A DNA stretch of 53,222 bases, counting the filler, from Bipalium vagum (Eukaryota), in assembly GCA_037834085.1 (NCBI GenBank). It is 3 parts of 3 records of this genome, joined end to end, with 100 filler letters (N's around TTAATTAATTAA, not from the genome) between each part and the next. Parts side by side here need not be neighbours in the genome. Positions count along the whole stretch, not along the records: positions 1 to 17,844 come from JBBMKC010049105.1; 2 more parts are not named here. The stretch is one strand, 5' to 3'. The notes under the pieces were generated by a model. The model saw only the letters and a program-made list of their open reading frames with translations. It did no database searches and was not told the DNA's origin. Positions 1-53,222 of this stretch are shown one piece after another. Both the position numbers and the translations under genes were made by a program. Position 1 is the first letter of the stretch; every line of letters starts with the position of its first letter.

Positions 1-383
1 TATGAGAAAATATTAATATGTGAGTGGTTATATTTAGTAAGTTCTATAATATAAGAACTTTCCTAAAATAGCAAAAATCCACATATTACTCTATTAATGG
101 AAAGTTTTATTATCCACCAATCAAGAGATTAGGAATGTGAAAATCAGGAGTATATAAGCTCTTGGTTTTCTCATTCAAATCGCAATTAACTTCGCATTAG
201 ATAAGTTAAGTTTCACTTGGTCAGATAAAAAAAAGCAACTCCACACTTCTAAAACTTAACAATAACAATATATACACTATTTGCAAGAAGTATTCGTACG
301 ATCACTTCAATTATAAAATATTTCGATTTTTTAAAGCAGTTGTTATGTTAGGAAGATGTTAAGATTCAGCGGTATGGTGAAAA

Positions 384-560
384 TTGAGATGTGCAAACGA
401 CAGTTATTTAGAGACAAGAGGGTCAATAAACGTAGAGGTCACCGTTGGTCAAGATAGAATAATAGTAAGATTCATAGTTGTAGAAAGTGACACTCCTGAA
501 TTGATAGGTGAAATGGAGTTCCTTAAAAAATTCGGATATGTTTTGAAGAAACAATATGAA
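384..560 (+). mobile_element. LTR retrotransposon aspartic protease remnant
   Basis: CANDSYLETRGSINVEVTVG...FIVVE...LIGEMEFLKKFG resembles the C-terminal half of a retropepsin. Confidence 0.55.
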
Positions 561-1757
561 AGTGAAAACAACGAGGAGGAAGATTTTGGCAATATGCTGT
601 ATAATGTAGAAGGAAGATGTGGTGGAGCAATATAGAAAGGGGAACGGTCGAAAAGAGCATTGAAATAATTAAATGTTAAGGAAGATGTTAAATTACGAAA
701 GATAGTTGAGGTAAACGAAAACGGGTTCATGGCCGATAAATATAAATTTTTATTACGATTTTTACGCATTTCTTTCGTTAATAATTTTTTATATATTAAT
801 TTAATTTGAAAAGGTCATTTTATTAGGAGCCAATTTTGAAAAGGAAGATCAAGGCAGACCATGTGAAATATTATTTCTATGGACTCTTGATGATCCATGA
901 TTTGTCATTTAAATTGCCAGGTCAAAAGATGATTTTGTGGCAATTTTATGAAAAGTCGGCTGAAGTTTACTTTCCTTTTTTCAAGGCCGTATCCTTTTTA
1001 ATTTGGAAAATCTTTTCTACTATTTCTATAGATATTCCGGTTATTTTCGATATTTCCCCGGGGGTCCGATAACCTTTGTCAAAGAATATTGATCTAGGAG
1101 ATGTGTGTCTTCATTTTGAACAATTAATTTAAGAAAATTATCAATTATGAGTGCTTATGAGATGAAATTTAAAATTGGTATTTATTATTTAAAGTACTTA
1201 GTGATTTTAAAAATTAGTGACATTGAAATTTTTTAAACAGATATAATAATATGAAATTTTTTGCTACCAAACCGCCTCTTTTAATAGCAATAACTATATA
1301 CCATTTTTGTCAAGAAACAGTTGTAAAATTTTATTCGAACTTAAAATAATTTTAGCGTTTTCGTAATTCCGTTGAGGAAATCAACTTCACTAAAACGAGA
1401 AACACTGTGAAAATAAGAACTAAAAATCCAGAAAAGAAGAATTCGATTAGGTGAACATTCAACACAGTATTGAAATAATTTTTAACTTTAAAAATTTATT
1501 AATTGGTTATTTTATATTATTTGTTCATTATAATTAGCAAAAGATAATAAGATTTGCAATTTTAATTATTTTTATTTAATTTATTAATTATTGGTTTATA
1601 ATATTAATAAATTATTATTTATTTATTTTTATTTTCAAAATTATTATTATTATTATTACGTGGAATTCAAAAATCAGGAAATTATTTTCCAATCAAATTT
1701 ATCGAAACATTAAAAATTAGTTTAAATAATTATAAGTGTTACGAAAATATTTTTGTA

Positions 1758-2201
1758 ATGACAATTAAATTAGTCCTTAAGCCAAAGATGGTTGCAGAAA
1801 CAGTTTGTGAAAACTCTGAGAAATGTAACGTTAAAAACTGCACGAAGAATCAGGATATTTTTTGTGAAATTGAATTAAATGAGAACCCTGTCTACATACA
1901 ACCCTCTGCAGATACGCATGAGACGCTTAAGAGTGTCATAAGTGATGAAAAGGGTTTGAAGAATAAAGAAAATGAGGATTGGAATGAACCGCGGGAAGTG
2001 TTTAACATAGAAGCACTATCGATGCCTGGGAATACCAAGGAAAAATATAAACCTAAGAGATTCGCGGATACAGAAAATGATTTCGCTGGAGTAATGGCCA
2101 ACACCGAAAGGTACTATGATGAATTAACTACTTGGGACGTACTTTTGAACTCGTACCCCAGTAACATAACCGAGTTTCTGAGTAATTTTTGTTTTTATTA
2201 A
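1758..2201 (+). CDS. Hypothetical protein, possible first exon
   Basis: 147-aa ATG ORF with raised GC in AT-rich flanks. Possible donor at 2161 and in-phase acceptor at 2318. No family recognised. Confidence 0.35.
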   Translation: MTIKLVLKPKMVAETVCENSEKCNVKNCTKNQDIFCEIELNENPVYIQPSADTHETLKSVISDEKGLKNKENEDWNEPREVFNIEALSMPGNTKEKYKPKRFADTENDFAGVMANTERYYDELTTWDVLLNSYPSNITEFLSNFCFY

Positions 2202-2799
2202 ATCACTAAAATAAGAAAACTTTGTGACTTTTTATCATCTCTTTTTATTTTTCTTTTTTATTAATTAAAATTGTTTTTGGTTATATTTATCATTTATTTT
2301 TATTTTAAATAATTTTAGAAAATGTTACTTTTCTGCGGTTTGGGAAAGATTATTTTTACCTTTTCTTCACAATTGACTTAAACTATTAATTAATTAAGGT
2401 ACCTCTAATTTTATATTTAATAGAATTAAATAATGGAGAAAAATTGGATTTTTAAAGAACATTTAAATATACTAAAATGAAAACATTTTGATTGGATAAT
2501 AATTTGAAAAATCATTAATTGTCCTTAAATTTGATCTTTAAAATAGGATGTATGGTATTGTCAATTTCGTTAAAACTTTTTAAAAAGAGTTCGTTATATA
2601 TTTGGAGGGTCGTCGAGACAAATCCGGAAAAATTATGATCTTAATAAAAAGACCTAAATAGACAAAAAAATATAATTAATAAAACTTTGCACATAAATGA
2701 ATGAAGGTATAACTTTAGGGATTAGTCGATGTGGTCATCATTATTGAGAGCAAATTCTACTTCCGGAAAGATCTCGAGTCAGTCCGTTGTCCCTCTTTC

Positions 2800-2990
2800 G
2801 CGTAAAGTTATATTCATCAAATCACGTGCGGTCCTAAACTGTTTTTCTATTTAGCCATTTGTATTGTGATGATATGGACTCGAAAACCAGAGATTAGTAT
2901 TAACTCTCTTTGCAAAATCCTTCATGCCTTTTGAGTCATTTATGTTTTACCACGATATAAATTTATTGTTTTTTGGTTTGTCAAACTTCA
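2800..2990 (-). mobile_element. Retroviral-type integrase core remnant
   Basis: Minus strand reads FSSPYHHNTNG*IEKQFRT, resembling the S-x-Y-H-P-Q-T-N-G-x-x-E-R integrase motif, with stops. Confidence 0.5.
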
Positions 2991-5138
2991 GTGTCCAATT
3001 ATTCATAATTATTATTATTCATCTTTTTTTACCATCGCGGTCAAAGAAATATGATATATTTATCTATAATACTAAGGATATTTTTTCTTCCTGTAGTTTC
3101 TCTTAGTTCTGACAGTCTACTTTTTCTACCTTTTCATTAGTCCTCGTTGTAAAGAATTTATTTCTCTGACAATAACAACTTTTTCCTTCAAATTTGCAAT
3201 TGAGAAATCGTCTTTCATATCGTCTTTCATATCGTCTTTCCTTTTTTCAGCTCAAACGTATGCCAATAAATAACAGAACACTTTTTATGTTTTTATGTAG
3301 TAAAATACATTTCCAAAATATTTTGGTTTTTTCCTTTATTATATTATCAAAACCAATTAACTTTTTAAAATATTTATCCAATTTATGCATTAATTGCATT
3401 TCATTTGCTTTTCCAAATAAGGTAAATTTTACTAGACAAAGTCTAAAAGAAGTTTCACCTCCTATTTTCCTTTCCTCAAATTCTTTTTTTTCACTAATAT
3501 TCGGTTTTATTTTATTTGTAAAAATTTCAGATAATTCATAATCAAAATAATCTTTTATATATTTAAATTCTGGTTAAAGAAAAGTAGTATTTAAAAATAA
3601 TAAGATTTATATAATTGAGTCAATTTATTTTGATTTACATTTAAGAAGAATAAGAAATAATGCTAACATTTTAGTATTCTTCAAAATTAGAGAAATCTCA
3701 AATTAATGCAAAAATTATCAGTTCATTCTGTTTATTTATGCACTTTACAAATAATTAATAAAATAATTATTTGTTATAAATTTAGAAGAAAAAAATTTTA
3801 ATATAAATTTTGATCAAATGAATAAAAATTTTTATTTATATATTAATTAAATCTTATATATTTTTTAAAAAGTGAGTGATTTATAAATGACTTAAATTTA
3901 GATGAAAATTACTATCATCAAGATTTAACAATAAAAAATGTGAATATTTCAAAATTTCTTTAAGTCCTTCAACAGCAACAAATGTAAATAAAATGGAAAT
4001 TTGACAAGATATATTAGGTTGTAAACAAATAATTGGTGGTTTATGAAACTTAATTTTTGCAGTATGAATTAATAATAATATTAGATTTATTAGAAGCATT
4101 AACAGGTTTTGAAATTGTTATTCAAGATATAAAAGTAGATGAAAATTTAATGTTATAAAAATAATTTCACTCTTGTTTATTTTCCTATCCATTCTTAAAG
4201 TTAGATTCATCAGAAGTAAAAATAATGATGGAGAAATATTTGGATAGATTTCAGATAAACTTATTGAACATGAACGTAAATATAATAATAAAGAATTTAA
4301 AATGAGAAAAGATTTGTATAAAAATAATAAATTTATTGGTAAATGATCATTTAAATTAACTTTTGGATTTTTTTAAATTTTACAGCAGAGTTATTTATGA
4401 AAGGAGAATAGATAATGATAAAGAAATATTTTAAGAACCAAGAAGAGATGCAAAAATAAATTTAATTGATTTAAACCATTTATTCTTAAATTACAATTAA
4501 ATCATGAAAAGGAATTAAAAGTAATAGTAAAATAGATGATTGAAAATCTATAAATTAATACATTAACTTAATATACATTAACATTAATATATTAACTTAA
4601 TCAATACATTTTGGAGACTGCATAAGAAAACTTTTACAAAGAAATAAAACTCGGTTTGTTTGAATAATATAATTTCTGAAATCATAATTTTAATCGTTTT
4701 CTAAACAAATGATGACCAATAGATCAGGTATTAAAATGTCTGGTAATTATTAGTAAATTATCTGGTACAAAAGTCGGCTGGCAGAAGGTAAATAATTCCT
4801 GTTAATTTTAATAAATTCAATGATTTTAACAATCTTCTAAACAAATCCTTTGAAAATTCACACCAGTTGCGTAAGACTGTCATGAATAATGAGAGGACTT
4901 TGAATTGCACACAAAATGAAAATATGAGTGAACCATGGAAACTATTTTACAAAGAAGGGCAATCGATATCTCAGAGATCTGAGATGAAACAAAAAATTAA
5001 GAAATCAGAGTACACAGACAATGATTTCTTGGATTAAATGGCAACATCGAAAGGTGTAATGATATATCAGCCAAATGATTAATAAATCTATTAATTTTTT
5101 TATTTATATAATAAATGTGATATACGTCAATTATTAGC

Positions 5139-6250
5139 ATGGAATCATATTCTATAAAAGATCGGGTGGAAATAATAAAAACCTACTATCAAAATTCAAG
5201 CTCAATCAAAGAAACATTTCGGAAACTTCGTATCTTATTTGGTCAACACAATCGTCCTCATTTGATCAAGAAATTTGAGGAAACTGGTTCAGTACAAAAT
5301 ATTTCATCGCCTGTACGTGCCAGACCATGTCGTTCAGTTAAGAACATTGCCAATGTTCGAAAAAGTGTTTCTGAAAATCCAAGTGTCAATTCCACGCCGT
5401 TCGCAGCATTTAGGCATTTCCAAAACAACTTCGTGAAGAATTTTAAAAAATGATTTACAGTTAAACGCGTACCAGATACAATTGACACAGAAATTAAAAC
5501 CAGCGGATTATATGCAGCGTCGAGAATTTGTTGAGTGGGTGCTTAAAAACAATCGATAAAGATTTCTTGAAGAAAATCATTTTCAGCGATGAAGCCCATT
5601 CTTAAGAGGTATGTTAACAAACAAAAGTGTCACATCTGAGGCATTGAAAATCCTAAAGAAATCATCGAAAAGGCAATCTATCCAGAACTTGTTACTGTTT
5701 GATGTGGTCTGTTGGCCGGTGGCGTCATTGGACCTTACTTCTTTGAAAAGGAATATGACATGTACGGTAAACGGAAAACGCTATCGAACATAAGTGAATT
5801 TTTGTGGAAACAATTGACCGATATGGATTTGAACGACATGTGGTTCCAATAGGACGGTACCACATGTCACACAGCCAAGAAAACAATCATTTTAAAGAAA
5901 GAATTATTTCACGAAACAGTGAAATCAACTGGCCACCAAGATCATGCGATTTATCCCCACTTGATTATTTTCTTTGGGATTATGTGAAAAGTAATAATAA
6001 TCCGCAAACAATAGACGTGCTCAAAGCTGAGATTCGGCGTGTAATTCGAGAAATTGTTCCGAATTTATCGTAATTTTCGACAAAAGAATAACTTCCTGTA
6101 AAATTAATCGTGGTGGACATTTGGTCGATATTGTTTTTCATGTATAATTGCCAAGCATTGTAGTTTATGTTAAAATGAAAATTGACTTTGTTAATTAAAG
6201 TGCGTTTTATTTAAAATAAACATCCTAAGTACCTTATTGGATAACCTTGT
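5139..6250 (+). mobile_element. Decayed Tc1/mariner-superfamily element (rosa/DD41D-like)
   Basis: Fragmented transposase: YSIKDRVEIIKTYY...HNRP, IIFSDEAH, WF(Q)*DG, NWPPRSCDLSPLDYFLWDYVKS. TIR-like 3' end near 6250. Confidence 0.85.
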
Positions 6251-6426
6251 ACATCAGTGCCACCTAGTTATTTCGACAGATCTCATAAGTGACAAGCGGA
6301 GTTAAACAAGAAATAACAAACAAATAATTTTATTTAGAAAAGCACAAAATTTTAAGATTAAAACTAAGAAATACCGTCAAATAATAAATGATTTTATAAG
6401 AAAAGCTATGAAAGTGTATATTTATT

Positions 6427-9286
6427 TTAAAATTTATCCAGGATAACTTTCATATTTTGGATCAGATCACATTTTATCTCAACACCCACGGCGCATAAGT
6501 TATCTTTTCCCCAAACCAATTGGCCGGATTGGTCTACGACGAGGTTTTCTTCGATTTGCGCCCAAACTGTCATCTCATTTGTCTCTTTCAGGTGCGGGCA
6601 GACTGGGTCATACAGTTCGAACGTTACACCTGAGGCACAGGAACTGGTATTGTTTTTGTTTTTTACAAGTTGCAACGTTATCGGCGGGACCATATTAGAT
6701 TGTTTAGAACCACTCTCGGCTGTGGTATTGGAACCTTTATTGGATAATTGCTGCTGTCCACACAAAATACCCAACAATTTTGCGTCACTGTTTTCATGAG
6801 ACGGACGAATTGCAACGATACACAAGTCGTTTGGAGTCAAGGAATAGCAGCGATCGGCGGCTTTGAGAGAGAATTGTTTTGTTCCACATTGCAATAGAAT
6901 AGTGAACGATCCTCTTTCGAAAACAATCGATTCAACCAATGCAATTCTCAAATCCAATCTGTTAGGATTATAGGCTTTCTTGTTGATTTTCACTCTTTTC
7001 CTTTCCGCTGGATATGCCGATGTGAAAAGTCGACTGATAATGTCCACTGATTGGCATTCATCGCGGTTGACGACATTGATTGGATCCAGAAACATTTTCG
7101 TCAGATATTCACAGAGCGCCAATTTAACGTCACCAGGGTGCATCAGATCATTGGTCAGTTGATGGGAAATGTCTGCGATGCTGGTGAAGGATACATTGCC
7201 ACCGTTTTCTTCAGAACGAGTAACCTTAAAACCATGAAGGTCCCCTTTGTCACGGTTATTGTTTTGGAGACAAGGCCAGATTATTTTCTCGATAATAATC
7301 AATGAAGGATCTCGATCGAGTTGTTTCGGGTCAAAGAAGGCCTTCTTCATCTTTCGATTGACGACTTCAAGACTATCACACATCGAGATCGATGTTGTGT
7401 CCTTCGGAGCGGTCTTGGTGCCGATTCGCGGTGACTTCATGGTTCCTTCTCCGTTCAAAGCCAGAATCATATCGTGGGTCACCAACACTGGAACTCGTTT
7501 CTCCAAATGCAATCGGGAACCGACTTTAGCACCGAACGTTCGGAAATCTTCGACGTGGGGATAGTCGCCCATCAATCGGACAGTAGCTCGAAGGAACATT
7601 TGATCGAGAGCCTGGATGCACGGGTAGACAACGGAAGAGAGACTGGTGATGGTTTCCGATTGGTTACCGACAATTTTCGTTATCATCTCGTTGCACTCGC
7701 GTTCTGTCATCTTTGAGAACGTCTGATACATTAGCAGAGCGTAATCCCGAGACAGTTGGAACTCTGATCCAATCACGATCAATAAGTTGGCTCTATTTCC
7801 GTGGAAAAGTTTGGTAAAGGTGCGTTCAAATACCTCTCGGTAGAGCGCAGCGCGGTGCTTCAGAAGGTTCCAGGCGGGCCGGTTAAGATTGTGGTGGGAG
7901 TGTAAGTGAGCCCCGATGTCCTCGATCATGATCACGACCTTCCAATCGCTGTTCGACAGCTTGGCTAATCGTCTCAGCGGAACCAGGTATCCCACATGAG
8001 GCTCTCCACTGGCACGAACACTCCACAGCACGGTTGGTTGATGATCAACGATGCCCGGAAACTGGTCAATTGGCACTTTGGTGATATCCGGGAACTCGGA
8101 AACCAAAGCTTGGAGATGAACAGGAAAATCCATGATCGACTCGGTCGTTTCCTTAGATTCTGGAAGCGATTCGACCACGTCGCTCGGATACGCCTCTTGG
8201 TCCAAATTTGGCTTGCCAGCCAATCGGAACTCGTCGGCCAGGTTTGACATCAGCAAGCACAGGGCGTCTTCGAGAATCTTCTTCAGCATGTCTTCATCGA
8301 TAGACTTTGTTGCCAAGTCGCTCTCTATCTCCTCCACTGTCTCGTACTTGTCGAGCGACGCCAGTCCCAATTGTGTCTTTATCGGAAGGATGACGTGTTT
8401 GATAAAGGCTAACAGTCCATTGGTCTGTGCCGTTGGCTCAGAGCAGTTTGCGTGTCTCAACTTTTTCGCAACCGTTTCCTTATTATCCAGCAGATCGATT
8501 TTAGAGTTTTCTTCCGACGCACTCATCTTGCCTCCTGTCAAGCCGGGAATCATCGGGTTCATCAAATGGGCACGCTTGGCGAATCCCAAATTCGGAAGAT
8601 ACTGCCAAAAAATAAATCAATAAAAGCTACACAAAATAAATTGATCGAATACTTTTTCAGCATATGTGAATATCTTCCGCTGATCCACACCGCCAAATTG
8701 AGCATCGACCCCCAAGAATTCCTCGTCCAGAGCTTGCAGTAATGGATATATTATACCGGATATGTATGGATCGGACGTCTGTTTCACCACTTCACAACCA
8801 GCTTTGGCAGCATCGTGAGCCGTTGTTATGCCAATTATCTGGTACACGTTGGCCGTGTAATTCTCTTTCAGTTGGTGCTCTGTACCGCGAACAAAGTGGA
8901 GCTTGTCTAGGGGGACTTTCAAGGCTTTCAACATTCCCTTTATGAGGACCTCATAGTATTCCGTTCGTTTCTGTAACAATTCCCATGGGGCTTTCATGTT
9001 GTCCAAATAGGCATGCAAATTGGCGAATAAAATTGTCACGTCACATCCGGCTTTAAGAAGATCACCAATCTTGGTCATTGGCACAAAATACGCAATATGT
9101 GGTCGACCTGTGGGAGCCGTTCCCCAATAAACGTTAAATATACCAGTTTTCTCAAGACATTCTTTCAGTTTATCAACTCCAATAAATTCCTGGATTTAAT
9201 TATGAAACAAAGTCGGACAATTTTTTCAGAAATCTTACTTGTAAATTACGAATCACAATCGACAATCTTTCCTCATTATCTTGCAT
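6427..9286 (-). CDS. YARS1: Cytoplasmic tyrosyl-tRNA synthetase, double-length (two TyrRS units plus degenerate EMAP II-like tail); exons 9286-9239, 9189-8653, 8601-6427; ~919 aa
   Basis: Manual splicing gives [16 protein letters not shown]|EFIG...[18 protein letters not shown]...[12 protein letters not shown]...[32 protein letters not shown]|YLPNLG...[18 protein letters not shown], typical eukaryotic cytoplasmic TyrRS. Phase-0 GT-AG introns 9190-9238 (49 nt) and 8602-8652 (51 nt). A second TyrRS-like unit follows in frame. Confidence 0.95.
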
Positions 9287-10029
9287 AATAAATTTTTAAA
9301 TTGTATTCAGGCATATGATTATTTAAACAAATCTTCTGTACGTGTTCCTTATGTTAGAAATTCAATAATTAATCATTATTACAATTAACATTATTGTAAT
9401 TATCAATTAATACAATTCATTTTAAAGAAATTTATGCTCTTAATATTTTCTAATTTAAAGCATAATAAAGTTTTATTAATAAGATTCAGAAACAAAAGAT
9501 TTTATAGTTATCGTGAAATTTTACATTTACCAATAATTTAATTATTAATTTTTTTATTTTCGTACTTTTTAAAATAACTTTGATGTGTGAATAGAGAATA
9601 AAATGATATAAAATTAGGGTTAAAACAAACCTGATTTTTGGGGTACGAGAACGGTAAAAAAATCCGTATATTTCTTCGTGAAGGCATTCTCTCTCCTAAA
9701 ATCCATGGACATCCGAATTGAACCATTCTTCTTTTATCAGATACGATTTTTTTACTTCAGGGCATCTACACATTTCTTTGTGTAGATTGACATCTTCTTC
9801 AATTAAATATTGTCATTGTGATCTTAGTAAAAGAAAAACCTTTTATAAAGTTGTAAAAAGTGTATTAAAAATAAAAGTTTAAAAAATCGTTTTGTTTGCC
9901 TTATTTGTGATCAGTACACTACCTTAAGGAGTCAGATTAAGACAAGTTGTACACACCCTCACTCTGTCAAAACTTCTTGAAAAGGAAAATGTCTTTACAT
10001 TTTAGAAGTTAATTTTATAAAATTTCATT

Positions 10030-10410
10030 CACTTATTTTTATAGTTAGAATGATTGAAGAAAAAGCAGTAATTCAGGTACTGTTACGTCATTATTGGAAA
10101 AATGTCTATCAGCTGCAGCTGCGATTCGAGAAATTCGAGACGAGGAAGGCAAGGATGTGCTCAAGGAAAAACGGCTCAATGGTGGTTTTGTCGCTTTAAT
10201 CAGATATATATACCGGTCTTGATGATTAGGAACGTTCAGGTCGACCATCGGTGGTAAACAAGGAAGATTTTTGTGCCTTAGAAGAGCAGCAGCCCATTTC
10301 AAGCTGCCAGAGTGGCTCAAGCATTCTCAAAGCCCCATCGTTCGTCATCTGCATAACATGGATTTTGTAAATAAAAATCCACTCTGAGTTCCCCATGAAT
10401 TGATAGATAA
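10030..10410 (+). mobile_element. mariner transposase 5' fragment
   Basis: Broken frames give AVIQVLLRHYWK, AAAAIREI, QWWFCRF, ERSGRP, IVRHLHNMDFV and a (W)VPHEL remnant. Confidence 0.65.
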
Positions 10411-10652
10411 TTAAGTCAAAAATTCAGCTTATTTACATTTAAAAACTCCCCAATGGTCTTCCACCATCTGTCAAGAAGACAACGCTCATATCAATATCAA
10501 CAAAATCATTCACAGATATATCTTTAAATGTCTTTTTAAAATAAAAATACTTACACAAACTTCCAATTTTTAATAAAGGAATATATTGTGCCATTAAAAT
10601 TAAATGTCAAAATTCATTTCAATAAAAATTATTTTAAAATAAATACAAAAAA

Positions 10653-11662
10653 TTAATCCAAAAGTGAACAGAACCGAAAACGATGTCCGTGTTTCACACA
10701 TATTAAGCATAAATTCTTCAATGAACAGTTCATTCTTAAATGTTCACAAATACCACAACAAAAACACTGATTTAGTCGAAGCTGTTTGTCTCTTAGTGGT
10801 CGTAAATCTCTACATCTATTATAGAGCAATCTAGCAATTTGTTTCAAAGAAAATGTTGGAGGGCCTCTTCGTTCAACGGAAACTGTTTCATGTTTACTCG
10901 GTCTAACATCTCTGACATCACGGTGGTTAGCATCATCAGATTCTCTCATTCCACTTGCTATAATGATTCCATCATTCTGTTCTGATTGGTTTTGAGTCCA
11001 GGTATTCAAAGGCTTCAGTCGTCTTTGATATTGTTCACTCTGAACCATCTCTGCGCAACTCCGATGACGTACTGCGTTTACTTGCGCTATTACCTTTTCA
11101 ATAATTTTCTGTTCCCAATTCTCATAGAGCTTTGTCAAACTTCTGATATATTCTACTTTAATATATGATTTCTTCAAAAGTTTTTCTTTGAGTCCTTTGC
11201 TTCTTAATCTGTAACTATTTCTTCCCATGATAATCCAGAATACATTTCGTTGCTTAAGAGATTACAGATCCTAATCTCGAATGCTTCGTACCTCTCATCC
11301 ATGTTTTGCTTAACTTCTGCTAGCTCCATTACAATATTTAGAAAGTATTTTTCCACCATAAATGTTTCCTTAAACCAATTTATCGCTTCTTTTTTATCGT
11401 AGTTTTCTTTTTGAATTTCTTCACAATGTAGCAGGTTCTTCTGATAGTAAAAAATCAAGAACACCGATCAAACATAGATCATTTATGCTAAGACACTCGT
11501 CGATTACTTTTATCTAGCGCTCTGCATCTGACGAGCTCTGTTCATTAAATTTACAGATCTGTAAATTTAATAATTCTTGTGCTTGTTTTGGTAAAACATC
11601 CAGAAACTTTTTTCTTTCTTATCTTCGCATAACGATACTAATATTTTCGGTGTGGTCACCAG
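10653..11662 (-). mobile_element. Gypsy-like gag remnant with two CCHC knuckles and upstream PBS
   Basis: CFCCGICEHLRMNC and CLICVKHGHRFRFC; frameshifted upstream ORF 11204-11464; PBS-like TGGTGACCACACCG on the minus strand starting at ~11662. Confidence 0.7.
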
Positions 11663-11932
11663 TTATATCTTCTTTCATATTAATTAGTAAAACGGATTTC
11701 AGTTCCAAAAATATTAATTCAAACAAAACTATTATGAATTCCCTAATGGTTATATATGAAGAAGCAATTGTTGTGGAAAGTCTTGAAAAAGGATTGGAAG
11801 AAAACTTAAGAATGGAAACCTGACTACTTTAAATCCAACAATGAGAGAGAACAGTTACCACAACAAGAACTAAAACCAAAATAGACAAGGAACTGAAGTG
11901 AACTCATACGCAAAGCATAGAAATTAATTTTA

Positions 11933-13151
11933 TTAGGTATAGGCAAAAGTTTTAAACCATTTGTTTACTGTTATTTTACTAATCCAAATATTATCCAATA
12001 ACTGCCGCGAAATTTTACATTCGTAATTAATATATTAAATTTTATAAATATAATAATTTTATAAAAACCAAAATATCAGTCTTCTAAATAAGTGATGAAA
12101 AATTGTACATTCAGTGTTGCATAAGATATGAATTTGATCAAGGCAAAAATGCATCCCAGGCATTTAAATTAATATGTTCCGTTCTTGGTAATACATGTAG
12201 TACATGTAAACACTTGTATCGTCGATTCAGAGACAAAAATTTTGATGTTACCGATCGACTACGTAGTGATGCTCCATAGCTATTGGAATCAACCAAATTA
12301 GAAGAGCAGCTGAATGAAAATACATGCCAGGCGCAACCAGAGACAGTTACACGACATGGAAAAAATTCAGAAGGCTGGAAAGTGGATCTGCACGAACTTT
12401 TCGAAAGCAATATTTTATGCCGATAACAACATGCGCATCTCTTATTGCTAGACAAATAAAAAAGACTTTTATGGAAAATGGTCGCTGGAGATGAAAAATG
12501 AATTAATTACAATAATCCAAATTGTAAACATTTGTGGTTGGACCCTGGATTGCCAACTACTTAAGTTGTCAAAACAAATATTCACAATAAAAAAGTATTC
12601 GTTTGCATCTGGTGGGATATGAAATCACCCATTCATTATGACCTCCTCAAAGCTGGTGAAACCATTAATGCGAAACGTTATACCAAACAATTGTTGCATT
12701 TGGCTAAACAAATTGAGAAAAAAAGATCTTTATTCGGGCAAGGATTGCATAAGATTGTCCTGCTACATGACAATGCCAAACCGCATGTAGCGAAACATAC
12801 TGAGGAAAAAATTTTACAGTTAGGCTGGGAAGTTTTTCCCTATTCTCCAGACCTTTCTCCTATAGATTTTCATTTGTTTCGCTCAATGCTACATGAATTA
12901 GCTGGATGTCGTTTCAAAAATGTTGAACATATACGAGATTTTGTGAAGAATTATCTTGCATCAAAACCAATACCTTTCTATTTTTCCGGTATTTGGCAAT
13001 TACCTGAAAGATGGCAAAAAGTGATTTCCAATAATGGATATTATGTTGATGACTGATCTTTTGAATCCATGTGTATAAAAATAAATATATTACCTTTTTA
13101 ATAACATTTAATTTTTTTTAAAAATGGACTAAAACTTAGGCCTACACCTAA
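11933..13151 (+). mobile_element. Full-length inactivated mariner element (~1.22 kb)
   Basis: Imperfect TIRs TTAGGTATAGGCAAAAGTTTT / AAAACTTAGGCCTACACCTAA with TA on both sides. Motifs GDEK*I, LLHDNAKPH, PYSPDLSPIDFHLFRSM. Stops in the 5' half. Confidence 0.92.
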
Positions 13152-14029
13152 TAGATCCCAGTTTTCACCTTAAATAAAGAGTATACATTTTACTTAGATT
13201 TTACATCAATCTTAAAGTATTCATTGTGTATCTTACAACAAAATAGCACTCTTGTAATCCACTCTTATACAGACCTTAATAATTTTAAATTTGGAAATTA
13301 CGAATCATCATTTGTGATGAAGAAATTACAAAGCGCTGCGGGTCTGGCCATTGATTCCAAGGTTTGAATTATTCCTGGTAGTAATCAGAAATATTTTGGT
13401 CTTTAGTGGAATTTCTTTTTTCAACCTATTCCCAACAGTCAACGACCAAATTGTTTTTCTGACTGACAGCATACGGCATTTGATATTAGAAGACTGAGCA
13501 ATTTTTGGATAAGTCCAACAGTGATTATTTGTTGAAGTGAAGAATCTTTATTTCTGAAAATTCTTTTTTATAGTAAAGAAATCTGATATTCAACAGGACG
13601 ATTTGTACAGAATTTTTTTGTTAATTAAAAGGATATATTTTATTATATCATTATGTCAGGATGTACAATGGAATAGGTTGAGCTCGGTAACCCGGCGGAG
13701 TCCAGTTGGCAATTCAAGAATTTTTTTGACTTTTATCGGTGACTGTAATCAATAATTTTTTTGTTTTTCCTTTATTTTGTTTTTATTAATCAACCATTGA
13801 ATAAAAATCATGTTTATTAAGCAAAAAAATTTATGGACATTTCAAGATTCCAAAAATGTAGGTACAATATGATTTAGCTGCACTTACCTCACGATTAGTT
13901 CTTTTAATTATCTATTAAATCTATACATCATTAATCCATTATTTTGTGAGATTTAAAATATAGGAAAAAAATAAAGACGTGACAGAAAAAAATGTAAAAT
14001 TAAAGAATACTACCATTTTAATACACGAA

Positions 14030-14335
14030 AAAAGGATTATGAAAAAACAATGGTATACAACTGGAGAACCAGAAAAATCTGTTAGCTAAATATCCATGGA
14101 TCAAAAAATTTTTTATGTGGGTTGTGGAGCATTCATGGTGTGGTTCATTTTGAAATACTTAAAATTAATTAATTATCTAATAAAATTGACAAAACAAAGC
14201 AACCATTACAGAAAAACAACTAATCTTTCTCCTTAGAAAAAGTGATTCCCCATCATGACCATGCTAGTGTTGAAAAGAACACATGAGAAAAATTAAGAAG
14301 GTTGTATGGGAGATTTTTATTCATCCCGGATACAG
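14030..14335 (+). mobile_element. Highly decayed mariner fragment
   Basis: Remnants WSIHGVVHFEIL, HHDHA, WEIFIHPGY. Confidence 0.55.
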
Positions 14336-15188
14336 AAGAAGTAGTATTTTCTAAATTGAAAAATTTTAAAGTTTTATTAGGACCACCTTGTTTTAGTACT
14401 TCGCCGAATATTCTATGTTATTTTTTTTGTATTGTGGAACATACTTCCCTCGTTAAGTTTAGTTTAGTTAAATTGAGGAAACGGCAGACTTCTCTTTCTT
14501 TCTTTTTTTATATTGCACTCTAAGTTAGTCTCGTTGATTTGTACTTTCAATTTATTGTTTCAACAGGTATCTCCAATGAATTGGTCAGCTTTATGACTCT
14601 TCGGTGTTGAGACAGGAGCTAAAAAATAGTGACATCTAGCAATTGGAGCAATTTGTCAATTATCATACTATAATGGATTCAGTTGGTCATGTTGGTTTTT
14701 TGTGAATTTGGTCGAGAAAAAAGTAGTGTTTCCTTTGGGTTCTTAAGAATTTGAAGTGTTTTCCCGCTTTCCATAATGATGCTTACAGTATTGTATTTTT
14801 TTTCTTTTTTTGTCAACGTTGAATCAGAATTTTAGGCTATTGTTAGAATTTTTAAAAGAAATTTACTTTAATAGAATAAACTAAAAGTTTGTAAATATTT
14901 TGAATTTTGAATTTTTATATTTTATTTATATGTTCATAGAATAATGTTTATTAACCTTGGAAAAAATTATTAGATTTCTTCATGTTTTATAATATAAAAG
15001 TAAATTTTCTTAATGCCTAGCAAAATTCATAAAGTTCGAAAAATTCTCTTACATAATTTCCCTAAATTATTAATTTTAAAAAGGTAATGCTTGATATTGA
15101 AACTTTATGTATAATATTTTTTGAGGAAATAGTAATAGTAACAATAAAACATTTTGTTTGTATAAGCGTTGTTTTAATAATTATTTAA

Positions 15189-16238
15189 ATGAATTCATTT
15201 CAAGTAACCGAAAAATTTCACCAATATTTAAACGAAGACAAATGTTCTGAAGGATTGGCTACTGTAAAATCGTTACGAGATTTGATTGATAATTGTTCTG
15301 CGGCAACTATAACTGAATATGATTCAATCCTGAAGAAAGCAATTGAAGAATTATCTCAATCTGAACATTCCCTGGCTCCAATCAAGTCGGCATCGGAATT
15401 GTTCATGAGATATATCACGTATTGTAAATTAGACAACCGTTTGGTTGATTTCAAATCAAATTTATTGAACAAGGCCGATTTGTTCATTGATAAAGTAAAT
15501 TTTTTTCTATGACCACTTGTCCCGGTTACCTATTCATAATTTTCAGATCTCCAAGAATATCGACATAATTGCAGATCTTTGTGGTAATCTCTGCGGCAGT
15601 CTACAGAAAACCGTTTCCAACATATTGATATTGAGTGGGTCGAAGATTGTCTGGGAAACATTGGTAGAATTTGTGAGGAACTATCGTCGAAAGAAAATCA
15701 ATATTTACATCATCGGTCATCCTAAACCAAATTATTTGCTCAAAATGTCCCAATTATCGACCGGTAAGACAAATCGATAATAAATAATTTTAAAATGTTA
15801 ACTTCCCTAGCGATTTCATTTATTCCAATCGATTTTCGGTCATTGACATTTTATTTGAAATCGATCCACGTAGTTTTGGTTGGTGCCGAGGCCGTCGTTG
15901 GCAACGGAGGTATCATTAATGAAATGGGAACATTCAATTTGGCTATTTTGGCTAAACAGTTCAATATCGATTTTTTCGTCTTGACGGAAATCATTCGTTT
16001 CAGTCAGCTTTACCCGCTTGATCAAAATGATATTCCCAACGAGTTCCAGCGTCGTTGTGTCCGTCCCAATAGCGATAACAACAACAACAGTGAATACAAC
16101 GGCGAGACCGCACTCACCACCATGCTGCCACCTGAGGTTGATTACACGCCTCCAGAGTACATCAGGATGATTGTCACCGACATTGGTTACATTCCCCCGT
16201 CCAACGTAGGGGAAGAAGTTTTCAAGCTTTATTTATAA
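15189..16238 (+). CDS. EIF2B1: Translation initiation factor eIF2B subunit alpha; exons 15189-15494, 15547-15763, 15811-16238; 316 aa
   Basis: Three ORFs join in frame through GT-AG introns of 52 nt (15495-15546) and 47 nt (15764-15810). Motifs SASELFMRYIT, VLVGAEAVVGNGGIINEMGT, RFSQLYPLDQNDIP, VDYTPPEYI, PSNVGEEVFKLYL match eIF2B alpha. Confidence 0.92.
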
Positions 16239-17199
16239 TTTAAAAATACAATTTCGTTTCTCTTGCAAAAGCACTTCGACAACCGTTTCACCGTGTTACG
16301 TTCTCTTACCTCCCTTACCTGTGTTTTTTAATGTCCAATCATCATTTTCGTCCTTAGTTTGTTTTCAATATCTCAATTTTATTGGGCTTATGTTCTCGGT
16401 ATTGGTTCGATTTTTTCTCTTGTAATATTGGCTATTGATCCATATTAGAAAAAAACGATACTTTTATTACAGTTAATCTGATAGTTTTATCGATCTTACC
16501 ATTTAAATTTAAATGTTTTATGGTTAATTTTAAAAATCGATTTATTATTTATTGAAGAATTTTATTATTAATTTATCGACCGGTTTAAAATTAGGATATG
16601 ATTTATTTCAATATCACAATAGACTTAGTGACAGTATAATCTTTAAGAGTGATGTGTGATTGATTTTGGGTTGGAACTTCAAAAGATATTTTAGGCTGTG
16701 TAGATCATTTTAGTTCAAGTTTTCTAGGTTTCATAATTAACAATTTTCAATATTTTACGGAAGAATTTCGAGAACTAGCTAACACGTTGGAGTGATTGTT
16801 ATCTGAATTTCTAAGGGTTATAGATTAAGAGAAATTTATAGATTTAATAATTCTAAATCAAATTAAATTTTATATAAATTTATATTTACAGACTGATTAA
16901 CATTAAAATTTTCATGGTCTAGGTTAACCAAAAATAGGACGTTTGGTTTTTACATTTTTGAACATCCGCATTATGGATTAATGTTGCATCACAAGTTTTT
17001 GTTTCAACGAATCTTGTTTGTGTGATTTTATTTATTTATCTTTCATTTTACCAGTTAGACAATCACAAAGCAAATGTAAGGTCGCAGTAAGTCATAACTA
17101 AGGCTAGGATTTTTATGACTTAAACAAACTTTTAATACCCAAAAATGATAATTAGTTCCGGAGCACTTTTCAAATAAAATAATAAATATTGATATCACG

Positions 17200-17690
17200 G
17201 CAACAGAAGACAAGGATCAATTAAAAATAATTGAAACTCTTGATCTTGCAACACAAACAGATTCACCACTTCGTAAGACAAGGCAATGTAAAATAGATCC
17301 CCAAACAGACAAAAAGGTTAAGCTTACCTGCAGGCAAACTCGACAAAGAATTACAGAAACCATTGGAAATTTAATAGAAAACGATATGGCAGCACGAGAT
17401 AATCAACCTAACGAAGATGAGAATCCTGTTCAAATTTATAATGGTTATATTAAAATAGATGTTTTCAGTGGGAGCCCAGCAGAGTTACCCGACTTCTTAG
17501 CAAATTACTATATCATAATGAGAAAATCATGATGAACCGTTTACCCATATATTTAAAGGCGCAGCTCGGGATGATTATTTAGAACTAGTGTCAAAAGGTA
17601 AAAATGAAAGTTGGTTAAAAGTCAAAGAGGCATTAGAGGAAAAAATATTTACAGACGATACAGGGCATCTCTTCAGAAGGCAATTTGCCA
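17200..17690 (+). mobile_element. Gypsy-like gag (capsid) remnant
   Basis: IDVFSGSPAELPDFL...LPIYLK/AARDDYLEL...SWLKVKEALEEK with a stop and frameshift. Confidence 0.5.
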
Positions 17691-17844
17691 TTATGTGGAG
17701 TATCCCACAATAAATATTTTATTATTAACAATTGTGATGATTTTTGTTTTTTTAATTTAATTTAATTTTTATTTTTTATGTAAGGATTTGTGGAAGATAA
17801 AACCCTTCTCTTTAATTAATTAAAATTATTAATTATTAATTATT

Positions 17845-17944
17845 NNNNNNNNNNNNNNNNNNNNNNNNNNNNNNNNNNNNNNNNNNNNTTAATTAATTAA
17901 NNNNNNNNNNNNNNNNNNNNNNNNNNNNNNNNNNNNNNNNNNNN
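17845..17944. other. Artificial contig linker (N44-TTAATTAATTAA-N44)
   Basis: Exactly 100 bp; central 12-mer has stops in all six frames. Confidence 0.95.
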
Positions 17945-19899
17945 GGCGCCCTTTTCCATTTTTATTATTTGGTAATTAATATATTAAAACAAAAAACTCT
18001 TCATTAGATTAAAAATAAATTAAAATTAAAATTAAATAGATTAAAACAGTTAATTAGAACATTTTCTTTATTTTTGGTAAAAAATTCTACATGGCTAACA
18101 CTTTTGAGCATGAGTATACTTGCGAAAACATTATCTACCTTTTGTGCCCAATATGTTTCAAAAATTTCTCTATTCATTAGCATTGTTATGAAAATGATAT
18201 TTATTTAAACAATAATAACGGAATAAAATCTAAAAATAAAATTAATTTCTGATATTGCGGTTCGACATTTGGAATAATCCCCAAAGGCATGAAAGTTCAT
18301 TACGATATAGATTACCGCAAAAGAATCACTCAAGTCTAAGATAGCCTCCGTTGATGCTCCACAAATAGTTGATTCATTCTTGTGTTTTATAATCTTACCA
18401 TTCTTCAAAAATTGAAAGTAAAGTACTTCTTCAATTTCAAGTCACCACTACCTTACAATACCTTCTTAGTAATGTCACAAAAGTTAACTCAATTACACCA
18501 GTTTCTTCAACAATTTCTTTCTACTCGTAACTGCTAACTCTTAAAAAATATTTAAAAAACTGTTAAAATACCTCAAATTACTCAACTCCTCAAGAAAACA
18601 ATCCAGCTTGACTATTTCTGTTTCATGAGGTCTACGAGTCTGTTGGTAAATTATTTTAAGCAAACAATTCTGAATTGAAAATTCCTCTGAAACTCCATTT
18701 TCCATTAACCTAATAAAAAACGAGGAACTTCAATAAAGAAGAATTGATTATTATTGTTGTATGTTTTTTATTATCATTATTATTTTGATAATAATTATAA
18801 TTACTCGTTTACTCTTAAATTAACAGAATAATAATACATCAAAGCAAGAAATTAAATCTGCGGAGGTATGTAAAAAATAACAGAGAAGCAATAGCTATTC
18901 TTTGGGTATCTTTATAAAAATTGTAATTTTCCAAAGTTATAATATGTAAATATTTGGTTTATAAAATTTCGTGTAGAATCTCGGAATAGTTGTGTTACAA
19001 CATAGATTTTTTCAAAGGCCTACTTTTTGATTATGGCAAATTTACCTGTTGAAATTCGTGTAAATATCTCATAATATATATAGTTATAAATATTATTTTA
19101 CTATTCATTTTATATTATGTTATGCAATCAAAGTTTTGATGCATTTGTTTAGAATTAGAACATGTTATTTCTGCATCATAACATTAACAAACATTAACAT
19201 TTTCAAATAGGTTGAGTATGGCACTTAAACCTAATAAAGGAAAAATATTGATTTTAGGAAATGTATAGTTGATTGGAATTTTGCATATAGACATATTTTC
19301 ACATTACCCACAGTAATACTGTTATATCCAGATTTTAATTATGAATTAGATTTAATATATTTTTCTTCTACTAATTATATTTATAGAAACAAGGGAAACA
19401 ATAATAGAATTATCATAACAGATATCAATAAAAGAATAGTTCAGAAACAGAAATAATGTACTTAAATCCAAGTGTATATGAGTTAAATGAAATAGTTTAA
19501 ATATGAAAATGTTAAAATTAAGATTCTTTTTAAAATAAATTTTATAAAAAAATCAAATCAGATTTCTTTATTGTGTAATGACAACAATAGCAGGAGATTA
19601 TGAACTTAAATTTATAAAAGAAAATAGTTTATCAAGTATTTTAAATTTGAAAAAATATTTATAAAAGGAATATATTATATTATTTAAAACAAGTTGACAT
19701 TAGAAATATTTAAGCATAGAATTATGATTTAATGTAATATTATTGGAGTTTTTTACAATGGCGGAAAAACCAATTTTATATTTGATTTTCTAAATAACAC
19801 AGTTAGAGAAAGGTTTTGGAATAATTATTCAATTGTTATTTATAAATTAGATTTAATATATATTTGACTCTGAATATTAAAACAGAAAAGAATGGAAAA

Positions 19900-20375
19900 C
19901 TCCAGACCAACTTACACCTGGGAAGCACAGTGTTGAAGAAATGGATTTAGTAGATCCAAAAAGCGTGTTGCTATCTCCACTACATATCAATTTAGGCTTA
20001 ATGAAGACTTTTGTTAAGAATTTAATTAAAAATGATGCTGCAATTTAATATATTGCCATAAAATTTCTAGAAATTAGTGAAGAAAAGTTAAAGAACGGTA
20101 TATTCATAGTTTCTCAAATTCGACAGTTGATTAAAGACAGAATTTCCTTCAAAAATGACACCAATGGAATTTAATGCTTGTAATTCATTCGTTAAAGTTT
20201 TCCGTAATTTCTTTGAAACTACAAATCCGATGATCTTGAAAAACTAATAAAAAAACTGATTATAAACTTTAAAACCCTAAGTTACCGAATGAGTATTAAA
20301 TATTAGTTTTAGACTCACACTTGGATTATTTTCCCAAAATACTTGGAGACTATAGTGAGGAACAGGATGAGGCAA
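19900..20375 (+). mobile_element. Chapaev3-like (CMC) transposase remnant
   Basis: LVDPKSVLLSPLHINLGLMKTFVK, KLKNGIFI.SQIRQL and FLDSHLDYFPKILGDYSEEQ resemble the LHIKLGLMK and HLDFFP..LG..SDEQGE motifs. Confidence 0.75.
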
Positions 20376-20779
20376 AATATCCCAACGAAGCTCTTATAAT
20401 TTTTTCTGGGTGACCAAATATATATGAGGCAGGATGTTGTCGTGTTTGTAGACAACACCATTCCAATCTGCCAATATTGTACGTTTTTCGTGAATTGCTT
20501 TGTTTACCTTTGACAATTGGGAGTAGTACACATCCGAATAAAGATGATGATAAATCTTAATAAATTACACCTTTAAAATCCTACCAAATATAAAGCATTG
20601 GTGAATTCCTGCATTTGGTGAGGATTTTGGTGGCATACCAGGACAACCCTACGACTGCTTACGGACCACATTGTAACGAACAATCCATTTTTCATCGCTG
20701 GTAACAGATTGCTTCAATTTCTTGTCATTTCAGCAATGAATCATATTTTTGTTGGCGAAAACCTGCCCCTTAGCGTATC

Positions 20780-21470
20780 AGCGAATATCAGAAACCGGCT
20801 GAGAGAGATATGTTTACACGGTCGAATGGCCAAGAAAAAACCTCTAATTTCTAAAAATAGTCTCAAAGAAAGAGTGAAATGGGTCAGAACCTTTCTGAGT
20901 GATCACATGGATTGGAACACAGTCCTCTGATCTGACGAAAGCAAATTTAATGTTTTTGGGAGCGATGGAAAAATTATTGTGTGGAGAACTGTGGCTAAAG
21001 AAATGAAGATCGAGTGCCTCCGACCAACAGTTAAGTATATTTGTGGATCTATCATGGTTTGGGGATGTTTTTCGAGTGCTGGGGTGGAGAAATTACATTT
21101 CATAGATGGCATAATGGATAAAGAAAAGTACCTTAATATTTTGAAAGAAAACTTGGTGCAATCCGCCCAACAACTTGGTATTGAAAATAATTTCAAGTTT
21201 CAGCATGATAGGGATCCGAAACTTACTGAGAAGATCGTGAAAAAGTGATTGGAAGATACAAGTGTTGAGGTTTGCAATGGGTTGGTCAATCACCGGACAT
21301 GAATCTTTTTGAGAATTTATGGGCCTATTTGAAAAGAAAAGTGAAGGAAGGGGAGATAACTGGAAAAGAAATGCTAAAAGCATGTCTTATAGAATAATGG
21401 CAGAAAATTCCTTCTGATTTTTGCAAAAAACTGGTGCAATCAATGGATAATAGATTTCAAGTGGTGCTTA
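20780..21470 (+). mobile_element. Tc1 (DD34E) transposase remnant
   Basis: GRMAKKKPLIS, VL*SDESKFNVFGSDG, GSIMVWGCFS, FQHDRDPK, QSPD, ENLW. Confidence 0.9.
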
Positions 21471-21589
21471 ATTTTTTTTTATCGATAATTCTTGAAATAT
21501 ATCGTGAACTGGCCAAGTTTTTTTTACAATTTTAACCTTTTTTGGGTTGGTATAATGTGGCCTTTCGTGCAGGCAACCAAATTAGGCTT

Positions 21590-22520
21590 AAAAATGAAAC
21601 AAATATCAATAGAAACTCGTTCCAAAATGTCAGCATTTACAAAATTTGGATTTTTCAAACGTAAAACAGTCACTAAATGTGGAACGAATATGGAAGTTTA
21701 CCATCAAAAGGAACTCAACATCGCGACATAATGAAGGGAAAGCAATTTGAAACAATAAAAAAAAATCGTTCTGGTAGACTGAGAAAAACGAACGCTTGGC
21801 CTTGAAAAATGCTAAGTCTTTGGGGACGTTATTGACTGATTTTGAAGACCTAAATGGTGCTAAGCTCTGCTAAAGATCCATAAAATAAAATTTCCACCAA
21901 CTACTGGCCTTGTAATTCAAAGCTGCAGAAGAAAACCTATTTTTTCCAAGGTAAATTTAGTGAAGCGTGGTAACTGGAAGGAAAGCACATTGGTCAACCA
22001 ATCAATTTTTGGAAATCAATGATCATTTCAGATGAAAGCAGATTTTTAAAAATAAACGATGAACCAGAAAAATGTATACTTTCAAACCTGAATTCCTGAA
22101 CAAAACTGTGAAATTTGACGAAGGAGTAATGGTTTGGGGCTGCTTATGGTATTCTGCAGTTGGAACGTTGGTATGGATTGATCGATTGAAAGTGAATGGC
22201 GCAACTTATTGTCATATTTTTGGCCAATTTTTTCCAGATGGAAATTTCTTATTTCAGCAATATAGCGCCTCTTACCTTGCTTCTAAAGTCAACAAAGAGT
22301 GGTATGATGAACAATCAGTATCCCTGTTCATTAATTATCTCCCCACCAATCACCAGATATGAACCCATTACAGAACTTATTGAGTTATGTTGATAGAAAA
22401 ATTCATGAAAAACCATGCAAATCATGTTTGGAACTTAGAGGACGAATTCTAACTGCTTAGGAAGCAATACCCATTGACCTGATCCAAAAATGATACCACT
22501 TTCTATACCGGTTAAACAAA
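21590..22520 (+). mobile_element. Second, more decayed Tc1-like element
   Basis: RSGR, RRKP, ISDESRF, GVMVWGCLWYSAVG, FLFQQ, SPDMNPI in broken frames. Confidence 0.75.
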
Positions 22521-24107
22521 ATCTCTTCACTAAGCAAATTTGAGAACAGCCACATCTTTTTAATAAAAATAAAACTGGTTTCATACTTGGGTTCATTGAC
22601 AAAACTTGGATTTACCACAATGATCCTAAACGAGAACATTTACAGAGGACTGAATCTTGATCTTCATTTTCAAAGTAACCAAAGAGAGAACAGAAGGTAA
22701 AAAGTATTGACAACAGCTCTTTGCAGTGCCAAAGGTATTCAGCGGATTGATTACCTTGAAAAAGAAAAGAAAAAATAACTCCAAATGTTAGATAAAAAGG
22801 CTTAAATCAGTTGGATGCAATGGATCTCGAAATTAGACCTAGGTTATTACAAATTGTATCAATTTTTGTCCAATTGTTCTTTTCTTGTCACAGAAAATGA
22901 CAAGAACCGGATTCTTGGAAACGGGAAGATTGATAAAACGACGGAGTTCGACATTTCAAGACAGTATGCTCTTACACGAACAATGTGAAGGAAAACACCA
23001 GATTTGGAATTTGAGTTTGATTCTGCAGATGACACATATTCTCTGATTCTATGCAAGTGTAGTCTGAATAGCGCTTTCTATTGAGCATGTTATTACATAG
23101 CAGCCAGGAGCTTCGAAGTGGAGCTCCACGATTTCGAATTCAGTAGCAATTGGAGTGACTGCCTCTGTCCTTAATATCTATTAGTTGTATAACTTAAGTT
23201 GGTGGTGTGGCTTTTGTAATAAACTTATTGGATGAAAACTACATTAAAATATTCTTGTGCTATCTATCAAGAAGTAATGGGTTGCACGAATTTGAAAATG
23301 AAAATATCATATCTGATGTTGTGAAGGTATTAAAATTAAAGCACTCACCGGAAATTTAAAACTCGAAGAACTTGTGTATGAGAAGATGTATTTTGATCCA
23401 ATGATATACCTCTTAGGCTAATTCACACAGGAAGCCCTAAACATTTCTATAACGTCGTACCTGTGTATATATATACTTTTACACAAACAATAAAAAGTAA
23501 GTAATTATCGGTTTTCGCTCTCCAATAGACCTGGTAACAATAAAACATCTTTTGTATAAAATAGAATAGAAATTTTCCATTTCAAAACATGTAACTTTTC
23601 AAAGTATACTCCATTTAATATGAAGTCTTCTTAAGAATAGGACATACTGGGATTCAAATAATATCCTGAGATCTAGGGTTGTGATTGTGAAATTGTTCAT
23701 ATTGGGATTATGACAGACCATAAATCTTCAGCCCTCTGCCTTTTCTCCTCCACTTGGAAATCATTTATAATTCAGAAATCTGCCAGAATTAGGTCTTAAA
23801 AAATTATGTTTAGGTCGAAGATGAAACGTGGAGAGGTCAAATCAACTTTAATAATAACACTTACTCTGCTTAGAGCAAAAATCAACGTTTATTATATTAA
23901 TATATGATACTAAGTATGTCAAAGACAAATATTATATTGTGAAGATGACAAGGGTTTCTGGTGATTTGAGAACATGATTTACGAAAGGTAACGAGACTAT
24001 ATAATGAAAGTCGCAAAGAAAAATGTTTATAGTGCAAAAAGAATGAAATAATGAGCAGAAAGAGTTGTGAAGACAGTCTTAAGAGATTTTGAAAAAAAGG
24101 AGAGTGC

Positions 24108-27100
24108 TTAGGTCTTGGTTTTTGATAAATTCTTGAGATTGATCCTCAGTCTATATAGATTCCAAATTCGAGCGTTGAAATTGAAGAATATGCCAATCAA
24201 CACACCCAAGCCGGAGTTCAAAGCTACGAAAACCATGGTGGCGGTTTTCCATTTGAAAAGGATGGTCAACTGCATCATCCCCATTGTTAGACCGGATAAT
24301 AGTGACAGTTTGATGGAAAACAACAGGATGATCTTCGTATTGCGGCTTTGAGATGAAGAGTTTGTTAGGTTTCCCCTACCGATCAAGGATCTGCAAAAAG
24401 GTTTAATTAACTTTATATAAATATTCAGGGTAATTTTTATTTCCTTTCTTCATTTTTAGTTTGAATTTCTCAGGAAATATCGAATTCATTGTGACCAAAC
24501 ATGGTCAGAAACGAAGATGCTGAAGACCTTCATTAGAGAGAACTTGCTAATAATCGTTACGATCATAAAACTAAAGACTTTATTAAGAGAGACAACAGCG
24601 ATGTAATATACTTGATACATGGTTAATGATGAAAAATGCCGAAATTATATATAATATATAAGTACAGATAAGATTCTTTAAAAATATCATAATAATTTTA
24701 ATGTAAATAAAACAGACTTTTAATGGCCAGGCCATTACAATCAGACCCAAGCTTTGTGATCATTAGTGAACCATAAAAAGTGACATTATCATTATGAACC
24801 AACTGATTTACAAAGTTCTCGAATGGACTGTTCCTGGAACGTTTCATTGACTCGGGTAATCGACGTATTGCTAAAAATTAAAGTACAAAACCATACCTCC
24901 TCTCAAGACAGGTAATGAAGCAGCCGAGTCAATCTTGTGAATTAAACGCGAAAGAATTTCTTATTTTTTATTAAATAATGAGTGAAGCCAAAAATTAGGA
25001 TGTCATGGACCGTAATGGAAGTCAAAGTTTGATCTACTAAAGGACTACCTTTTCTCTTCAGCACTAGATCTTGAACGCTAATCAATTGCTGTGCTTAAAG
25101 TTGAGAAGGTCTCAATTTTCAGACACAGATTAAGTAGAACGATATCATGTCAATATTTGGAAAGTGCACATCCTATTTCTTACGAGAATAAACAGTACTA
25201 CTTTCGTTCAATTATTTAGAATGTTTACTGTTAAGATAAGGGTCTTTTAGGTCAGTATTTCAATGTCACAATATTTGTAACTTTCGGAGTAACTTTTACT
25301 TTTTAAAAGATAAATAAAGCTTAAATTGGTTTAAAAGACACCATAATTGCAACATATTTGGTTATCAAAATACAGGGCTATTACTTTACTTTGATTTGTG
25401 TAATCTGAACTTGCATTTCAGATCTTTCCATTCAGAAGGACTATAACAAACCAGATCACAATATTTTAGTTACTAATTAGAAAAAATAATACATTTAATT
25501 CTTTTCGGTCTTTTGTAAGCTCAGTTAAATTAAAGAATGAAATTGTACATTTTACACATCAGCAAGTACCTTGAAATTCCAAAGATGGACCACAGTAAAC
25601 ATATAATGGAAATAATTGAGGTTCCTACGGCCGGACCGGTAATTCCAAATAAAATGGAAAAGTTACCCGTTAACCAACACTTAGGAACATGACCATAATC
25701 CACCGGTAACCAATATAAACACAGGTACCCGCAGGCAAAATTAACAACTCCGGGCAGCCAAAATATTATAGTATATATGGTTATTAAGATGAAATAAAGA
25801 ATGAATTTCCGAGTTGCAGTTCCGGTATTCCTCTTTATATTACTAGTACCAAATGTTTTTGCTGAGTCCACTGCTATTAACGACATCCACCCAAGCCACG
25901 AGAGCAAAGAGAAATGTGTAATAAGAATTACAAAATTACAAACGGAGTCCAAATTTTTGCTTAAAGCTATGGTCAAGAATCCACAATACGTGATCAATAA
26001 AAAGACTGACATGGTCAGCACCATCAAGCCTGGAAGGGTCCTCAACACGGAGTGCAACGAATAAGTTAAAATGGTAATCATCAGTCCAATTATTGATAAG
26101 GTTATGAGGATAACAGTAAAGTAATATTCTGCGACGGAAGAAGGGTCTGAGATGCTTTTTTTTCTTCGGAAACGCCTTGTTCTGTAACTACAGACCTTTC
26201 TCAGAGCATAGTATGATTTGTAGATAACAAAATTGCTGTTATTGTTGATGTCTTTGGTAATGGTTAACTCCTGCATCCATGCTTCTATGTCAGGAATCTC
26301 GGTTATTATTTGGTAAGGGATCACTTCACAGTTCCTCTGAGAGGATTTGTTCACGTAAGTACTTCTTATGGAAACTGAGTTTGTTTTGTTAGAAAATCTA
26401 TACTTATCTCTGTATAATTTTGATATGTTCCAAATATCCAGGAATATCTGGAAAAATGTTAAGTTAACTTCTATTGAATTTACAATAAAAAATGTTTGGT
26501 TCATTTGGGAACTGAGGACCTTTGTAAACTCATAAAACTGCGCCTTCATACGTGGAGATGTATCATTTGTGATGATACCAATATTCAAAAAGAAAATCCT
26601 TACTAAGATGAAGCTTCCTTCAGGAGTTACCAACATGTTAGAATTATCATTATAAGTACCTAATAATGTTGCATTGAAATACGACTGGGTTTTAATTGAT
26701 ATTTGTTTAACTGCTTTACAATTTGCAATGTAAATAGTTATTATTTTATCTAGCAAGCTTATCGAGTTGCAGGGACTGTCTTCAGTTGGTAAAGGGTATG
26801 GTTCTGTTGATCTTATGCAGTTCTTGATTTCACACATTTCGACATCTGCATATACTTCGACTGGCGTCTGACAGGAGTCCAACCTTTTCTTTTCCCCCGT
26901 TGTGTATATTTGGGATTGAGTGCCATCTTGATTTGGATTGAAAAGAAAGCCAAATGAAGGAACGTCATCTGATGGAGGTTCTTCAACAATGACTTCATCC
27001 TTTATACTGAGTTCATCAAATACTTTGATTATACTACACACAGCCAAGCCTTTATTTTTGGGATTAACATCAATAAATATTCTTTTACACTCTACCTGGT

Positions 27101-27620
27101 TATTAACCAGCAAAGACAACTTTAAAGGGAAATCCAAATTGATGAGATGCATCGATAGTAAAATGCACTTTTCATTAAAAATGCTCTGAGCCTTCGCAAT
27201 ATCTTCATTTTGTGCAACTTTTATTTGTGTGAGGATTGGTGGAGAGCAAAATCTGTTATTGGGAATTGTTATCAGATGTTCCTTGGAGTTGTGATTATTG
27301 CACATTGCTGTTGGAAGATTGATGAAGAAAATCATTCTGGTTTTATGAAACACGATACCCACATTAATACTATTGTTATATTGAACAGTCCCCTTGCACC
27401 CTCTCCGTGCAATCATATTCTTGGTTGAAAAATGTTTAAAGCTAACGAAATTGGACAAATATTGTATACATATCGGTTGAAGATAAGAGATTCCATCATC
27501 AAAGAGGATATTATTGACCAAAAATGGTCTCAATTTGTCAAAGCAGCACTTCTGAGACGTTTGACATTCCGACTTCCTTTGACACTTGTTTGCCAGATCG
27601 AGAAATTGTTTATTGGTCAT
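24108..27620 (-). CDS. Class B (7tm_2; Methuselah/adhesion-like) GPCR with long Cys-rich ectodomain; exons ~27620-25570 and 24390-24108; 5' end uncertain
   Basis: The 696-aa ORF has a Cys-rich N-terminus and five TM helices (LSIIGLMITILTYSLHSVLRTLPG; C...HFSLLSWLGWM; YG...CW). Donor AG|GTACTT (25569) and acceptor ttttgcag (24391) join in phase 2 to the 24108-24386 ORF, which supplies TM6 and TM7 (KLSLLSGLT; LNSGLGVLIGIFF). Confidence 0.8.
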
Positions 27621-29552
27621 GTTCAGCTGAACTAAATCAGAAATGATAATGATAATTTTTAAATAAAAATATTATTATCAAACTGTAACTGAATGTGACA
27701 GGTCTCTGTATAAAAGGAATTTCTCAAGTCGCTACAGAGAAAATATCAAAATAAAACTTTGGGTCCCCATGAGAATAGGACAATAACGTAGAGTTTTGAT
27801 TAATAGGAGGAGGTAGGAAAAGGAGTTTAAAGAAAAAAACAGTTGATAAAATCTGCAGCTGTAGGAATGTGAAATATACATGTAAAAATATTGAATGTGA
27901 CATTAAAAGTGATATGAAAAGATTTAATTTAATAAATTCTGAATGAAAACAGGATTAAGCGTAAATGCATTTCTTCCTCGAAGGAATGCAATCTTCAGAG
28001 CGTATTTCATTACATTTGGAAACCGTGAAAAACGTCCGGGTCTAATGAAGCCTAAGAAAGTTATTTTCCATTATTTTTATTTTATAATAATAACATTTTT
28101 ATTTTTACACTGTTCGGGTTCAGTGTTTTTTCTGAGATGACAAACCTTTTATTATGAAAATCGACACACTAATCACAAAATGTATACTTTCAATAGATTA
28201 CAAGTCTGATTTTTCAGATAATCTTTATCTAAGGGTTTTGGTGTTCATGCAAATTTATAATAATCAATATTTATTAAAAATCAATTAAATTTATTTACCA
28301 GTATCATTTACGAATGTCTTACATGATTGCATTTTTGAGTTAATTTAAGTGAAAAGGTACATCGACGATGCATCAATGACACATCTGTTACATCTGTAGA
28401 GAATAAGTTTTCACTCATTGTAGGATGAGTATCACATCAGCTACAGAACATATTACAAATTGAAATTAGACGACTATCATTATTCTTTTGCTCCTCATAT
28501 TGTAAATATTAGAATTTTATTCAGTAGCCAGCTTTGAATTGATTTCTTCACTCAATATCTGAAGAATTGTTCAAGGAAATTAGGACTTTAAAGTCAATTT
28601 ATGAATACGAAGTGTTAGCAAAAATCCCAAATAATATTAAAAAGTTCATTATATTAGGGAAAATGTAACCTTTGGTTTATCTCTTTCCAGGTGACTCTGT
28701 ATGTCTGAGAGATCTTTATTATATACCGTGTTTCTCCTTTTACCTGAATATAGGCCATTACACGCAATTTAAAAAGTTTTGCAATACAAGCTATTATGGG
28801 AATATAAGCCAGTGCACAGTATTTTATTGTAAATATAGTAAAAATAAATAAATTTATTTATTTATTTTGATTAAAATAAATTACAGAAAAAATGACCTCT
28901 TAAAATAATAATTTACATATTAATATTAATATAATATTATTTATATTAATAATAATGTGATAAATACTATAAATTATAAATTTATTATTAAATAATATTT
29001 TTCATAAATAATAAAAGTAATACTCAAATATTTCATCAATTCTGAATATTTGCAAGTCAAAGTCTCAGTCCAATTTCGGTGTACTAAAGAATAAAAATAA
29101 AATTTAGTAGACTTTTTGGTAAATTATAATAAAACTATTATAAGCGAAATATTTTACATGTGAGCATCCACAAAAGGGTTATAACCAAATGTAAATTCAT
29201 TTCCCACGGAGGTCGGAGTGCCAATTGTTTTAATAAATTATGTTTAATGTCTTCGGATATGTGAATTTATATTTCATTTTAACCATTCTAATTTGTACAT
29301 TTCGTTATTAATTTTGTAACTGGTTCTCGTTGCTCAGCAAATAGGAGTAATATGCAAATATATTCAGTGCTCCTGCTTAACATTAAAAGGTTTCATAAAA
29401 ATTCAGGTTTTTATGATAAATTTATTTATATTAAAGCCCTGAAAAAATGATTTATTGACTATTGAAAAAAACATTGGAAAACGAAAACATAACAAAAGAT
29501 AGAGTTACAAATGATGGTATTTGCTTCAGGATGTGGGGATAAAGTAAAATAC

Positions 29553-29571
29553 AATAATAATAATAATAATG

Positions 29572-29608
<37 letters not shown>

Positions 29609-29638
29609 TAATAATAATAATAATAATAGTAATAATAA
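29553..29638. repeat. (AAT)n microsatellite
   Basis: AAT run with occasional GAT/AGT. Confidence 0.95.
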
Positions 29639-29699
29639 AATATATAAAAAAGTTTTAAATATTTCTAAAAGTATTTATTCTTATTTTATAAATTGATGT

Positions 29700-30480
29700 G
29701 GATGGTAACCATCATCAAAAATGTAATAATATTGTTTTTATAAGTAAATGAAATATAGTTTTCTTCTGTACGAGAATTAATATTTTTAAAATCATATTTT
29801 TAGAGTATTTCTCTCAAAATTACATAAAAATCATATCCAGATCCATTATGAATGAATATTATTTTTCTATCGATTTATCATTTACATTGCATTTATTGTA
29901 AACAATAATGTATTTTCCCTTTTAGTGATTATGATTCACATTTTCTTCTCATTTTGACTCAATTACTTTTTTACAATAAGTACATTTATTATTAAAATTA
30001 TTAATTATAATTAGAAATTTTATTAAGAATTATTAAAAATAATTTTATCTTGTTCTGTCATTTAAAATTCTTCATTTTTATTAAATATTTCTTAATTTAT
30101 TATTAATTTTTTCTAATTTAATTAAACATTTATCGATTCTTTTTTTTCCACAAATTTCTGAATTTATTTAATATCAATCCAGACTGGAATGAATTTCTTT
30201 TTTACTATTATTAATTACGTACATTATTATGGTAAAATTCAATATCAGAATAGATTACAAATGGTTTTTTTATATTTATGATAATCTTCGTGTGAATATG
30301 TTGCTTTACCTTTTTAAGTTTTTTTTCAAAAATCTCTTTTTGTTTACCAATTTTTCTAATGTATAATGATTTAAACAAAAATATTACTAAGATTAATATT
30401 TGAAAACATTTTTCACACATTTTATAAATTAAAAACTTATATTAAGATTATTTGATACAATAATTATTGAATTGCACATG
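29700..30480 (-). mobile_element. Polinton/Maverick-like DNA polymerase-region remnant
   Basis: CEKCFQI, KPFVIYSDIE, CTYCKK...VNHNH*KGKY...CN (endonuclease VII-like) and IFIHNGSGYD; many stops. Confidence 0.55.
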
Positions 30481-30717
30481 TTAAAAAATAATTCAATATG
30501 TGCAGCCAGTACGATGAAATTATAAACCTAACGACTAGAGATTAAATATGGTGTATTCAATAATGGTACTCAACTATGCGACATGATAAAATATGTTGAT
30601 ATGAGCAGGTTTTTTATTATTTCATATATACATTTATAGGTCAGTTTTTATCGAATTTTAATTTTTTTTAAAAGGGAATATAAAAAAATATTTTGATAAA
30701 AATAAAATTTTTTTAAA

Positions 30718-31240
30718 GTGATGCGCTGTCACTTCTCTGAGGAATCAATGATGCAAGCGTTGCAAAACTGTTTTCCAAACATTTCATTGTGTACAGAGCG
30801 TCACAATGCTTGTCTAAAGAAAATTGCAGATGCACTTTGTAGTCCTGACATTATTGTGGTCATGAACAAGAAATGTGAGCTCTTGAAAGATTGCAACGAG
30901 CGTGTTGATCTTTTGATCACACATGTTGTGAAAAAATTTATATTTCTCATTGATATCAAATGTCCGATGGATATCCTGGAAAATTTCAGGAATTCAGATG
31001 AGGACAACTTAGATAATATGCAGATCTTCGTAATCGACTTCAGGCGTTGAAGCCTGATTATAAAGTTGTACTGCATACATGCATAATTGGGTCCCTAGGG
31101 GCGGTACAGCATAAAACAATTGATCTATTGGAGAAAATCATAGTATGGAAGTAAAAAATTGGTTCAAGGAATGTTCAGCATCAAATATTAAATACTCGAC
31201 AAAGATTTGGCAGTATCATGTTACAGGAATCCTGAGATCT
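30718..31240 (+). mobile_element. 3' end of RLE-type non-LTR retrotransposon (R2/R4/NeSL-like)
   Basis: C..E......C, RHN, RVDL, LIDIKCP, then IIGSLG in a shifted frame: zinc knuckle plus restriction-like endonuclease signature. Confidence 0.7.
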
Positions 31241-32420
31241 ACTTAGAACTATGATATTTCCCGATGTCGACAAAGCTGGGCGAAGAAGGCTACAGCAATA
31301 TTCTACTAAAGCCGATGACCTTAGTGTAGTTGGCAAGGATCCACACAGATCCTCCGTATTTTGAAGAAAAAACCTCCACATTATTTTTATTAAATAAATT
31401 ATACAGACTCCGATTGGTAAGAAATTCACTGAAAGTGTCAAAAATTAAGACATGTAAGAAAATCAGGTCAGTGTTAAAAAAAATAACAAGGGATATTTTG
31501 ATGATTGTTGATAAAACATATTTTATGTTGACAAAGTTCGAAACAGTAGTAGCATTATCTCTTATGGATTACAAATCGAAAGTTGTTAATAATGTTAATA
31601 TGGTGCCAATGAGACATCCTATCACGGAGCGTTCTTTACCAAAGATATTTTAAAGTTATTCCTCAACATGACAGATATAAGCACTTAGACAATTTGAAAG
31701 GGGAAGATAGAAGACCTCATTGAAACAACAAATTGAATTTCACAAAATTATCAGGCCAATAAATGCTTTTAAGAGCTACAGAGACACCGTAGAACCCTTT
31801 TCTATTAAAGCAAAAGGAGATAAAGTTTCAGATATGAGGCGTGATATATGTCGAAGCCTGAAAAAAACATTCTATATAAAATATTTGACCCCTGAAAGTA
31901 GGGTGTTAAAAGAAAATCCGCGGAACAGTTTTTCTTGATAATTTAACAAATGGTTGTAATTTCAAGAACAGACCTCTCCCTAATTGTCGGGATATTATTA
32001 AAAATTATTTATTTATTTATTTAAATTGACATTTTAAAGATATATTTTAAAGTTTTTTAAAAATATTTTGATTAAAGTTTGTCAAAAAAATAATTTGTTT
32101 AAACTGATGAAAATATTAAAATATGTTCTCAACGAAATAACCATTGGTATTCGTTGTGCTTTACATGCATCCGGTTGTGGTCCGAAACGGGGATAACCTG
32201 GAAATCACTGATCACAGTCGTAGTATTAAGGATTTAGGTTGAGTTGGAGGTCGTCTCGCTGTGTGATGAACCCTACAGAATAAGTATGAGGACTGCTGGG
32301 TTTCATTGTCTATGCTGTTTCTAGTAACCTTTACTCTTCTCTGAATCTTAAAGAGTGAATCTATTAAAAAGCAACAATAGGGTACTGTAATTCACAAGTG
32401 GGTTACTACGAAGTTACCGT

Positions 32421-32556
32421 NNNNNNNNNNNNNNNNNNNNNNNNNNNNNNNNNNNNNNNNNNNNNNNNNNNNNNNNNNNNNNNNNNNNNNNNNNNNNNNN
32501 NNNNNNNNNNNNNNNNNNNNNNNNNNNNNNNNNNNNNNNNNNNNNNNNNNNNNNNN
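32421..32556. other. Assembly gap (136 N)
   Basis: N run with no linker motif. Confidence 0.95.
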
Positions 32557-32700
32557 TCATATTGATATTATTGATTAACATTTATTAATAATATTTATAG
32601 TTTATTATTATATCTTATTTTTTTATTAAATAATTATTAATATTAATATTAATATTAATTATTAATATAATTTCTAATGTATATATATATATATATATAG

Positions 32701-34239
32701 AGGGATCACAGAAAAACAAATCAAGTCGGTTCAACATTCACTATTGATTGGACCAGTCAAACAACAACTATTGGATTGGTGGCGGGTATACCGTACCCTG
32801 ACATGTTGGAAGAGATCGAAGAATTTGATGATGAATATTTACCGCTTCCTGACAAGTTGCCAGAGCGAAGCAAAGAAGAAATGGAAACGTTATTGTTCAC
32901 AATGAAACGTGATTCACAAATCCGCGAATGGCAAGAAGTAAAGCAATTGGAGCGCGAAAAAGTGAAGCTGGAGCATCAAGTGCGATCAATGCAGAGACGA
33001 ATGCAACGTGTAAACAGTCGCAATCCATTCGATGGCAGCGGCAAGGGTTCTGTAATGGCATTGGCATTGGGTAGTCAGTGCAACAAATCGCCACTGGAAA
33101 ACGAAAATTCTTTCACAAATGAAGTGCCCGGTGGTGGCGAAGGTTGTAATGGTTATGGTTCCACAAATGATGAAAAAAGTGATTCTATTTTGCTTTTGAT
33201 TATTATTATTGATTTAATTTTTATCGATTTAGCAATGAAGATGTTTCATTTACAATTGTCGTGCTTCAATGATAGATTAATGGAACAAATCAATAGTGTG
33301 AAAAACAATGTTGATAAATCATCAACCAAGTCCCTGTCTCAACACAGCCACTTTCATTCATCTTCTGCATTTTTATTGAACAAAGTAGATTTACCGCTGT
33401 CGTATCGTTTGCAAAATGAAGATTCTTCGGATGATATGCAGGCCCCTCGTGATTCCGGTGTTAATCCATTTTCAACGATCGATATCAAACCAGATATCAT
33501 CATGGGTTGTTCCCTGTCAAATACCACTGGTGCCAGTGGAATCATAAATACCGATCTTGGTACAAGCCCCGGTACCAATGCTTCTGCTGTTGCTCCGATT
33601 TCGACCACGACGATGACTACCACTCATAACCATCACCATCACCATCATCAGAAATTTCCAAGGAAACACGATAATGAGAAATCAACGTCATCCAGTGTTT
33701 CAAAATCGCAATTGGAACCTATTTGTTGTGAAAGCACCATATCTTTCGATGGAAGAAGTTACGTTAATTTCTCATCCTCTTCCTCGTCACCGACTTCACC
33801 ATCTCCATGTGTTGTGTCCTCTTCCTTCTCTAATTCATCTACCACCAACATCACCACAGTAGTTACCATCCAAAGCGCTGTCTGCGTCGCTAATCACTCG
33901 CCTTTGGAAACAGATGCTTTGGTTTTGAGCAGTAGTCATCAGAAAAAATTTGAAAATTCTCCTCCCCTTCCCCATACTGATACTATTCCAATATCTCCGA
34001 CCCCGTCTCAACAGTTCTCAACGATCAATAATAGCACCGTCATTCACAGCAACAGTAACATAGTCATTTCAACTGCGACGACTCCTGCTTCGTCTCTCGC
34101 AACAATATCGTCATCAACCGGTTCCTCTTCCGATATCACATCGTTGTCAGTATCATCATCATTGTCGTCGTCTTCTTCATCTTACGTCCCAAATTTAAAA
34201 TCGTCTGTTTATCCAAAAATGACTCCAGCTTTCATGTAA
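32701..34239 (+). CDS. 3' exons of an unidentified protein (coiled coil, poly-His, long Ser/Thr-rich tail); 5' part probably in or beyond the N gap
   Basis: Frame open from the AG acceptor at 32699-32700 to TAA at 34239, GC above background, predicted coiled coil (IREWQEVKQLEREKVKLEHQVRSMQRRMQR). Probable in-frame 54-nt intron at 33179-33232. Confidence 0.7.
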   Translation, partial: RDHRKTNQVGSTFTIDWTSQTTTIGLVAGIPYPDMLEEIEEFDDEYLPLPDKLPERSKEEMETLLFTMKRDSQIREWQEVKQLEREKVKLEHQVRSMQRRMQRVNSRNPFDGSGKGSVMALALGSQCNKSPLENENSFTNEVPGGGEGCNGYGSTNDEKSDSILLLIIIIDLIFIDLAMKMFHLQLSCFNDRLMEQINSVKNNVDKSSTKSLSQHSHFHSSSAFLLNKVDLPLSYRLQNEDSSDDMQAPRDSGVNPFSTIDIKPDIIMGCSLSNTTGASGIINTDLGTSPGTNASAVAPISTTTMTTTHNHHHHHHQKFPRKHDNEKSTSSSVSKSQLEPICCESTISFDGRSYVNFSSSSSSPTSPSPCVVSSSFSNSSTTNITTVVTIQSAVCVANHSPLETDALVLSSSHQKKFENSPPLPHTDTIPISPTPSQQFSTINNSTVIHSNSNIVISTATTPASSLATISSSTGSSSDITSLSVSSSLSSSSSSYVPNLKSSVYPKMTPAFM

Positions 34240-35650
34240 ATATTGATGATCTTGTAAATAGAATTATCTGATATCGATTCTTCCTTTTTCACCAATAGAT
34301 TGATTATTATTTTATTATTTTTATTATTATTATCATCATTTATTATTATTGTTTCTGGTGTTGATATTGATTAGATATATACAGCACTAGGAAATGATGA
34401 TAATGATGATAATAATAATTAATAATAAACATTTGTAAACATTGGTTTTTTGTAATATGTAAGAAAAGGAGTATCATTGTTGTTGTTATCGTCTGTTTGA
34501 ATTGGATGATCTTTTGTAACATTGTATCCACAGTCGAATGTTGAATGAGACATTGATTAAGTCATTATTTGATATTATTAGAACTATTTTGATAACATTT
34601 CATGAAAAAGAAATATCATGCAACTGTAAAATATATCATATGTGTTATAGCTGGTGGCAAAGGAGACGGAGCTAGAGACGTGTCATTACTCTCATCATTT
34701 GTGCATTTTTGTGATGATATCTATATATATCTATATACATAAATTTATACATATTTATTAAATGATATTTAGTATAACATAATTGCGTTCATGTGATGTT
34801 GATTTTAAAGATTAATCTCGATATATAATGTATAAATAATAATAATAATAATAAATAATAATAAACTTTAACAGTATTTTGAATTGAAGCAACACAGCTA
34901 TGTTGTTTCTGCTTTTATTTAGTCGATCTGAATAAATGTTGTACATTGTTTCTTTGACATATAATTGTTTAAATTAGATTAATTTAACTAATATATTGTT
35001 AAAATTCCAACAATTACGAGTGACAATAAATTATTCGTCAATTAATGACCAATTGTTTTAATTAAATTATTTTTTTTGATAGATTGATAGGATTATTTTC
35101 TTTATTAAGAATTGTTCGGATTTTTGGATTAATTCGTAATTAAAATTCCGTAATAGATGTGGTTTAGTTTTATTTATTTAAAGGTTGTGAAGCAGTTTAA
35201 AATGATGAAAAACAATATTAGAAATGACTAGTTTTTGTTTGTCAAATTTTTATGTAAAAATTTACAGTATAATTTCATAAAAGTTGCTTTTCGATTCATA
35301 AAATTTACATGGAAACAGATATATGCAATTATCGGTGAAGTTTTTGTTAATTAACTTTAATTATTTCGAATGGAAATGAAAAATTACACAACTTTTTTTG
35401 GTGCGAATTTCAAGTCGAAACAGTTAATTTAAGATATGACAGTTTACAGTCTATAAATATCAAGATCCATAACTTGAAAGAAAATTTGCTTTTCAATCAC
35501 GCCAGCACTTGTGGAAAAGTCTGTCGATGTACTGTATATACTTAGTCTTAGAGAAGACAGAAACAAGTCAGTAAATAATTGCTAATGAATGGAAACTAAT
35601 AGGTTTAATTATTATTGCAACGTTCGCCAAACTGTTCTGGTCTACTACAA

Positions 35651-35824
35651 ATAAAATAATTCTTTAATGATTTTACGTATTTTGTGTACTTACTGTACGG
35701 AAATATAATTTGTGAATGATTGTGTTAAATTCTATAAATTAACGGAGGAATATTATCATTCACAAATTATATTTCCGTACAGTAAGTACACAAACTACGT
35801 AAAATCGTTAAAGAATTATTTTAT
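35651..35824. repeat. Long inverted repeat (70-bp arms, 34-bp spacer)
   Basis: 35651-35720 is the reverse complement of 35755-35824 with two mismatches by manual alignment. Confidence 0.9.
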
Positions 35825-36403
35825 GAGATCTCCAAAACAGCATTATGTATTCTGTTGACCAATTCATGTTTAACTTTAAATTGGTAGTTATCATACGCAA
35901 TGCCTGAAATCATTTTCCATAATATTCAAATCTGGAGATCAGAACCTGAAAAGTTTGTGAACTGAAATTTGTCAACGATAGAAAGAGAAAACACATAGGG
36001 AAACCACAGCAAATGGAAGGAGTGGAATGTGACCGAGCCAGAGCCACGAAAAAGACGAAGAAGATTTGAAAGAAGAACCAAAAACAATGATAAACAATGA
36101 TAAACAATGATTAATCAATTTTTGAGTGATAATTACTTTGTGATAATATTGAATAAAGTTTTTCGTGAATATGAGTTAGTTGATCAAATTCGAGGGGTCG
36201 AATTTTTATAAATCAGGAGTGTTTGTTGGGTTTATCCAAGACACCCCCCGGAAAAAAAAATTTAAATAAGAAAACCGTAAATAGAGCATAAATATTAATA
36301 ATAATAATAAAAATAATATTAATAATTAAATTAACACTCGAAAAGTAATTTAAAAATTCCCAGAAATTTTATTTGGAAAATACTCAGAAAATAAAATAAC
36401 CCT

Positions 36404-36503
36404 NNNNNNNNNNNNNNNNNNNNNNNNNNNNNNNNNNNNNNNNNNNNTTAATTAATTAANNNNNNNNNNNNNNNNNNNNNNNNNNNNNNNNNNNNNNNNN
36501 NNN
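36404..36503. other. Artificial contig linker (N44-TTAATTAATTAA-N44)
   Basis: Identical to the linker at 17845. Confidence 0.95.

Positions 36504-36564
<61 letters not shown>
36504..36564. repeat. (TAT)n microsatellite at contig edge
   Basis: Pure TAT run directly after the N spacer. Confidence 0.95.
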
Positions 36565-36565
<1 letters not shown>

Positions 36566-37554
36566 GCAGTAGTAGTAGTATTAGACCTAAATCTATATAA
36601 TTTATATCTTTACAATTATATCTAATTAATTTTTTTCCGTGTTTATTGAAATTTGCACTTTAAAATTCTTGCAATAAAAAATATAGTGAGAGTTCAAACA
36701 AAAAATCTGTTTAGTTTTTCTTTGACATAAATCAACGTGATCTGATTTATTATAATGGGAGTTTTCGGAAATTTAGATTCATTTTCTCAACGTCAGTAGC
36801 AGTCAGAGAAATAATATTTTATTTGTTTGTTTATTTAATTTTAGGCGAGAGTAATTAGAACACATATTTATAAATTTTCCTTCTTTATCGAACCAAAATG
36901 ATATTAAATAATGTACGAAAACCATAAATATGTAAATTAACCAAAAAAATTGAATTTTTTAAGTAAAATTTTTAGAAAATTTTCTTCATCAGTTTTTTAT
37001 AGTGTACAGAAATTTATATTTTCGATCCCCGTATAAGGAGATTCAATAGTTTTTATTTTTACGTATTTTACTCAAACTATTTCTAATATTAATAAATTTA
37101 ATTATTAATAAATCTAATAAATTTCTAATAAACATTTTTAGTTCTCATGGAAATTATAATTTAAATAACTTATTTTTTTATTAAATATTATATTATCTTC
37201 ATTTTGCCTGAAATCTGACTGAATTGAATTGAAGAGTTTTTATTTTTATTTGTTTGGATAACTTTAAATTATTGGATGATACATAATGTTTTTTCGATTT
37301 ATTATTATAGATTATTATTATACTTTAGTATTAGTATTATACTTTATGAATATGACAGGAATATAATTTGTCAAAAAAATTATATCAGGTTGTTAAAGTG
37401 AAATTTAAAAATTTCGAATTTTTTGGATAAAAAGCTTGAATAAACAATGATTTTAGTATTAATATATATGATATATAGTTAAATAATTTGTATACTAGTG
37501 AATTACTTAAACAATCAATAATATTCATCAGTAGCTTTATTACTCATCCATAAA

Positions 37555-38530
37555 TAATTGACAACAACAATCTGTCAAAAGAAAATATCCCCATACTGTT
37601 GCTTCATCACTTCAAAATTAGTCAAAATGCAACGAAGACTTATGATCGAATTTGCAAAGCGTTTGGCAAAAATACATTCAATAGAAAGACCTGCTACAAT
37701 TGGTTCAAGAAATTCGAAGCTGGTGATATCTCACTTTAAGACAAACCACGTCCAGGTCGCGATCCAATAATTGATGATGAAGTTCTCCTGCAACCGATCT
37801 TCACTCGAACACCAGAGAATTAACTCAACAACTTGGATGTTCCCATACAACTGTGCCTCGTCAACTTCACCCTCTGAGCAAGGTAAACTAATTAGGCAAG
37901 TGGTTGCCTCATCAATTGACTTCTGCAAACAAAATGTGGCGGGTCACAATTTGCAATTCATCGCGGACCAAGCGCCACACATTCCACTGACTCAATTCAA
38001 TTGTCACTTGAGATGAGAAATGAGTCTTCCACTAAAATGTGACACACAAGCGACCGTGGGTGAGTTCAGGCGAATCAGCTGTTGCGATTCATAAAAGCTA
38101 GATGGTGCAGAGGAAGATAATGATCTGTGTTTGGTGGGATGTATGCGGAGTCATCATGATGGAATTGCTTCTACCAAATACCACTGTTACCATAGAATTC
38201 TACTATAAGGAATTGGATTATCTAAACATTAAAATGAAAGAACGTCGTCCACAAATTGACAAAGTTAGATACCCTCATGACAATGCCCCAGCACACAGAG
38301 CAAAGATGACTTCAGAAAACCTGGGAAGTTCTGCCTCATCCACCTTACTGTCCAGATTTGGTGCCAACTGACTATCATCTCTTTCGATCTTTGCAAAACC
38401 ATATTAGCATTATGAAGTTCAATGACAATAAACATATAAAAACTGAGCTTGAGGTTTTCTTCAAAGAAAAGCCACAGTCATTTTATACTCATGGAATTGA
38501 AAATCTATCTAGAAGACTAAACTGTAATGG
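37555..38530 (+). mobile_element. Decayed mariner element
   Basis: TCYNWFKKFEAG, RPGR, WLPHQL, VT*DEK*V, KIMICVWWD, HDNAPAH, LPHPPYCPDLVPTDYHLFRSLQN across frameshifts. Confidence 0.88.
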
Positions 38531-38779
38531 TTTTGTATTTTTTTTTCAATAAATTGTTATTTTGTAAAATGTCTACATTTCAATGTTACAATCTGATATA
38601 TCTCTAAACTAATAGATAAACTTTCATAATCAATAGCTGGAATAAATTATTACATTATTTTAATTTAAAATAATTTTCAAAATGGTGGATCAAGATGATT
38701 TTTTCTAGTTATTATGCTTTATTACCTTAAAAAAGAACACAAATTTGAATTATTGTTTACAAAAATTGTGCTCTTGATA

Positions 38780-39520
38780 TCACCAATTAAAGATGCACTT
38801 TGTTTGGACGGTCATCCAGAGTACAATAATAACAGAATCAATACAATAGTTGAAAGTAATCTACAGTAAGGAATATTATAATTATTTTAAATGTAGACTA
38901 TACCAAGATTAGGAAGACATTTCAAATCATTTGGATTGATAAATATGAACGAATTTACTTATTTAATCAAATGTATGCTTGAGTTTCTTTGGTGAATAGA
39001 AATAAAATGAAAAAGATATAAATTGAATGCTGTACAATAATATAAATAAAAGAGGCATTTGGAAAATAAAATGCGGCAGTACAATAACAGCTCCAAAATC
39101 AGAATTACACAAAAGAGTATCCCAAGTATGTCTTGTATTCAGTAGAGAACACAAAATATTCTTAAAGCTGCTCGTTACAGATGTTATGGTGTGAAAGCAT
39201 GTCTTGAAGAAATACATTTAAATTTGGAGAATAGAAATAAAGTGATATTTTACCAAGACAAAGCAAAGCCCTATTCTTCAAAAAATTACATTTCTATAGA
39301 AGAGATTTTCTTATATACTCCATATTATCTAAATTATTACTTTTGTAGATTGATGTATAACTATTTTTTAATGGAAAACATTTCAAGTCTTTTGAAAAAT
39401 GTAAAATCTCAATGTTTTAGTTTTTCGTACCAAAACCCTCAAAAATTACATGACCATAGAATTATGAAACTACCTTGAAGATGGCAGATAATTATTGGAA
39501 ACAATGTTCAATATATAACT
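38780..39520 (+). mobile_element. Very decayed mariner-like remnant
   Basis: KPELHKRV..VC, VIFYQDKAKP, KLP*RWQIIIGNN. Confidence 0.55.
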
Positions 39521-40315
39521 AATTTATTTTTTAATATAAAAAATAAAATTTGCATTTGAGTTTCGTATGTACTGATAAAACCTCATTCGGCACAAACTGA
39601 ATTTGTCTACCAGACCGATGTCATGTCAAAGCAAAAGGAAATCAATCTAACAAATTTGATATTTAACAAAATATAAAAATGACAAAGCTTACTTCCAATA
39701 AGACAAGAGAGGTAATTTTCAAAACGTCTCAAATAAATCACAATAAAAGATTAATATATTGAAGTCATAAATTGTATTTCTCTTTTTCTTTCGTTGTTTT
39801 CTTTTAAAAATTATTTTCAGAAGACTAATACTGTGATTTCAATATCTTCAGAATAAATATGATTTCCATTCTCGTCTGTTCAAAATACACGAAACAGAAT
39901 AAATAGATAATAAACTTGTCAAAATTTCTTGTTAATCTTTCTTACAAGTTAAAGTTTGTTTCCGCCCCTCTTTGTAAGTTCACTTTTCCATTATTTGACC
40001 TGACTTTTACAAACAATTTTAAAAGATTCAGGAAACAGGCTTTGTAAACTTCAAAATGAGAAATTACGATAAAAGATAAATATAAATTATTATCTATTTT
40101 ACTAATTATGAGCATAAATAACAAAGGAAGTAAAAGAATTTTAAGTGCTCTTAATACTATTTATTAAATAATTATTATTTTACTTTATTATTATTATTAT
40201 TATTGTTATTAATAATATTATTATTATCAATATAATCACAATTTTGTTTGTTTTTTTTTGTTGTAATAAACCAAAAATATTCATATTTTAATGGTTTATT
40301 ATTTATTTTGCGTAG

Positions 40316-40684
40316 AAACAAACCTTTATCAGTTTTTTCAATAGTAATATTGATCCTATTTCTAGTCGGCATTATAGGGATTCTTATTTTCGGTGTCTTT
40401 AAATTATATCAACACACACAAGAGCGAGTAATTTTTATAATATAATTGCCTTTCAAATATCATTTTATAAATATTAGAAACTTTCTAGAATACAACCGGG
40501 TCCTTTATATGATTATCCTCAAACACCTTTATATACTCATCCAAACTATCAACAGCAACCTTATCCTCAACAAATCTATCCCCAACAATTATATCCTCAA
40601 CAGCAATACCCCCAGGTACCACATCGACAATATCCTGACCTTCAACATCCACAATATCCATATGCAGAACGTCCAAATCAATAA
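40316..40684 (+). CDS. Partial gene: small single-pass membrane protein with Tyr/Pro/Gln-rich tail; exons 40316-40427 and 40478-40684; start not found
   Basis: TM exon (SVFSIVILILFLVGIIGILIFGVFKLY) joins through a 50-nt GT-AG intron (40428-40477) to KLSRIQPGPLYDYPQTPLYTHPNYQQQPYPQQIYPQQLYPQQQYPQVPHRQYPDLQHPQYPYAERPNQ*. Confidence 0.6.
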
Positions 40685-42706
40685 AATCTATATTCTACCA
40701 GTTATTTCCTAATCAATAGAATAAAGTACAAAAATAATATCGAAATTTAATGTTATAAACAAACAGTCTTAAAAATATCAAAATTAATTTGTCTTATATA
40801 ACATTTTATTTTGGAATCGATTCATTCTTAAAATAAATTATATTATTAAAATTAATCAAGAAAAAACTGAAGTGATTTTATTTATTGATAAGTATGTTTG
40901 TCTTGAGGTTAATACAGGAATTATTGAAAGAATTTTATTAATATCTACCATATCTATCTATTCATATCAAAAAAAATAATATTATAAAATTAAAAATTGT
41001 AATATTATAATTTTGAGTCACACTGTTTTACAATTTTATTATTATTATATCTATATTATTTTTAAATAAGGAAGTTTAGAAAATATTGTTTTGTACATTT
41101 TTTTAAAAAATCACTATTTTAGAAATTTTATTTACAAAACAATTATTTTTTCAATAAGTATTCTGAGTTGTGTATTAAAAAAACTATTTTATAAAATGAT
41201 TAATGATTTCATTTTCGAGGGTTTTCTTCATTAGTTTTCTGAATTAGTTTTTTCTGTCTCGATCTGACAACAAACGACTCATTTACGATCCCTAAGATTA
41301 AGAATAAACTTTGTAGTCAACGGTTACATTCACCAGAAATAATAGTAGATGGTTTCAAAGTGGAAAATTCGACATCACAGCTGATGTGTGGAATAACCTT
41401 TTTAACAATTGGTTAAAACGCTTGCAAAAATGTGTTAATCTTGGTGAAGATTTTGAAAAAAAATAATACATTTTGAGTCTTTTTAATGACTGTATGTATA
41501 GCGTATGAAAACCTAGGCATTAAGTTTTATAATATTTTAATTTTTAGAATTTTTTTTCAAACTGTTGACAAATTCATTCTATCAAATACTAGTAGAAGTT
41601 GTAAAATAGATAAAACTGAATATTTTTATTAAGTGAAAAATTTGAATTATGAGGCTTTAAAATTAACGAAATACGTCTAAAATATTTTTTAAAAATTATT
41701 GTCGTATATCACATTAAAAGATGTAAGATAATCTATAAGATTTAAGGAGAATATTTTGTTATCCTAACATAGCTGAATAAATCAGTTCTCTAGTTCTAAG
41801 GGCTGCTGACCTGAATGAGCAGAAGCAAGTATTTAATCTGCTCACAGAACTGGAGAGCACAGTGATTATTCCGGAATGAAAACATTGAAAAAGAAGTTAC
41901 TGCCTAATTAAAATATTGTGATAAGTTTCCTTCGATCGGAAGCATTGATATTAAGATTTTACTTTTAAACCAAAACATTGATACAGAAATATACTTGAGT
42001 CAATTATTTGACTTGTTAAGTCGCTTTCGATGTACGCATATTCAGGGATTTGTGTTTGGGACTCTGTCGAATTTTCATGAGTTAAACCCGGGTAGTCTTT
42101 ATAGGTCCGAAACCGAAGTCGGCAAAAGGTAATATGATTAGTAATTTTAGCAATTTTATTTTAAACATTAAAAAAACTTTTTAACTTTATTATTAAAAAT
42201 TTTACCCGTATTTTATCCTTATAAATCACGATAGAAGGACCTTCGGTGATCGAAAATGTTATACATGTGCTTTGTAGGCCAAGACAACCTATAAGACACA
42301 TTTTAACTTTATTAACTTTTACTTGCCCTAATGATTACCTTTGAGAGGTGTAATGTTTATAAATTATAGTTTAATATTTCATTTTATTATATCATTTTTA
42401 TACTTTTTGTATTGTTTTATCGATTTAATAAGAATTTTAGAATTTGTTTATTTCTTTACGTAAATAATATTGATTAACACCGAACTCAAACATTGGAATC
42501 AGATAAATACTAGCTTTAAAAATAAGTAGCCCAATAATCTTGTTCCATTATTTACCCACTGCTTACTTTTTTAAACAATATAATACAAAATAATTAAAAG
42601 CTTCATTATGAAACAAATCTAGCATTAAACTTAAACATTTGCAATTTTAAAATTCAGTAGTCGGAATATTTTGTTTTGATATTGTGAGATAAATTGAAAA
42701 TTAGTC

Positions 42707-42774
42707 GATGGATGTAGCTCAGCAGTTAGAGTAGTTCCTGCGCATTTGAAAGATTTCGAATCCCGGTATCTCCA
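42707..42774 (+). pseudogene. tRNA-Ala-like pseudogene inside 5' LTR
   Basis: TAGCTCAG A-box-like motif; TTCGAATCCCGGTATCTCCA 3' end; 5' strand of T stem deleted. Confidence 0.65.
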
Positions 42775-42946
42775 TTTAATTTTCCACTAGCATGGCGACA
42801 ACACCAGGACAGTAACCAGCGGACGAGGTCTCGAAATGGAAAAAGTAAATGAATGGAATGGAAATAGAAGTAAAGAGACTCTGTGTAGTTAAGGGTATGG
42901 ATGTGAGATTTAAAGGAGGAGATGTGAGATAAATTGAAATTTAGTC

Positions 42947-43018
42947 GGAATGTAGCTCAATGGTCAAAGCAGTCTATGTGCATGTGAAGGGCCCCGGGTT
43001 CGAATCCCGGTATATCCA
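42947..43018 (+). pseudogene. tRNA-Ala(TGC)-like pseudogene inside 3' LTR
   Basis: A box TAGCTCAATGG, central TGC, intact T arm CCGGG-TTCGAAT-CCCGG, end TATATCCA; acceptor and anticodon stems imperfect. Confidence 0.7.
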
Positions 43019-44118
43019 ATTAATTTTCAACTAACAGATTATTTAGAAGAATTTACCTTTGAGATTATCTGAGGAAATTAAACAAAAGAGTTGGTTATCC
43101 AGATACCTCTTAAGAATTATGCTAATTTTTTTATGGGGGGCAATCAATCAATTCTGTGGAATTTGGTCTTTTTTAGACGATTCTAACTGATCACACAGTT
43201 AATGGTTGAAATTCTCACGTTGGTAAGATTTCTTAGCATTTTTAAGACATAATTTTATCTATTCTTTGTGATATTTACATTGTCATTTCACTAACTAGTA
43301 ATTGGTGATTTTGTTATTTATTTGAATTTGTTTACATTTTATTCTTTTTTTAATTAATTATTGATTTGAATTATTATTAATAAAGAATTATATAAATCTA
43401 GTGGGCGGGAATTGTGTTATCTAGTAAATTTTTGATTACTTGCATTGATTGAACAAGAACTACTTTTATTTTGTGCAAGACATTGTATTGTTAATAAGAT
43501 TTAAATGTTGAACTGATTATTTTCTTTTTTTCCTATTTTTACACCAACTTGTAGTATTGAAAAGAATTGCGACTTAGTGTTTAAATAAATAATAATAAGT
43601 TTTAATATAATTTTTTGTTACAAATGAGACCACATAAACTTATTCACCAAATTAATAATTTTAATTGCTTAAATTAAAATCTATACACTTTTGTATTCTG
43701 TCAAACCAATCATTGAAACACTTATTGAAAATAATCTGCAGCCTTTTTGGTTCATGAAAACCACTGCTCACGCAATGTTTTTGATGGAACCAAATGTGAA
43801 GAATATGTATTTATTAAAAAATTGGGTTGTAATAGATGATGCTAAATTAAAGTTAAATGATTTAAATTATTTTATTCCTAAAATAACTTTAGATAAGGAA
43901 TCTGAATTAAAATGATAAAATATTCTTAAAGTTAAATTTTAAGTTTTTCTGATCGTAAAAAGATTCTTTAGATTCAACAGAAATTACTACATTTCAAAAT
44001 TTTTTGAAATCTGTACATCTTTCTGTAACTTTTAATTGGTTTTGTATTTAATTTTTTGAAATGACTGTAATATAACTGCAATTAGGATTTTATTGTTGTT
44101 GATCAACAGTCTGGTATT

Positions 44119-45515
44119 TCACAATTTGACTTTTTTGCGAAATTCTTGATCTACGGAAAATTCTGTAAAATTGTAACTTTTGGAATCGGCTAATCGACTC
44201 AACAGAATTTGAAGATTATTCATTGAATCGAGTTCTTCCTTGATGTACCCTTTTAAAACGAACTTGGTCTACAAGGAAATGGAGATATTAATAATATTTT
44301 TAGAAAATTACATTCGGATCTTTTAATCTAATGCTTTCTTTAATTATTTTTAGAAAATTTTCATTTATTTGTTTCTCTGTGTCAAAAGCTACTTCTAATC
44401 CAGATTTTCCACTGTAACCAACATGTGCTTCAAAAAAATATGTTCCTTGTATACTGTTTAATTCTTGTTTTTTATTTATTTCAGGCTAAAATAATATATA
44501 AATATATATATTTCAGAAAATTAATAATTAATTACATAAATAAACTTCGGTATGAAGCTACCACCTCTTTTGTTCAAGTATGACGTTAAACTTCTTGCAT
44601 GGCTAAGCTTTTCATCAGACTTTCCAATAAAAAACTTAGCAAATCCCATAAGGCCCACAGTTGGCTTATTAAAGTAATTTGCCTTTAAAATGATAGAGGA
44701 AAATTATTTTTATATTAGATGAAAACTCTTTGTACATAAAATGAATTAATCAATTTAAATAATTAATTTCATCCTAAATTCAGAACACTAAAAAAAAGGA
44801 AATAAATGACCAAACGCTTATTTCATTCATCAAAAATATACAGGACTTGTACTCTCCTTTGCAATATGTACCTTCATTTTAAAAGTAGGAAAATCAAATT
44901 TAAATTCGTTTAAATGCATAATTAAATACGTTTTAAAATTTTTTGAATAATCATACCTGACCATAATCATAAGGAAGCCATTATCGATGAATAAAATTTG
45001 TATTGTAATTTTGGCAAAATGTGGGTTAATAAATTCAAAATTGATTTACATATATTCAATATATTCAGTTCTTAAATTCAAAAATAATTATATTTTTTAT
45101 ATTACACATTAATCTCTTATTTATATTAAATTTCATAAAAATCTCAATATTTATAAGTATTGGAAGTTTAGACCAAGAAATTATTTATTAATAATTTTGA
45201 ATAAAATTTTATTATTATTATCAAAAATTAATTATTAAAGTTTAAAAAAACTCAGTTGTCATTGAAATTAATTAAAGAATTTGCAATCAATGGCACGATG
45301 AAACGTTAATTTTTAATTTACTTTACTTTTAAAAAGACATTTTAGATAAAATGTTAAAAATAATATTATTACCATTGTCTGGTATGTATAAAACGAAATA
45401 TATTTCAAGTTTATTTGTTCATTTAGCAACTGCTCAATATCCTCGTGGAAATTCTGGCGCATATTCAATTCTATTTCCTTGTTTGATTCCTCCTTTGGGC
45501 AAAAGGAAGATTTCA
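44119..45515 (-). CDS. Divergent ferritin subunit; exons 45515-45373, 44682-44536, 44485-44312, 44268-44119; upstream exon likely but not placed
   Basis: Spliced product ...MRQNFHEDIEQLLNEQINLKYISFYTYQTM|ANYFNKPTVGLMGFAKFFIGKSDEKLSHARSLTSYLNKRGG...|...GLEVAFDTEKQINENFL...KDPN|TKFVLKGYIKEELDSM...TEFSVDQEFRKKVKL* follows ferritin helices A-E. Three phase-0 GT-AG introns (690, 50, 43 nt) at typical animal ferritin positions. Confidence 0.88.
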
Positions 45516-48500
45516 CTAGATGAAAAAATAATTTGAATTTTAAAACTTAAATTTATTATTTAATTTGATAAAATATGATTTTAAACGTAAAAATATTATA
45601 ACTATAATGTTTAAATTAGTTCTTAAGATCAACAAGATTACAGTGCACATTCGATATAATCATGAAACCTGACATTTAAAAACCATTTTTAAAAAGTTTA
45701 CTTATAAGAAAATGCTGTTTTAAAATTGGTAAATTAAAAATTTGTAAAACATTGTAATAAGAAAGAATAAATGCAAAACCAGAGATAAAAAATTATTTAT
45801 TGGTTTAGTTTTTTATTAACTGCTTTTTCTCCACTTCTTCAAAGAAGAATTTAATGAACTTACAGTCTTTTACATTAAAAGCATCAATCACCTTATGAAT
45901 ATCTAAGTCAATAACATTAATACCATTACAGTTTCATCCAAAACTTCTTCTTAGCCACCGTTTTCTTCTACAAGTATACTATATTCATTTTCTCCACCTG
46001 TAGATCCATAACATTAGGTGCAACTTGCCATGAGCAACTTATTCTTTTTAATATAATACATTGTATACTAATCCAATTTTGTAGTAGTTGTATACTTGAT
46101 GAATTGAATAATTATTTTCTTGGACAATGTTTATAAATCGGATATAGTTAAGATACGAATACCGTATTTTTTATTTTAATTATTCAACCATCAATCAATT
46201 CTCTGAAGATATGTTGAATATGTATATACCTGGATTTCAATTTTAGCATATCATTGGTTACGATATTTTTCATAGATTATTATTGGAAAAAACTAATGAT
46301 GTAAAAATCTTTCAATTCTGGAAACTTAGACTGCTTTATTCTGCACTTGGGTTTTGAAATTGTTGACTTCTCAAAGTTTCATTTCATGCATAACAATTTT
46401 GTTTTTGTCCTATTTTTAATTTTCTACATGATATCGATCTTCTGTATGATTGTAAGTGACTTTCTCATAATATTTTATAAGAAATCGTAAATAGATTTAT
46501 AAATTTTAATATTAAAAACAATGTTTTAATCACAATAATTATTAATTAATTAAATGGTATAACAAATATACATAAAAATAAATTTAAATGTTGATTATAC
46601 AAAATATTTTTGACATTAAAATAAGTGAATATATCAAATTGACTATATCGAAAAGTTTCTTTAATCGTCGGGGACTAAATCAAACGCTCAATGCATTTAA
46701 ATGTTCAAATAAACATCACAAAAATTACATAATTAATCATAAAATTAAAGTAACCAACAGATTTATAATCTAAAACCGACAATATTGTATAAGTTGCCTA
46801 AAATGCAGATTGAAATTTAACCTATAAAACCAATTTTATTCGATAAATTGTACCCAACTCAAAGTAGTACACGTTCTTAATAAATTATTAAAACTACCAA
46901 CGGAAAGTACATGTGAAGTGAAAGGCAACTGTGAGTTTTACAATTTACTAAAACTAAGAGTATTGATAATTAAAATATAGATGAAAACTTTTATAAAAAA
47001 GAAAATAGATAAAAGGCTTAAAAAGGAAAGTTAAATGTAATATTAGTAACAACAGACTTAAATTTTTTTTTAAAATCAAGAATATGTTTTTTTTTGTGAC
47101 AGGGAGTCTAGCAGGCGTTCGGAACGGTAAGACTTGTTTTTGTGTCTTGCAAAGGTGCGTGTGTGTGATGATTAATTGGAAGGAGAGATGATTTGATTGG
47201 ATATTTGTCGAAAAGTCAAGATTATGTGTCTGTTTGTGAGTAGTTTGTTTAATATTGTCTGACTCGGCTTATCGCTTACTAATTATTCATTGGTGGAAGA
47301 AAAACAACAAGAATATGCTTACTTGACTACAGATATTATCGATCGCAACAATAAATCATCGCCGCTATTCTGACATCTAAGGAATATATTGATGGAAATA
47401 CTTTAAAAATTGTTTCTGATACTGTTTCAATTAAAAAGATAAAGTTAGATTTTTTATTTTATTCTTGTTTTATGATAACGATAATATTATATTATATAAT
47501 TTTGGTTAATTAGTTTTGTGTATAATATAATAATAATATTATTATAACAAATTAAAAAAATTTAAATTATAATTACAACTTTTCCATATTAAATAATAAA
47601 TATTTATTTTCATTGATGACTTTTATTAAACCTAATCCATTTATTTATTCAGCTTGGGTGAACACGTTTGGGCTGAGCTGAATAATTAAAGCTTCCCGAT
47701 TGATCAGCCTCAGAGTCAATTATTCAGCTCAGGTGGCTAGGGTCGCTTTGAACTGGATAATTGAAAGTTCCGGGTTTCTGCGTAATCAAAACCAGAAGAG
47801 GAAAAATATCCCTGCTATGATTAGTGATTAGCTAATGGAGGAAAAATAGGTAGTATATAAGCAACTTCCAGATTCTCCTCAGTCAGAAGAAATATTGAGC
47901 AGAACAAAAATTGAACAGGACAACACCAGAATAAAATTAAAGCTGGAGAACAAATTCGAACAGAACAAAAATTAAAATTAATTCGAGATAATCAGATAAT
48001 CATATTTTTGTGTGCACATCATTTAGCGAAAAAAGTAATTAATTTATAATTGATAAAAATTAGTCATATTATAATTAAACAATAATACTAGAATGAAAAA
48101 GACAATATTTAATCTACCTATCGGACTGTGAAAGAGATTGAATAGTTGGACTTCATGAATGTCAAATAAATTTCAGGACATTTTCCAGAAAATTTTGTAG
48201 ATATCATTCCACTATTTTATGGACATGAGATTCGTAGTATGAGAAAGACTTGGAGTGTCGTTGCAGTAGACATCATGGTAGCACCAATGAACGTCAGAAT
48301 AAGCATCTTCATCTCCCAAGTGTTATAGACATATTTATGCCGAACACAAAAATTGACATAAATTGGATAATGAACTTCTGAAAAAAGATGCCCTTCAACA
48401 CTATTTATCGAAGATTGAGTAGTATTGGTCTTTACTTATACTGTTCAAAATGATTTTTACCATTGATATCTGTTTATGATAAAATTGTGGACGATCGAGA

Positions 48501-49959
48501 ATGAGAATGAGATATTACCAAGTCACAAGGGAGTTACACCTGGAATTATGATATTGGATGCAGTATGAATTGAATTTCGGTCATGTTTTGTATTTTTTCA
48601 AAAGTGAGGAGAATCGCAGTTACCTCTTGTTTCTTTCTCAATATTATTATGTAAGTATCTATATAGTTATAGAAATAAAAATAAAATATAGTTGATTGCA
48701 AAAGATTTGCTTTGATTTCAGAAATTAATTAATAATTATATTATTATTATTATTATTATTACATTTATTATTAGTATTAGTAATAGTAGTAGTATTATTA
48801 ATAGATGCCGGTAAAATATTTATTATCAAATAGTCTATTATGAATTATCTAAGTCTTTATACTAATTGAATAGATCGAAATTTTTCTGCAAATAAAATTA
48901 ATTGTCTATTTTTTCTTAATGGAATTTTCAGACTAGTGAATTAAAGATGCGCTTTGAAAATTCTTTTACTTTTCTTAAGAATATATTAATAATAATATAT
49001 GATTATTATTATTTTATTTTATTAATATTATTTTATTTTATTATTAATTTATTATTATTACATTATTATTATTATCATTATCGAAAGAATAAGAAATAGC
49101 AAAAATAATGTTTTGAGAAATTTTTATAAAATTGAGAGATTTTAAACTGAGGAGAATAAAATGTAATTTATTCACAAATCTTAAACCGACTTTAATTAAT
49201 TCATAATACGACGAAAGAAATGTTTAAATAATACAATTAATTTTATATAATTAAAGAATGCTATTTATTTAAAGATAGGTGACAGTAAAGTTTTTAAAAC
49301 ATGAAAAATAAGAGTCCTTATAAAGTTTTATAACGTCGTTATACATTTTATTGTGATCCTTTATTTTAAATTCATTGATATGCATCGATGAGTACATAAG
49401 AAATTATGAGAAATCTGTTTCAAATTTACTGTATCTAGAGTTCAGAGAAATACAATATAATAAAAGAATAATTAAACAAAGAAAAAATACGTGTAAATAA
49501 TATGAAAATATTCAGCCGTGCTAGACAAACCGCCAAAAGTTGTGTACATTGTGTGATATTTTATTAAAATTTTATTTTATTAATACGAGAAAAATGAAAA
49601 AATTCAAAATGAGATTCTCCGCTGTGTGATGGTTGGGTTTATAATCAAATTACAACATATAAATATGCATTCTCCATACATTCGACTTTGAAAACATATA
49701 ACATTCAGATTTCTGCACGTCAGTTAATTAAAAATTTAAGAAAAAATAATGAACATCCATCTTTACAAATTCTTCTCAGAATATCAACATTAAAAATAAT
49801 TTTTATTGGTTATAATTATTTAGAAATTTAAAATAATATCTTTTCAAAACTTTGGAAAATGAAAAAAAGTTTTCAAATATTTATTCGGAATCTTAATTTT
49901 ATTTTCATTAAGAACAACATAAAAATAAACATTTTCAATTTTAAAAAATTTTACATTTA

Positions 49960-50265
49960 TAATATATAATAATATATTTATATATACAATTTTTATTATA
50001 TATTCATATTATATAATTATTACAAAATAATTATATTATATATTTATATTATTTTTTTTATTATTTCTTATTTATATAATAATTATTAAATTATATTTAT
50101 ATTATATATTCATATTATATAATTATTAATATTTATTTATTATTATAATTATAATTATATATTCATATTATATAATTATTATTATATATTCATATTATTT
50201 AATTATTATATTATATTCATATTATATAATTATTTTATCTATATTTGTGTAATATATATAATATT
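49960..50265. repeat. AT-rich degenerate minisatellite
   Basis: Unit TATATTCATATTATATAATTATT recurs about five times. Confidence 0.75.
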
Positions 50266-52104
50266 TGAGGTAATGAATAAATATTTTTAAACTCCTTTAA
50301 ATTTTTCCTAAAATTCTTCAAGAGATTTCATTTCTTTTGTGTAGGTTTATTTTCAATTTTCTTATTAATTTAAGTATATTATATATAATTCTGTTATTTA
50401 AAATAGAAAAAAATAAAATTATTAAATCATGCAAATTAGTTAATTTCATGAAAAAATTACTCGAACATATTTGCGTTTGCATGAAAGAATTAAACCATGA
50501 ATATATAATTATTTCATTATATTTAGTGGAATATTAAAAATGTGAATGAATTAATAATATTTTAAGAAGTTCCTGTTGAGAACATCACAATGATTAATGT
50601 GTGAAGTAATTTTATGAAAACAGCTTACCAAAAAATAGTAGAATAAATGTTGATATAATCAATATTCTGAGGTCTTGCATTAAAAAATTAAATAAAATTA
50701 AAAATTTTCAGTTTAATATTTAAGTATGATGTAATATTAAGTTCAAGTGTATTTTCAACAGGTAACACAAAGTTCAATATTCGTGTTTCTGTTTCGAGTA
50801 GGCATTGTGTGACTTGTATTATAGGCATACAATTATTATCAAAATATTATATTATATATTAAGAAAATATCTTTTTTAACAAAAAATTGTACTATTATAA
50901 CTGGTATTATTATATCTGTAAAAATATTTAAAATTAAAATCAATAAATATCGAAGAGAACAAATTTAATTTTTTTTAAATTAAATATTTCTTCAATTATT
51001 CAAAAATGACAACTTCACTACTCAGTAATCCTTAATAAAATTTTTTTAAGAAAATCTTTACGAATTCATTTTTTTTACAAATAATTATTAAAATAAAATT
51101 GGTAGTTTCCATCTATAAATATTTTAAAAGTGAAATCATTGATTGATAGTTTAAAATCAATAACAGAAAAGCACAGTGAATTCTCTTTATTTAAATATAA
51201 AAATAATTATGTGAAATAAGCAAATACGAAATTGAACTTGAATTTTTTATTATGCCTAAAATTGTTTACTTTCACAATTGTTCATTGAAACTGTATGTGA
51301 TGCTCACATAAATATATAAAGATAAATAATTTCATTCATAAGAACAAATAATTATATTTCAGCAAGGTCGCTGTTATTCGGAATGAAAAATTATGATTTT
51401 TCAATATTTGTAAAGATTAATGTGTTAAAACAATGTTGTACAGGCCAAAGAAAAATCAGTTTCCTTGTCGAAAGATTTCTTAATTTTTAAAAAATAAAAA
51501 CGTAAAGATTCACATTGGTGATTGATTAAATTCTTTTATATGAAATAAAAATTCGAATCAATAATGACTATCCTCCATTGTTGGAATCTGTGGCAACTAT
51601 CATCCTATTCTCAGAAATTTTTACTTTTTCTCTTTTTTCTTAAATGTTTAGACATTCTTCAATTTCTTGTCTGATCGTTTTCAGATGTTTAAAACAAAAG
51701 ATTTAGTTTGACAATTATCTTTACGTTCACGAACCCATTTCCAAAACTATTTTTTTATATTTTTGCGCTTTTGAAATTTTATCCTAATAAGGTTTTCTAA
51801 ACGTTTTAATGTATTTGAACGTTAAATATTCTATTGATAATAATCAATATTTGCAAATTATTATTGCACAAAATCCATTGTGTAACAGAAACTTTTAAAT
51901 ATTATCATTTGGATCTTTCTTTTCTATAAGAATACTAAGATAATTTGAAAGTATATCGATTTTAAAGGTGTACTTTTAAAAGCTGTCATGTTTATGTTAT
52001 AATAACTATAAATAATTTAAGGGGTTACTTTGATTATTATATTTCTAGCCGTTTTACTTTAAATAAGATAACTTTATTTTAATATTTTTAAAATGTTCAC
52101 TATA

Positions 52105-52189
52105 CAGTGGAACCTCTATATAACAACATTCTCTATATATCGACAGTTTGGCCGTTCCCAAGGAGTTTAGTTATAATGAGGTTTAACTG
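52105..52189. mobile_element. pogo/Tigger-type MITE (85 bp)
   Basis: TA-CAGTGGAACCTC...GAGGTTTAACTG-TA: imperfect TIRs with TA flanks. Confidence 0.7.
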
Positions 52190-53147
52190 TATTAGATAAA
52201 AGTATAAAAATACTAAATTTGACCTTTATTATTCATTTTACTATAATTAAAAATTCAAATGCATTGATGGATTTATTTAAACAAAACTTACAAATATAGT
52301 TTAATCGTAAAATATGAAATTGTTGAGAATAGTTATTAAAAATATTATTTTTTGATAAAAAAAAATTAAACAATCAAAATCACGGAAACTTTTAATACAA
52401 CCTTATATATGAAGTATCGAATTATGTCAAGGATTTTAAATCTTACTACTAATCCTCAGTTAAATTTAATTCGAATTATATGAATTTAATTTAACAAGAA
52501 CTTGTCTTGGGTAAAATAAAATTTAAAATTAAATAAAAAGTATTTTAAAACGAAAATTTTTACAAAAATGTTTATCAAGACTTAGTATTCTTATTATCGG
52601 TCTAATGCAAATAAGAGGCTGTTATTATTGTTTGAATTTGTTAACAAAACATTCTCATCTCAAGCAGAATTTTCAAATCAATTAACCATTTTCATTTAAG
52701 GAAGGCAATTCGACTAGAACAAAAGAGTAACAAAAAGAAAAATGATCAAATAGATTATGGAATTATCTTATTACCCTTGAATTCATTCCTTAAGGGTGTG
52801 AAAATTTGGATTAGGATTCCTATCAAAGTATAAAGGAACTATCAAGAAAATAGTGTATTGAAAAATTAAACTGATTTCTCAAGTAGAAAAGATATTCTGG
52901 AATCTTTTTTTCATTATTAATTTTATTAAAAAAAATGAATTCTGTCTTTTTCAAAATTTTAAGCTCTATTCTGAAAACTAATACTTTGTTTCTTTGAAAG
53001 AACCTCAGTTGATTTATTATTTTATTTTATATAAATTTTCAAAATAAAAATATTTTTATAATTAAAATTTTCTTTTATTTATTGATTATATATAATGAAA
53101 AATATTTTAATGATTTGACTGATTCAATAAATAAAAACAAAATAATA

Positions 53148-53222
53148 TTAGGTTGGTGCAAAAGTAATGCAATCGACTTTGTTTTGTATAGACAGTCGTA
53201 TTTCATTAGTAAAATCAGTGTT
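53148..53222 (+). mobile_element. Terminal inverted repeat of a mariner element running off the window
   Basis: TA-TTAGGTTGGTGCAAAAGTAAT closely resembles Hsmar1/MADE1-type TIRs. Confidence 0.65.

What the first reader, a model, noticed from the sequence alone, without database searches (positions are those of the whole stretch)
6427..9286. Double-length pseudo-dimeric TyrRS with apparent division of labour in an animal-type gene
Seen: two tandem TyrRS units, each ending in AYP. Unit 1 (~9286-8185) keeps catalytic motifs ([31 protein letters not shown]) but its anticodon domain is eroded (KKAFC to RHANC, no R...GG hairpin, HPGDLK to DEDMLK). Unit 2 (~8130-7010) has decayed catalytic motifs ([20 protein letters not shown]) yet retains [14 protein letters not shown] and HPGDVK. 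Established: TyrRS is normally a homodimer binding tRNA across subunits, and an asymmetric single-chain pseudo-dimer with this split is known in trypanosomatids (Leishmania). Inference: independent convergent origin in an animal lineage. It may be shared by related invertebrates, which I cannot check.
Basis: partly seen in the sequence, partly recalled or inferred. Interest (0 to 1): 0.82.

Follow-up and report, generated by a model that had tools for sequence, protein, structure and literature searches.

The report
Double-length single-chain TyrRS pseudo-dimer gene
This is a real three-exon animal gene for a 919-residue tyrosyl-tRNA synthetase made of two fused copies, one keeping the catalytic site and the other the anticodon-binding site; flatworms, nematodes and crabs carry the same fused gene, so it is not unique to this lineage.

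Summary
A minus-strand gene (9286-6427; two introns of 49 and 51 nt) encodes 919 aa. It has two full TyrRS units, both over the Pfam tRNA-synt_1b cut-off, plus a strongly diverged EMAPII-like tail.

Unit 1 keeps every catalytic motif and has lost the anticodon-domain motifs. Unit 2 shows the reverse pattern. The junction between the units lies inside one uninterrupted 724-codon exon. A model of the closest full-length relative superposes on the Leishmania pseudo-dimer over about 738 columns.

The evolutionary inference is only partly right. The gene is animal-type and unrelated to the trypanosomatid fusion. However, the same architecture with the same polarity occurs in Macrostomum, Schistosoma, Hymenolepis, nematodes and the crab Scylla. 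In trees, the N units and the C units form separate clades with matching internal order. AU tests reject a duplication private to this lineage (p 0.0003) or to this lineage plus flatworms (p 4e-5).

So this is a new member of a known kind. No RNA evidence could be obtained.

The more novel result is a side finding. In this genome the cytosolic TrpRS is also a fused pseudo-dimer, with complementary decay in the opposite order. I found that form only in this genome and two related organisms.

The parts
9239..9286 (-). Exon 1: start codon and the first 16 residues, ending in RNLQ
   Evidence: It is the first ATG after an in-frame stop, and a GT donor follows at 9238. The same ..RNLQ|GT junction is present in the relative's genomic contig L001.
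9190..9238 (-). Intron 1, 49 nt, GT..AG
8653..9189 (-). Exon 2 (179 aa): N-terminal part of the unit 1 Rossmann fold. Motifs: YWGTAPTG 9106-9129, HIAY 9088-9099, YPLLQALD 8725-8748, QFGGVDQ 8680-8700
   Evidence: Pfam E 8.8e-34. E 1.3e-76 to human TyrRS residues 20-197. Motif coordinates.
8602..8652 (-). Intron 2, 51 nt, GT..AG, phase 0 after AEK
   Evidence: The relative's contig L001 has an intron at the same position.
6427..8601 (-). Exon 3 (724 aa plus TAA): the rest of unit 1, the linker, all of unit 2 and the C-terminal domain, in one uninterrupted frame
   Evidence: The AlphaFold model has mean pLDDT 74.
8515..8529 (-). Unit 1 KMSAS loop (class I KMSKS signature), intact
8185..8466 (-). 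Unit 1 anticodon-binding domain, eroded. KKAFC has become KKLRHANC (8443-8466), the R..GG hairpin is absent, and HPGDLK has become DEDMLK (8281-8298). The unit ends in EAYP (8185-8196).
   Evidence: Motif table, coordinates
8032..8184 (-). Inter-unit linker. The first ~13 residues are low-confidence; the rest is modelled confidently with short helices just ahead of the unit 2 HMM match.
   Evidence: pLDDT is below 50 at exon-3 residues 138-150 and about 83-93 for residues 151-190. The equivalent linker in the relative's model is disordered.
7429..8031 (-). Unit 2 Rossmann domain: the fold is kept but catalytic residues have decayed. LWSVRASG 8005-8028 (Tyr39 replaced by Leu), HVGY 7987-7998, YPCIQALD 7603-7626, VRLMGDYP 7558-7581 (Gln188 and GGxDQ lost), TMKSP 7429-7443 (KMSKS lost).
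   Evidence: Pfam E 6.6e-31. Motif table. The model matches human TyrRS at TM 0.75-0.78 with 24% identity.
7009..7353 (-). Unit 2 anticodon-binding domain, intact: KMKKAFF 7333-7353, RSEENGGN hairpin 7195-7218, HPGDVK 7123-7140, SAYP 7009-7020
   Evidence: pLDDT is 85-92. dN/dS is 0.18 against the partial paralogous copy.
6430..7008 (-). C-terminal domain of 193 aa: a strongly diverged remnant of the EMAPII-like (OB-fold) domain of metazoan TyrRS
   Evidence: No Pfam hit. Profile-profile comparison aligns it collinearly with EMAPII domains (probability 84.6%, E 6.8e-6, 141 columns). The model is rich in beta strands.
6421..6426 (-). AATAAA directly after the stop codon, with a second copy at 6329-6334: likely poly(A) signals (inferred)
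   Evidence: Sequence read; there is no transcript evidence

Best explanation
The gene encodes the cell's cytosolic tyrosyl-tRNA synthetase as a single 919-residue chain that folds back on itself into an intramolecular pseudo-dimer.

A canonical TyrRS is a homodimer. Each tRNA(Tyr) lies across it, with the acceptor end in the active site of one subunit and the anticodon on the C-terminal helical domain of the other. Here the two subunits are fused and only one of the two symmetric tRNA sites has been kept:
- The unit 1 Rossmann domain has intact Tyr39, HIAY, Tyr166/Gln170/Asp173, QFGGVDQ and KMSAS. It activates tyrosine and charges the tRNA.
- The unit 2 helical domain has intact KMKKAFF, the R..GG hairpin and HPGDVK. 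It holds the anticodon.
- The unit 1 anticodon domain and the unit 2 active site are vestigial scaffolds.
- The EMAPII-like tail of metazoan TyrRS survives only after unit 2 and is strongly diverged.

Shown here: the gene structure, the two folds, the complementary motif pattern and the kinship to other animal double-length TyrRS. Inferred: one transcript, one active site, cross-unit tRNA binding and monomeric state.

On origin, the fusion is inherited rather than new. It predates the split of this lineage from flatworms. It probably goes back to an early protostome, and it arose independently of the trypanosomatid and plant fusions.
For: One gene:
- The junction of the units lies inside one 724-codon exon.
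- The exon joins restore the canonical TyrRS sequence.
- An independent genomic contig of a relative has the same exon structure.
- A relative's 878-aa protein carries both units.

Two TyrRS folds:
- Both units pass the Pfam cut-off.
- The window's own unit 2 model matches human TyrRS at TM 0.75-0.78.

Pseudo-dimer arrangement:
- The full-length model of relative P0002 has pLDDT 72 and pTM 0.68.
- It best matches the Leishmania major and L. donovani double-length TyrRS over 734-740 columns, TM by target 0.73-0.77.

Division of labour:
- In the motif table, every N unit keeps the catalytic residues and loses KKAFC, the hairpin and HPGDLK. Every C unit does the reverse.
- dN/dS is 0.18 over the unit 2 anticodon domain plus tail.

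Probably the only cytosolic TyrRS:
- Six-frame searches of the 440-Mb assembly with PF00579, a canonical TyrRS and TIGR00234 find only four things: this gene, a 5'-truncated copy of its 3' third, a stand-alone EMAPII-domain hit on contig C207897 that carries no TyrRS catalytic or anticodon-domain match, and a bacterial-type (mitochondrial) TyrRS.

Origin:
- N units form one clade (92/92) and C units another (99/97).
- The window groups with flatworms in both trees (97/77 and 98/85).
- AU tests give p 0.0003 and 3.6e-5 against lineage-restricted duplications.

Published work:
- Trypanosomatid TyrRS has the same asymmetry, and T. brucei needs both units for activity (PMC8319005, read).
Against: - There is no transcript or protein evidence.
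- The pseudo-dimer geometry was modelled on the 878-aa relative, not on the window protein.
- Unit 2 still keeps HVGY and YPCIQALD, so some residual ligand binding cannot be excluded.
- The assembly has 272,664 contigs, so failure to find a canonical TyrRS is weak evidence of absence.
- The deep single origin rests partly on very long C-unit branches and on N-unit anticodon-domain columns that may have eroded convergently. With catalytic-domain columns only, the N units do not form one supported clade.
Confidence: 0.8

Rival explanations
1. The fusion arose separately in this lineage, or separately in flatworms, nematodes and crustaceans. On this view, the clustering of C units and of N units is long-branch attraction plus convergent erosion.
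For: - C-unit end branches are very long (1.5-3.0 changes per site), and the tree tool flags that long branches meet.
- With catalytic-domain columns only, the N units fall into four unconnected groups in a polytomy.
- Leishmania reached the same polarity independently, so polarity is not evidence of common descent.
Against: - The N and C subtrees mirror each other. In both, the window groups with flatworms, the nematodes group together, and the P0010/P0012 pair stays together.
- The window still groups with flatworms on catalytic columns alone (SH-aLRT 85).
- AU tests reject a duplication in the window lineage (p 0.0003) and in the window-plus-flatworm group (p 3.6e-5).
- No canonical single-length TyrRS from a flatworm, nematode or crab appears among the 120 listed hits.
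Confidence: 0.2
2. Both units are active synthetases, as proposed for Arabidopsis At1g28350, so the chain carries two working active sites.
For: Unit 2 keeps the HIGH-position motif HVGY and YPCIQALD, which hold the Tyr166, Gln170 and Asp173 equivalents.
Against: Unit 2 has lost Tyr39 (now Leu), Gln188 (now Arg), the GGxDQ motif and the KMSKS loop (now TMKSP). Unit 1 has lost the anticodon-domain motifs that a second tRNA site would need.
Confidence: 0.04
3. The double-length protein is a side paralogue with a non-translational role, or unit 2 is a decaying appendage. The working cytosolic TyrRS would then lie in a part of the genome missing from this fragmentary assembly.
For: The assembly is highly fragmented (272,664 contigs). 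NCBI labels a Gigantopelta protein 'ligase 2' and a crab protein 'cytoplasmic-like'.
Against: - Three six-frame searches find no second cytosolic TyrRS.
- The catalytic part of unit 1 is 65% identical to a canonical bivalve enzyme.
- The anticodon-domain motifs of unit 2 are conserved in every lineage.
- dN/dS is 0.18.
- Unit 2 is confidently folded.
Confidence: 0.06
4. It is an artefact: two neighbouring genes wrongly read as one, contamination, or transfer from a trypanosomatid or a plant.
For: None was found.
Against: - No stop codon or splice site is needed between the units, because they share one exon.
- The same architecture appears in an independent assembly and in a database protein.
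- Exon 2 scores 260 bits against human TyrRS, 37 bits against Leishmania and 26 bits against the plant enzyme.
- The gene sits between mariner-type transposon remnants and an eIF2B gene with similarly short introns.
Confidence: 0.01

Closest known systems
Double-length TyrRS of trypanosomatids (Leishmania major 3P0H/3P0I/3P0J, L. donovani 5USF, T. brucei)
   Same: - A single chain of two TyrRS units.
- The N unit is catalytic with a damaged anticodon domain. The C unit has lost KMSKS but keeps anticodon binding.
- The same three-dimensional pseudo-dimer: the relative's model matches at TM 0.73-0.77 over about 738 columns.
   Different: - There is no common origin. Sequence identity is only 16-19%.
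- Exon 2 scores E 4e-8 against Leishmania but 1e-76 against human TyrRS.
- The animal protein carries an EMAPII-like tail after unit 2, and the gene has introns.
Predicted double-length TyrRS of other animals: Macrostomum lignano, Schistosoma turkestanicum, Hymenolepis microstoma, the nematodes Acanthocheilonema, Auanema and Pristionchus, and the crab Scylla paramamosain
   Same: - The same architecture, polarity and motif pattern.
- Both units of the window protein are sister to the flatworm units.
- An EMAPII tail follows unit 2 in the flatworm and crab proteins.
   Different: - Only 24-31% identical over exon 3.
- The window lineage has a long branch, and its EMAPII-like tail has diverged beyond Pfam recognition.
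- The nematode proteins lack the tail.
Arabidopsis thaliana At1g28350 (double-length cytosolic TyrRS of plants)
   Same: Two TyrRS units in one chain (PMC7564348 and PMC9437257, read).
   Different: Both plant units are reported to keep HIGH and KMSK and to look active. The plant enzyme is only distantly related to this gene by sequence (E 6e-5 for exon 2).
Canonical metazoan cytosolic TyrRS (human YARS1, about 528 aa: mini-TyrRS plus EMAPII-like domain)
   Same: Unit 1 aligns residue for residue with human residues 20-197 and keeps all catalytic residues. The domain order catalytic, anticodon, EMAPII is kept at the C-terminal end.
   Different: The canonical enzyme is a homodimer of identical chains with two equivalent tRNA sites. 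Here the dimer is covalent and asymmetric.

Membership tests
Class Ic tyrosyl-tRNA synthetase, archaeal/eukaryotic type (Pfam PF00579) | Rossmann-fold catalytic domain matching the family profile above its cut-off | tested here: met
   Unit 1 scores 117.6 bits on exon 2 alone. Exon 3, holding unit 2 and the C-terminal part of unit 1's catalytic domain, scores 108.1 bits (two stretches; best stretch in unit 2, residues 184-500). The cut-off is 21.1 bits. In the genome search unit 2 alone scores 60.5 bits, also over the cut-off.
Class Ic tyrosyl-tRNA synthetase, archaeal/eukaryotic type (Pfam PF00579) | Catalytic signatures HIGH and KMSKS plus the tyrosine-binding residues (human Tyr39, Tyr166, Gln170, Asp173, Gln188) | tested here: met
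   Met in unit 1 (HIAY, KMSAS, all five residues). Not met in unit 2 (Leu at 39, Arg at 188, TMKSP).
Class Ic tyrosyl-tRNA synthetase, archaeal/eukaryotic type (Pfam PF00579) | C-terminal helical anticodon-binding domain with KKAFC, the R..GG hairpin and HPGDLK. My own recollection is that the His and Asp of this motif contact G34 in the M. jannaschii complex. | tested here: met
   Met in unit 2 only ([21 protein letters not shown]). Unit 1 has KKLRHANC, no hairpin and DEDMLK.
Asymmetric double-length TyrRS pseudo-dimer (Leishmania type), as a way of working | Two TyrRS units in one polypeptide | tested here: met
   The junction between the units lies inside one open exon.
Asymmetric double-length TyrRS pseudo-dimer (Leishmania type), as a way of working | Complementary loss: the N unit is catalytic without an anticodon site, and the C unit is the reverse | tested here: met
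   Motif table.
Asymmetric double-length TyrRS pseudo-dimer (Leishmania type), as a way of working | The units pack as in a TyrRS dimer | tested here: inconclusive
   Met for the 878-aa relative's model against 3P0J and 5USF (TM 0.73-0.77). The window's full chain could not be modelled, because its exons may not be joined.
Asymmetric double-length TyrRS pseudo-dimer (Leishmania type), as a way of working | One active site per chain, with both units needed for charging | not testable with these tools
   This needs enzymology. It has been shown for T. brucei according to PMC8319005.
Trypanosomatid double-length TyrRS, as a lineage (common descent) | The halves group with the trypanosomatid halves | tested here: not met
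   Exon 2 scores 260 bits against human TyrRS and 37 bits against Leishmania. Exon 3 scores 176 against 30 bits. No trypanosomatid sequence was available for the tree.
Animal double-length TyrRS clade (flatworms, nematodes, crab) | The N unit groups with their N units and the C unit with their C units | tested here: met
   N clade support 92/92 and C clade 99/97; the window groups with flatworms at 97/77 and 98/85. AU tests. The deep node is not recovered with catalytic columns alone.
Metazoan TyrRS EMAPII-like C-terminal domain (Pfam PF01588 tRNA_bind) | A match to the tRNA_bind profile | tested here: not met
   No Pfam hit at E up to 0.1. Only a collinear profile-profile match (probability 84.6%, E 6.8e-6), so this is a diverged remnant.

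The most novel reading that the evidence does not exclude
In this lineage both class Ic synthetases, which normally work as homodimers binding tRNA across subunits, have been turned into covalent asymmetric pseudo-dimers, and the two have opposite polarity.
- TyrRS has its catalytic unit first and its anticodon unit second. This form is inherited and shared with flatworms and others.
- TrpRS has its anticodon unit first and its catalytic unit second. I found this form only in this genome and two related organisms.

I found no paper in the held library describing a double-length TrpRS with division of labour. If real, it would be a second, independent natural case. It would show that a half-of-the-sites dimer can be reduced to a single tRNA site in either order.
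Probability: 0.55. Interest if true: 0.7.

Novelty: new member of a known kind. Interest (0 to 1): 0.45.

Why it matters
For TyrRS itself the value lies in context. The asymmetric single-chain TyrRS is usually treated as a peculiarity of trypanosomatid parasites. This gene belongs to a widespread but barely discussed animal family that includes parasitic flatworms and nematodes and reached the same solution independently.

That makes the pseudo-dimer a repeatable evolutionary outcome of a dimer that binds tRNA across its subunits. It also marks a structural difference from the human enzyme in helminths.

The TrpRS side finding, if confirmed, extends the principle to the sister enzyme with the opposite domain order. 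It offers a natural experiment on whether the order of the units matters.

Tried and rejected
I did not try to get the reads another way.
- Joined protein. The exons were searched separately by reference, and the 878-aa relative P0002 served as proxy for the full chain.
- Key papers. Larson et al. 2011 and Barros-Alvarez et al. 2017 are not in the held library. Statements about Leishmania therefore come from papers that cite them.
- The 'nematodes' mention. The one phrase 'also found in nematodes' (PMC7564348) cites only the Leishmania papers, so it may be a slip. I do not count it as a description of the animal family.
- C-terminal domain. Pfam found nothing on it.
- Catalytic-only N-unit tree. 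It was too poorly resolved to test the deep single origin, and the careful search did not finish.
- Gigantopelta 'ligase 2' (P0003, 1151 aa). It consists of three near-identical repeats with intact motifs and groups with canonical mollusc TyrRS. I treat it as a recent tandem copy or an assembly or annotation effect, not a member of the family.
- Species identity. It could not be determined. Both halves point to a flatworm or a near relative, which is an inference from the trees.
Full report
**Gene and observation**

The finding's coordinates match a protein-coding gene on the minus strand exactly. The first ATG after an in-frame stop is at 9286.
- Exon 1 (9286-9239) encodes 16 residues ending in RNLQ.
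- A 49-nt GT..AG intron follows (9238-9190).
- Exon 2 (9189-8653) encodes 179 residues.
- A 51-nt GT..AG intron follows (8652-8602).
- Exon 3 (8601-6427) encodes 724 residues and ends in TAA.

Both joins restore the canonical TyrRS sequence (..RNLQ|EFIG.. and ..AEK|YLPNLGF..). The total is 919 residues. AATAAA follows the stop directly.

Pfam tRNA-synt_1b matches exon 2 at E 8.8e-34. It matches exon 3 residues 184-500 at E 6.6e-31, over profile positions 5-291 of 292.

**One chain**

The end of unit 1, the linker and all of unit 2 lie in a single uninterrupted exon. No splice or read-through is needed to join the units.

A genomic contig from a related organism (L001, run SRR33002330) has the same exon joins and a continuous frame across both units. 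A second relative's database protein (P0002, 878 aa) carries both units.

The exons were searched by reference, one at a time.

**Division of labour**

I aligned both units of the window protein and of eleven other double-length proteins with canonical TyrRS. Numbering follows a 528-aa vertebrate enzyme whose numbering matches human at every motif checked.
- Unit 1 keeps Tyr39, the HIGH-position motif HIAY, Tyr166/Gln170/Asp173, Gln188 within QFGGVDQ, and KMSAS.
- Unit 1 has KKLRHANC in place of KKAFC, no R..GG hairpin, and DEDMLK in place of HPGDLK.
- Unit 2 has Leu at position 39, Arg at 188, no GGxDQ, and TMKSP in place of KMSKS.
- Unit 2 keeps [15 protein letters not shown] and HPGDVK.

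The units are 28% identical over 155 residues of the Rossmann part. Their C-terminal halves show no detectable pairwise similarity.

From my own knowledge of the M. jannaschii TyrRS-tRNA complex, the His and Asp of the HPxDLK motif contact anticodon base G34. On that basis unit 1 has lost the anticodon contact and unit 2 has kept it.

**Structure**

The AlphaFold model of exon 3 has mean pLDDT 74, with 80-95 across unit 2. It matches human mini-TyrRS at TM 0.75-0.78 by target with 24% identity. Unit 2 therefore has the TyrRS fold.

The full-length model of relative P0002 has pLDDT 72, pTM 0.68 and a disordered linker. It best matches the Leishmania major and L. donovani double-length enzymes over 734-740 columns, TM by target 0.73-0.77. 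Human TyrRS matches only one unit. So the two units pack as in the known pseudo-dimer, shown by proxy.

**C-terminal domain**

The last 193 residues have no Pfam hit. A profile built from the window and its two relatives aligns collinearly with the EMAPII-like domain of canonical and double-length animal TyrRS (hhalign probability 84.6%, E 6.8e-6, 141 columns). The model is beta-rich there. I read this as a strongly diverged EMAPII-like remnant.

**Animal type, not transferred**

| Query | Human TyrRS | Yeast | Leishmania | Plant |
|---|---|---|---|---|
| Exon 2 | E 1.3e-76 | 1.5e-65 | 4e-8 | 6e-5 |
| Exon 3 | E 1.3e-50 | 4.2e-38 | 2.8e-6 | 2.4e-13 |

Exon 2 is also 65% identical to a bivalve enzyme.

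**Not private to this lineage**

The word-index search with exon 3 returned two close unnamed relatives at 51% and 47% identity. It also returned double-length TyrRS from:
- Macrostomum lignano
- Schistosoma turkestanicum
- Hymenolepis microstoma
- the nematodes Acanthocheilonema, Auanema and Pristionchus
- the crab Scylla paramamosain
- several unnamed assemblies

All have the same order of units and the same complementary motif pattern.

I built a careful maximum-likelihood tree of 50 rows. Rows were the N units, the C units and canonical TyrRS from vertebrates, insects, a bivalve, a rotifer, acoels, an ichthyosporean and fungi. The window was represented by exon 2 and by unit 2.
- The N units form one clade (92/92) and the C units another (99/97).
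- The internal order is mirrored between the two clades.
- The window plus relatives group with flatworms in both (97/77 and 98/85).

AU tests reject a tree that holds the window lineage's N and C units together (p 0.0003). They also reject one that holds all window and flatworm units together (p 3.6e-5).

Caveats:
- The C-unit branches are very long.
- With catalytic-domain columns only, the N units no longer form one supported clade, although the window still groups with flatworms at 85.

My conclusions on origin:
- The fusion predates the split of this lineage from flatworms. This is well supported.
- A single origin early in protostomes is favoured but not proven.
- The species itself is unidentified. 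It is probably a flatworm or a close relative, which is an inference.

**Only cytosolic TyrRS?**

I ran six-frame searches of the species' 440-Mb assembly (272,664 contigs) with PF00579, a canonical bivalve TyrRS and TIGR00234. They found:
- this gene;
- a 5'-truncated copy of its 3' third on contig C212202 (92% nucleotide identity over 1060 nt, open frame, dN/dS 0.18);
- an EMAPII-domain gene on C207897;
- pieces of a bacterial-type, presumably mitochondrial, TyrRS on C119581.

No canonical cytosolic TyrRS turned up. Given the fragmentation, this is suggestive only.

**Mechanism proposed**

A canonical TyrRS dimer binds each tRNA across both subunits (established; restated in PMC8319005). Fusing the subunits lets one of the two symmetric sites decay. 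What remains is the unit 1 active site together with the unit 2 anticodon domain, that is, one tRNA site per chain. The other two half-sites persist as scaffold. According to PMC8319005, the trypanosomatid enzyme has the same asymmetry and the T. brucei enzyme needs both units. The step from motif pattern to function is an inference here.

**Literature**

The papers I could read treat the double-length TyrRS as a trypanosomatid or 'parasitic' feature, or as a plant one. One phrase says the organisation is 'also found in nematodes' (PMC7564348), but it cites only the Leishmania papers. I found no held paper that describes the animal family. Its members are, however, present and named as TyrRS in public protein sets. 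I therefore rate the finding a new member of a known kind.

**Side finding: TrpRS**

Typing the other PF00579 hits showed that the cytosolic-type TrpRS on contig C116678 is also a tandem double.
- One open frame runs from the end of unit 1, through an acidic linker, into the start of unit 2.
- Unit 1 has lost GRGPSS/HxGH, TDDEK, the AIDQDPYFR block and KMSAS. It keeps the anticodon-domain blocks FSGGRDTIEEH..GG and MLTGELK.
- Unit 2 shows the reverse pattern.
- So TrpRS shows the same division of labour in the opposite order.

An exhaustive profile search and two word-index searches found this form only in two other places. One is an 825-aa protein (P0288; 52% identical in unit 1 and 66% in unit 2). 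The other is a 470-aa fragment (P0121) from the same run that holds the TyrRS relative.

A separate 793-aa double TrpRS of crustacean affinity (P0122) shows a different, partial asymmetry. An isopod protein and three plant proteins are double-length; in the isopod protein both units are intact (the plant proteins were not examined), and some of these may be tandem genes merged by annotation. I found no paper on a double-length TrpRS.

**Verdict**

The claim of a new convergent origin in this lineage is not supported, because the gene is inherited and shared with flatworms, nematodes and a crab. Interest is moderate for TyrRS itself. The parallel TrpRS pseudo-dimer is the more novel lead.

Noticed in passing
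Own genome contig C116678 (L007:2388-5080, + strand): The cytosolic-type TrpRS is also a fused tandem double, with complementary decay in the opposite order to TyrRS. Unit 1 is catalytically dead but keeps the anticodon-domain motifs. Unit 2 keeps GRGPSS..HLGH and KMNAS but has an eroded anticodon domain. One open frame (3397-4044) spans the junction. Orthologues were found only in P0288 (825 aa) and P0121 (470 aa, from the same run as the TyrRS relative).
   Followed up: partly
Own genome contig C212202 (L016:1452-2511), matching window 7453-6401: A 5'-truncated second copy of the 3' third of the TyrRS gene, starting inside unit 2 at the TMKSP loop. It is 92% identical in nucleotides, its frame is still open for 339 aa, and dN/dS is 0.18. 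The flanks do not match the window. It could be a partial paralogue or a divergent haplotype with a rearrangement.
   Followed up: partly
P0122 (793 aa, JGI), P0271 (Armadillidium nasatum, 921 aa), P0272-P0274 (Arabis, Oxalis, Microthlaspi): Other double-length TrpRS predictions exist. P0122 has a different, partial asymmetry: unit 1 lost KMSAS, while unit 2 lost part of the HIGH region and its anticodon motifs. In the isopod protein both units are intact; the plant proteins were not examined unit by unit. These may be tandem genes merged by annotation.
   Followed up: partly
P0003 (Gigantopelta aegis 'tyrosine--tRNA ligase 2', 1151 aa): It consists of three near-identical TyrRS repeats with intact motifs and groups with canonical mollusc TyrRS. 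This looks like a very recent tandem copy or an assembly or annotation effect, not a member of the asymmetric family.
   Followed up: partly
window 5139-6073 (+) and 12619-13056 (+): Broken mariner/Tc1-type transposase remnants flank the gene. They carry a DUF4817 helix-turn-helix domain, Transposase_1/DDE_3 hits and a ..DLSPLDYFLW.. motif.
   Followed up: partly
window 10653-11228 (-): A 191-aa open frame with a CCHC zinc-knuckle-like motif and no Pfam hit. It may be a retroelement gag remnant.
   Followed up: no
window 15189-16238 (+): A multi-exon gene of the IF-2B family, eIF2B alpha/beta/delta type (Pfam E 4.6e-28 for the last exon), with short introns like those of the TyrRS gene.
   Followed up: partly
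Own genome contigs C119581 (L017:3524-4622) and C219404 (L004): Exon pieces of a bacterial-type TyrRS and a bacterial-type TrpRS (GIQPTGFPHIGNY, KMSKS), presumably the mitochondrial enzymes. Both look single-length.
   Followed up: no
window 6500-9000 against its flanks: The coding region has 42-49% G+C, against 29-34% in the flanking DNA. This makes the gene stand out in the composition profile.
   Followed up: no
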